64,000 bases of DNA from contig CM052816.1 of assembly GCA_028534125.1 (NCBI GenBank), positions 11,472,001 to 11,536,000 of the forward strand, in the 5' to 3' direction. The position numbers were made by a program, and so were the translations under genes. Shown here piece after piece: positions 1 to 64,000 of the stretch. The notes beneath the pieces were generated by a model, which was not told the DNA's origin, made no database searches, and was given only the letters and a program-made list of their open reading frames with translations. The stretch is from Lama glama. Lineage: Eukaryota. Numbering within the stretch: position 1 is the first letter of the stretch; the number at the start of each line of letters is the position of its first letter.

Positions 1-110
1 CAGTGGTAGAGTGCAGTGTTTAGCATGCACAAGGTCCTGGGTTCAATCCCCAGTACCTCCATTAAATAAATAAATTAGCCTAATTACCTCCCCCACAGAA
101 ATAAAATAAA
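1..110 (+). mobile_element. tRNA-derived SINE (camelid Vic-type), cut by window edge
   Basis: CAGTGGTAGAG...TTAGCATGCACAAGGTCCTGGGTTCAATCCCCAGTACCTCC with a B-box and an AATA-rich tail; same family as the other copies in the window. Confidence 0.85.
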
Positions 111-1939
111 ATGGTGTAATCACGTTTCCAATAAACAGATAAATAAATATTTGTTGAAAGTGTGAACGACACTTAGAGAAGTTAATGTAAACATTGAGTA
201 TCTCCTCTCTTTTCAACTTTGAAAACGCCACCATGCCCAGTCTATTGCTCTCTGTGCAAAAGGTAATGTTTGTTGAAATGAAGACAATTGAATTTCAACT
301 TGCTTTCTCTTCTCATAGTTTAACAGAAGACTGCCATCATCCTAGTCCAAGATGGTGATGGCTCTAGATAGCCAAATGATTGCTCAGAATGGTTTTACCA
401 TGATTTGTAACACAGTGAGTCAATTGACCATTGCCTGTCGGGCTAATATAGCCACAGATAAACGCATGGACTCACATCACTCTTTACTTGCTGGTTACCT
501 ACAGAACCAGACAAAGCCTGAGAATAAACACAACTGACAGCTGATGGCAGGGCCATTTCTGGAGAAAAACTGAAAAACTGCAATTGGCTGAAACAGGGTT
601 CTTTTAGTTTTTGCTTTTTGAGCAGCCTTGTTAGAAATCACAAAAGCCTCAAAAATGAGATTGCCACTTTTTAAATTATTCTCAGTACATACAAGGCAAT
701 ATCTTTCTACTGGAGCATATTTTGTGAGTACCATGTGGAGCCTTAAAGCAGATCACTTAAGGATCCAGGGTCTAAATGGAAGCAGAGCAGGTGTTTACAA
801 CTTGCTTACCTCTCGTTCTTATTGTCAATAGAACTTAACTAGAACTGCAGGTTTTGGACTTTGTAATGACATGGAGACGCAGCAGTAGAAAACCCAAAAC
901 AATTAAGGGAAACTCCAAGGAATCAAAGAGCTGGGGATGAGGGAGAGGGTTGCCGAAGGTCACCTGACATCATTTAATCCAGCCCTTTGTGTTCAGGGGA
1001 CTTGAAAAGTAGTTACAAGTGATGGTAGGAGGAGTTTTGGTACTTAATCAGCCTGACAGGAGAGTAATTTTTCATTATATTGAAATGAATTCTCTCATGC
1101 AATAGTTTAATGTATTGTGTTTCGTTTGTTTTCTTTTTCTTTTTTGGGTTCCATTTGTTTTCAGTGTGGTTGTGATCCCTTCCAGTATAAAGTTTTTGCT
1201 TGCTTACTCAGCTGATCTTAATCCCTTCATTCTTTGGAACTCTTTTTTATTGGACAAGGGGAAGGTTTACACCAGCCTAGAACTAACTCTGTAAATCATT
1301 CATTTATCCGTCCACCCATGCATCCAGTATTTATTTTGTGCAACCTATAATGAAAAGGAATAATTGAACAACATAGTCATTGTCTTCAAGGAACTGAGTC
1401 CCAGAGAAGAAACAGACAAGAAATACACATCAGTAAAGGAGATAAGTGTGATGATGGGGGAAATATGGCGTCTAAAGGGGTCCTGACCTTGTCTCTTCCT
1501 CCTTCTCTTGCCCTCTTAACCTTTTGAAGTATTTTCTGAGTTTTAATCTGGTGGTGGTGGTAAGGGGGTCCATAATGCAAAACTATCCATATATCACAAA
1601 TGAAGGCAGAGCAAGGTAAGTGCCAGGTGAGGTTTGCCACAGGAACTGAAAAGGGAGACAGAATCTCTGACAGGGACAAACTGAGAAGATTTTCTAAAGA
1701 AGTGGCATTTGAACAGGACTTTTAAAAGTGTGGGCAAGATTTTGACAGACTGAACTGTGTGATGGCAAAAAGGTTGGATAGAAAGTCAGACAGTTCAGGG
1801 AAATAAGAAGGCTTTGGGAGGCACTTTGAATTTTGGTTCTCTTTTGCTTTTAACTTCCATACGTAAGCACGGCAGTTAATCCTAAATAATCCTAAATATG
1901 TGCCAGGATTTAAATGTATTCTTACCAAGACATTTGTCT

Positions 1940-2470
1940 GCACAGGCTCTTTTCCTTCTGTGAACCACCTCTCCTTTATCCCCTAGTAATTCTGCCCAGT
2001 CCCTGTGGTGCAGGTGGGCTGACCCTGCCCTTCTGTCTGGCTGCAGGGGTGGCCACATGACCTAGTTCTGCCCAATCAGAGTATTCCTTAGATCCCATCC
2101 ACAGCAATTGCTTAGAGATTTGCTTAGGACCCAAGGTAAGCTAATTAGCATCTCGCAGAGCTGTCATGGGGTATGCCCTCAATTTCTCTAAGATTAAGAG
2201 TCTTAAGAATGCTGTAGAGTTTGGCTGCCAGTATCTTTCTCTTGGAAAGAACGTTTCTGAGAATGAAGGAAGCAGCAGCAGGCAGAGCTGAGAGACGAGA
2301 GATACAGAATTCAGATGACTGTGAGCTCACAGATCCTGCCATGCCTAAGATCCACTCTTCAAATCTCCATGAAACTGCCAATCCCCTAGTCACCTCCCCT
2401 TCTTTATTTTCCCTTAAGTTAGTTTGGCAAGGGATTTTGAAAATTACAACTGAAAACATCCTCACATATA
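1940..2470 (+). mobile_element. MaLR LTR (MLT1-type), degraded
   Basis: GGCCACATGACCTAGTTCTGCCCAATCAGAG ... GCAGAGCTGAGAGA ... TTTCCCTTAAGTTAGTTTGG ... TACAACTGAAAACATCCT are typical old MLT1 motifs. Confidence 0.6.
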
Positions 2471-3389
2471 GAGCTGATTAACTGTGTTGACACAAGGGAA
2501 ATTTTCTTAGATAAGTTGGTCTAAACAGTAGTGATAAAAATTGACATTTTAGGTTGGCACCTGGCTTAGCCAGCTTTTCTTTCTCGATGAATTTTTGAAA
2601 GTCTCCAACAGCAACTTGACTGAAAATGGTAAAGCCACTGTGGTTATAGTACGTGGCCAACTAGATGCCCAGACTGGTTTTTTTTAGATCAAAGCCACAA
2701 AATTCTTTTAACCACGAATTACCTCACCGTGATTGTTTTGTGTATTTTAGGTATTCGAGTCCTTTCATTCCACAGAATCCTGAAATAGTTCTCTATCTGC
2801 ACCTAGGATTCTGTGAGTGTTACTTCATCCACCTCTGAGAGGTTCTCTCTCTCTGCAGCTCCCTCTTTCCCCACAGGCAGAAAGAGGCATACAGTGTGCA
2901 GAAGAGTCAATGTGCTTTCCTGAGAAATGAGAAAATTCTAATGACTCAACATGTCCTCATTTCTACTACCAAATTAGGGAAGGACTGTCACAAGTAACAA
3001 CGAAAAATGACCCGCTCAGGATTTTTCCCTACAACAAACTGTTTTGAGTTGACATGAGGCAACAAAATGAGGATAGATGCAGGAATGCAGTGACTCCTAA
3101 AACATCCTACTGTCTTCAAAAATGATACCAGTTTGCCCTCTTCATTTTGTCTTCACAGGCAGCTTTGCAAGAGTCAAGGCTGGGTGGTGCTCACTGTAGG
3201 AGTATGTGTTAGCAAAGCTAATTTCAGCATCTGTATAAAAATTTCCATCAGCTGCTTGCTGGTATCAAATATCACACTACCTGTGAAAGCTTCTTTGAGG
3301 GGTTGCATTTTAACTTCCTGCTTTGTTTTCGATGAAACTGAGAATTCTATTTGCCATCTGCCCTGCCTATTGGGTTCTTTTTTTTTTTT

Positions 3390-3889
3390 NNNNNNNNNNN
3401 NNNNNNNNNNNNNNNNNNNNNNNNNNNNNNNNNNNNNNNNNNNNNNNNNNNNNNNNNNNNNNNNNNNNNNNNNNNNNNNNNNNNNNNNNNNNNNNNNNNN
3501 NNNNNNNNNNNNNNNNNNNNNNNNNNNNNNNNNNNNNNNNNNNNNNNNNNNNNNNNNNNNNNNNNNNNNNNNNNNNNNNNNNNNNNNNNNNNNNNNNNNN
3601 NNNNNNNNNNNNNNNNNNNNNNNNNNNNNNNNNNNNNNNNNNNNNNNNNNNNNNNNNNNNNNNNNNNNNNNNNNNNNNNNNNNNNNNNNNNNNNNNNNNN
3701 NNNNNNNNNNNNNNNNNNNNNNNNNNNNNNNNNNNNNNNNNNNNNNNNNNNNNNNNNNNNNNNNNNNNNNNNNNNNNNNNNNNNNNNNNNNNNNNNNNNN
3801 NNNNNNNNNNNNNNNNNNNNNNNNNNNNNNNNNNNNNNNNNNNNNNNNNNNNNNNNNNNNNNNNNNNNNNNNNNNNNNNNNNNNNNNNN
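3390..3889. other. Assembly gap (500 N)
   Basis: Exactly 500 N, a fixed-size placeholder, preceded by a poly-T run. Confidence 0.99.
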
Positions 3890-4234
3890 GAGTACAAGCA
3901 GACAGCTAACCTTCCCTGGGTGCTTCCTTTGCCCAGACCCTGTGCTAAGCCCTTTACAGGAATTGCCTCATTACATCCTCCCAATAACCCTAGGAGGTAG
4001 GTTTAATATTTCCATTTTATATTTATATGCTCAGAGTCACTAAGTAACTTGCCCGGAAGCACACAGCCGGTTACGTGAATGAAGAGCCTTTGTCCTGAAT
4101 CACCGCCTTATCTTGTTTACTTATCTCACTGGAAGTCTAGGGTCAGAAGCAGCAGAAAATTGAATACATATTTTTAAAATGATACAAAAAACCCTATTCC
4201 TCTTACTCAGAAAGAAGTTTAAAAATATATATGT

Positions 4235-4375
4235 GGGGTGGGGGTATAGCTTAGTGTTAGAGTGTGTGCTTAGCATGCACGAGGTCCTGGGTTCAGTTCT
4301 CTGTATCTCCGTTAATAAATAAACCTAATTACCCACCCCACCCCCCAAAAAAGACCTGATTAAATAAAATTTTTA
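4235..4375 (+). mobile_element. tRNA-derived SINE (Vic-type)
   Basis: GGGGGTATAGCTTAGTGTTAGAG..GGGTTCAGTTC..AATAAATAAACCTAATTACC, flanked by AAAAATATATAT repeats (TSD-like). Confidence 0.85.
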
Positions 4376-4424
4376 AAAATATATATATACATATATGTGT
4401 ATACATACACACACACACACATCA

Positions 4425-4600
4425 GTGGGCAATGGGGAGCTATTGTTTAATTGGTACAGAGTTTCAGTGTGGGATGATGAAAAGCTCTGGAGCTGGGTAG
4501 CAGTGGTGATTGCACAACAGTGTAAATGAACTTAACGCCACTGACCTGTACACATAAAATGGCTAAAATGGCAAATTTTGTGCTATACATATTTTTAACT
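4425..4600 (+). mobile_element. Old L1 (L1M) 3' end
   Basis: GGTACAGAGTTTCAGTGTGGGATGATGAAAAG..GGTGATTGCACAACAGTGTAAATG..AAAATGGCTAAAATGG. Confidence 0.8.
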
Positions 4601-5683
4601 TAATTATATACATATGTAACAAGTGTGTCAGCATGAGAGGTGCCAGGGCCATGTTCCCATGTGAAATGCCACCTTCCCTTCCTGTAGGAGGCCAGGTCAA
4701 TTCAGCTCATAACTCTTAGCTCGTAACAGTGTAGCTCAGACTCTCGTAGTGCCTCTTCCTATCTGTCACTGGTATCCTTGGAACTAAGTGTAGATTAACT
4801 CAGCATGAAATGATTCCCCCAAGATCAAAGGAGCACCTAAAATTTGCGGCGTCTGCCTCAGGAGTTTGGCCACATATGGAAAGGGCATTTCCTGTCTTCT
4901 TAGGGTTAGCAGGTCATCAGCTGAGTGGTTTTGAACCTGGCGCACTATGTTTTCTGGACAGTGCTGTTTGTCACCCAAAAAGGTACTGAATAAGGTGCTT
5001 GCCATCTAGAATATTTCAGCCGCCTCATGACTTCATGCTGCTCATTCCTCACATAGCTTTGTCATGGCTCGATTCGTGAAGACTTCATTTCTGCAGCCTG
5101 AGGAGTTATTCCATGACTCCAGGAAGTCTACCAGAGACATGAATGTGTTCATTTATTCATTCAGCCATTCAAAACACATACTGGGATTCCTAGTAGGGGC
5201 CAGGCTCTAGGCTGGGTGCATACTCCAAGCACAGTATTGAGAGACAAGGTGCCTGTTCTCCTGGTGCTTGGAAAAAAGATTAGGAAAATGACAGATCTGA
5301 CGTGAACTCAGCTCTATTTGAGTCCTGGAGTCTGAGCCCATGAGCATGCCTGGTATGAGCTTTCAATGGTGTGAGCTTTCGAGACAGAGCCTGGCACGTA
5401 GCAGGCACTTAGACACCGTCTGCTGAATGCCCTGGCTTCTGACCTGGGGATCTGGAGTGATGTGACCCTAGGGGGCTGACACAGACCCAAGTGACGGAAA
5501 GCTCCTCACAATGAGTGGACTTGTCTTTCCTTGCCCTGTGTTCTGTCACCTGCTGTGGATGTGCTGGCTTATGCCCCTGCGTGCTAGGGTTGTCAGGTAA
5601 CCTGACCACTTCAATGGAAAGGAATGGCTCTCTCTGCCAGTGAAGTGGAGACTGCTCCTCACTTGCCCAGTAAACTCTGCCAT

Positions 5684-5731
5684 CTGCTTGGAGCAGAGAT
5701 ACCCTGCTTGGAGCAGAGATACCCTGTTTGG
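5684..5731. repeat. 20-bp tandem duplication
   Basis: CTGCTTGGAGCAGAGATACC x2 (5684-5723) plus a partial third unit CTGTTTGG. Confidence 0.9.
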
Positions 5732-8700
5732 CTGCACTGAATCCATCAGGTAGATGCAGCCCATCGACCAGGTGATGCCACGTAACCAGCTCAGCTGCGA
5801 AGAGACTTTACTGCCGTGAGTAATTGACATGTGCCTTCCTAGTGGTGTTCTGAAGCAGGTATCCAGTCACCCCGTCTCCTCTCCATCTGTTCCCTTCTCC
5901 CTCTCTCCCAACTTCCATTCTATTCCAGATATCGCTGTCCTGTCCTGCCTTTCCTTGCACCCATATGCCCAGAATAGAACCTACCTATTCATCCCTGACC
6001 ATTAAAAACACCCATTTTTTTTTCTAGAAAATTTCTCTCTATTGGCCAAACTTCATTTCCCTTAAACTGAACCACCTCATCGCCTGACATTTTCATAAAC
6101 CATCATTTCTTGAGTCTAAGACTTCTTTGTCTTAATCACTTTATTGGGTTATAATTTACATACCCAAAAAAGCACTCTCTTTAAGTGTTCAGTTTGATGA
6201 ATTTAGACAAGCTTATATAGCACCACATAAAGCATGTGCATTACCCCCAAAATATCACTATAGTTTATGGTTGTGCCATTCCTAGAATTTTATATAAATG
6301 GAATCAGACAACATGTACTCTTTAGTAAGACATTTCTTTTTTCATATCTTAGCATTTCTAAAATTGGATATGTCTTACAGTGAGCATGTAACACGGTAGT
6401 GTTTCTTTTTTTGCTTTAAGAGCTATAACTACATAATATATCTTATAATAGATAATATCTTTAAATCGGGGGTATATATGTATCATATGCGTGTGTGTAT
6501 ACATATACATACCACATATGCGTAGATACATATACACTGAATAGTTGGCTTTACCAAGGTGATAATCTTTACCTTGCTGTGTAGCTTCTCAGAGGGCCTA
6601 AAGCTGGATACTCCTGACAGGAGTTAAATAAATACTGCAGAAGGAGGTGATGGTGAGTTTCACAGTTTCCCAAAAATGTCTTCTAGTGGCAAGAACTTGC
6701 CAAAAACTCCTCTTGGAATGAGTCAATAGTCTCCAATTACAAAAGAGATTCTCTTTGAGGGCTCAGTTACCTCTGCATTAGTATGAGATAGCTTTTCCCA
6801 AAATTTGTTCCGTGGACAATTATTGATACCACTCAAGGTACTAATGAAAGGGAGGAGAGGGAGTACCACGGTCACAGAAATTTGGGAGACGGATCTTATT
6901 ATTTTTCTACAGCTTAGAGATTCACAATTCATTAGCATGCTAAAAGCACTGAAAAGTCCTGCAGTAAAGAGAAAGTGTTTAGCTCTGTTTTAATCTCAGG
7001 TTTGTTTGATCTTGGAGTTTCATGGAACATCTAAGAGCTTATAGACGACAGTTTGTGAAAGGCGGGTCTAATATATAAGCATAAATTTAAAAGGAGAAAG
7101 GGAGATATTAGGCGCTGAAGAGAGCTGTGTTTGAGCTGATCCCAGCTCGTGGATAAGGAGACTGAGAGTGCAGGGCTGAACAAGCACTTTCCCTGGTTTC
7201 ACAATCTCTTTATAGTTTGAAGGGACAGGTGGACAGGCAACCTCTCCTACGAGGAAACGAAAACAACATAAAAATATGCATTGGCTAATCCCTGGACTTG
7301 CTCCAGTGCGTGTGGCTGATAATTGAGGTTGAGGAAACCTTCTGCCCCAGCCACCTGCCTCAGCCATCCACAGTGGGGTGAGCTTCTATGTGTCCACTGT
7401 TTGGCCAGACATCTTTAACTGATGAGAAAACTGAAGCAGATAATAGAATGGTTTCCTAAAACAGAGAGGAACCGACCTACATGAACTCCCCTGATCATTT
7501 AAATGATGGCAGAACCCTTCTCAGAAACAGTATTGACCCCATACACACAGAGATGAAAGGAAATCACAGTGGGCCCAGTGAAAATTAGGCAGGACACTCA
7601 AAGAAATGTACAAGAGCTCCATTTCATTTTTTAAAAATATTTTAAACATTAACATACAGTAAAATTGATTTTTTCTCTCTTGGTATAAATTCCTATGAAG
7701 GTTAACGCATACATAGATTCATTTAACTGCCACCACAGCCAGGACAGTCCCTCCACCTTCAGAACTGGGTAGATTACATCCTCTTCCAACCCGTAACCCC
7801 TGGCAACACTGAAAACCACTATTTTCCATCACGATGGTTTTGCCATTCTGAGAAGCCCCTTTCCTTTTGCTACCCACTTTGCTTTATTTCTTCAAGAGGT
7901 CCCTGCCTGTTTATGTGTGAACACAAGAACTCCAAACCCAATGCCGGCACTTTCTTCTCTCTTGTTGCTGTATTGTTATTTACTGTAGGTAACAATTATT
8001 TGCACCTACTATGTACTAGGTACTAGACTAAGCTTTTCACAAACACTATCTCATTTTAATCTCACAATGGCCTTATGATATACGGATTTGGGGAACCGGT
8101 TCTTATTGATTCTTACACAAATATGGAAACTGGGTGTCAGGGAGGTTAGTGACTTGCCTGGGGCCTCCCAGCTAACAAAGAATTGAATCCCAGCACAAAC
8201 CCAGCTCCATTTGACTGCAGTCCTTAAACACTTCAGCCATCAATAAAAGGAAGGGGATTGTAACGAGAAAGGAGGTACATCGAGAGAGGTTTGGGGCCAT
8301 GTGGTTTTTTTTAAAGTTTGTACGTGTGAGTGGAGCTGGAGAACCATCTGGATGTCCCGACTTCTCAACCTCGGCTCCCTTCTTTATGCCTTCCTCCACT
8401 TGCCACATACAGTCCGCGGTGACCCAGTGGCATCTGCCTGCTGTTTCCAGGGGCTTGGGATGGTTTTAGTCCCCTTGGAAATTTAGCAGTAACCACCATC
8501 TGTGTCACAGCTCTGCAGTGGGACACAGTAGCTGGGACCAAGGAAAGGGGCTGGATGCCTTCTGGTTTGTGCCCAGCCTCAATTCTCTTGTGTGTCTTCT
8601 GACCTCATTTTTTTCCCCCTGGGCTGCTTGCAACACCAGCTGAAAAAGTTTCTAGGACACAGGCACCTGGTCTGTGTGCTGGAGGTGGCAGGTGCGTTCT

Positions 8701-11700
8701 TGCTGAGGTAGGGCGAGAGGGACAGGAATGTATGTGGTTGGCGTGATGCTTAACAAAGACTTTGGAGAGTCCCAGGGCAGCCACAGTTGTGTTGGGGAGA
8801 GTGAGACGCAGGGGAAAGGGGAGACAGACGTTAATGGGGAATCAGAGATGCTGGGGAAGTGGACTGGGTTCTTGCCTTGCATCTGCTGAGCCCCGCTGAG
8901 CTTGCCATTTGGGGAAGTGAAGCTGGTTGGCAAATTCGCTCCTAGAATCAACTCCTAGCTCCTTAAGGGTCTCAGAAGTGAGCTGCTGAGGCAGTGCATA
9001 CTGGAGGAAGCACACCCCTGAATCACGGCCACGGGGCATTTGGAGACAAACAAAACAAGCCCCAAATCAACATACCGTGGACCATCTCTGGATGACACTC
9101 GGTTAACAAGGTGTGAGCGATGGTGTGCAATTTAGAGTAGAACAGTGTTGAGTCGCTTTAATAACGACAACAGCTGACATTTACTGAGCCAATCGCTGTG
9201 CTCAGAAGTCACTGACATGAATCGTCTCACTGATTTCTCCCATCAGCCTGCGGAGGCAGGTCTATTATCATCTCCAGTTTACAGAAGGGGAATTGGAGGC
9301 CCTGAGGTCGAAGTGACTCACCAAAGTACACAACGACCGAGGGGCAGGATCAGGACTGGAATTCTGGTATTTTCGAACCTAAGTTCGCCAATTCTTAGCT
9401 TCACTGCTTTCCTGTCTGGTCTAATTCAGAAATAGTATAGGGAAACAGAGGGAGGAGGAAAAGACATCAGCCTTTCAGGAGCCCAGAATCTTTTCCAATG
9501 TGTGCAGAGATCCCTGGGCTTGGCTGCAGTACGGGAAGGAACAGGAACCAGTGGGATCTGCGCTGCCAGCCCTCTGGGACACGGCCGATCTTATCTGTTG
9601 GCTTGAAATCATTGCACGCTGTAGAAACCTACAACCATTTCTCAAGTTTTCTTTTTACACAATCCGCTTGGGAGGGTTGTAGACAGGCAGGCACAATGGA
9701 TTTTTTTTTTCTCTCTTGGGCTGGCACCATGAAGTGTGGCTGTTGGTTTCACCCTAGCATCCTGGTTGGCACAAGAAGTTTCAGGCCTCTTGGAGCCAAC
9801 AGAAAGATCTCGGTGAGCTTGTTTTGTAGATGAGCCAAGGTGAACAGAACAGGCTTTGGGCTTAAAAAGCTCCTGCACAGGAAGTTAAATGAACTCTTTC
9901 AGAGTGCTACCTTGACATCGAGTCCTCTGGAGAGACGTTGTACAAAATGGTAGCCTATGACAACAGATTATTTATGTCCTCTTTGCGGAGTACTTTACAC
10001 TTAGTCTTATCCCATCCTGGACTCGTCATAGGTTCAAGTTCAGTAATAATACCTATTACGCTCTCCTGCAAGGGCTGTCACTCCTGCTGTGTTTTGGAGA
10101 ATGCCTCATGCCCGGCAGGGCACAATCAACAGTCAATAATAATGTTTACCAGGATAATGATCTTCCAAACGCCTTTCATCCAAGGATCTCAAAGTGCTCT
10201 GCAAGCACTAATTAGTTAAGCCTCACCATGCTTCTCTGTTTTTATAATACATTTTCCCCATTTTACAGAATTTTAAATTGCAATCCAGCAACCTTAAGTA
10301 GCTTGTCAAAAGTCAGACAGCAAGTTTAAATGAATGATAATGATGATGCTTTGTCTTTACAGGACATAGGTTTTCTCAGGCTATCTGAGTATGTTGTAAA
10401 GATAATTTTCACACTGCCCTGGAGGAAGGAGGGTAGCAAGTATTATTGAGTGTTGATGGGTGTGGGTAAACTGAGGCTGAGAGGGCAGGTAGCTTGGTGA
10501 GGGTCTGGCTGAGGATGCAAGGTCATTCCTCTGCCTCTCAGAACAGGGTGGCCTCCCAGATAATCCTCAACTCTCTGAATCCGAGGGACGCATGATTGCT
10601 TTCACACTTACAGGAAAGGTAGCTATATTTTGGGGAGTAGAACAGGCTGCAGAATTACAGCCCTATTTACATCCAAGAATGCTCCGTTCATATTCCCATT
10701 GAAAAGGCAAAAGGGATGAGATGAGGCTCTTCGAGAAAGGTAGGCTCAGGAAATGAAGGAAATGGGTAGAGGGTGGGGTGGCTGCGAGCTCTGCCTTCTT
10801 GCAGCATCGTCACTAAACCAGGACCTGCCTGAAAGCAGGAACCTTCAGTGGCTTGGTTCTGTATTTCAGCCTCATGACAGGACTCGGTCCAGGACAGCTC
10901 GGAGGATGGGCACAACCTCGTCACCAGCACCTTGGTCTGAGGTTACAAGTCCCTGTGAAAGAGTCCCAGGGATGTGCGGTATCTGGCTGTCTCTTCCGAC
11001 CAACTCTAATTCCTCAACTCCTTATGCTGGGAGGGGCCTGGGAATCCTCTGTAGTTCAAAAAGGAGGGAGTTGTGGAGTCTTCTGTTGCTACCTTTTCTT
11101 AGCAACACGGCCACATCAAAAAAAAGATGAAAACATGAACCCAAACAGGCCAAGGTGATAGGAGACATGCCTCCTCCCAGCCTGGCAACACTTTCGGAGT
11201 GGGAGTGATTGGCAGTACTCTCGCCTGCAGGGAGGCAGGTCAGTCTTTGCAGGGTGGGGGAGGGGAGAGCTTGCAGGGTCTCAGGAATTCAAAGGGAGAT
11301 TTGCTGACCCCAGATGAGATAGAGCCCGATTCTTTCTAAATACAGCCTGCCTGAGAACCTGGCTCCCCTACCCTGACCCCACCTTTTCCAGACTTGTGGA
11401 TTCTGATTGATGACTAGACCTAGGGCTAGCAAGGAGCCTGAAGGAAGGGCGCCAAGCCCTTTTCTGGAATGTGTGCACACACCAGCACAATGGCAATCAA
11501 AAGTCTGCAGTAAAGAAATCACAGCAGTGCCCTGTTTCTTCCCACTGTCATCTCAGAATGTCTCCACGCTCCCCTGCTGCAGGGGTGGTGCCTTGAAGGT
11601 GCAGGGAACCCACGGAGGCGTAAGCTGCTGGGAGGAATATTTTAGAACCTTTTTCTGAACGCACACCACAAGCCTCTTCTCCTTCGTTAGGGAAGAAATC

Positions 11701-12749
11701 CGGGGAAGACCTTCCCACCCTCTGCTACCCTTCACAGCAGGGAGTCGTGAGACTCTGCTGCTGGTGTATTAGCTTCCTGTAGGTGGGAGTACACAGAATG
11801 CAGCTCAGACTTTCGAAGAATGCCAACCATCCAGGCCACAGCTCGCCATGTCCAGTTGGACACACTAACTCCAGGGGTGACAGCAAATAATCCTGCTGGA
11901 GTCACAAAGACCACGTCCCTCTCTTGAGATGTGCCTTTACCAGGATCCCCACAACGAGACTCACAGCCAGGTTAAAGTCCTAAGATGGGCTTGCAAGGCT
12001 GGACAGAGCAATTCCCATTATCCAAACCCCCCAAAGCATTGCTGGGTGATCTCCTGAGAGGCTCGACTGGGTCTGTTTGTTTTTTATTGCAGCCTCCGAT
12101 GTGCATTTTGTGTGTGTTCTATGCATTTGTTAAAGAACGGCTCCTGGACACCTCTGCTGTACTTTCACAGCCCAGCCTGTCCTGCCAGTCACTCCACCCA
12201 CATACCCGCTTCCTTCCCGCATGAACTTTGGGCATCAGGTGTCTTTGATAACCTCGAACGATTAAGAACGAGCATTGTCATAATGTTGCTTTATGACTGG
12301 GAGTGGAAAGATGGATCTGGGTAAAATACAAGCAAAACCCGACGTTTGGAAACTTCTCAGAGATCTCAAAAGCAGCAAGCGGTTAGATTTGTTTTCTCTC
12401 TTTTTCCCACCCTCTGCATTTCCCCTGCTGTGGTTGGCCTCAGAACAGCAGAAATGAGAGACCAAAAATCTAAGCAAGAAGGCTTTCCTTGACCTACCAC
12501 TTTCTGGACAAGAAGCAGGGAGAACCTAGGAAGCTGTAACAATGCTAAGAATTCCCGGATGGATTAGAGAGGCTCAGGATTCCACCAAATCCTAGCACAA
12601 CTATCGCCGCCCACAGAAATCTATCCCCAGGGAATCCTCCGCGGCGCTCTCTGAAATGTAACTAAAAGAAGAGAACCTCTCACGGGCGATGCACACAAAC
12701 CCAGCCTCCAAGTGGACACGATGATGTGAACAAATCAGATCTTTCTTAC

Positions 12750-13127
12750 CCCATCCATGTGGACTCTGATGTTCGGCACCGGCCGGAAAGGGCTGCACTG
12801 CAGACCTCCGGGCTGAGTCCTGCTTTTCCTGCCGTCCTGCGAGGCCAGCACGCCGGGCCTGCGGAAGGAGCCCCGTCTGCCCGAGCCTGGCCCCGAGCGC
12901 ACCCCGTCCAGGAGACGCACGAGCAGCAGGTTGGCCGGCAGTGCCTCGATGCTGCAAAACACCAGGGTCCGGCATTCGGGGCACCTCAGCTCCTTGTGGG
13001 CCTTGAAAATCCTCTGGAGACATGGTTTGCAGAAGGTGTGCTGGCAAGGGAGGACTTTGGCTGTGACATCGAGCTTTTCGAGGCACACGGGGCACTCCAG
13101 AAGATCAAGTAAGGTCACATCATCCAT
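12750..13127 (-). CDS. SH3RF2: SH3 domain-containing RING finger 2, first coding exon (RING domain, 126 codons); gene continues off the left edge
   Basis: Translates [79 protein letters not shown]...HMDG, a C3HC4 RING with the POSH/SH3RF-family [13 protein letters not shown] motif. ATG at 13127, phase-0 donor GGG|GTAAGA at 12749. Lies head-to-head with GRXCR2 as in other mammals. Confidence 0.95.
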
Positions 13128-13226
13128 TTTTATTTTAAAACTCCGGTCCTGACCTGGAGGGGCAGAGTCCACATGGTTGGGTCAGCTGAGCCCAAAGCGG
13201 CTGGAGAGTTTCAGAAGGTATGCCTG
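13128..13226 (-). other. SH3RF2: 5'UTR part of SH3RF2 exon 2 with tandem CAGCAG acceptor
   Basis: Minus strand reads TTTTTTCCTCCCTCTCCCTTTCTCCTTCCAG/CAG/GCATACC: a long polypyrimidine tract, then AG at 13228-13227 and at 13225-13224. Confidence 0.8.
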
Positions 13227-14085
13227 CTGGAAGGAGAAAGGGAGAGGGAGGAAAAAACGATGATTGCTCCGAGAAGTGTCTCCCACCTACATCAAGGCAT
13301 TGTCTCATAAGGCAGTTTGCAAGGACTTTGTTCCAGCTCCCAAGTTTCAGATGACTCATTCTGATTCAGTGCTAGCAGGTATAAGCCTCTGCTCCTGCCT
13401 GCTGGCGGGTCTGAGGAAGCAATCAGCACAGCGACCGACTACTTACTCACTGCCTCTCCGTGTGGAAGGCAAGAGCAGGGACACAGAGCTGGCCTGATGA
13501 GGAGGCCCAGAAAGCCCTCTCCCCCAGCCAGGGCTCCAAGCAGTCGGGCAGTCGGTCCCTCTCCATTCTCAAATGAAAGGCCCCTCAAGGCGCAATTCCT
13601 GTGATGCTCTCTACTCTTTTTTTCTTTTCCCCTTTAAGTTTCTCTCTTATCTGCCTCACATGCAGACAAGTTATGTTTACATAGATAAGTTTACCTGAAT
13701 CTCCTGCAGTTGTAGAATTAGTTCCTTCATATCTCCCCCCATTACTTTGTTCAAGCAATGTGCAAAAAAAAAAAAAAAGTTCTACTAGAAACTAGTTTTC
13801 ACAAAGTGTGTTGCCTCAACTACAGGCCATGGGGCTTGGACTTTTTTTCGTTCTTTCTTTTCTTCCTCCCTTCCTCCCTTCTCGCCCTCTCCCTCTCTCT
13901 CTCTCTCTCTCTCCTCCTCTGGCCTCCACACCTTGATTATCTTGGCCTCAGAGACAATATTCCTCCCATAAGATGAAGTCACACAGCCTGTTTAGTTACT
14001 TGGACAATTGTTCCCAGTTTCAAGTGAAGCAGGCAGGAACTCTGGACCGTGGTCACAGCTTGCAAAAGCCAAGCTGCATATACAG

Positions 14086-14140
14086 GTGTGTGTGTGTGTG
14101 TGTGTGTGTGTGTCTGTGTGTGTGTGTGTGTCTGTGTGTG
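14086..14140. repeat. Interrupted (GT)n microsatellite in SH3RF2 intron 1
   Basis: About 27 GT units with two CT interruptions, read directly. Confidence 0.95.
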
Positions 14141-14199
14141 TATTCTGAAAACAATTCTTGTTCCAGTTTCTTTTCGGATGTCTGAAGCCTCCCGTTTAG

Positions 14200-14790
14200 A
14201 AAAGCCTCCTCGTTAGAGGTCCCAGTCCCTCCGGGCGCCAGGGCATGGGTGAGCGCAGCAGGCGGAGGTTTGGCACGCGCGCCGGTGGCCCCCCTGGTGA
14301 GAAAAGCCAACGCGACACGCGGGGACGAGAGAGGGCGCCTGGCCTTCCCGAGACAACGCTCCAAAGATGTCAGCGCCGGGAGGTGTGCGGGGGCCACTAG
14401 CACTAACCTTGCGCTTTCACCCCGGCAGAGTTCAGTTCAGCCCGGTCCGCGGCTCCGGCCAGGCTCCCTCCAGCCGGCGGCTTCCGTTTCCCCAGGAGCT
14501 GCCGCTGCGGCTGCTTTGAAAACTTTCCCCACTCGAGTCTTACTCATTTCAGGGATCGCCTTACCCAGCCCTGTTAACCCTTTCACCGCCGGGCGCTTTG
14601 CCCCGAGTCCACGCCCTGCTCCTGATCCTCCCTTTGTGTCGCCCGGTCGGTTTCTGGGAAGACATTACACTGGGCAAAATGCAAGCCAGCCCGGAAGGCC
14701 CGGTGTTGACAAAGTTTATATTTTCATCATTCTGGTTTTTCTCTCCTGTCGGCGAAGTTGAAACCCGCTGGGTTATAAACCTGCCAAGGT
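14200..14790. promoter_or_regulatory. CpG island / SH3RF2 promoter
   Basis: Local GC and CpG density far above the flanks (CGCGCGCCGG, GCCGCTGCGG, CCCGGTCCGCGG), immediately upstream of the first coding exon. Confidence 0.8.
14408..14540 (-). other. SH3RF2: Probable non-coding exon 1 of SH3RF2 (5' end approximate)
   Basis: Inside the CpG island, with a strong minus-strand donor CAAG|GTTAGT (GT at 14407-14406) about 1.2 kb upstream of the exon 2 acceptor. An alternative donor TGG|GTAAGG lies at 14564. Confidence 0.55.
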
Positions 14791-15720
14791 GACTGTGTTT
14801 GTTTTGAACTTTTATGAAGATTTCCCAAACAGGTCAAACATATTCATGGTAGCTAGATAGCAATCCAGCCACATAGAAAGTACTGCTCCTTCAAAAAACT
14901 CACAGTCAGTCCTTGAGTTTTGAGATTTCAGAGGGACTTTAGTGATCTTTTTGTTCAGTCTTTTTAAATGAAACAAAACGTGTTGTGATGGTACAGACAT
15001 AGCCTGGAAAAATCAAAGCACAAGAGGGCTTTAAAAGAAAAAAGCAATGTCCCAGTTCCACCCCCACCTCCCTACCCACTGGAGTCTTTTCATAGCCCCA
15101 AATAAATGCTTACACTTCTGTTTCTTGATTTAGCGGTAATATATTTCATGTAACACTCCAAAAGTATCCAGTAAAGTAAATAATAATAATAATAATAATA
15201 TTACTTAACACCACAGTTGCCCTCACCTGTGCCAAGCACTGTTCTATATACTTCACCTACACTAACTCACTCAATCCTTTTAGCAACCCGTGCTAGCATC
15301 ATCATGCACTACAATTTTCTGTACCCTCATTTTACAAAAAAGGAAACGGAGGTGCAGAGAGGTTAGAGAACTCAGCCCAGAGTCACAGCTAGCAAGAAGC
15401 AGGTGGTCTGTGCTCTTAACTCCCATGTCCTATGGTGATACAACTTTAAGGGGAGGAGCGATGGTTGAAGGGAGCTAAACCTTGTCTAGAATGGCAGGAA
15501 GTCAAAAGATCAGGACCCAGACTGACCAATCAACTTCTTTGGCAGGTGAGGCAGCTGTGCCCAGAGAGGTTGAGAGATTCTTTGAAGTAGCCCAGTGAGT
15601 TAGGGGCAGAACTGGGACTAGATACTGAGTGTTCTGTTTTTACTCTATCTTCTCTCTCAGACGTGAGGATGACAATTCTTTATTATACAGAGAGCACTTA
15701 GATATGACTTCATGGGAAAA

Positions 15721-15811
15721 TCTTTTTTCTTTTAATGGAGGTACTGGGGGTAGAACCCAGGGCCTTGTGAATGCTAAGCACATGCTCTGCCACTAGCTAT
15801 AACCTGCCCGC
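15721..15811 (-). mobile_element. tRNA-derived SINE (Vic-type)
   Basis: Reverse copy with TSD CATGGGAAAA at 15711-15720 and 15812-15821. Confidence 0.9.
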
Positions 15812-17329
15812 CATGGGAAAAACTTAAGAGGGGACCAAGAGGTCTGAGAATAGATTGTGGGTTTATATGTTTTTCAAAGTTCTTCCATGTCAGTTCTGAA
15901 AAAGCCAACATGCCTGAAGCTCAAAACAGAGGAGAGCTTTAGGATGGAGCAGATGGAGTCACATGTCCTCTGAGCATAGAGGCCTAATTTGGAGACGTGT
16001 CAATTTCAGAGACCATATTCAATTCCTTTTTTTTTTTTCCGTCTCCCTTTTATGGAGGGTTTTTTTGAGCTTCAACAATATTGCATGGCATTCTGTTGTC
16101 TGTCTCCTTCAATCAATTTCCACTTTACAGTCTGTGCTTATCAAGAAGCCCCTTATGGTTCAAGACCCTTTGCTGTTCCTTCCTCTGTTTCCTGTTTGGT
16201 AAAGCTGAGCTGTCCTCTCTGTGAGCAGCCCTGCAGCCCCCTCACACTCCAGTGCCAGGTCTGGCACTTCTGCTGCAGGGATGGGCAACATTCTCCCTTC
16301 TTCACCTCTCTTGTTCTTAAACACACTTTATCTCCCTGACATATCCACATCGGCATCTGCATGCACAGACACACACTGGCTTGCACAAGGAGAAATATAC
16401 ACATAATCTTAGTAAGTAGCCTTTATGCCACAGACCATTGCTAAGACTTTAAACAGACTATCTCATGCAATCTTCCCAACCACCCTAGAAGGTAGGTGCC
16501 ATAACTTTCCTAGAGTTACAAAGATTGTGATCTGAACCCAGGTTGGTCCAACCCCAGAGCCAATGTTCCTCACCATGATTGCTTCCCATGTTATAAAGTC
16601 AAGTTTATGCCAAAAGTACACCTGTGTATGTTTACATAGGTTTATGTAAAGATATATCTGTAACATTATGTATGCAACCTTTACACACAGGAGAGCCCAA
16701 GCTGCTTTCACTCTTGCTCTCTGTAATCTGTCCAGTCTCCTGGCCCCTCCCTGCCCCTGTGTGGGTCTCAAAAAGCTTCAAATCCACCCATCCCTGAGAA
16801 AACACAAAACCCAGCTTTGTCCCAGGAAGGCAGGCTAGATCTAGGGCCAGCATATTTGACAACTGAAAATTCAGCAGAAAAGAATTATGATCATGGAATT
16901 TTAGACACTGGTGGAAGGCGGAGAAAGTTTACAGTGAATGGGAGTGGTTTTTCAGCACCTTTCACATTACACCCTGTAGGTGGTCTCCAACCTACAAGAG
17001 GTTAGTCTTGGTGGAAGCTTGAGGAGAAATTTTCTTTTGAAGAAACAGGAGGTTTTTCAACGGGGATTTCATCCGGGCTTACCTAAATGCAACCTTGGCG
17101 TCAAATCAGATGAACTAGTCCTCAAAAACAAACAAAAACGTGACCTGTGCATGCCTTCCCAGACTCCTGGCTCAGGCCATCACCCCCACTGCTCCCACCT
17201 CATCAACACTCCTGTTTATATTTGTACGATTATGTCGGGATTACAGGCTGTGCTCTCTTTAAATACCTGTGTGATATTTATGAGCTTCTGCTGCTTGTAT
17301 TTACAAGCATATCTTGATTTATGTAAGGA

Positions 17330-17950
17330 AAAAAAAGCAAATCTGATCATATTGCTCTCCTGTTCAAGATCCTTCAGTGGATTCCCAGTGACCTGAGGAT
17401 AAAACCCCATCCTTTTTCTGACCTATCAGGCCAGACATGATCCCCCTCCTGCGCACCTCACCTGCCTCAACTTACCCCACGTCCCCCCCTCACTCACCCA
17501 CTCCAGTTCCATCCCACTGGGTTTTCCTCTTTACACAGGACAGGTTAAGTTTTTCTGCTGTGGGGTTATTTGTTAATGTTCTCCTTTCTGTCTGCAACAC
17601 ACTTTCTAGTTCCTCTCTTCCTCGTTACTTTCCCCTCCTCCTTTGCTTTCTTCACCCACTCTTGTGAAAGTTTGAGCTTAAATGCCATTTCCTCAGGGAA
17701 GCCTTCCTTAATTCTCCTGACTAGAAAGTTTATCATCCTACACTTGGTAACAGTTATCACAATTGTAATTCAGTAACAATTATAATGTCTTATTTAATGC
17801 CTGATTTCCCCAAAGAGCCTGCAAATTCCAAGAGAACAAAGCGCTTATGAGTGACCATCTGCTCTATCCCTTGTACTTAACATAGTCAGTGGCACGTGGT
17901 TGATGCTTAATTAGTGTTTGTTGAATGGGTTTATGATTGACTGAATCAGT
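17330..17950 (+). mobile_element. L2 3' fragment
   Basis: AATCTGATCATATTGCTCTCCTG..TCCTCAGGGAAGCCTTCCTT..GTGTTTGTTGAATG end motif. Confidence 0.7.
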
Positions 17951-20299
17951 GAATTAATGATGTCCTTTAAAAACTGTGTCTGGGCAGATGTACGTCAAAC
18001 TGCTGATAATGGTTTTGTATTGGACACCTTTTGCATGCCACTTTGCAAGTTCTCAGCCTCACCTCTTAAGCTAAGACATTTCATCAGATTCAGGTGGATG
18101 CCACCTGATGGTGTCAGGACCCTGCCATGTACCTCTTGCCTCCTGCCCCAGAGCTTCTCTGATATTGCAGTGTGGTACACTCACAGGAACTTGCTCTGCA
18201 GTCCCATGTGCACGATCCAAAAGTGTGGACCACCTTTAACTAATGGGGAACCTTTGGATAAGTGCTTCCTCCTTTCATCCTTCGGAGTAGGCAATCCTGA
18301 GATTTCATAAGGCTCTTCAAAAGGTTCTGTGGGATGAGTACCACTCATCCATTTGGGTGGCTAATGCAACAATGCATACTGTACTGTCTCTCCCTCATTC
18401 CGTCTATCCCTTTTTCATCCTTAACACTTGCTCCCAAATAGATTACTTCCAAGCAAGCAAACCTTTGTCCCTGCCTAAGATAATTTCTTTCAAATTTAAA
18501 ATTAAATCACAAAACAGGGATGCAGACAATTTTTGTCAATCAAATTTACTTATTTATTGCAGTTATAATTTTAGAGGTGTGTGTTTCCACTTGACGTGCT
18601 CTTAATCCTTCAGTGGTCTCAGAAGCTTTGCCTTAAAATTAATCATTTGTAAACCATCCCATAAGTCCATCAAAGGAGTCCAGGTAGCTAGAAATCTGAA
18701 GCATTAAAATTGAAAGGATCATGAAGACTTTCTTGACCATCATTGGACTTTTGTTGGCATAGGCCATGTTTTGTAATTCTTTGCTTTCTTTCCTCAGTAG
18801 CTAGTATAAATTTGGATATATGTTTTAAATATTTAAATGGAGCTATATTATCTGTTTCCTTGATGCTAAATTTGCCCCTGTGATTTGGTTTTCTGATGAT
18901 ACTGGGAAACCTTTGGAACTATTCAAGGAGAGGAATGATTGGAGAAAACTGGGCATCTTTCCAATAGTGGAAATGTCTAGGAAGGTGGAATGGCAAGGGT
19001 TGAATGGCTGTTAGACATCCTGCCCTTCTTTGAAAGATGCAGGTCCAGAATGAAGTTAACTGTGAGATACCCTTTCCAGTCAGGAGGATGTCTTCAGCTC
19101 AGGAGTATATTTTAGGGAATTCCTATGCAATCACCAGACCCACAATAAAGGGACCCAAACTCCTGGCAAGGGTATAGAGTCATCCCACATTTTCTAGAGA
19201 TGACTGACAGTCCTTAAGTTTAATGAGAAACAGTATGAACCAGCAGCCATCTGGTCTGAATCCCAGCCCTGCCAGTTACTAGATGGATTAGTTCGCAAAT
19301 TACTCCATTCCTCCATCTCTTGGACTCCTCGTGTTTAAAATGAGTTTACCAATGAAATCTATCTCATTGAGTTGTTCTGAGGAGTCAATGAAATGAGGCA
19401 TCCAAGAAGTGCTTAATAGATGTAGAATACGTTTTGTCTTTTTGTTTTGTAAACAGATCCCATAGGAGAACCAGGAACCCAGTGATTCTTACTCTTGCCC
19501 AAACTCAACCCAAAGGGGAGTATGCCAGGCTATGTGGCTGGCTGGTCCATTCTTCACCGACCACAAGGCTCTAACACCATGTATCCCTAAGCTCGGTTTT
19601 TAGCATTCCACCTTTTTTGTTTTTTGCCCTAATCACATTTTTTTTTATATCGAATCACTTTTTTGTTGTTGAAATAAATGTGTTTTGAAAGGAAATTTAA
19701 ACAATATTCCTGTAAATGGAAAACCAGTTTCATCTGCTGCAATTTGAAGGCAAAAGTACATTTAATTACAATAAAATGCCATTGAATTTCAGTTAAATGA
19801 TATGGCCCGCCTCCACCTGAACTTGAGGCCTGAGCAATTTGTTAAAAAGGGAGACTTAGCAAGTGTCAGAGAGGCATTGACGACTAGCCCCAAACTGAGG
19901 CTTTGTCCTTGATGTGATCAAAGGAGTGAAGGAGAAATGAGCAACCTCCTCACTGTGTGATTCAGTGTTACTTTGTGGTTGGGGTACCCCAGGCTTTGGG
20001 ATGCTCTGTTCTAGTGCATCATAAAGGGACTGGAATGATGCGAAGAACTGAAAGGAGGGCAGAACCCTACCCATTTTCTGTGCCTCAGTTGGGGGTTCAA
20101 CCACCTCTGCATCTGATGAGAGATTCTTACTTGCATTTCTTCCTCTTGATTTTCAATAGAAGACAGTAGTCTACTAAACATAGTTGATAATCTTTCCTCT
20201 ACAGAGGTTTAGGAAGGAGTTCAAAAGGCTGCTGTGTAAGAGAGAAAGTAGGAAAGTGAGAATGTGTCTTACCATTCTATTAATATAAAAAAAATTCGA

Positions 20300-21130
20300 C
20301 TGGTTAAATCCAAGTAAAGTCTGTAGTCTAGTTATTGCATTATGCCAGTGTCCTAGCTTTTATGCCACATTACTGTTACATACAATGTTATCCCTCAGGG
20401 AAGGTTGCTGAAGGGTGCAAACGACTTTTCTGTACCACTTTTTCACTCTTGCAACTTCTTGTGGGCTTATAGTTATTTCAAAAAAAAGAAAAAAAAAAGC
20501 AAGCAAGCAAGAAAAAAAGACCAGTTGAAATTAGCTAAAGACTTACAATACCCTGAAATACCACTGTTAGAAATTTATACTAATGCAACAGATATATACC
20601 CAAGTATGTTCCTCATCTAAATACTTACGGTAGTGAAAAGTTAATAACATCCTTCATGTCCAACATAGGGGAATGGGTAAATGGGTAAGTAAATGGTGGC
20701 ATATATATAATATACACTATGTGCTGGTAGCCCTTAGAACCACTGTTGTGTATGTATGTGTGTGTGTTTATATATATATATATGTATTATATATAACATA
20801 TATAGTATATATATTACAACGAATTGTACCATATGTTACAACTATTGAAAATGACAGTGGAGATATATACTTGATGACATGAAGGATGTTCACAATTAAG
20901 TGAACATAGAAACTCACAAGCCATATGAGCCCAGGTTATTCAAGAATGATACAGAAATAGATAACGTTGAGTCTAGAAGAATGTAGGCCAAAGTGTCACC
21001 GACAGTCATTTCTGGCCACTGGACTTATTAGTTGATTTTAGTCTTTTCATTTTGCTCATGTGTATTTGTAGATGTTCTACAATGAACATACGTTACTAGT
21101 GTAATAAATTTTTTCAAAGATAATAAAAAT
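20300..21130 (+). mobile_element. Old L1 (L1MC/L1ME-type) 3' fragments
   Basis: AAATCCAAGTAAAGTCTGTAGTCTAGTTA..TGTACCACTTTT..A-tail, followed by further L1 3'UTR-like sequence (GTAAATGGTGGCATAT). Confidence 0.6.
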
Positions 21131-23109
21131 AGCTTAAATCATGATAGATTTACTAAAACATTTACAACAGGTGGAGTTAAATCCTCCAACAATAATAGTC
21201 TGTGCATTACAATTAATAAGCTGGCCAAAGAAAGGAAAAGTAAGCTGCAAAGCTCTGAAACTGCTTTAAGTAGATGTTAATCCCTAACAGATACTGCGCC
21301 TCACAAAGGAAGAAGGCTGTGATCGCAACCCGTCTTCCTTCTCTTCCTTCACTGTTTCTTTGCTGATGAAATCAGGACATGTTTTGATTCAAAACCCTGA
21401 GCAGGATGCAACCTTAATTCTATTAAACTCAGGGCAAGTCTGTGCAAAAGCTGACTGTTTGCCTAGGCTGTTGGGTAACCACAACTTTGTACTTGTGATC
21501 GCAGGCAGGAAAAGTTGCAAAACTTAGTAATTCCCTAAATGCCCTGATTAGACCCAGATGCCTCTCTTCACAGGTAGGTCTTCAAGGATAATGTGAAAAT
21601 ACGTGATACACAAAAGGCTTCCTCTTTTTTTAAAATGAGAATTAGAATTGTTTTCCTGTAACTGTCTATAGATGACATTTGTCAAATCAATTAGATTTTT
21701 GGGGGCCCTGTGATGATGCTAATTATATATTAACTATAGAAAATGTTGTTTACTCACTTGTCCCTATAAATTATCTCTCCTCTGCATAATCTCTGTTAAT
21801 AAATCTCTGCTTAATAAATATTTGCTGAGAGGTGAGGATGACTCATTTGTGTTTGGAATTCTTACTGCATTCCAAGGATGAAAGCTCAGGACTTGGAATC
21901 TGCAGACATGCTTTGGAAAATCACTTCTACCATTAAGAGCTCTGTGACTCTGGGTGTTCAATAGCTCTAAGTCCCATCCATAAAAGTGCTATGAGGAATA
22001 TGTAATCCTTAGGCTTGACATAAGGAATAAACTTCCTAGTACGTGTTGGTAGCCCAGTGTCTGGTGCATAGAAGTTGACTGAAAGATATTACTGGCTGTA
22101 ACTGACCTCTTTCTGTCATTGTTTCTAACTTACTCTAGTGGTTAAGACTGTAAGCTCTGATGTCAGAAGGCCGATGCCATCTTCCTGAATAAGAGGATGC
22201 TCTAGAGCGAGTTGATTAAAAACACTCTGTACTTGGTTTTCTCATCTGTAAAACAGGGATGCTAACTAGCACCTGTTCCATAGGATCGTTGTGTGCGTAT
22301 ACTGAGAAAATGCTTATAAAATGCTTCAAAGAGTGTGACACAGAGTCAGTGCTAAGTAAAGGATAGCCATTATCCTCTTACCAGGCCTCTTATTATCTAT
22401 CGTGTTGCATCTAAAGCACAGTTTAAAACTAAGCCCCACTCCTGGCTTCTTTTCCTCAAGGAGTTATTCATTCTGATTTGCCCATTACATAAAGTGTCAG
22501 CTCACACAGTAGCTGCCCAGTGGCTTATGTGGTGTTGGCCATTGCAGCATCCTAGAGGACATTCAGAGGGGGTGGGGTTGGCTATTATGTTAGAATAAAT
22601 AATAACAAAGAACATTATTTTGTGTCAGATTCTCTGCAAAGAACTATCACCCTGTTATTACCCCGTCTTAATAGATGAGGCGACAGACTTAGAGGGGTTA
22701 TGTTTTGCCCCAGCTAGTGCTTGAGGGAGGTCAGGACGTCTACCCAGGCAACCTCTACTCTTAACCTTCAAGTCATCCCATTCGCTGCATTTATCATGTT
22801 TAAAAAAAAAAAAAGAGGCTATTTTAGTCAATTCCTTATTGTAATTTTGATCCCAGATTTTTATCTTTGGTTCCACTCAGTAGAGCCCAAACCTTGGAAA
22901 CGTAAGCAGCCTTTACTCAGTAACATCAGGTTAACATACATCAAACAGAAGGGGAAATAAGCCTGAAACAGAAAGTAAAGGAGTACAGTATCTTGTTTAG
23001 ATAAAATAATAAGAAATGCCAAAAGCCTAAAGACTAATCAATATATGTGGATGAAAATTTCTTTTGTTTTTAATAACAAATGGAGAATCCCATAAATATA
23101 ACCTGAATG

Positions 23110-23609
23110 NNNNNNNNNNNNNNNNNNNNNNNNNNNNNNNNNNNNNNNNNNNNNNNNNNNNNNNNNNNNNNNNNNNNNNNNNNNNNNNNNNNNNNNNNNN
23201 NNNNNNNNNNNNNNNNNNNNNNNNNNNNNNNNNNNNNNNNNNNNNNNNNNNNNNNNNNNNNNNNNNNNNNNNNNNNNNNNNNNNNNNNNNNNNNNNNNNN
23301 NNNNNNNNNNNNNNNNNNNNNNNNNNNNNNNNNNNNNNNNNNNNNNNNNNNNNNNNNNNNNNNNNNNNNNNNNNNNNNNNNNNNNNNNNNNNNNNNNNNN
23401 NNNNNNNNNNNNNNNNNNNNNNNNNNNNNNNNNNNNNNNNNNNNNNNNNNNNNNNNNNNNNNNNNNNNNNNNNNNNNNNNNNNNNNNNNNNNNNNNNNNN
23501 NNNNNNNNNNNNNNNNNNNNNNNNNNNNNNNNNNNNNNNNNNNNNNNNNNNNNNNNNNNNNNNNNNNNNNNNNNNNNNNNNNNNNNNNNNNNNNNNNNNN
23601 NNNNNNNNN
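23110..23609. other. Assembly gap (500 N)
   Basis: Exactly 500 N. Confidence 0.99.
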
Positions 23610-24599
23610 GTCTGCCTCTTCCACTTGCAGTATTTGTGCCAGTCAGCTGTGGGTAGATTAGGAGTAGAGGAGTATGGTTATGGAAGAAAAGGGCTCAAAT
23701 GTTGGACAGTTCATCTCTTGATGTCACTCTCCAGCTTTGCCACTCTTTGCCCCTTGCTTGGGGCAAAAAAAAAAAAAAAAAGACCTGGATTCTAACCCAT
23801 CTTCAGCATTTTGTCATTATCTGCTGAAAATTTAAAGATGTATTTCTTTTCACGCAAGTCATTTCACATTTAGTTTATTCAAGAGAAATGCCCAAATACC
23901 CAAAGATATATACAAAAGCATTTACTGTTACAGTGTTTGTAACTAGAGATAAATGGAACTAACCTAAACATCCATCAGGAAGGGATTGGTTCGATAAAGC
24001 ATAATGTCGTCACCCAGAGGAATATGTAGGTAGAGCTGTATGTGCTGACACGGATATAATAGAAAAGAGATTATAGGCAGTGCTCACGATACTCATAGTA
24101 TTACAGAGGGTTTTGTAAGGACAGACATCAGTGATTGCAAACTCAAATGCACATGGGGGCCAGACTGGTTTTATAAATGGGTCAGGTAGGGACTATGACA
24201 ACCTTGGGAGCACACCCTATGTGAAAGCAAATGGCACCACTCAGCTGCAGCGAATCATTGCCAATAGGGTGGCGGATCTTTGAATTTTCCAAGGAGAGCT
24301 GTTAATCACAGTACTTTTCACACTGCTTTGTAGTAGTCCGTTTCCTTCTCTGCCACCTTCAAAGCTCCATAAAAGTATCCCAATTCCATGAAACTCTTGA
24401 TTTTTTTTTATTTCGTGGCAACTAATAGAATTATCTTTAAAAATATTGTACACGATCATCTGTAAACTGGATTTGTCTTTCAGGCTCACTGCATGTCAAC
24501 CTCTGAAACACTCTTAACAATGGCTGTCTCTGGAAAATCATAGTATGGGCCACTGTCAGAGTATGGGTTTCCACTGTCTGTACATTGCTTTATGTTTGA

Positions 24600-26180
24600 C
24601 GGTTTTTTCGTGATGGTGGCAAGAAAAAGTTGATTGGTTGAAGTGCAGGGTGGGGACTATACTCATGAGGAGGGAAGGCTCAGGCCTTTCCAGTGACCTA
24701 GAAATCCACGTCCTTGACCAGGTCTTGGAGGTAGGCCTTGAACTGGTCCGAGGTGAGGGGGAGTGGATGGCTGGTGGAAATGTACAGGTCTCTGGTATTC
24801 TCCAGTGAGAAGGCACTCCTAACTGGGCCACATCTGGCAGGGAGCTGAGACACATGGGAACCACCTTGACCATCAGGAGACTCTTGATCCACAGCTGGCC
24901 CTGGGGCAATGACTCCCTGACACAGAACTATAGGGTGTAGATAATGAGTGTCTGCTTCCTTCCTTGAAGATGATCAGATCTGCCACAAAAGGTCCCAGGT
25001 CGAACATGCCTCCCTTCTTGTTCTTGGGGACCTCGCCATCATGTTGGGGACCAGCACCAGTGAGGGGCTCCTGCCACAGCCCAGTACCAGTGACAGTGCC
25101 CCAGGCTCTGGGCCCAAAGCACTGCCAGGCTCTCCACGGAGCTGATCCTACCGCCTCCCTGCCCAGGCAGCTCAGGACGTGCCGCCTGTAGCCTGTCACA
25201 TCCCGGGGCCTGATAGTCTTATTGGCTGCCCAGGCAGTGTCCTGTCCCCTGTTTCTGACCCCACTAGCCATAGGTCCTTTAGGCAGAGGACAGTGTGCTG
25301 AAAGACTTGGCACCCAGGAGGACAGTGGTCCCCTGAATTCCCACTCTCAGCAGTGGCAGCAGTGATGTGAAAAGGGAGACTGAGAGAGTGTAAGGGGACC
25401 CACTGTCCCAGCCCCCGCCCCTCCCATTCCACAGTTGGCACTCATCTTCCTCTAGTAGCAACAGCTGCCTCAGTGGGTTTTCTGGGGTGGGAGTGGGGGT
25501 CCGAGTTTGGGCAGGGAGCTGGGATCTCTAAGTTGGGGTTCAGCAAAAGGTCAGGAGGGTGCTCAGGGGCCACAGCCAGACATGAGAGCCCAGTGTCTGG
25601 TACTGGGGCCAAGCCCGTGCGACTCAGGAACTCCTCCGGGGTATTAGAGGTACCACATCTGTCACTGGCATCTGGAGAGGTATCTGACTCAGGAAAGTCC
25701 CCAACTCCTGAGGTCACAAACTCTCAGATCTAGTGCAGGTCACGGGGGTCCTTGCTCTATTCTTGGCTGAATGCAACACTTCCTTCCAGTTCGGGGCAGA
25801 CTGGAAATTCCTCTTCCAGGTCTGCAGGTCAGGCTTGTCCTTCCCAGGGGTGTAGGACCACTGGCATCCCCAGGCTGGAAGATGTGGAAGTCCTCCTGCT
25901 AGGCGTCCTGCTGCAAACCATGCTTCTGCAGGATGCGGAGGTGCACATGGCTCTGGTCCAGCCAGACCCTGCCCTCCGGCTGCCCCACGTCCAGCTGCCA
26001 CACCAGCCAGGGTAGGATCCGAGGCTTTGGGGTTCCCTTGGCCCAGTGTGGAGGGCCAGTGAACACAGTGTGCTGGGGTCCAGTCCTGCCTTTGGACTCC
26101 AGGTAGGTCTCTAGCTCATAGCTGCACACGCCCTTCCCCTGCCCGTCTGCTGAGCTTTAGAGCAACGGTGCTTTCTTTTC
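24600..26180 (-). pseudogene. IRF3: IRF3 retrocopy (semi-processed pseudogene); CDS-homologous part 24698-26039
   Basis: Colinear IRF3 peptides across frames: GTPKPRILPWLV..KHGLQQDA; PGKDKPDLQTWKRNF; SGVGDF..DTSPD; QVFQHT..LVGSETGDRTLPG; RHVLSCLG; DGEVPKNKKGGMFDLGPF; LMVKVVPMCL; SLENTRDLYISTSHPLPLTSDQFKAYLQDLV. Lesions: start ATG>AAG at 26039, TAG at 25901-25899, several frameshifts. Decayed polyA signal AATCAA (24635-24630) followed by an A-rich remnant. Confidence 0.95.
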
Positions 26181-26529
26181 TACCTAGTGCTTTTATAATA
26201 AATACACATACACATGCTTGCACTGGCCTTATGCTAAGAAGGTCTGAACCAAAGTAAATTTCCAGACCATTCCAGACAGGAGCCACTCCCAGGATTCTGG
26301 CCTTGCTTTGGTTTTGCTACCAACATTAAGAATCTCGAGTTTGGAGAACACCCCTGGGCTCATCTAGATAACACTTTAGACTAGGGTTTCTGCAGCCTTG
26401 AGCCACTTCCGGCCATGTGGGGCCATTTGAGCCCCTGAGGGTGGGAGCAGCATTTTAAGGCTGTTGAGAGAGAACGACCCCCTGTCTCATTTCCATTGTG
26501 CATCCGGAGCTTGTGGGAAAGTATCGAAG

Positions 26530-26960
26530 AGATCGTCATTCAGTCACTCGTTTATTCACTCATTCAGCAAAGATATTCTGAGTGCTTACCTTGTGTCTGG
26601 CCCTGTGTTGGGCCCTGACAACAGTGAGATCTTTTTAGGTAGTTCCCAGCTTTGGAAGGGGCACCAAAGTAAATGACTATCATAAAATTGCATGGTAAGT
26701 AGTGTGATGAGGGTCAGCACGTCGTCCCTTGGGGGACTCTGGTGGCAGAAGTCAGGGAAGACTTCCCTGAAGAGTTGACACCTGGGCTGAGTTCGGAGGG
26801 ATGAGCAGGAGGAGTTAGCCCCGTAAAGGCATGGAGGGGGGATTCCAGTTGAGAGACCACAGGTGTAAAGGCATGAAGGCAGGAGAGGACCTGGGACCTT
26901 CTGGGAACAGCCTGTGCTCTGTAGCACCTGAGCACTGAGTTTGTGGCAGGAGGTGTCAGG
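26530..26960 (-). mobile_element. L2 fragment
   Basis: CATTCAGTCACTCGTTTATTCACTCATTCAGCAAA..GTCAGGGAAGACTTCCCTGAAGAG, the reverse L2 3' end. Confidence 0.7.
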
Positions 26961-27114
26961 CTTTGAGACTGCAGTGTGAGCAGCCATCTGATCACAGTGC
27001 TGGACAAAGAAGACCAGGATGCCTGGTCTCCTCCCTAAAAGACCCGCGAGCCAATGACCACTTTCAAGCTAGGGAGATTTGGGGGCTGTTTTATATATTT
27101 ATGTCAACAAATAT

Positions 27115-27263
27115 ATTTTTATATAATTGTTTTCAACATTTTCACTATTATGGTAAACATTAAAAAACATTTTGTTGTTGTTAATGGAAGTACTGGGGAT
27201 TGAACCCACGACCTCGTGCATGCTAAGCTTGTACTCTACCACTAAGCTATACCCCCACCCTGC
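27115..27263 (-). mobile_element. tRNA-derived SINE (Vic-type) with extended 3' tail
   Basis: Reverse copy; TSD TGTCAACAAATAT at 27102-27114 and 27264-27276. Confidence 0.85.
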
Positions 27264-28489
27264 TGTCAACAAATATTTTTACCCAGAATTTCCATGACTC
27301 TGTGAACCAAAGGGGGAAATTCTGTGTTTTGGTTTTTTTAAGTGAAAAGAAACAGCAACTTGTTTAAAAAAAATTGCAAAATGAGGGCAGAGAAACTGTA
27401 GCTTTAAGTTTTAGATCTTCCTGTGCTGCTTGATTTTAGATGTTTCATGACATGTCATATATTGCCTGCAAGTGCATTAAGCCATCAACTGGGGAAGGTT
27501 GCTGGTAAATTCCACGCCAGTTTCGAGGGTGTGTATGTGTTCTGTGTGGGGAGCTGGTTAAAGGCATTCATAACATTATGATAATCCACGCTGAATATAG
27601 CTAGGATTTCAACTGGCGATTCACCCAATTTCTGGCATCATTACCCACGAAAGGCCTTGCTTCCCTGGAAAGGCAGATGAATACTCACTTTATAGGAAGA
27701 GAACAGACATGTTTAATTTAGTAAGAACTTAACTTCCCTGTCTCACAGGTGAAAGGGAAAAGTCGGTGGTTTTTGAGACGGAAAAAGGGAGGGGAGGGAG
27801 GAGCAGCCTGGGGTGACGGGTGACGCTGTAAAAGCCCCAGAGTTGCTGCCAAGGTAGTTTTTACCCCTGGAGCGGGGTGATCTCATTTGCTGCTGCATAG
27901 GCATTTATCCCTGGTTTTCTAGTTTTTTCTTTTTTTTTTTTGCCATGAGGTCACATGCTTATGCTGAATGTGGTGAGTGTGCCCCAGGGAGGCTGGGAGG
28001 ATTTTTAGAGACAGACTAAGCAGGATTCAGATTCTGCTCTGCAACTTACGCAGGTGTGAGAGCCTAGGAAAGTTGCTTACCCTGCCTGATCTGATTCCAG
28101 AATGCCTACCTGGCCTGGGCTTCTGTGAGAGCGAAACGAGATATTTATGTACAGTGACTGGCACATAACTGATGTTCAATAGATGTTAACGTCTTTCCCC
28201 TCCCTGGACCGAAGCTACTTTTAATTGGTTTCCATGGGAATAGTGATCTGTCTCCCTGTCTCGGCCATTCTTACTTTTCATCAGTAAGGAAACGTGTGTT
28301 TAGGGACGCAGTTCTTTGGGGAGCAGAATGCCTTGTGTTCCAATCCTGGCGTTGCTACTCACTTTGGACAGGGCTCGGTATTTTAGAAACATAGGTTTCT
28401 TCTCCAGTGGTTCCTACACCTTCCATGGTCATTGGAAGGACTCAGTGAAGTCAGACTGCATTCCCAGCTTTAGAGCATATGGTACCTTG

Positions 28490-28665
28490 CTCTACAGGTA
28501 CCTTGTCAGAATCACCCAGACAGCTTGTTAAAACAGATCGCTGGGCTCCATCCTCAGGAGTTCTGATTCAGTTAAGTCTTTGGGTGCAGGGAGCTGAGAA
28601 TTTGCATTTCTCACCAGTTCCCAGGCAATGCTGATGTGGTGGTCCTGGCCACACTTTGAGAACAG
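28490..28665 (-). mobile_element. MER5A-type hAT-Charlie DNA transposon
   Basis: AGAATCACC..GCTTGTTAAAACAGAT..TTCTGATTCAGT..GAGAATTTGCATTTCT..CCACACTTTGAGAAC. Confidence 0.8.
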
Positions 28666-30888
28666 GGCCTGGGATACAGTGAACACCAGACGGGTGTGAG
28701 CTACCATCACCCTTTGTTTTTTCAGGTAGGGGTAAAATTGTAGTTACCACCCCCTGGCTCGAATTCTAACTTTAGGATTCTTGTTTTGGCTTATGTCAAA
28801 TAATTGCTTAATTTTCACTTTATGTAGAACTAAGATAAGCAGTGAGGAGGAGGAACTTAGTATTCTAGGGGGTTAGAATCCACAGGTCACTGCTGCAGAG
28901 GACGTCTCTGTGATTCAGACATGGGGATGAGGGGCCCGAACTGACCAGGTCCCAGTACAGGTTTATCAGCCTGGCCCCCTTGGGGCAGGCCTCCATTAAA
29001 AAACAAGTTTCTGGAATATTATCCTATTGCACAAGACTCATTACCAAGTGTTGAGGGCACAACTGGGGGAAATTGGGAGAAATGACAGGAGACTTTCGCA
29101 GGCCAGTGTCTCTTTTGGTGACTTGTGAAAAACACCCCATCGTCCCCTGAAGGGTGAATCTTCCTGCTGAGGAAATCATAGGCCCTGACTCTTTTATTTT
29201 AGAAGGTGGATGGCAAAGATAAGGGGCATGGTGACACCTCTGTCACTTAATGAGCAGTCTGAGTTACAGAGCTAAAATTAACAGTTTCTTCTCCACCCAC
29301 CCACCCACCCAATACTTAAGCTCTCCTTTGTCATTGTTTCTCAGAGCAATCAAGTCGCAAGAAATGCTACCTAGATCTGCAACCTCCTCAAACACAGCTA
29401 GGGGGCTGGGGGGGACTCAGTGCTGCATTAGGGTGCAGAGTTGAGGTTCTGGGATCAGATAGATGGGGCCCATCCCTTGACCTTCTGGCTCGGAGAGGGT
29501 GACCTCAGCAAGTGACCTTCTAAACCCCCATTTTCTTATCTAAACGGGGGCAGTTGTGGTACTTAATCCAAAGAGTCCTGGTGAGGGTTATTTGGATAAG
29601 TATGTGAGGACTTGATAAATGACAGCTATCGTTACTACGGGGGGGATTTGTAAGAGTTTAGGATTGGGACCAACTGCTGCATGCCCTCCCTGAGCTGTCA
29701 TGTTTCTGGAATTATCCAGCAATGTTCAGTTGATCTGTGTGACCCAGATTCTCCATTTTCCACAATTTGTTTATCTAGTTTTGGACGAAAAGAGAAGGGT
29801 GGAGTCTTTTGCGTGGGGCCTGGGGAAAGAATTGGGGGCCCAGGGACAGCCGGTGGCCTGTGAGGAGTCTGACCCTGCCTGACCCCAAGGACTGATGCTC
29901 AGACCCCGGAAGGCAGGGGTTAGAGCCATAGCTGAAGGGTCTGCTCTCCCCAGGTGCGTGGGACGCTCAGTAACTCAGAGGCTGAGGTGACACGACGTGG
30001 AGTTGGGGAAAGGGCTTACACAGGAGCCAGGGGTGGGGTGAAAACACAAGGGACCTCAAGTCTGTTTCACTTCTCAAGGGTTTAAGGTCCCAGGAGGCAG
30101 GAAAGCGGTGTTTTCATGGAGGCCACTGCACCCATGGAGATGCCAAGGTAATTCCCACAGGGACTTGTGGGTGGGTAGTAAATAGTAATGAAGAACACAA
30201 GGGGACTTGTTCCTAAGGTTCTGCCTCTGTGTGGGGAGAAATCTCTACATGATGAGGGTGCGAAGGACTATAGTTGTACTGGTGGGAACGGGGGGTGTAG
30301 GGACACTTGGGGGATGTAGCTGAGGCATGCTGCAGAGTGCTGGCCCCAGGGTCACACCCAGGGACTGGCCGTTATTACTAGCTGTTCCTTGCCACCCTGA
30401 CCTCTCCCCATGCCCACGGGGCTGGGCAGCCTCTGCGTGAGTACTGAAGGACACACGACCTCTCAGCACTTCCCTCCGTGGAGCTCTTGAAGAATGCAGA
30501 GTAGGACGTTAACTCCATACCAAGTCGACTTTCTCCATCAGAACCACAAAGCATCTACTTTTGAGAGGAAAGAGGAACTTAGACCTCAGGTGCTAAGAAT
30601 AATGGTGACCCTGGCCAGCTCTGCTGGGCCCTAGACTTGGAGTCAGGTTCAGGTCCCAGATCTGTCACCTTTGAGCTTTGAGGCCAGAGGCTCATTATTT
30701 AACTTCCTCATCTGGAAGGTGGGGACAAAACTGCCTACCCTACTGCCAGATAATAAAGTGTTTTGTAAACTGTAAAGTTCTGTGAAGGGGATTAAGGAAA
30801 GTGGTTTTGGTGTGGCTGGTGATGGCAGCTCCTAGGGCTATTGGCATACAACCAAGGGATGGTCCCTTATTCCAAAAAGAAGGCTAAC

Positions 30889-30980
30889 GAGGGTATAGCT
30901 CAGTGGTAGAGCACATGCCTAGCATGCATGAGGTCCTGGGTTCAATCCCCAGTACTGCCATTTACAAGGAAAACAAAAAA
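30889..30980 (+). mobile_element. tRNA-derived SINE (Vic-type)
   Basis: GAGGGTATAGCTCAGTGGTAGAGCACATGCCTAGCATGCATGAGGTCCTGGGTTCAATCCCCAGTAC plus an A-rich tail. Confidence 0.9.
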
Positions 30981-33919
30981 GGATTTAAATGAGACCAATG
31001 AGGGAATTCAGGCATGGAGACAGGTGAGGGATGGGGAGATATTTGGGGATATCCCTAGGTGTTCACCGGTCCATGGGACAGAGCCCAGTAATCTCATCAA
31101 GAGGCATCACTGGGCCAATCCTGAGGATGCACTCTATCACTGAGCTATACCCTGCCCCACCCCAGGCGGTAAACTTCTAGATCATGGGCCGTGTTCTCTT
31201 CTCTCTGTTGGCCAGTCCCCGGCACAGCGCCTGCCACACACTGGGGATGCTGTCAGGGTTTACAGAATGACTCGATGAACTCAATGAGCTGGAGAGTGTT
31301 TTGTCGTTGTCGTTGTTTTTTGATCATGGTCCTTGTCTGTATCCTGCACACGTACCCTCATTCTCACACCTCCTTTCTTTCTGAAATGTCCTTAAAGTCA
31401 TCCCCAGCTCTGGGGAGACTGGAACACAGAAACACAAACTCGTGGGTCCAAAAACCAGGGAAACCTGAGAAAGAACAACAAGCATTGCTTGCTTTCTGCA
31501 CCGTTTGTGCCTTGGGAATTGACTTTGGGGAAGAAAGGAGACTTGGGAATTGGTTCCTGGTGGTGGGGTGGGGTGGGGGCAGCGGGCATTTTCTGTGGAG
31601 AATTGGTCTATCCCAACCCAGCAATACCGTTCTGTAACTTAGAGGAGACGTGGGCTCTGGAGACTTCCAGCCCTGGAAATAAGTGCTTTCTCAGAAAGAA
31701 CAGGGAATTTACAAAATAGATCTGGCGATGGCTCCCACTGCTGTTGGGGATGAAACAGGGGGTTTGTGAGTTTCCTGAATGCTGCTGTGATTCTAAACCA
31801 GGGACCATCTTGATTCTGTATCGGCTTCCATTGTTTTTCCCATAACCTCTTATGAATAGTGGCGGCAATGACATTGATGAGGACAGTGCCCTTTCTTTGA
31901 GGGTTTGCTCTGCACAACCCTCCCTCATTTCTCATGACAACTCTATAAGATTAGTTATAATCTCGACCCCATTTTACAGATGAGGAAACTGAGGCTCAGA
32001 GGGGTTAAGTGGTTTCTCCAAGGTAACACAGCCAGTCATCTTAGTCTGATCATTGTTTGAGTCCTGGCCTCGAGAGCTGCATCCACGTCCTCCACCATCC
32101 TCTGTACTGCCTCCTTTGAAAATTATAAGGTTGAGTTTGTGATCAATCAGATTGTTCAGACTTGCCTCTGAAGTATTTTCTAGGCAGTTCAAATAAGGCC
32201 CTTCAAAATACAGATTGTGTGTGTTTCCCTGACAAGAAATCCTCCCCTCCCCGATACCTCCACTTCAAGGGTTTTTTTTTTTTTTAATAGATGCCCCCCT
32301 ACCCCAGGGTTCAGCCTGGAGCCTGGGGGAGAAAATGGGACAGGAAAACAATGAAATAGCAGAAAACAAAAGACCCCAAGGCCTGTAACCAATCTTGAAT
32401 GAAACACACTTCCCCAGCCTCCCAAAATGCCAATCTGATTCTCTTTGTTCTAAAAGCTCTGGTTTCACAGAGCATCAATTTCCCCTAATAACAAGCTTTT
32501 TCTATTCTTCCTTGAATGACGCAGCCTGGTCTTGAGGATTCTCATCATCTTTATTGCTCATCCGGGATGATAGACACATGCACAGCGAGTTTGTCACTTC
32601 CCTTTTCTTTTCCTTTCCCATCACACATGATTCCCGCCCCAGCACAAGCAGAGGCTCTGAGCAGCGTCCCACCTTTTTCTCCACCCCCTCGCCTCCCATA
32701 CAGCCTAGCACAGCTCTCTGACTTCCCTGCAGAGCGTCATCTGGTCCCCATGAATAAGCTCATCTTTCTCCCCCAGGTCCCCACACCTCCGTGGTGACTC
32801 TTATCAGCCGGGTGCGCTGTGGGCAATTCCCCGTGGGGTCCGGCATGTCTGACAGGTTGTATGTTTAAGTCAACATTTGTCCTGCGTGAACTCTGTTCCA
32901 AGCACAGGCTGAGAGCTGAGAATGGATGGTCTCAATTGCTGCTCAAAACGTCCCGAGGAGGGGTGTCCTGGTGATAAACCCACTGTACACATGAGGAAAC
33001 CGAGGCACAGGGAGATGTTCAAGGACACACAGCCTTCTAGTGTCCAGAGTCCGGAGCCCAACTTCTTAATCGGCAGGGCTCACCAGCTTGGGTTTTGTTC
33101 TGGAAACCTGTAGGTAATCTCTGGTTTTTGAAGTTCTCAGCCCACAGGACCCTAGAGAACTAAGGTGGACAGTAACCTCGGAAAGGTCAAGCCAGGCAGT
33201 AACAGTAACTAGAGGGGTTTACAGAACATCCACAGACCATTGAAGGTGACCTGAACCTGGCCATTCTCTCCCAGTAGGGAGAGCACAGGAAAGGTGGCGG
33301 GCATTGGCCCCCTGCACCTGCCTCCATCTGTCAGCTCCTGCAAGGCCTCTTCCTGGTCGGTGGTTTGCATCCTCCTCACACTTCCTCTCGTCTCGGTCAT
33401 CCATAGATAGGCAGAGTGCCCTTAGCACAGCAGTCCTCACGTTTCAGGTCAGGATCACTTAGGGAGCTGATCTGAACTGCAGGTTCTGGAAATTCTGACT
33501 CAGGAGGCCTAGGAAAGGCCCAGAGACTTCATTTTCCAAGCACCTTTGGTGATCCTGATGCAAGAGGCCTCCAAGCCACTCTTGAAAAGCAACCCCTGCT
33601 TCTCAGACTATAGCATCAGGACAAGGAAACAAAAAGCACTTTAGATGGTAGTGACCTGATTTTGCCTCGAGCAGTCCCCTCTGGATGCCCGAGAGCGGAA
33701 CTGAAATCCTGGGACCCCAGCAACACTTGGTTGCCTGCCCTCACTCTGCGCTTCACCCTTGACCTCTGTGGCTGGGGAGGAGCTGTTCGTCTTTATCTGC
33801 TGTGCTTACTGTGGGAGCTCAGTGGCGTTTTGTTATTATTTTTTAATCTTCTTAACTAGGAGCAAGATTTTTATCTTTTGGTCTAAGATCTCCTACCAAG
33901 GGATTCCCTAACTTAAAAA

Positions 33920-34310
33920 AAATTTTTTTATTGAGGTATAGTCGATTTACATTGTGTTAGTTTCTGGTGTACAGCATAGGATTCAGTAATACGTATATAT
34001 GTTCCTTTTCGTATTCTTTTTCAGTATAGACCATTTCAAGATTATTTTTTTTGCATTCTTTTTTACTGAAGTCAGTTTGCAATGTTGTGTCAGTTTCTGG
34101 TGTACAGCATCCTGATTCAGTTATACACACACAAATATATATATATTCCGTTTCATATTCTTTTTCACTATAGGTTACCACAATGTATTGAATATAGTTC
34201 CCTGTGCTGTACAGTAGGACCTTGTTGTTCATCTGTTTTACATATAGTAATTAGTATCTGCAATCACGAACTCCCAGTTTGGATTCCCTCACCTTTGACT
34301 CCCTGTTTAG
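33920..34310 (-). mobile_element. Two adjacent/nested lineage-specific L1 3' ends
   Basis: Two occurrences of the reverse 3'-end motif (TTAGTTTCTGGTGTACAGCAT / TCAGTTTCTGGTGTACAGCAT), each preceded by poly-T, plus AATATAGTTCCCTGTGCTGTACAGTAGG. Confidence 0.8.
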
Positions 34311-35456
34311 ACTAACTGAAATGACCAGGAAGGAGTAGGGAAGAGATACTGCACCAGAGAAAGCTTATAAAGACAGCTGCTTGTTCAGGTACAGACACAG
34401 CTGAAGTTGCCCCAGATGTGGTTTCCTCCTGAATTGTGCTGGAAGCCCCACCTCCCACAGGAGGCTTTTTTCCCAAGAAGAGGAGTAGCCACCCACCCCA
34501 TCCCAGATACAATCTCCTGCACGGGCACTCCCAATTGTTATGCTTAATTTACAGCCAACTCATCAATGTCAAGTTGCCTGTAATCGCTTGCTCCATCAGG
34601 TTGGTAATAAACCTCTAAGCAGGTCATTCTGCAATTAGTTATTTGATTTTCTTTGGTCCACGGCGTGCTTCTAATTTTTCTGATGTCCACATAGGCTGTA
34701 GACTCTACTAGAGCAGGAAACATACTGATCTTGAGAGCAGCATAGAGCCTGAAATGCAGAAGGTGCTCTGTAAATGTTTGTTGATTAAGTGACTGTAATT
34801 CAGTGAATCACTTTTTTTTTTTGAGGTAGTTGTCCCCAGATGATATTCTATGGACTGGACCAGTGTAAGTGCATATGAAGTTTCATTCTTCTCAAAAAAT
34901 GAGAAAATGTAGAGCAGTGTATTAAGTTTTTCATAAAGCTAAAGTCATTCAATGTAAAAAGGCTGTCTATTCAGAGGCAATGTTCTTCCTAATTTGAGGG
35001 CATTAAAATTACCTTTATTCTATGAGGTGCTATAAAGAGATGTGACTGTATGACTCAGTTGACTCCCCACCCCAGTCTCTGGAGTCGGCTCCCTCCTTTC
35101 TTGCCTGGAGAACTGAAGTAGCTCAAGAAGTAGCCTGCCCGCATCCACTTCTCCCCTTTATCTGTCAGGACTTTTAGTTACAACTTAGAGAAGCTGATTC
35201 TAGCTGACCTGGATGTGTCCTCAAAGATAGAAAGACTATTTAAAAGATGGTGAATCTACAAATGCTTATTGCTGGAGTTGCTGTGGAGAAAAGGGAACCC
35301 TCCTACACTGTTGGTGGGAATGTAGTTCGGTGCAGCCACTATGGAGAACAGTGTGGAAATGCCTTAAAAAACTGAAAATAGACTTACCCTATGATCCAGC
35401 AATCCCACTTCTAGTCATATATCCAAAAGAAACTAATTCAAAAAGATACATGCAAA

Positions 35457-35576
35457 GGGGTGGAGGTACAGCTCAAGTGGTAAAGCACATGCTTAGCATA
35501 CATGGGGTCCTGGATTTAATCCCCAGTACCTCATCTAAAAATAAATAAGTGAACCTAATTACCTCCCCCATCAAAT
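35457..35576 (+). mobile_element. tRNA-derived SINE inserted into an L1
   Basis: SINE consensus interrupts the L1 sequence AAAGATACATGCACCCCAATG; imperfect TSD AAGATACATGCA / AAGACATATGAA. Confidence 0.85.
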
Positions 35577-35685
35577 AAGACATATGAACCCCAATGTTCA
35601 TAGCAGCACTATTTATAGTAGCCAAGACATGAAAGCAACCTAACTGTCCATAAATAGATGACTGGATAAAGAAGTTGTATATATA

Positions 35686-35726
35686 TGTGTGTGTGTGTGT
35701 GTGTGTATATATATAAGCTGTGTGTG

Positions 35727-35764
<38 letters not shown>
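35686..35764. repeat. (TG)n..(CA)n compound microsatellite within L1
   Basis: Directly visible TG run, TA spacer, short TG run and CA run. Confidence 0.9.
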
Positions 35765-35766
<2 letters not shown>

Positions 35767-36289
35767 GGAATACTACTCAGCCATAAAAAAGAATAAAATA
35801 ATGTCATTTGCAGCAACAGCAACATAAACATAGATGGACCTGAAGATAGTCATTCTAAGTGAAGTTAGCTAGAAAGAGAAAGAAAAATACCATATCACTT
35901 AAATATGCAATCTAAAAAAAAAAAGAGGACACAAATAAACTTAACAAAAAAGAGACAGACTCACAGACAAACTTGTGGTTACCAGTGGGGAATGGGGTGG
36001 GGAGAAATAAATTAGGAGCTTGGGATTTGTAGATACTAACTACTGTATGTAAAATAGGTAAACAACAAGGATGTACTGTATAGCACAGGGAACTATATTC
36101 AGTATCTTGTAATGGCCTATAATGAAAAAGAATATGGAAAGGAATATACATATGTATAAATGAATCACTATGCTGTCCACCAGAAATTAACACATTATAA
36201 ATTGACTATACCTCAATTAAAAAATGGAAAAAAAATAACCCAGGCAAAAATTTTTTAAAAAATAAGACAATAAAATATGATGAGTATAA

Positions 36290-36545
36290 AGGGAGTGTGC
36301 TATTCTGAGTTGGATCCTGGAACAGAAAAAGAATATTAGTGGGAAAACTGGTAAAATCCAGACGAAGTTTGTAGTTAGTTAGTGGTAATCTATCATTGTT
36401 AGTCTTCGTTGTGCTGAAAACACGATGGTTATGTTAATAATAGGAGAAAGTGGGTGAAGGGTATAGGAAATCTCTGTACTATTTTTGTAGGTTTTCTGTG
36501 AATCTAAAATTATTCAAATCCAAAATAAAAAGTTTATTAAAAATA
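36290..36545 (+). mobile_element. Old L1MC-type 3' end
   Basis: TGGATCCTGGAACAGAAAAAGAATATTAGTGGGAAAACTGGT..CTCTGTACTATTTTTG..AAAATAAAAAGTTT. Confidence 0.75.
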
Positions 36546-37009
36546 TAGTCACCATACATGTGCTCAAAAATCCATTCGACCAGTTACCTTTGGAAAATGC
36601 AAATCAGAGCATATCAGCATCGTTTAAAAAGTCTTTCAATGACTTCCCATTCCTCCGTGAGTAAAACCGTGCATCCACACCAGGACCTCGTGAACCGGGC
36701 CCTGCTTGTAACTCCCACTTCATCTCCCACCTCATCTCCCGTCTGCCCACTCCGCCTTTGACTTCCCCGGTCACACTGGCCTTCCTGCCTTTTCTCGACC
36801 AGGCCACGCTTCTCCCCGCCTTAGGCCTTTGCACCCGCCTCCGTCTAGAACAGCCTTCCTCCAGCTCTGCGCACGGCAGTTCCCTCTTCTCCAGCGCCTT
36901 CACCGCCCACGCACTCTGACGCATCTTCCCTGCCTATCTGTCCCTTTCCGTCGCTTCGCTCTGCTCTCTGTTCTTCTCTGTGAGTCTCTGCTCTGGTTAA
37001 GCTATGATT

Positions 37010-37122
37010 TGGGGAGTTGGGGGGTAGGAATTAGGTTTATTTATTTTAACAGCGGTACTGGGGATTGAACCCAGGACCTTTTGCATGCTGAGAATGCGCT
37101 CTGCCACTGAGCTAGCCCCACC
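37010..37122 (-). mobile_element. tRNA-derived SINE (Vic-type)
   Basis: Reverse copy; TSD CTCTGGTTAAGCTATGATT (36991-37009) / CTCTGGTAAGCTGTGATT (37123-37140). Confidence 0.9.
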
Positions 37123-39709
37123 CTCTGGTAAGCTGTGATTGCTGGCATTCAGTCTAATCTTGGGGTTATTAGCAGTTTACCCTGTTTCCTCCCCTCCCTT
37201 AGGAATCCAAAAAGAGTTGTTGATCTTTTAGTCTGTTCAGCTTTTACTTTTTGTTAGGGCAGAGTGGCCACTTCCCAGCTCCTTACAGGTGCAGCCAGAA
37301 ACCAGAGGTCCTGTACCTCTTATTTCTATCCTTCTTTTATTTTTAAGGTTTTATTGATTTATTTTTAAGGTTTTTTTAAATTGAAGTGTAGTCAATTTAC
37401 AATGTTAGTTTCAGGTGTACAGCAGAGCGATTGTTACACACATGCATACATTTTATATATGTTTTCAGATTCTTTTCCATTACGGCTCAATATAAGCTTT
37501 ATGATGAATAAAGGAGAAAAATGGGAAAAAGAAGTTTGGTTGTGGAACCTGAGGGGGAATCAGGAGTGGACTTTGAAATTCAGCCAGTGTCTAAGTACCA
37601 CCAACAGAGGGGCCCAAAGGGGATGTGAACTGGGGGCCTCGCCTCATTCTGTCTTGGCCTCAGGTCAGTTCTTCCTGTGTTTTATCTTCTGTCTATTTCC
37701 TTAGGCGTCTTGTCAGCCACATTTTCTCCAGGTAGGGTTTTTCTCCGCTGTCTTGTCTGCCTTTTGTTTCAGTCTCTCTCACTCCTGCCCTCCCTCCACG
37801 TTGCTGAGCCAAAGTCTCTTCCAAACTGCAGACCCCCAGCCGCTACTTCTGCGACCCCAGTGGCCTCGCTCAGCTGTCACCACAATGTGCAGAGGAAGGG
37901 GAAGGAACTTCACCCCCTCCCCCTTCTGAGTTGTCAGCCCTTCATCTTCTCTAATTTATGCAAGAAACAGCGTAGAACCCTGGAAAAAGCATGTAACTTG
38001 GAGTTAGACTAAACGGATTTCAAAACCTTGTCTTATAATGACTGAGTGACCTTGGGCGGGACATACAGCCTCCCAGAGCCTTGATTGCCTCATCCACAGA
38101 TTGGGGACGTGGTGGCTGACAGACTTATGCATGCACACGCACGCACACACACAGTCACACGATGCGCACACACGCCTACACTTCACAAAGCTGACCTTCT
38201 TACCTTTTGAATCTTAGCTTAGTTCTTACCTGCTTTATCTAAAGTAGGTCCTTTGACCCCAGCCATAGCACTTATGACAATTTATAATGAAGTGACTGAA
38301 CACATGTTTTGTGTTGTCTCCCCTATAAGAGGGCAAATAGATCATACTTACTTGGCACCACTGTATCCTGGGCGTTGCAACAGTAGACAGTGTAGAGCTG
38401 CTGTAATCTTATGTCATTATTAATACTTATGTTAGTTTTATGGACAGTGGGGAATTATTAGAAGAAGGCAAAAGAAAATCTCTAGGCAACACAATCCTCT
38501 TTGCTTGGCTAATGGAGAGAGTAATTTAGATTCACAAAGGTCAAGCTGTGGTCTGGGGGTGCTGCCCAAGATAACTTATTTCGCGAGGAGAGGTGGTGTG
38601 TGTTTTACTGCTTGTCAATTTCTGAGTGGCCCTGAGTTTGAAAAGATAAACTTCCTTGGATGCCTCTTCCCCTCCAGCCTGCTCTTGTAGCTTCAGTTTA
38701 CTTTAGTAATGAATTCAGTTGGCATTTTCCCTCTGGAACGCTGTTATTAAAACAGGCTTGATAGGGACTCCGCTTGCAGGTACGGTAGCATAGGAGCGAA
38801 ATGAACTCTAATGGACTCTACGAGTCCCAATATTGGTTCAGCCACGGCGTGACACTTAGAGTGAGTGAGAGCAACAGGGATCTCATTAATCCTCACAATT
38901 TAGCGCCAGCATCAGGGAGAGGAGGAAAATCACGTCTGATCGCACTGTCCTGTTAGTCTTGCAAATGTGTGGGGGGGGAGGAATTAATTTTGGGGGAGTG
39001 GAAAGGGAGGAGAAATATTTATCCCAACTCCTTGGTCATTTGCCGACAGATCTCAGACAGATGACTAATTGAAAAGGATTTATAGGAGAAGTAACATGAT
39101 GCTCTGATCCGAAGGCTGAGATAAGTGGGGAGAATGCCAGTCATTCATTTTCGTTTATTGAAAATGTCTACTGTGTGCAAAGCACTTTTCCAGGCCATGT
39201 GGATCAAGTGTGAAGAAGCCAAAGTCTTTGCCCTCAAGGAGCTTACATTCTGGTGAGATGAGATAGCCACCAAATGAGTGATAACTTCAGTAAAGAAAAC
39301 AAAACAGGGTCACATATAGGCAGGTACTCTGCTGGGGGATGGAGGTGGTAGGGGCTATTTTAGGTGACAGTCAGGAAAGACTTCTCTGAACATGGGACAT
39401 GGGAGTGAAAAGTGCATGTTTGGATGGAAGCAGCTGCATAGAGAGGGAAATTCATAGCATCTCATCTAAGGAACCAAACGGGAGGCCGTGAGCCTGATGT
39501 GAGCTCAATATCAGGGAAAAAACCAAAGACCCCTCAATCCCCTCCAAAATACAAATTATTAACATTTCCACATTATTTACTACTTACCAGTAATACTATT
39601 TATCAGCAATGTGAGTTAAGCAATCACTCTGATTGACAGCTATAACATGGCAATCATAATGACCACACACCTGATTGCCTTGTTATAAGAATTACACGTG
39701 ATAGTAAGA

Positions 39710-39960
39710 AATGCTAACAATTATTGAGTATTTATTATATGCTGGGTGCTGGGCTAAGTGCTTCATTTATCATAGTTCATTTAATCTTCTTGCTAAGCTT
39801 CTTAATAAAGTTAAAAGCTAATATTATGATCCTCATTTTGCAGATGAGGAAACTGAGCTCAGAGAGGGTGAGTAACTAGGTCAAGGTCACCCAGCCAATG
39901 AGTGACAGAGTAGGGGTCTGAATCCAAGCACTCTGCTTCCAAAGCCCTGAGCCTTACTCC
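39710..39960 (-). mobile_element. MIR (representative; further MIR fragments near 3900, 8000, 9200, 15300, 22200, 29500, 32000, 42700, 59800, 63500)
   Basis: MIR core CCTCATTTTGCAGATGAGGAAACTGAGCTCAGAGAGGGTGAGTAACT..CAAGGTCAC. Confidence 0.85.
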
Positions 39961-40130
39961 ATATCTTCCAGGTGTAGCAGCCTTACAGCAGCACCTGTCA
40001 GGTGCCTGGTCAGTGCCTGCACCTCACTGCTCAATGTGGCAGCTCTCAGTGTTCCTAGTCCTGTCATTACTATGTACATTTTCTTTCTTCCACTTCATGA
40101 CAACCTGTGAGCAATCTTAGAGTCTGCCTT

Positions 40131-40233
40131 TTGTTTTTATTTATTTATTTTATAATGGAGGTACTAGGGATTGAACCCAGGACCTCATGCATGCTAAGCA
40201 TGTGCTCTCCCACTGAGCTATTTCCCTCCCTCC
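40131..40233 (-). mobile_element. tRNA-derived SINE (Vic-type)
   Basis: Reverse copy; TSD AGAGTCTGCCTT / AGAATCTGCATT. Confidence 0.9.
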
Positions 40234-43200
40234 AGAATCTGCATTTTTGAATATGACATCCAGAAATCAATGATTTGCCAAGAGGTGGAAGCCAGATCTT
40301 TTGATTCCCAACCCCCAGGTCTTTTTCCCAGGGTGCACCTCCCTGGAGTTTTTGCTTATTATAATTAAGCATATTTTGAAAGGAACCCTCAGAAATACAC
40401 AGTGAATTTGCTTCTGTAGATCCAGCTGTTTGTGAAACAATGGGTTCAATTTTCTTCCTTAATACCGCTTCTATTAACATTTAAAAGATCCTTCCATATT
40501 CATTGTTCCTATTTTAAGCTAAAAATCCTCAGAGCTGTTGAGCATTCATCAGCTGAGGAAACCCACCAGGATTCTGAATCCTCTGCCACTTGTCGTCCAG
40601 GCATCGCTCTCTGTGCCTGTCTTGTTCCTCCTTGTGTACATCCCAGGACATCTAGGTTTCCCTGAGATGTCTCAGGTAGGAAACGCGGCTCCCAGTGAAT
40701 TTGTTTTTGTTTTTTGCACAAGGTTGTTCCTATGCTCTTGATTCTCTTGAGCTGAGCTTTAAACCTGAAAAACTTAAGGAAAAAGAAGTCTTCTTGGATT
40801 GGACTGTTAGAATGTAGCAGATCCTCTGAGACTGGAGGAAAGCATATTTGCACTCACTACCTTGCCAGGCAATTACAGTGTCAAATGGGAGGAGGAGGAC
40901 TTGACAGAGGAAAGGTAAGGCAGCCAGAATATCTTTCCCCTTATGAGCGAGGAGGCTGAGGCTTCCCCTGATCTGTCTCTGGGGTTGGTGCAGATGTCTG
41001 ACTCCAGTCCAGACGTCTTCTTTGCAGTTGAAACCCTAACATTTAACCACCTACTCCGTGGCTCCACTTAGACATCTATCAGGCAACTCAAGTTTAACGT
41101 GATAAAAACAAATGTCAGACCTTCACCCCCAAACTCACTCCTCTCTCTCGGTCCTCCCCACATCTGTTAATAACATCTCTGTCCTTTGAGGTGCTTGAGG
41201 GAAAATGTTGGAGTCTCCATAACACTTGTCTTTCCCTTACATGACCCATGTCCTGTTCATCTGCAACACCTGTTGGCCTTTGCCTTCAAGATGGATTCAG
41301 ATGCTGACCACGTCTCACCACCTTCATGGCTGCCATGGACCCAGCCACCATCCTCTATTTCCTGATTTCTGTCTCCTAACTGGCCTTCTGCTTTCAGTCA
41401 TGCCCTTTCTAATACTCAGTGTGGCAGCCAGAGTGATCCTTTGAAATTTGCTGGGCGGGGATCGAGGAGGGGTGTTGTAATCCTCCCAGAGCTGTGTTCA
41501 GCACCGAGCACCCCTCTATCCAGAGACTCAGTTCACACACAACTCTGCTGCCTAGATTTGGAGTCAGTCAGACCTAACTCAGCTGCAGTCACACCTGCCG
41601 CACACCTCAATCACACTGACACAGCTGATTGTTAAACCAGGCAGCCCAGGACACAGCTCAGAAGTGTGAACTGTTCGCAGGGGAGAAATACTCACAGACA
41701 ACATTTGGGACCTCAGGTTTCACGTAATGCCCTGCTTGATGTGAATTTGTGGTTCTTAAGACAATATAAGATCAATTTTTGTGAAATTTCCTGAAACATT
41801 TTGTTTCCTCGGGCAAAAAAAAAAAAAAAAAAGACTTGCCGCAAGAGCAACAGTTGAGCATCTGCTCCAGAGGAAGCCAATCAATTGTGGCCTCTGAGAA
41901 GTCAATAAATACGGTAGGAGGCCAGATTCTTCGTATTCCCTGTATCCATCATTCTCTTCCTTCCAATCACCACTGGAGATAGAGTTGTAGGATGTTCATT
42001 CAGAGAGAGAATTTAGAGTTTATCTGGTCAACTGATGACTTTAGAGATAGCGAAATAGGCTCAGAGAGGGCTGTGGGCTTGTTCCAGTCACACAGCCATT
42101 CTGTGTTGGGATTCAACTCTCATCTTCTGAGCCTGAGGCCAGTCCTCTTTCCACAGCCCTGAAATCTTTTGATTTCAATGGCAGCTCTAACATAGGACAG
42201 GGAGCAGGTCATGAAGAAGAAGGGAGATAGGGAGGATGCTGGGTTTCCAAGGAAACTGCCTGACAACAGAGGGGCCAGCAAGAGGAGAGAGAACGGTCTA
42301 GATTTCTCCAGGAGGGACTCTGGACTTCACTGCCAGTCTTTAGCCACAAACAGGACACTTGGATCTAAAATACTTAAGAGGTTTTTATACACACAAGTCC
42401 CCATGGAAAATTACCCATGATATGTTTCATTTCCTAAGGGTCCTGACCCATTTCTCTGAGGTTTAGAGAGGTTAAGCAAGTTACCCACGATCACACAGCC
42501 TGAAGGAGCTGATTCCATAGCCTGTGCCTTTTACATTACCCCGCACTACCTTTTAGGGGGCTAGGCATAATTCTTACTATAAAGGAAACAAAGATATTTT
42601 GTCCCAAAGAAAAAAATCACACGGATATGTAGGAATTTATTTATATTAAATGCTGCACAGTGCAGATGGCTGATGGTTGAGGATGTGAGCTCCAGGATCA
42701 GACTGTCTAGGTTAAAATCCAAGTTCATCGCTTATGCCGAGGTGACCTTGGGGATGCTTTTGACCTGTACAAGGTCTTCTTTTACTTCTTATCTTTGCAG
42801 TGGACATATATATTTATTTCATAGTGTTGTCATGAGGGTAAAAAGGAGATAATATTGTCAGTCACCTAACACTGCCTAGCACTTAAGTGCTCAAAAATGT
42901 TAGCTGTTGTTTGATTTTATCATGCACAATATTAACTGGGGGATGGGATGATGCAAGAAGGGAAAGTGTGAAAGAGAAAAGATGACCTTTTCTTCATGCT
43001 TAATTTGACTTCACTCACCAATTCCTTTGCATATCCCAAGCACACACCCATCCTCCCTAGTGGATTAGATTAGATGAGGTCCTTTCAAAGGTGAGAGAGG
43101 AGTGAAATGCTTCACTAGGAAACCCAACTGGATGTGCATAAGGATACATGTAAGAGGATAATCTTTGCGAGATAATTTATAATAGAGAAAGCCCAGAGAT

Positions 43201-43289
43201 AACCTAAATATTTGTTTATAAAGAACAAGTTGCATCAACTATGGCACATTAGAGTTAACACAGCACAGTATTTCCAGGGGCTTAGGATA

Positions 43290-43950
43290 AATCATCTTTG
43301 ATTCCTTTTTGTTTTCTCTCACTCTCTGCATGAATACCATCAGTAAGTCCTGTTGACTCTACCTTCAAAATAGATGCAGAATCTGACCAGTTCTCATTAC
43401 CTTCTACCACCCTGATCTTAAACCACTATTATCTCTCTCGTAGATTTTTACCATTACCTTCAAACTGGTCTTCCTGTGTCCACTTTTGCCCTAGTTTCTA
43501 GCTGCAGTAGCATCCTTGCTGTTTCTTCAACCTGTTAGTTACATTCCTACCTCAGGACCTTTGCATAGGCTGTTTCTGCTGTCTGGAAAACTCTCACAGG
43601 GTCCTCACAGCTCCCTTTCTCATCTGCTCAAGCCTGCTTCCCAGTGAGGTCTGCTTCACCCATCCCAGTTTTTAATTGCAACCCACTCCACTCTGAGTTT
43701 AGTACTCCCAATTTCCTTTTTCCTGCTCTATGCTTTTCCCATAGAAATTATCACTTTTTCATGTACAATACATTATTAACTTATTTATTAAGCATATTGT
43801 CTTTTTTCTGTCCACTGGAAGCAAATTGTCTTTTTTCTGTCCTTGCCTTTTTTTGTTGTTGTTGTTGTTCACTGTTACATCCTCAGCACCTAGAACAGAT
43901 TCAGGCATATAGTAGATATTTAATAAATATTTGTTGAAGAATGAATAAAT
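43290..43950 (+). mobile_element. L2 3' fragment
   Basis: AAGTCCTGTTGACTCTACCTTCAAAAT..CCTCAGGACCTTTGCAT..AATAAATATTTGTTGAAGAATGAAT. Confidence 0.8.
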
Positions 43951-45504
43951 TATTTACAGTGAGTTAGTATGGAATCTTAAAATCAGTGGGGGGGTGCTCT
44001 ACCTATATTGACATGGAAACATCTCCAAGATATATTTTAAAATTTTAAAAATCAAGTTAAACTATTAATATATATTTAAATATAAATTTTATAATATATC
44101 TATACATCTGCATATGTATGCATACATGTATATATAGTAACTTCATTTATGTTTAAAAAAACAAAGCCATGTATTTGTATCTGCATACATATATATAATA
44201 TACATATATAAACACATAAAATGTTAGGAAGGCCATATTCTAGACATATACTAACAATTGCTTTTTAGGAAGAATGAAGGAGACCTTTTGTTTTATTCTA
44301 TATGTCTCTCTAATTTTAAAACGTTATCCTACAAAAGGCTGTATTAATGTATTTCTTGTGTCTGTTTTTATTTAGATTTTCTATGTTGATGTACATTTTG
44401 AAAAAAATTAAGTATATGTGCAGAAAATTTAGCACTCTTTCTTACATTTTCCGGGATCCACTAACCTGGACAAGTTGCTAGCAGAGAGGTTTTAAATGGA
44501 AGGTGTGAATCTCTGACCAATGGAGTGTCCTAGCCCACTTGACCTGATTCCCCCCACCAGACCCACATACTTTCCCACATGATACTGTGAGCGCCTTGGG
44601 AGCAGAGCCATGATTGTTTGGGTCCCTGCTGTAGCCCTGTGTTCTAGCACAATGCTGTGGACTTAGGAGGTGCACAGTACATATTTGTTTCCTTGAGGCA
44701 GCTCTCTCCTCCCTGTCCCCTGGAATCTTTCAGCCATGGGAATTCCTAGGGCTGTCTGGGATGCAGCCTCAGTTCGCTCTCCTCCCTGCAGGTGGCAGTC
44801 TTCATCGGCTGGAGCGAGCTGCACTTCTAGAGCAAGGGCTCTCAATCCATCAGGCACAAAGCGTGCTTTCCGTTAACACTTATTTCACAACACCCCTTTA
44901 CCATTCTGGAATGAAATTAATAGATGCAATAATCCTCCTACAAATATAACTTCGAAAACCAACACATCGCCCTTGCTTTAATAGAGAAATAAAAGGAAAG
45001 TAATTGATAATAAAATACTGTGTATTTTAATGGCAAATGCTTGGGTGTGATTTCCCTAGAAGATATGAAGATGCTTTACACATGTCTAGGACCCCCGTGA
45101 ATGGCACAGCCACAGATACTGTCTGATATAGGAGCAGCATTTCAATTTCTGAAGCAATTTTTCAAAATGGTAGACAATTCCTGGTAGAACAAACACTAAA
45201 TGAAACAAAGTACCAACTTCTCTTAACTTATATGCATTATCAGTCCCCCCAAAATATATTGTATATTAAAGCCACACTCAACACTCTCACCAAAAAAAAC
45301 AAACAGGTTCTAGGCTGAGATAATAATACACAGGTGTTTTACCTAGGCAGGCCAATTTTTTGTTGTGCAGAACTACTCTTTATATTGCAGGATATCCATC
45401 TCCCTGGCCTCTCACCCACTGATTGCCGCCACTGAACCTTGAAATGTGACTAGTGGGATTAAAGAACTAAACTTTTAATCTAATTCAATTTACACATACT
45501 TCTT

Positions 45505-46335
45505 TTATTCTTATTTTTTATTGAACTGGAGTTGATTTACAATGTTAATTTCAGGTGTACAGCAATGCAATTCAGATATACATATATGTACATATATGTA
45601 TATATTTTCCAGATTCTTTTCCATTACAGCTCATTACAAGAAATTGAATATAGTTCCCTGTGCTGTACAGTAGGTCCTTGTTTATCTAGTTTATGTACAG
45701 TAATGTGTATCTATTCATCCCAAGCTCCTTTTTTTCATATTTTTTAACAGTTTTTATTGAGTTACAATCATTTTACAATGTTGTGGCAAATTCCAGTATA
45801 GAGCACAATTTTTCAGTTATACGTGATCATATGTATATTCATTGTCATATTTTTTTCTCTGTGAGCTACCATAAGGTCTTGTATATATTTCCCTGTGCTA
45901 TACAGTATAATCTTGTTTATCTGTTCTACATTTTGAAATCCCAGTCTGTCCCTTCCCACTCCCCACCCCCTTGGCAACCACAAGTTTGTATTCTATGTCT
46001 ATGAGTCTGTTTCTGTTTTGTATTTATTAATTTATTTTAGATCCCACATATGAGCGATCTCATATGATATTTTTCTTTCTCTTTCTGGTTTACTTCCTCA
46101 GAATGATGATCTCTAGGTCCATCCATGTTGCAGCAAATGGCATTATTTTATTCTTTTTTATGGTTGAGTAGTATTCCATTGTATAAATATACCACATCTT
46201 CTTTATCCAGTCATCTGTTGATGGACACTTAGGCTCTTTCCATGTCTTGGCTATTCATCCCGAACTCCTAATCTATCCCTCCACCCTCATTTCCCTCTGG
46301 TAACCATAGTTTGTTTCCTGTGTCTGTGAGTCTGC
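45505..46335 (-). mobile_element. Nested L1 3' ends (younger L1 45730-46250 inside older L1), within a Charlie-like DNA transposon remnant
   Basis: Inner TSD CTATTCATCCCAAGCTCCT (45711-45729) / CTATTCATCCCGAACTCCT (46251-46269); outer CACATAC-T-rich repeats at about 45494 and 46336. Confidence 0.85.
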
Positions 46336-49209
46336 ACATACATTTTTAAAACTTTTAAGTATGATTGGAACAACGTGGGTATGTGAGTCTACTTTGTCAG
46401 TTGTTAATTTTATGAAATTATAAATTTCATTTGTTTATTTTCTACTTTTTTAACATTGCTACTGGAAAATTAAAAAATATATGTGTGTTATGTTACATAC
46501 ATATGTATATTTCTCCTGAAGAGTACTGAGATAGAGAAAAATCAGGACTGTTTTGCAGCCTCAGAGAGCTCTCCTTGCTTTCTCTCTGGTAGGAATAAAG
46601 GAGTTAGAAGAACTAGTTCCTTATTCTCTAGGTGGCAAACCAGGGGCTGCAGGGACAGGGTTGTTGCAATGGGAGAATAATCCCAAGTGATTATTTTTTA
46701 ATGAAGTCCCAGATTTTGGCCTGTGGTTTCTGGCAGGGTTGATGCTTTTCCACTACACTCACCCTCTGCTCGGTCCTCAGGGAACCTTCCCTTTACATTC
46801 TGACGTGGGGGTTTTGGCCTGTGATACACAGATTGCTGCCAGCTCTGCTCAGAGGCAGTGAGGAAAAGCCATTTCAGAGTACAAAAAGATGGCCCATCTC
46901 TCCATGCAGGCAATTTACAGATGATGCTGGTGGTTAAATTTCAAAGCCAACCGTGGGGTCGCCTCTGAGGCAGAACTTAGAGAACCAGCCGCACTGGTAG
47001 CCAAGTCACATCCCAGCCACAGAGAGTCCTCACTGATCCTATATTCACACGTTTATTATGGGTTTTAGATGAGACTAGACTTGTTAAAATCCTTTCCTGT
47101 CCCACTTTTAAAGACTTGACGTTTCCCTTCTCAGTGATCAGCTTGATGATGTGAGAGAAGCATTAATGTTGAGAAGCCTGAACTTTGGGGTCAGACCTGG
47201 GTGAGTGAGAATAACAGCTGACATTTCATGGCTGTGGGACCCTGGGCAGATAGCGTGACCTCTTTGAGCTTCTTTCTTTAACATACCTCCCTCGTCCATA
47301 GCAAATGCTCAATAAACAGTGGCTGTTCTTTACTATGAAGAGGGTGAGAGTCAGAGGTGGCAAGACTTTTTAAGCCAGAAACCATCTTAGAACAGCATCT
47401 CTGAGATTCTTTTTCTCAGAGCACTGGTTTCATGAAATAGAATTCCAACTTAGGAGTTTTGTGGGCACTACATTTTAGAAACGGTGTTTCCCCCACTTGG
47501 AGACTGACCAAGTCCATTAGTATATTTAACATTCTGGGAAGTCCTGCAGTAAAGAAATCAGTTTCACTTGACTTAACCCAGAAGTTCCCAAACTTATTGG
47601 GATTTTTCCTCCCATGAAATAACTATTAGTTCTGTGGGTTACACTTTGGGAACAGATGGCATGGGAGAAAATGCCTTATTTTCCAATCAGAGCCTCTTGA
47701 TCCCACACTTTGGATAGGCTGGTCTCCTCATCAGATTGTCCTGTGATACGGGGCAGGAGGGGGACAAGTGGGACAGGCCACCAGACTATGTTCCATGTCA
47801 CCTACATCCGGAAGGAGCTTAGACAACCTTATACATTTTTTTGAACAATGGTGATGTGAGCTATGATAATCTCTTGAAACATTGCTTTGGAAATTTCTGT
47901 TATGGTTGGTGGTAGAGCAGTGGGGGACCGGAAACTTAGATTTTGGTTTTCATGTTTTTTATAAAGTTGCATGAACTCTCACAACATTCTAGGAATGATC
48001 AATGGCTATAATAATCTTCTGCCATAACAATATTTTAAAAAGAAATGCCAGACTGGGGTTTAAATACACACACACCTCTGCATGGTAATGTATGAGCAGA
48101 TTAAGAGGATATGTTTAATTTATAAGCCCTACACTGATTAGAAAAGATAGATGTGGAAAGATCACTAAAGGGTAATGTTCATACTCAATTTGCAATAATT
48201 GCACATTTCTTTCATCAAGACACATATCTAATGTAATCTCCCAAATCCCAAAGTACACATAAAAATAAAGTCCAGTAAATGACATCAGACAGGATAGGAT
48301 CAAAATTCTACTCAGTGAAGATTCAGAATATACTAGAATCTAAATCAAAATGCACAGAAGCAAACCTCGATACCTGTGAATACTTTCGTGAGAGCAATTT
48401 TGTCGCCAATTGGTATTATTAACATTTCAAACATTAAAACACTGGAATAGTACAATAAATGACCATCAAGAATATTTATTAATAAATAAATGAATATTAA
48501 TGAGCATTTTCATTTTCATTTCATATATATGCATATATATTTAAATATGCATATATAGTGAGGGCATACATTTTTTTCATGATAAATTGCAGACACCATG
48601 ACATTTTACTTTAAATATTCTAGCATGTATCTCCTACAAAAAGGCATTCTCATACATAATCACATAACGTTATCCTGCCTATGAAAATGAAAAATAATTC
48701 TCTAATTCCATCTGACACCAGCTCTAGAGTCGTTTCTCCAGGAACCAATCAAGCAAGGCTCATATATTGCATTTGGTTTTATCTCTTTAAATCTAGAGTG
48801 TTCTGCTTATCTCAACATTTTTTCCCTGTATATTGACTTTTTTGGATGAGACTAGTTGTCTTGTGGGATGTCCCACATAGTAGCTTTGTCCGTCTGTTTC
48901 TTCTTGGGATCTTTTAGTTCATTCATCTATCATCACCTGTGCTTCTTGTTAACCAAAAGTTAGGTCTAAAGACTTGATTACATAAATATTTAACATTTTT
49001 GCCTAAAATTCTTCATTAGTGGAGTGATCATTTATTCCCCTTTGCCTCCTGTCCCAGTATAACTGTAAATAGTGCTTTTCAGTGTTGAGAATGTCCTCCT
49101 TTGGACACCCCATCTGTAAATGAAGCATCACATTAGGAGACACAGAATGTCTGTTTACCCCACCATTAGGGATAAAGTATTCTCTAAGTAATGAAAAAAA
49201 AGTAATAAA

Positions 49210-49466
49210 CTGGAACCCTCCTACACTGCTGGTGAGAATGTAGTTTGGTACAACCATTATGAAAACAGTATGGAGATTGCTTAAAAAACTAAAAATAGAC
49301 TTTCCATACAATCTAGAAATCTCACTCCTGGGCATATATCTGGAGGGACCTCTAATTCAAAAAGATACATGCACCCCAATGTTCATAGCAGCACTATTTA
49401 CAGTAGCAAAGATATGGAAACAATCTAAATGTCCATTGACAGATGACTGGATAAAGAAGATGTGGG

Positions 49467-49497
<31 letters not shown>

Positions 49498-51140
49498 ATG
49501 GACTACTACTCAGCCATAAAAAAGAATGAAATAATGCCATTTGCAGCAGCATGGATGGACCTAGAGATTATCATCCTAAGTGAAGTAAGTCAGACAGCAA
49601 AAGACAGATATATGATATCACTTATATGTGGAATCTAAAAAAAAGACACAAAACAACTTTTACAAAGCAGAAACAGACTCACAGATGTAGAAAACAAACA
49701 TGGTTGTAAAGGGGAAGGGAGGGGAGAGGGTAAATTAGGAATTCAGGATTAACAGTTACACACCACTATACATAAAATAGATAAACAACAAGGATGTACT
49801 GTAACCTCACACCAGCCAGAATGGCCATCATTCAAAAGTCCACAAATGACAAATGCTGGAGAGGCTGTGGAGAAAAGGGAATCCTCCTACACTACTGGTG
49901 GGAATGCAGGTTGGTACAGCCACTGTGGAGAATAGTATGGAGATTCCTCAAAAGACTAGGAATATACTTACCATATGACCCAGGAATCCTGCTCCTGGGC
50001 ATATATCCAGAAGGAACCCTACTTCAAAAAGATACCTGCACCCCAATGTTCATAGCAACACTGTTTACAATAGCCAAGACATGGAAACAGCCTAAATGTC
50101 CATCAACAGATAACTGGATAAAGAAGCTGTGGTATATTTATACAATGGAATACTATTTAGCCATAAAACGACAACATAACACCATTTGCAGCAACATGGA
50201 TGTCCCTGGAGGATGTCATTGTAAGTGGAGTAAGCCAGAAAGAGAAAGAAAAATACCATATGAGATCGCTCATATGTGGAATCTTAAAAAAAAAGAAAAG
50301 AACATAAATACAAAACAGAAACAGACTCATAGACGTAGAATACAGACTTGTGGTTGCCAAGGGGCCGGAGGGTGGGAAGGGACAGACTGGGAGTTCAAAA
50401 TTTGTAGATACTGACAGGCATATGTAGAATAGATAAACAAGATTATACTGTATAGCACAGGGAAATATAGACAAGATCTTGTGGTAGCTCACAATGAAAA
50501 AAATGTGACAATGAACATATGTATGTTCATGTATAACTGAAAAATTGTGCTCTACACTGGAAATTGACACAACATTGTAAAATGACTATAACTCAATGAA
50601 AAAAAATTTAAAAAAAAACCCTGAGACTTAGAGAGGGCAAGTGACTTGTCCAAGGTCACACAGTCACATGAGATGCCAACTCAAGTCTGCTCAATTCCAA
50701 AGCCTGTACCTTAGACCAGGGCTGTCCAATAGAACTCTCTATGGTGATGGTAATGTCTATATCTGCACTGACCAATACAATATTGTCCAACGCAAGTGGC
50801 TGCTGAGCCCTGGAAATGGAGATAGTGTAACTGAGGAACTGAATTTTTAAATTTTCTTTATTTTTAATTTTAATGTATCTAGCTACCTGTGGCTAGAGAC
50901 TATTATATCAGACAGTGCAACTCTTACTCCTAATTGTTAAAATAAATAAATAAATCCCCCAACCAAAACCAAAACCAAAACAAAAACAAAAAAACAAGGA
51001 TGTACTGTATAGCACAGGGAACTATATTTGATATCTTGTAATAGCCTACAATGAAAAAGAATCTGAAAAAAATAGATGTATAATTGAATCACTTTGCTGT
51101 ATACCTGAAACACTGCAAATCAACTATACTTCAATAAAAA
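49210..51140 (+). mobile_element. Older L1 3' end interrupted by a younger L1 carrying a 3' transduction
   Basis: ORF2 peptides at 49259-49498 and 49794-50414; perfect 17-bp TSD AACAAGGATGTACTGTA at 49787-49803 and 50993-51009; host L1 3'UTR resumes at 51010. Confidence 0.9.
50717..50920 (+). mobile_element. MER3-type hAT DNA transposon (inside the transduced segment)
   Basis: CAGGGCTGTCCAATAGAACT..GATGGTAATGTCTATATCTGCACTG..GTAACTGAGGAACTGAATTTTTAA..GACAGTGCA. Confidence 0.75.
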
Positions 51141-51314
51141 AGGTAATAAGCCCCATATGAGATTATAATTGATTAATTTTGTTTCTTAAGTCATCTCTAC
51201 TTTCAAAAACCCATCAGAATTTTCTGTGACTGGATACAATCCTGAGTAAATGATTCTACCTTAAGTTTGACTCAAGTTAAAGTCACTTTTTTTTGTATTA
51301 AAATGGTATGAAAA

Positions 51315-52556
51315 TTAAAGACCTAAAGGTAAGACCAGATACTGTAAAACTTGTAGAGTAAAACATAGAACACTCTGACATAAATTGCAGCAATATTTTT
51401 TTCGAACCAGCTGCTAAAGTAATGGAAATAAAAGCAAAAATAAACAAATGGGACCTAATTAAAAAGCTTTTGCACAGCTAAGTATACTATCAACAAAATG
51501 AAAAGACAGCCTACAGAATGGGAGAAAATATTTGCAAATGATGTGACTGACAAGGAACTAATTTCCAAAATATACAAACAGCTCATATACCTTAATATCA
51601 AAAAAACAAGCAACCCAATCAAAAAGTGGGCAGAAGACCTAAATAGACATCTCTCCAAAGAAGACATCCAGATGGCCAATAAGCACATGAAAAGATGTTC
51701 ACCATCGCTAGTTGTTAGAGAAATGCAAATCAAAACTACAGTGAGGTATCATCTCACACCAGTCAGAACAGCCATCATTAAGAAGTCTACAAATAAATGC
51801 TGGAGAGGTTGTGGAGAAAAAGGAACCCTCCTACACTATTGATGGGAATGTAAATTGGTGCAGCCACTGTGGAGGACAGTATGAAGATTCCTTAAAAACC
51901 TAAAAATAAACTTACTATATGATCCAGCAATCCCACTCCTGGGCATGTATCTGGAGAAAAATACAATTCAAAATGACACCTGCACCCCAATGTTCACAGC
52001 AGCACTATTTACAATAGCCAAAATATGGAAACAACCTAAATGTCTATCAACAGATGACTGGACAAAGATGTTGTGGTATATTTATACAATGGAATATTAC
52101 TCAGCTATAAAAAAGAATAAAATAATGTCATTTGTAGCAACATGGGTGGACCTGGAGATTGTCGTTCTAAGTGAAGCAAGCCAGAAAGAGAAATAAAAAC
52201 ACCATATGATATCACTTACATGTGGAACCTGAAAAAAAGACACGAACTTATTTACAAAATAGAAACAGACTCACAGACACAGAGAAAAACTTATGATTAC
52301 CGGGGGAAAGGGAGTGGGAAGGGATAAATTGAGAGTCCCAAGTTTGCAGATAGTAACTACTATATAAAATAGATAAACAACAAGTTTATACTGTATAGCA
52401 CAGGGAACTACATTCAATATCTTGTAGTAACCTGTAATGAAAAAGAATATGAAAACAAATATATGTATGTTTGTGTATGACTGAAACATTGTGCTGTACA
52501 CCAGAACTTGACACAACATTGTAAACTGACTATACTTTCAATAAAAAAGAATGGAA
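51315..52556 (+). mobile_element. 5'-truncated L1 (ORF2 C-terminus + 3'UTR)
   Basis: [76 protein letters not shown] (51300-51314) / AAAATGATATGAAAA (52557-52571). Confidence 0.92.
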
Positions 52557-53139
52557 AAAATGATATGAAAAAATACATTTTTTTTACAATAAAATGATGT
52601 GATTTCCTATTAGTTGTATTCATCCAGAGGGAAAATGACAGAAGTTGCAGATTTCATTGTCTGCAGCCAATTGCATAAATTCATCTGTATCTTAAATTTT
52701 AGGCACAGTTTACCTTAAAAGAAAACAGGTTTTTTTGTAATGTTAATAACAATACTAATTATGAGAAATTTGGAAAAAATATAGAAAAATATAAAAAATA
52801 AAATAAACATCACCTCTAATCACCTTCTCAGACAGAACCATTTTTAACATTTTAAAGGATTAACTTTGAGTCTTTTCTCCTTTACAATTTTATGTAGTAA
52901 ATTCTCTATCACAGACCAAAAACATTTTGGTGACAACTTTTCCCACTTAATTTGTTTCATAAGTATTTTCCCATATTATTTCAAACTCTGTAAATTTTTT
53001 AAAAAATGACTATGCGCTCTTTCATTTTGTGGCATTCCTACTGTTAAATATTTAAGTTTTCAGTTTTTTTCCCATTGTGAATAATGTTATAGAGAACATT
53101 TGTCTCTATAAATATTTCTCTCCACTTAAAATGTTCTCC

Positions 53140-56100
53140 TTAGGAGTGCTCCTAATCACTTCCGGTTTGGCACTGCTAGATTCAAACTGATTTTTGCTCA
53201 GATAAACTCTTAAAGTTTTTTTTAAAAGAACATGAAAATGAATATATGTATGTATATGCATGACTGGAACATTGTGCTATGCACCAGAAATGGACGCATT
53301 GTAACTGACTGTACTTCAATTAAAAAAAAAAACTTCAAAATGTTTAATATGCCTCAATGTATCTTTTCAGGTGTGGTGACAGGAGAACCCAAGGAGACTC
53401 TCGGGGGGGGGGCCCCTAGGAGCAACGACCAACAGCAGGGAAGGCGCCTGTGGAGCATCTTCAGTTGCTGCTTTCCTGCCACCCCTAGAGCTGGTGAGTA
53501 AGTTTCCTCCATCCTCCATCCATATCATTTGCATTATAAACTTTCAGACTTTATTTGAACTTTTCTCTCTGGAAACTGCTGGAGTTGGACTGTACCTACA
53601 TTAGACTGGGTCCAAGGTTGGACTGGTTGTGACTTAATCTGGACCGGGTTAAATATGACTGGATAGAGCTGTGGGTTGCACCCCTTTTGCAGCTAGGGTC
53701 CTTCCAACTGTTGTCAGCTCTCAGGGAAATTGTCTAAGTCCTTTTTCCTTTTGGGAGTGGCTCTGGATCTTGGGAAGGTGGTATCTTTTGCACCCTCTTT
53801 GGGGATCCGTCTTCATCCAAGAGATTGTTCAATACTGCCAGGAATATTTACTATTTGTCCCAGCTGAAACCTGAAAAAATATTTGCAAGGATTTTTTTTT
53901 TTTTGAGTAGTTCTTTGCTCAGAACTTGGCCAAATTGGAAGCTGATGTTCAGAGCCTGATAAGAACTTTTGTTTTAGACCTTCTCCCTTAAACTAATGAA
54001 ACTATGTATCCAGATGGAAAGAAAAACATTCAGAAGCCATTGTGGAAGGAGTTGTATTCCAGAGACACACAGGTCTAAATCTAGAATGTAGGACTCTTGA
54101 TCTCCCATCTTAGTTGAAGATCTTCTATTGATATAAAGAAGCAAATAGAGCATAATGTAGTTGGATGGCTGCTTCAGCCTCCTGATGTCATTCATTCAAG
54201 TTGCAATCCAGTTCTTTGAGGAATTAAAAACAACTGTATTTGCCTTACAAATTGAGCCTTTACAAGAACAGAAATTCAACTCTAGGAATGATTCCAAGCC
54301 ACCTATCCTTTTTACCAATCCCAGAATCTCCACTTTTCATGTCAAAAGCCTTGCAGATACTGTAGAAGATAATAGATCTAGGGGGGAAAGCCCTTCTTGG
54401 AGATACTTACATCCTTTCTCTGAGCCTTTGAGATGTAAATGTTCCACCTGGTCTTCTCTAGGAACCTAGAGCCATCTCTTGAGATGCAAACTACAAGAGC
54501 GGTAATTCTGATCCAGAAAATAAAAGATACTTGGAAATTAAGTGAATGAAAACTCTTAAAGTCTTTTAATAAATATTAGTAAAAGCCTTAGCCATCTGAG
54601 AGGTAACTGCAACTTATCCTATCTGCCAGAAACACAATTTGGATCCAACTGTTCTTTTATAAACCAGTGAGTATTCTATTACTGTACCTGTCTTATGGCT
54701 AAAATTTAAAAGTAAAAGCTATAAGATCTCTGCATTCATCTGTATGTTTATGTATGTGTATGTATGTGTGTTATAGATGTTTGATATTTTCGACCTCCTA
54801 ATAGTATTGCCAAAAGTAATTTGTAAAGAACTGTTCAACTGGCTTAAAGACAAACATTGATATAAATCAAGTCTACGCTCAGAAATGTAGAAGCTAACCC
54901 AAATGTTTTTCAAGTTCATGTGATGTAGGATAATCTTTGGCAAGTAGAAGCTAGTTGAAGCTTGTTGGTTTAATTAAAATAGGCATGTCTTCAGAGTTAC
55001 AGCATTAAAAATAATTCTTTCATTCTACCTAGGTTTACTAGAAGTCAAATAAGCTCATGTTATCTCTGTTACAGAATTTGTCAGCAAGAAAGATAGCTTA
55101 AGATGATGGCTAGCTACTTAATGTCTCATGAAGTTTTCATGAGTAATCTAAACATAATTGTTAAAACAAGTGAATTAAATAGCTGTGAGTGAGGTTAAAC
55201 CCTAAAAGTGAACTTTTCAACAATAATAATGCTTTAGGTATGTCTACTTAAAAGTAATTTCCAAAATATTTTTGGTAACTGAAACCTTACAGTTATGAGA
55301 TTATTTAAATGATGGATATTCGTTGAGTATCTAGATCACTTCCAAATAAGGAAAAATACTGAAATATAAATTACCGACATAGATTTATCCACTTTTGATT
55401 TCCTTTTACAGAGAACTATAGATGTTTGTGTGTATTAGTAAATATGTTTTGTAACACATTCAAAATTTTACTATGAGGAAGAATATACTTGTAGAAATTG
55501 TGAAATGTGTTTACAAATTTGCCAGTCCAAAGAATGCTGTGTAGCAGATGGTTCACAATCGCTTACTTCTTAGCTTTCACTAGAAATAAAGGGTTCTAAG
55601 GGTTAAGGATTCTAATCAGTATATGTAATTACGCTACTTAGAAAAATCAGAGCGTAAAGGAACAATTGTGTGAAAAGGAACAATTGTGTTAAAAGTAGAC
55701 AGGAAAATAGACTGACCGGTTGTTCCAGAGTTAGGAAGAGAAAAACACAGGGCAAGACCTGAATGGATATAAAAATATTGTAGAAGGTTAGTGGAAAAGG
55801 AACCTTGGAGAAGGAATTTTATGTATGGTCAAGCTGACTAAAATGAGAATGGATTTATTTAAATTTTTAAGGATGAATTTTAATATGAAAAGTATATAAA
55901 ATTAGAGTTTGTCCTTCTCTCTTTGCAAAGTGTTCTTGGAATGTCGGTCGGCTCTTGATTGTGAAAGGTTGCTGTTGTTGGTTACCTTTTGGGTAATCCA
56001 CCTGGAAAGCAAAGGTTTGGAGTCTTCCAAAATCCTTTCCTGTGCTTCATTTCGTCTTTATTGGATCTCTTATTACTTAAGAAAACCCAGTCATCTCAAT

Positions 56101-57240
56101 AGTGATAGAGCGAAGTTTTGTTCACAACTAGGTAACCTATTGTCAATTTATTTAAATTGATAATTAAGTATTATTTCATAGTGATCTGAGGTCTTGTTTA
56201 GTCAAATGTCCAAACCTTTTGACATTTTGACAACTCCCCCAAATCAAATTATAAATGCAGTCTTTTGGACCTCGAAATAACTTTGAAATTTCCCAGAGGA
56301 ACCCTGGAAAACCTCCAAGGATGTGTCTCTCACCTGGTAAAAGAGATGTTAAACGAATTATGTTTATATGATATGTTAAATTATGTGGGAAGTATTGTCA
56401 GATAATAAGTGGTGATACACCTTCTTAGGTGCTATGTTTTTGGATATATGTTGCAATATAGGTACTCCAAAAATTGTTTAAGTATCCTAGAAATTTGACA
56501 GTACTATCCTGTTATTGTCCTAAATTATTGTATGTCCTACTGTAGAGCACAGGGAACTATCTTCAATAGCTTGTGGTGGCCTATCATGAAAAAGAATGAA
56601 AAGGGGTGCGTGTATCTATGTATAACTGAATCACTGTGCTGCACACCAGAAATTAACGTAACATTGTAAATCGACTGTACTTCAATTAAAAAAAAAAAGA
56701 AATACCATGTCAAAAAAAAAAGATTATTGTTAATTAAAGAAAACCAGATAGCTCAAGTTAAGGCATTTAGTATTTTTCTATATATGAGAAGTTGCAGAAG
56801 TCTGGGCTCATTGGAATCGTTGCTTTGATTGAGGGCCAGTATCCAGTGTGTCTCAGCCTGAGTCTCCTCAGGGGGTACATTGGGAGTGGTTACCATGGCT
56901 GATGGCTTGATGGTGGCACCTTTGGGGAGGCTGCAGTGTGGTAGCTTGATGGCTGCAAAATCCTTTGTTTATTGATATGGCAAGCAGTATTTTTCATTCA
57001 CAGCCCGTGAATACCTCATGGATACGAAATCAAAACGCTAAGGACAACCAATCACAAACAGCCAGCTAGGTTTTAAGCTGTAGCCAAATCAGTGATTTCC
57101 TTATTTTGCTTCTGCCTTTTCTCTATAAAAGTCTCTCTCCAAGCCCCTGGTGGTGGAGCTTCCTCACCACTTCTAACTTCTACATTGGTGTTGCCTGATT
57201 TGGATCAATTTTCTCACACAAACTCTTAAAATTAAAAAAA
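53140..57240 (+). mobile_element. Degraded non-autonomous ERV1-class element: partial 5' LTR, non-coding internal region, 3' LTR, with nested L1 ends (about 53225-53335 and 56535-56715)
   Basis: Related LTR-end sequences GGAGTGCTCCTAATCACTTC..GATAAACTCTTAAA (about 53142-53213) and GGAGCTTCCTCACCACTTC..CAAACTCTTAAAATT (about 57155-57233); CCAAT and TATAAAA in the 3' LTR; AT-rich MER4/MER34-group-like interior with no gag/pol ORF. Confidence 0.6.
56728..57002 (-). mobile_element. Truncated LTR of a second (artiodactyl-type ERV1) family, opposite orientation
   Basis: Reverse strand begins TGTGAATGAAAAATACTGCTTGCCATATCAATAAACAAAGGA..GCAGCCATCAAGC, with a TG terminus. Confidence 0.6.
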
Positions 57241-58519
57241 ATACACACATCTGCTTGAGAGAAATTATCGGGTTGAAAGTAATGAATTTTTGTCCATTTA
57301 TGTTCCCCCTGTTTATTTCAAAGTAAGATAAGCTTATCACAGACAAGTAAAATATAATGAAACTAGGAAGGAAAAAATAGTCATTCAGAGTCTTCCACCT
57401 GGGGGCAACTGATGCTGAGGTTTTTGGCATGATTTCTTCTGATTTATGCAGTCATTTTCTTTCTTAGTAAGGTTCAAGGATGCAAACCTTTCTAAGGCTT
57501 TGGATAATACTGCCAGAATTGCTTTCAATTTATCAATTTATCCTCCTTCTGGAAGTGTGTGTGACTTTTCTGAAAACAGTTAACATTAAAATTATCAAGT
57601 AAGCACCATCGCTTCAAAATTCATGATTTTGGTCTGGCTCACTGAATGTCTGTGAACATAGGACTGGGCATAAAAACATACAAAACTCGTGTTACTTGGA
57701 AAACTCATTGCCAGCTTTTGATTTCTTTGCATAATTAAAGGATTCTTTTTTTCATAGTCAGGATCCTATTCAATTCGGTTGTGTTCAAAATTCTAACTTA
57801 ATTTAAATTTAATGAATCGTCAAAAGCACAATTGCGCAAAAATGCCTGAATGCATAGGCTCTGGTTGAAGTCTACCCTTTTGAAAAGCTACCTTTGCTAA
57901 TGGTGTTTATTCCTTGGGCAACCGAAAATGCCTATTTAATGAGTAGCAGTGGAAGTCCACTCACTGGTCTTTCCGAGTGAAGGCAGACTTTCAGTCACTT
58001 TTTAATACTTGTTTCCTGGGATGGATGGAAGAAAATATTCTCTTCGTTTATCACGGCAAACTTCTTCACGGCGTGGTGCACGTAGAAAATAATTGTACTC
58101 TTTTGTTTACACTGGAGTAAATGAATGAGGCTGATGGAATCAGAGGTGATCACCTCGAAGCCCGGGGCCTCACCTGGCTGTTCTGAGGGCGCAGGGATCC
58201 ACATTTCAGCCTCCCGTGATCCATTCATGGTACATCAGGGCCAGCTCTGTGTCCTAGGGATCTGAGAGGAATGTATCTTCCTGTGTTACGAAGAGCCTAT
58301 CTTTCATATTTTAAAATGTTATTTCTGTGTGTATATGTGTGTGTTTAATCTTTTCCTTGCTTGTATTGATTGCACAGAGGCCTTATAACTGTGAACCCCT
58401 CCTTAATAGAAATGCAGGTGTTTTTCTTGACAACTTTCTGACCCTACTTCTTCAGTCTTCTCCACAAAATACGCTCAAATTCTGTTCCAAATGTTTTCTC
58501 TATTTGATTTCTGTCACCT

Positions 58520-59270
58520 GGAAGTCATTCATTCAGCCATTATTAACTGAGTTCTGTTAAATACCAGGCACTTTGATAAGCACCTGGGATGGAGAAATGG
58601 TGAAGGCAGCTTCTGACTCTAAGATGTCCACAGTTTACTGGAGGGGACCGCAGGAATGATAAGGGGAAGCAAGAAGCACTTAATGATGCTTCCAAATGTC
58701 CATGGCCTTCTCCCTGGGGCAGGTGGGAAGGCACCCCAGGAGCAGTGACATCTCAGGTGTGACTTGAAGGATATGTAGAAGCTTGACATTTCATTCAAGA
58801 AACAGAGTACGTATTGGATAGGAGGCAGAAACTCATGGTTTTGAGAAGTAGCTGAGCTTGTCACTATGCCTGGAACACCAATTCCTGGCAGCACCTGGAA
58901 GAGTGATGGAGGACCAGTTTGGGAAGGAAGGCAGGGTTAGGTTTCGAGGATCTTTGCTGGCTTCATGAGGAGTTCGGACTTCTTATGCGGGAGACTGACA
59001 TCCACTGACTTGTGTTTTGGAAGCATTGCTCTGGCGTCTATGTGGAGGATGGACTTGTGGACGGGTGGAGAAGTTGTCAGGAGGTCACTGCAACTCTGAA
59101 AGCAGAAGTGATGAGGGCTTGACCTGGGGCCTGGGGGTTAGGGGTGGATGGAAGAAGGCAGTGGTGATAGAATCCATAGGAACGGCTGCGGGAGTACAAG
59201 AGAAGTCCATGTGGGCAGTTAAGTCCCTGATGATGTCATTAACTGAGACAGGGAGGCAGGCTTAACCCCC
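58520..59270 (-). mobile_element. L2 fragment, degraded
   Basis: CATTCATTCAGCCATTATTAACTGAG..CCAGGCACT..GTGATGAGGGCTTGACCT..TAACTGAGACAGGG. Confidence 0.6.
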
Positions 59271-60320
59271 ACCATTTCAGCTGTTCTTTGAGACCCAATG
59301 CAAGGGCTCTTCCTTTACAAGCCTTCTTCTTCCATGCTTGTCTCCCGAGGGACCGCTCTCTTCCCAGAATAGCTCTTCTGGCAGTCAGCAGTGGATGGTT
59401 TGCTCCCTAAGCAGGAGGCTATGATTTCATGTGTGTTAGGTTTGTTTCCTAAGCTGGATTGTAGGGCTGTGCATTTCAAGCCCCACATCTTGTGCTTCTC
59501 TGATATTCATCCCAGCGACCATGTCCCAGTGTTAGGCATTCACCAGGCTCTGTCTGCAGTAGGCAGTGGGGCCTCATGCTGTGCTTGCAAATGAAATCTT
59601 AAGTATAAAATTGATATAAAGTGAAGCTGCTCTGGCTAAGTAAGGGGTAGAAGGCGCAGAATCCATGACCCGTGTCTTCCTCCTGTCAGGGCTCCAAGAG
59701 GCACAGTTTGAAAACCTCCAGCTTGGTGGACTGGTCATGGGTTTTGGTATCAGTTAGAACTGAGTTCAGATCTTGGCTCTGTTCCTTGACTGTACAATAG
59801 AGCAGAGAAATGGGGAAACTGCTCTGAGCCTTACTTTCCCCTCTGTAAAATGGGGACAATAACACTCTCGTTGTAGTTTTATTGTGAGAACAAAGATATT
59901 GCATGTAAAAATCTCTGGCACCCATGAAATGTTCACTACGTCAGTTGTTAGTAAAAATAACAAGACACTTGCTAACTGATCCTTATTGAACCGGTTACTT
60001 ATTCAGTCTAAATAAACCTACTCATGTTCATGGTAAGAAAAGCCAGGGTTGGGGAGAAGTTATTGGTGGGTTTGGGATTCAGAGGGGACCCAGTCTTGTC
60101 TTACGCTCCATCCATTCCACCAGCCTGCAACTGCCTGCCTTTGCATGAGGGCCTATCAATATTTAATGTGTGGGTGTCAGTGCTGTAAACTGAGCATACC
60201 CCAGCACCAACCTGAATTAATTATATGCAGGAGGAGAGAAAATAAAATGCCTTTTTCTCAGAGCCCCAAGTTCCACTGGCTCCACGGAAGCCTGGAAACC
60301 ACAGGGTGAAATTTCTGCTC

Positions 60321-60656
60321 ATGGAGGATCCCGAGAAGAAGCTGAGCCAGAAGAGTGACAGCAAACCCCGGAAAGTACGCTTTAAAATCTCTTCCTCCTA
60401 CAGTGGCCGGGTGTTGAAGCAGGTCTTTGAAGATGGACAGGAATTAGAGTCGCCAAAGGAGGAATATCCTCACAGTTTTCTCCAAGAGGCCCTTGAACCA
60501 ATGGATGGTGTTTACGGGTCTGGGGAAGCCCCCAAGCCCCGACCGTGCTCCCCCAAGCTGACTGCTCAGAGGATCAGCGTGGTTAGAGAGGGCAGTGCCT
60601 ACACTTTGGCAGGCAGCCAGCCTTTCTTCAATGATTACAAGGCGAATGACCATAAG
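60321..60656 (+). CDS. GRXCR2: Glutaredoxin and cysteine-rich domain-containing 2, first coding exon (112 codons); gene continues off the right edge
   Basis: MEDPEKKLSQKSDSKPRKVRFKISSSYSGRVLKQVFEDGQELESPKEEYPHSFLQE...YKANDHK matches the GRXCR2 N-terminus (GRXCR-family KVRFKISSSYSGRVLK motif). ATG at 60321, phase-0 donor AAG|GTTGGT at 60657. Confidence 0.95.
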
Positions 60657-62804
60657 GTTGGTATTGCGCATGGCGTAGAAGCTTTAAGGATGAAAATGTG
60701 TTTAGAGAAGCACCTAAATGTTTCCCATCTGTATCCTGCTCATGTTCCAGTACCAGCCAGAGCTAGAGGTGCACCAACTGTGAAGCCACTATCAGAATAA
60801 TATTTCTGGGACAAAATATAACATGCTGGTTGACTACTTATTGGAAAATGCAGTAAGCATAGGTAGTATTCAAATTCCATCCAGGGCAACAAATGATAAT
60901 TGGGTCTTTGGCTGGGTTATCTCGGTAAGTAAATGAAATAGAGATGCAGTGGTTTTCAGGCTGCCAGACTGCCGGTGTAGAAAATTATGTGGCAATGGGT
61001 TGTTTTGTTTCCTGAAAGAGCTAAGCGTTTGAGGGTGCTTGCTCATTTTACTTCAGCCAATTATTTAGCTTGTGGTTTCTCCGTGTCTTGTTTTATTTCT
61101 TATCTCCCTCCTGCTGCTTCCTTTTTTAAAAATGTGTTTATTTATTTATTTATTTATTTAGCCTTTCCATTGCTCATTAGCCTGAGCACTGGGTAGTTGG
61201 AGTCCTGGGAAGAAATGGTGAAAAGCAAATTAGCCAGACGAAATGTTACATGGGGAAGACGTTTGAGCTAATAGTTCAACTGAAACATGTATTTTTATCT
61301 GTGAATTTCGGTTATCTTCTCCAGTACCAGGGTTAATCAAAAGCCCATACATGATTTTCTTTTAAGCTAGAAGAACCTGGGAATTATTCACTGATTTCCA
61401 CAAACTAATAGATGTGTGTGTGCTCTCTGCCAGCAGGACCGTGAATGCCTTAAAAAAAAAAAAGATGAAATCCAATTATATAATGTACCAGGTTATTAAC
61501 GAATAGCACACCAGGTTATGTTTTCATCTTTAAAGTGTGAAGTTTAGATAATTACTCTCTAATCATTTTTATTGTTAATTTCCTAGGGGAACAGATAATA
61601 CATCTATAGCAGACAAATGTACTGGCCTTGCTGGCATTGGTGAAAGAATAATTAAGGGCATGTCTACATTTATCAAAGCTAATACCAGGTTTCTTTTTGA
61701 TATTAAAGGGGACTGGAATGAACAACTCCTAACATTAGTGGAGTGACTTATGCATTGCAAAACATTATCACCTTCTGTATCATAGGATCTTCTCCACAAC
61801 CTTGAGGAGAAAGGCGTAGTATGGTCATTTCCACTTGGCAAATGAGGAGAATTAAGTGCCAAGTTGTAAGGGACTCACCCACTATAATCAGGGCATTAGG
61901 TGAAGAGTGAGAATAAAACCCAGGTCTTCTGGGAAACTGTACGCTTTGCTCAAACAGTGAAGCCTTCACACTCAATGCCAAGTTTTTGTTACGGATTTGT
62001 TTTTCCATAAAACCATTTTCAACCAATCACTGATTTTTAGGTTTTGTTTGTTTAAAAGTGTAAGAGTTCAAACTTCCACATTCTATTAAAGTTTAGCTCT
62101 AAAATCAAAATTAGAAAAAAAAAACCCAGGTCTTCTGATTCCCCATGCTTTTGGCCCTATGGAATGTTCCTTTTAAGAGAAAAAGGCCACTATTAATGAT
62201 GAAGATGATCATAGTTACCATTTATTGAGTATTTATTGTGTCCTAGGTACTTGGCCGTGTCTTGTGCTTACAGTACCTCTTTTTAACTAAATCTCATTTG
62301 TAGGTTTAGAATTGACAAAATCATAGTTTATATAAACCTTGTACAAGGCCACAGTTTATGATATTGGACTGCTTGCCCTTCGTAAGCCATGTGTCAAACT
62401 TGGCATCTATGTAAAAGTATGATTAGCAGGAACTTAATAAAATCAGATAACCGAGCCTTCACGGCTGCACTGCACAATGGGCTTAAACATAGCACTCTAG
62501 AGACCAGGTTCCGGGGTTGGTTTCTGCTCAATCTGATTCCCGGCTTTCTGTGTTATCTGATCCAATGCCACATCCCACTGTCAGCCACCCTTTTGGTCTG
62601 AGGATGGTCAGGATGGATTCTTGCTGCTCCACCCACTGAAACAGGTGGTCAGGGTGGTACTTAGCTAAAATAAGGAAATGAGAGCTGGGAAGTCATGATC
62701 TTTCAGTAACAAATCCAACTCTAAAACAACCCAGGGTAAATATTGACTCTGCAGCAATGTTGGGTAGCTGTTAAGCACAACAATTTAAAGTAATGGCTCT
62801 GAAA

Positions 62805-62940
62805 GGGAGGAGAGTTTAGCTCAAGTGGTAGAGCACATGCTTAGTATGCAGGAGGTCCTGGGTTCGATTCCCCAGTACCTCCTCAATAAATAAATAAATA
62901 AGTCTGATTGCCCCCTAAAATTAATAACAAATAAATAAAA
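62805..62940 (+). mobile_element. tRNA-derived SINE (Vic-type)
   Basis: TAGCTCAAGTGGTAGAGCACATGCTTAGTATGCAGGAGGTCCTGGGTTCGATTCCCCAGTACCTCC plus an (AAAT)n tail. Confidence 0.9.
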
Positions 62941-62944
62941 TGAA

Positions 62945-63435
62945 CAGATATATTTATACACCAGTATTCATAGCAGCACAATTGCCCACAGGTGGAAACA
63001 ATTCAAATGTCCACCAATAGATGGGTGGGCAAACAAAATGAGGTACATACATACAATAGAATATTGTTCAGCCTTAAAAGGAAGGAAATTCTGACACATG
63101 CTACGACATGGATGAACCTTGAAGACGTATGCTAAGTGAAATAAGCCATTTTTAAAAACATGATTGTTTGAGTCCACTTATATGAGGTCCTAGTGGCATC
63201 AGATTGACTTATAGAGACAGAAAGTAGAACGGTGCTTGCCAGGGGCTGGGGACGGGAGAAGGTGGAGTTTAATAGGTCCAGAGTTTCAGTTTGGGAATAA
63301 GAAAAAGTTCTGGAGATGGGTGGTGGAGATAGTTTCACAACAATGTGAACGCACCAAAGCCACTGAACTGTACCTTACAAAAGGCTAAAGCGGTAAATTT
63401 TATGTTATGTATATTTTGCCACAATAAAGTCATAA
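62945..63435 (+). mobile_element. L1MB-type 3' end
   Basis: CAAATGTCCACCAATAGATG..ACATGGATGAACCTTGAAGAC..GTTTCAGTTTGGGAATAAGAAAAAGTTCTGGAGATGG..TTTTGCCACAATAAA. Confidence 0.85.
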
Positions 63436-64000
63436 TAAAAAGCAAGGTTCTGATGTCAGTTATACCTGGGCTCGCTGTCCATTTTACCCACTTAACTGTG
63501 TGAGCTTGGGCAAGCCACTTCCCCTTGTGACTACAGAAGTACTTATGAAGATTGGTGTGGTGGTTAAAAAATATATAATACGTAAGAAGGACTTAGCATT
63601 GTGCCTGGAACATTGTGTATGCTCGGTAAATGTTACCTACCAGTGTGATAATGGCTAGGTTCTTATCAAAGAAATATCGAGTCTTTTAAAATTTTACATG
63701 ATGGATAGAGAAAGTGGTAATGAACAATCAGATATTTTAAGGAATTGAAACCATTTTTATAAGGTTCATAAAAAAAATGAAAGAAGCAAAAAATGAAATG
63801 TTCAGTGTATGTTAGTGAACATACACTTTGTACATATTATGCAATTTTATCTTCACAACAATTCTCTTTTATATACTGAAAAAAAAAAACAGAAGTTCCT
63901 TGGGGTTAAATAACTTGTTGATCTCACACAGCGGTCAAATAATATTTGAATATAATTTGGACTCATGTCTGCCTCCCTCCAAAGTCCACTGAGTTTCTAG

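Follow-up and report, generated by a model that had tools for sequence, protein, structure and literature searches.

Semi-processed (partially processed) retrocopies are a class of gene copies described in two sources (PMC3449122, PMC5470649), and rodent preproinsulin I is an example. In this class, the template is partly spliced, some introns are gone, at least one intron is kept at its original position, the copy ends at the poly(A) end and it lies at a new location. The IRF3 copy of Lama glama described here shares these traits. It is a semi-processed retropseudogene and an ordinary, though tidy, example of the known class. Preproinsulin I is functional and has inherited upstream regulatory sequence, whereas the IRF3 copy is decayed and gave no evidence of a carried promoter. 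Moreover, the intron retained in the IRF3 copy is internal and of coding phase and does not lie in the 5′ UTR as in preproinsulin I.

The copy also resembles processed pseudogenes made by LINE-1 in trans, with exon–exon junctions, a 3′ end at the poly(A) site followed by an A-rich tail, a location on another contig than the parent and neutral decay. Unlike ordinary processed pseudogenes, it keeps one intron, and its target-site duplications are no longer recognisable. A fully processed contrast was seen in the same genome: an IRF7-like retrocopy (L011 2437–4823, on G000 contig C32) was 82–93% identical to the IRF7-like gene L010 on contig C36. All seven of its visible introns (64–311 nt) were removed, and it contained in-frame TGA stops. 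When the literature was searched by name, no description of an IRF3 pseudogene or retrocopy was found; a match to 'IRF3P1...' was probably a mutant name (IRF3 proline hydroxylation).

The window analysed is the whole stretch of 64,000 nt of llama DNA (GCA_028534125.1, CM052816.1, positions 11,472,001 to 11,536,000), and all positions below refer to it unless stated otherwise. On the minus strand, from 26192 to 24609, it reads as IRF3-like sequence. The region at ~24609–26192 is, judged by its sequence, an old and decayed IRF3 retrocopy.

All parts of the copy lie on the minus strand. The exon 1 equivalent (5′ UTR, 26057..26192) aligned to the parental region L005 at ~5250/5284–5379 with 73.5% identity. 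The 5′ limit of the copy lies between 26160 and 26192, with the stricter alignment beginning at 26160. The exon 2 equivalent (25876..26056) comprises the start codon and the first half of the IRF DNA-binding domain and was 77.9% identical to the parent. It is followed by the equivalents of exon 3 (25708..25875), with the second half of the DNA-binding domain and 82.7% identity, of exon 4 (25640..25707, 76.5%) and of exon 5, the linker (25446..25639, 75.7%). Downstream of the retained intron 5 (25346..25445), the exon 6 equivalent (24980..25345), with the first part of the IRF association domain (IAD), was 78.9% identical with 10 gap events. The exon 7 equivalent (24865..24979) was 77.4% identical, and the exon 8 equivalent (24609..24864), with the stop codon and the 3′ UTR, was 81.2% identical. 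Over the exons, 1105 of 1407 positions (78.5%) were identical between copy and parent at the DNA level.

A search of the genome with parental exon 6 returned five matches, namely the parent, two pieces of the copy and two IRF7-like loci. No further IRF3 copies besides the parent and the copy were found in this search. The two matching pieces of the copy had a protein identity of 65 and 43% to the query, and the IRF7-like loci had 34–35%. With these values and its DNA identity to an IRF3 parent, the copy belongs to the IRF3 lineage and is nearer to IRF3 than to other IRF paralogues.

Of the 44 ORFs with 110 aa or more in the window, 12 were compared to Pfam, and none of these had a match. Two N runs of exactly 500 each (3390–3889 and 23110–23609) are assembly gaps or withheld stretches, and the second one lies ~1 kb past the 3′ end of the retrocopy. 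Beside this gap, at about 23766–23787, the minus strand has ~20 consecutive T (A on the plus strand), perhaps the tail of a retroposon in plus orientation.

Parent and copy belong to one genome and occupy different contigs, C12 for the parental gene and C1 for the copy. The parent was found by a protein search of the genome and then by direct BLASTN, in which the copy was compared to a 16-kb stretch of C12 and gave seven blocks with 70.6–80.7% identity. A whole-genome DNA search with the insert and its flanks had the window itself as its sole match and missed the parent. The parent has eight exons, and all its introns are GT..AG, with lengths of 787, 625, 86, 662, 104, 873 and 446 nt. The spliced ORF encodes 421 aa, and these lie wholly inside a 468-aa protein listed as IRF3 isoform X1 of Vicugna pacos, with zero differences. 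This identity means that the parental exons match an independent annotation, also where the 104-nt intron is spliced out. Parental exon 6 matched PDB IRF3 chains (1.7e-70) and Pfam IRF-3 (4.3e-28), and exons 2 and 3 matched Pfam IRF.

Six of the seven parental introns (787, 625, 86, 662, 873 and 446 nt) were missing from the copy, with 0 unaligned bases per junction. The sequence-only reading, made from the window before the parent was at hand, had described five other coding junctions as contiguous. This held for all five of them, but the TQ|ED codons by which one of them had been named are absent from the copy. The list was also incomplete: a sixth spliced junction is present, at which the 5′-UTR exon 1 is joined directly to exon 2 and the 787-nt intron 1 is absent. 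The TQ|ED codons fall in a 12-nt in-frame gap relative to the parent at the exon 4/5 junction (25639/25640), which removes the codons around this site. The gap may stem from a deletion after the insertion or from an uncommon splice event, and no placement of GT or AG was found that would simply account for it.

The homology to the parent begins within the 5′-UTR exon, and no flanking parental DNA precedes it. It stops 24 nt past the parental poly(A) signal AATAAA, which has decayed to AATCAA in the copy. The last parent-aligned base adjoins an A-rich tract of 24 nt (24585..24608, 15 of 24 bases A), a probable remnant of a poly(A) tail, whereas the parent continues with unrelated sequence that is not A-rich. 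A target-site duplication above chance was not found (the best flank match of 6 nt was reached by 869 of 1000 shuffles), although this comparison has little power at about 13–17% decay per copy, and loss is expected at such an age.

A rival origin is a duplication of IRF3 at the DNA level, after which six introns would have been lost one by one. Such an origin fits the presence of one intron, but it needs six precise intron losses. Moreover, a DNA duplicate is at odds with a homology that runs from the 5′-UTR exon to shortly past the poly(A) signal and then passes into an A-rich tract. Neither intron remnants at the other junctions nor parental flanking sequence were seen. We therefore give this origin scarcely any credence. 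The loss of six of the seven introns, the kept intron 5, the end at the poly(A) site, the location on another contig and the lost coding capacity agree with the semi-processed pseudogene proposed in the sequence-only reading.

The parental intron 5 (L005 8143–8246) is 104 nt long, GT..AG and located after CDS base 595 in phase 1, with ...GAGGAAG upstream and ACTGGGAGTTC downstream. On the minus strand of the copy, ...GAGGAAG is followed by 100 nt (25445 down to 25346) and then by AGTGGGAATTC. The position of this insert is that of parental intron 5, in the same codon and the same phase (1). The insert starts with ATGAGT and ends with AG; it has G-runs in its 5′ half, and its 3′ half is pyrimidine-rich. 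The earlier description of the insert at 25346..25445, with its phase, its ATGAGT start, its G-runs, its pyrimidine tract and its terminal AG, was exact to the base. A parental intron at another codon or in another phase, which would have spoken against a retained intron, was not found. Human IRF3 presumably has a short phase-1 intron at the same codon, after c.601.

In an end-to-end alignment, the insert and the parental intron 5 were identical at 76 of 94 aligned positions (80.9%), with 16 gap columns in 4 events; given the different lengths of 100 and 104 nt and the 4 indel events, the identity of the aligned part is inflated. The alignment score was 84 compared to a shuffle maximum of 12, and it was reached by 0 of 2000 mononucleotide shuffles (z 10.7). 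When the insert alone was compared to the 16 kb of the parental region, intron 5 was the only significant match (E 1e-10), and the next best match had an E of 0.049. Within the window, no other copies of the insert were found at E <0.01. The alignment to the parental intron that had been suggested as a check, here made against the parent of the same genome, thus showed homology. An unrelated insertion that happened to hit the exon 5/6 junction found no supporting point in the data. It is refuted by the specific homology of the insert to parental intron 5, and its probability is practically nil.

We also considered whether the 104 nt had once been exonic. This was rejected because neither 104 nt nor the 100 nt of the copy is divisible by three, so that the conserved IAD would lose its frame. 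The IRF7-like paralogue, consulted on whether the intron position is ancient, has an open frame that runs ~12 codons further upstream than the start of the IRF3 exon.

The identity of the intron (80.9%) did not differ from that of the exons (78.5%; Fisher p 0.70). Identity was not locally raised near the intron, with 64–72% in 100-column windows there and 56–82% elsewhere. Because its identity equals that of the exons and no local rise was seen, the intron has the same age as the remainder of the copy and is no later addition. This is the evidence to be set against a copy that was at first fully processed and gained its intron later from the parent, through gene conversion or recombination. 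A later transfer would yield the same present-day arrangement, and nothing specific speaks for it. It should have left a tract of higher identity, but the intron, exon 5 (75.7%) and exon 6 (78.9%) show the same divergence as the other parts of the copy. The location of copy and parent on different contigs is a further point against conversion, which we hold to be very improbable.

The donor of the intron in the copy is AT instead of GT, while the acceptor AG is kept. The parental donor of intron 5 matches the consensus at 9 of 9 positions. The sequence-only reading had pointed to a mutated donor. The AT is indeed present, but it is uninformative, as it is expected from decay alone: with 18 of 94 intron positions differing (~20% divergence), the change from GT to AT needs no special explanation. 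Most simply, it is one of many later substitutions. The copy was not necessarily dead on arrival because a DNA copy with GT..AG could splice the intron out again.

A variant of the main explanation is that the template allele already carried the GT to AT change, so that a mutation and not ordinary incomplete splicing caused the retention. In its favour, the copy has AT exactly where the parent has a full consensus donor, and a donor so strong would not predict retention. However, at this divergence any given base change in the intron is expected from decay. Other splice signals in the copy are also partly decayed, and nothing polarises the timing of the donor change. We regard a mutated template as quite unlikely.

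The copy has lost its coding capacity. Its start codon is changed from ATG to AAG, it has five stops when read in the parental frame, and of its 21 indels 18 cause a frameshift. The stops are located at codon 47 (CAG to TAG), at parental codons 96, 105 and 107, and at codon 343 (TGG to TAG). When four translated pieces of the copy were compared to Pfam, the exon 2 region matched IRF with an E of 0.0061 and 17.3 bits, below the cut-off of 27, and the remaining three pieces gave no match. Failing Pfam matches are expected because the copy is a frameshifted pseudogene. The dN/dS between copy and parent was 0.40 (dN 0.191, dS 0.480; 388 codons), which is below the floor of 0.5 of a naive neutral model. 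This value was not read as past constraint because the GC-rich parent may have a higher rate at synonymous sites than the copy. The copy is a non-coding pseudogene.

The K2P distance between copy and parent was 0.258 for the exons and 0.226 for the intron. The mammalian neutral rate is about 2.2e-9 per site per year. With this rate, the distances would date the insertion to roughly 50–90 million years ago, depending on the constraint on the parent.

For the protein tree, 35 of the 120 listed IRF3 homologues were picked by taxon, and the conceptual translation of the copy was added (390 of 421 codons usable). In a first tree of 37 rows, the predicted isoforms P0001, P0003, P0018, P0029 and P0058 clustered against taxonomy (100/100); they were removed as isoform artefacts. 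In the resulting tree of 32 rows, the copy was the sister of artiodactyl IRF3 as a whole (support 94/86), which formed a group excluding the copy with a support of 99/96; the neutral branch of the copy is long (0.54 changes per column), which makes its placement in a protein tree uncertain. A grouping of the copy with camelid IRF3 alone was rejected by the AU test (p 0.0153; the best such tree was 11.15 log-likelihood units worse), with the caveat that the group was chosen after the tree had been seen.

A character count (43 rows, consensus 0.75) pointed in the same direction. The copy had the camelid state at only one of the 10 camelid-specific sites, the ancestral state at four and another state at five. 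At the eight sites shared by artiodactyls, it had the artiodactyl state at two and the ancestral state at six. By tree and characters, the insertion would predate the split of camelids from the other artiodactyls, and it probably took place on the artiodactyl stem. If so, orthologous copies are predicted in pigs, ruminants and whales.

Taken together, it is very probable that a partly spliced IRF3 RNA that kept intron 5 was reverse-transcribed and inserted in an early artiodactyl ancestor, with an estimated date of roughly 55–90 million years ago, and then decayed neutrally. The template would have been a polyadenylated IRF3 RNA from which introns 1–4, 6 and 7 were removed while intron 5 was still in place. 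It would then have been reverse-transcribed, presumably by the LINE-1 machinery, and inserted at a new site in the germline of the early artiodactyl ancestor. What remains of intron 5 after neutral decay of the copy is the 100-nt fossil at 25346–25445. The sequence-only reading had likewise proposed the retrotransposition of a partly spliced IRF3 mRNA; the six introns that are gone, the homologous intron 5 at the same codon and phase and the end at the poly(A) site support it.

Intron 5 has the highest GC content (0.68) of the seven parental introns and, with 104 nt, all but one of them are longer. According to the available part of one study, introns that are short and GC-rich are retained most often, and retained introns have on average a lower length and a higher GC content than other introns (PMC5688624). 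Intron 5 is a plausible candidate for retention because it is short and GC-rich, although its donor is a perfect consensus.

Retention of intron 5 had been predicted to truncate the protein before the IAD. In the present-day parent this is the case: the frame shifts, and a stop follows after 40 foreign residues. By the usual rule, a message that retains intron 5 would be a target of nonsense-mediated decay. Its product would end before the IAD and in this resemble IRF3a, IRF3-nirs3, IRF3-CL, IRF-3b to 3f and mouse IRF-3a, in which the DNA-binding or association domain is truncated or removed.

The table of IRF3 isoforms in a review, in the part of the article available, lists products of exon skipping and of alternative splice sites and none that arises from the retention of intron 5 (PMC8636596). 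Accordingly, the intron-5-retaining isoform that would be fossilised in the copy is absent from that table (PMC8636596). A long-read study of isoforms in the interferon response describes IRF3 isoforms of the 5′ UTR and isoforms that lack domains, and its accessible text does not mention the retention of intron 5 (PMC11602592).

A bolder reading is that the retention of intron 5 is an ancient regulated hold on IRF3 (a 'detained intron') that stem artiodactyls already used in their germline. The copy would be its fossil, older than about 60 million years and common to camels, pigs, ruminants and whales, and its locus may to this day give rise to a non-coding RNA in reproductive tissue. We consider this whole proposal unlikely; the low divergence of the intron (19%) and the word shares in RNA runs are hints and not tests of it.

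Between the parental intron and the fossil, 19% of the aligned positions differ, compared to 29% of third codon positions and 35% of synonymous sites. The lower divergence of the intron could hint at constraint on the short intron 5, in a small sample and a gapped alignment.

Four RNA-seq runs of one study (reproductive system metagenome) contained 0.25–0.33 of the sampled words of the copy (window 24607–26192). This is not evidence of expression, and the share could reflect transcription, pre-mRNA of a host gene or carry-over of DNA. Five runs of unspecified kind contained 0.86–0.90 of the copy's sampled words, which is not evidence of expression either.

The practical value of the copy is modest, and the knowledge of IRF3 function is unchanged. 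Caution is advised in the annotation of camelid IRF3 and in RNA-seq analyses, as intron-retaining reads can be confused with the copy locus. The copy provides an old outgroup sequence for the short, GC-rich intron of IRF3. It is also a marker insertion that should probably be common to artiodactyls. For the biology of the group, the copy would record that a polyadenylated IRF3 message retaining intron 5 was present in germline cells of early artiodactyls.

Follow-up and report, generated by a model that had tools for sequence, protein, structure and literature searches.

LINE-1 (L1) 3' transduction was reportedly described by Moran in 1999, by Goodier and by Pickeral in 2000, and by Szak in 2003. 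Counts are available for two mammals, with 268 of 7103 human polymorphic L1s reported as high-confidence 3' transductions of 8–997 bases (PMC9311842) and 18 transductions reported of 1121 dimorphic L1s in the dog (PMC7980453). More generally, inserts driven by L1 carry AATAAA 10–30 bases ahead of their tail (PMC5110952). The same report describes class 1 templated insertions, with a duplication of more than 5 bp and a signal 10–20 bases before the tail, and class 2 patches, which in its account bear a microdeletion or microhomology and no duplication, signal or tail (PMC5110952). Literature searches listed no paper on camelid L1 3' transductions, although supplements could contain such loci, and a camel repeat survey gives the process one sentence (PMC8605555).

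The locus considered here lies in a 64-kb stretch of DNA (the window, meaning the whole of the sequence analysed) and is very likely the product of one L1-driven insertion into an older L1. Like a partnered L1 3' transduction, it consists of a truncated sense-strand L1, a tail, non-L1 DNA, AATAAA and a second tail within a single enclosing duplication, and the length of its extra DNA falls inside the range of 8–997 bases reported for human L1 transductions (PMC9311842). Unlike the human and dog cases it is camelid, decayed rather than recent and polymorphic, has AATGAA as the L1's own signal, and would come from a source L1 whose existence we infer. It shares with class 1 templated insertions a duplication longer than 5 bp and an AATAAA 10–20 bases ahead of the tail (PMC5110952), but differs from them in that two thirds of the present insert is the 3' end of a sense L1 with its own tail. 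With the repair duplications and class 2 patches as they are reported, it has in common genomic DNA with old repeats lodged inside another repeat (PMC2671141; PMC5110952); the duplication, the signal, the tail, the intact host and the want of any donor in the window set it apart from these. An insert of this kind is a commonplace and well-documented side effect of LINE-1 activity.

The target site

The host is the 3' fragment of an older L1. Its pre-insertion part (49212–49803), broken at 49467–49494 by a (GT)14 array, is 76% identical to the L1 at 51822–52395 and 70% identical to that at 35571–36080, and its 3' UTR continues beyond the insert at 51010–51141 with an AATAAA of its own at 51133. 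All features of the site are given on the + strand except a 204-bp element within the insert, for which strand is not given. The original prediction had described a perfect 17-bp target-site duplication and an exact resumption of the host 3' UTR behind it, and both claims stand, along with all of the coordinates that accompanied them. The left (49787–49803) and right (50993–51009) copies are identical, and the exact match extends 0 bases in either direction, while BLAST lengthens the duplication to 21 bp at the price of one mismatch (49783–49803 versus 50989–51009). Set against an uninterrupted copy of the same L1, the two host halves abut at 36080/36081, and in a second reference copy they likewise abut at 52395/52396. 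Excising 49804–51009 rebuilds a continuous L1 3' UTR from which no host base is missing, and the host parts on the two sides are equally distant from the two reference copies (83/83% and 82/85% identity).

The 17-mer has a third exact copy at 36064–36080, within the uninterrupted 3' UTR of a host-family L1, and near-matches at six more positions in the window with 2–3 mismatches and at one with 4. It is therefore an L1 family motif, and its perfect identity by itself proves little; separate host-family copies at 83% identity are expected to match at 17/17 about 4% of the time. The case for an insertion rests instead on the combination of exact register, no loss of host sequence, an abutting tail and the spacing of AATAAA. 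Dating the event from the identity of the duplication was considered and rejected as too weak, since 17/17 matches should arise in 42% of cases at 5% divergence and in 17% at 10%. A tRNA-derived SINE at ∼35455–35570 interrupts the L1 that holds the 17-mer at 36064.

At the strict 17-bp boundary the nick site is a poor fit to TTTT/A, the reported preference of the endonuclease (PMC5110952). Judged from the sequence, the 21-bp reading would place the bottom-strand nick at GTTT/AT, which is nearer to TTTT/A, at the cost of its one mismatch.

The truncated L1

The first part of the insert (49804–50598) is a 5'-truncated camelid-type L1 comprising the end of ORF2 and the 3' UTR, in sense orientation and complete through to its own tail. 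At the 5' end it joins the host bluntly and out of register (compared with the window copy at 51737–51772), as in 5' truncation and unlike homology-guided repair. Although Pfam assigned 0 families to the frame of the insert, that frame is 79–83% identical in protein sequence to six dromedary pieces that carry the name LINE-1 ORF2. A 2-base deletion near the end of ORF2 shifts the frame, and the inserted copy is dead.

This L1 had been described as young, a term that holds in relation to the older host L1 but not in the sense of a recent arrival. It is 89.5% identical to its nearest copy in the window (45.7–46.3 kb), compared with 80–81% to the host-type copies, and it carries the frameshift noted above. 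In the in-frame part of ORF2, 12 of 115 residues differ from the majority of the six dromedary pieces, which themselves differ from that majority by 5–13 residues (a pig piece differs by 18). We estimate the nucleotide decay of the inserted L1 at roughly 5%.

The position of the L1's own poly(A) signal (50595–50600) reads AATGAA. In the same column, the 45.7- and 52.5-kb copies have AATAAA and the 36.2-kb copy has another variant. The first A-rich tail follows at 50599–50618 in the form A8-TTT-A9. A separate duplication around this L1 alone would have marked two independent insertions, but this candidate was rejected, for the sequence that follows the first tail is not a repeat of the target.

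The window also provides a control from the insert's own subfamily, an L1 at ∼45730–46255 on the − strand (within the region 45480–46360) that is nested in the same orientation in the 3' UTR of an older L1. Its duplication (46251–46269 and 45711–45729) is 19 bp long and matches at 17 of 19 positions, with 2 mismatches. This copy has AATAAA and stops at its own duplication, with no extra DNA past the tail. On the L1 model, a few tens of bases separate its target from that of the insertion described above.

The non-L1 segment and second tail

Between the first tail and the second lie about 340 bp of non-L1 DNA (50619–50960). They open with a dispersed old-repeat fragment (50619–50716), which we take to be MIR and which matches 31989–32034, 39853–39902 and 63495–63525 at 78–87% identity (E 4e-5 to 1e-4). 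The 204-bp element that follows (50717–50920) has degenerate inverted ends and is presumably MER3, of the hAT-Charlie group. Those ends match at 11 of 17 positions, which is not significant alone, and an inverted repeat at 50764–50801 and 50881–50919 was equalled by 3 of 2000 shuffles, a figure to be read in the light of its halves having been picked after inspection. Neither a paralogue of this element below E 0.25 nor a second copy of the non-L1 segment was found within the 64-kb window; nor did Rfam yield a match inside the insert. If these names are right, the earlier argument from age, that MIR and MER3 have long been inactive, is sound. Orthologous MIR and MER3 copies are reported as common to 11 placental mammals (PMC3758187), and MER3 has been placed in hAT (PMC5753468).

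Near its end the segment has three overlapping AATAAA hexamers (50941–50954, with starts at 50941, 50945 and 50949). The second tail begins 14 bases past the end of the first hexamer and 10 past that of the second, and an AATAAA is so placed at 1420 of 62900 positions on the + strand (2.3%). This tail (50961–50992) has decayed to a period-6 (AACCAA)/(CAAAA) array with 24 A in 32 bases; A tails are reported to decay into A-rich microsatellites (PMC3812793). The hexamer cluster and the C-run look like the 3' ends of the window's tRNA-derived SINEs. Only frames of 31–74 codons cross the 3' junction of the insert.

Presence in sequencing runs

A survey with 37 sampled words from 50600–50960 listed 24 runs, 20 of which hold some words of the segment and 16 at least half. 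Nine of the 16 were marked as a possible source and hence set aside. The remaining seven, with shares of 0.68–0.95, come from five studies under four organism labels, and the segment, being found across labels and studies, is thus real DNA. Such shares speak for the presence of the segment only, whether here or at a donor locus, and do not show the junctions. A share of 0.69–0.73 equals about 1% divergence, and shares of 0.43 and 0.35 in two runs guessed to be RNA (they may be DNA) fit either partial cover or a relative ∼3% away. The low values (0.19, 0.05 and four of 0.00) are not evidence in either direction, and one of the 0.00 values comes from the same sample as a value of 0.92. In metagenome contigs an exact 24-base pattern was matched 0 times; such contigs have little power to reveal animal DNA, and the result is not evidence of absence.

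Origin of the insert

What can be seen at the site itself is the duplication, the register of the host halves, the sequence of the parts and the spacing between signal and tail. Three defining features of an L1 3' transduction are present, namely one duplication round both the L1 and the extra DNA, the 3' end of a sense L1 upstream, and a signal 10–30 bases before the tail; none of the features tested failed. The marks of class 2 and other repair patches were not found at the insert. The reading originally proposed is supported in part, and a partnered L1 3' transduction from a source L1 is in our judgement the probable origin. All features visible at the site fit it, although a retrocopied host transcript with a dead L1 inside it would leave the same marks here.

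Under a partnered transduction, a source L1 elsewhere, presumably of full length, would have been transcribed beyond its own poly(A) signal into ∼340 bases of downstream flank made up of old MIR-like and MER3-like DNA. The read-through RNA would then have been cut and polyadenylated 10–14 bases past the downstream AATAAA cluster. L1 ORF2p would have nicked an A-rich site within the 3' UTR of the older L1, priming on the new tail, and target-primed reverse transcription would have copied 1.19 kb of this RNA intermediate before stopping, leaving a 5'-truncated copy between duplications of 17–21 bp. If AATGAA was already present in the source, its departure from the canonical signal is an added reason for read-through; it may equally post-date the insertion. 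A bolder extension is that such a source read through as a rule and founded a camelid L1 lineage ending in the MIR-like and MER3-like flank, in which case many siblings would carry the segment and two long-dead repeats would have been spread anew. This we think improbable.

The main rival to partnered transduction is retrocopying in trans of a Pol II transcript from the host, be it a 3' UTR or an intronic or intergenic RNA, which amounts to a class 1 templated insertion. The last 1.2 kb of such a transcript, not driven by an L1 promoter, would have held the dead 3' end of a sense L1 and then the old repeats. Retrocopies of host RNA are reported to bear a duplication, signal and tail like those seen here (PMC5110952), and the inserted L1 shows a level of decay that is ordinary for dromedary ORF2 pieces. 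The two runs guessed to be RNA also hold part of the segment, subject to their being RNA at all. What makes this origin unlikely is that it requires the end of a sense camelid-type L1 to have lain by chance just 5' of the signal; partnered transductions, by contrast, occur commonly.

Alternatively, the final 50–60 bases could be a very short SINE tail, so that the insert would be a template-switch product or a nested chimera. Such a tail might have served at the donor as the priming tail, or might have been reverse-transcribed first, with the template then switching to the L1 read-through RNA. The window offers some parallels, as 6 of its 13 tandem AATAAATAA sites adjoin the end of a SINE body and a seventh lies in the tail of one, and several tandem AATAAATAA sites are followed by a C-run, like the one in the insert. 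SINE/L1 chimeras are indeed known, but in those described the other RNA sits 5' of the L1 (bioRxiv 10.1101/2025.02.02.635956). Here alignment finds neither a SINE body nor a spacer, whether upstream of the hexamers or between them and the C-run, and the likeness to SINE ends is one of low complexity. An origin of this kind therefore appears decidedly improbable.

A patch made by repair at the DNA level would have to be drawn from a locus that already held the L1, its flank and an A-rich microsatellite. Repair duplications are reported to reach 619 bp (PMC2671141), but the intact host, the 17–21-bp duplication, the signal with its tail, and the blunt, out-of-register 5' junction all speak against repair. 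The window contains no donor, and class 2 patches are described without the duplication, signal and tail seen here (PMC5110952); we accordingly give a repair patch very little credence. Least credible of all is that there was no single insertion, with two host-family L1 fragments flanking ancestral DNA or a misassembly via L1, since for all that the 17-mer recurs at 36064, that a 36-base exact word is common to the right host part and the copy there, and that the window has two gaps of 500 N, the two fragments must break within one and the same 17–21-base interval of the L1 model, keep their order and have a tail preceding the second, and neither is farther than the other from the reference copies.

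If partnered transduction is the true origin, the locus would add another worked case of L1 3' transduction, from camelids. It could then tag a former source L1, and could be a presence/absence marker among camelids.

Genomic setting

The window can be assigned to a camelid from the dromedary matches of the ORF2 frame in the insert (79–83%) and of the first coding exon of GRXCR2 (60261–60605, + strand; 98% identity to dromedary GRXCR2 at 83% query cover). The insert lies in an L1-rich stretch, ∼9 kb upstream of the GRXCR2 start codon. The insertion moves no gene, and the inserted copy is probably without function. A RING-finger coding exon at 12738–13127 on the − strand is presumably SH3RF2, going by synteny; it and the GRXCR2 exon point in opposite directions, away from one another. 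Both assembly gaps (3390–3889 and 23110–23609, exactly 500 N each) are distant from the insertion site.

Several further repeats were noted in the window. After the insert, a longer 5'-truncated L1 of host type lies on the same strand at 51300–52560, and a further L1 3' end at 53224–53330 completes a cluster of L1 ends on one strand across 4 kb. On the − strand, a tandem pair of L1 3' ends occupies 33920–34280, with an internal repeat at 33952–34029 and 34085–34173. Nine tRNA-derived SINEs, presumably of Vic type, lie at 1–97 and near 4240, 15720, 27180, 30890, 35460, 37010, 40140 and 62810. Rfam gave six tRNA-like matches in the window, every one of them a SINE head, and several of the window's SINEs terminate in (TAAA)n and a C-run. 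Finally, a pair of 150-bp repeats at 4445–4595 and 63267–63417 shares 76% identity with 59 kb between the copies.
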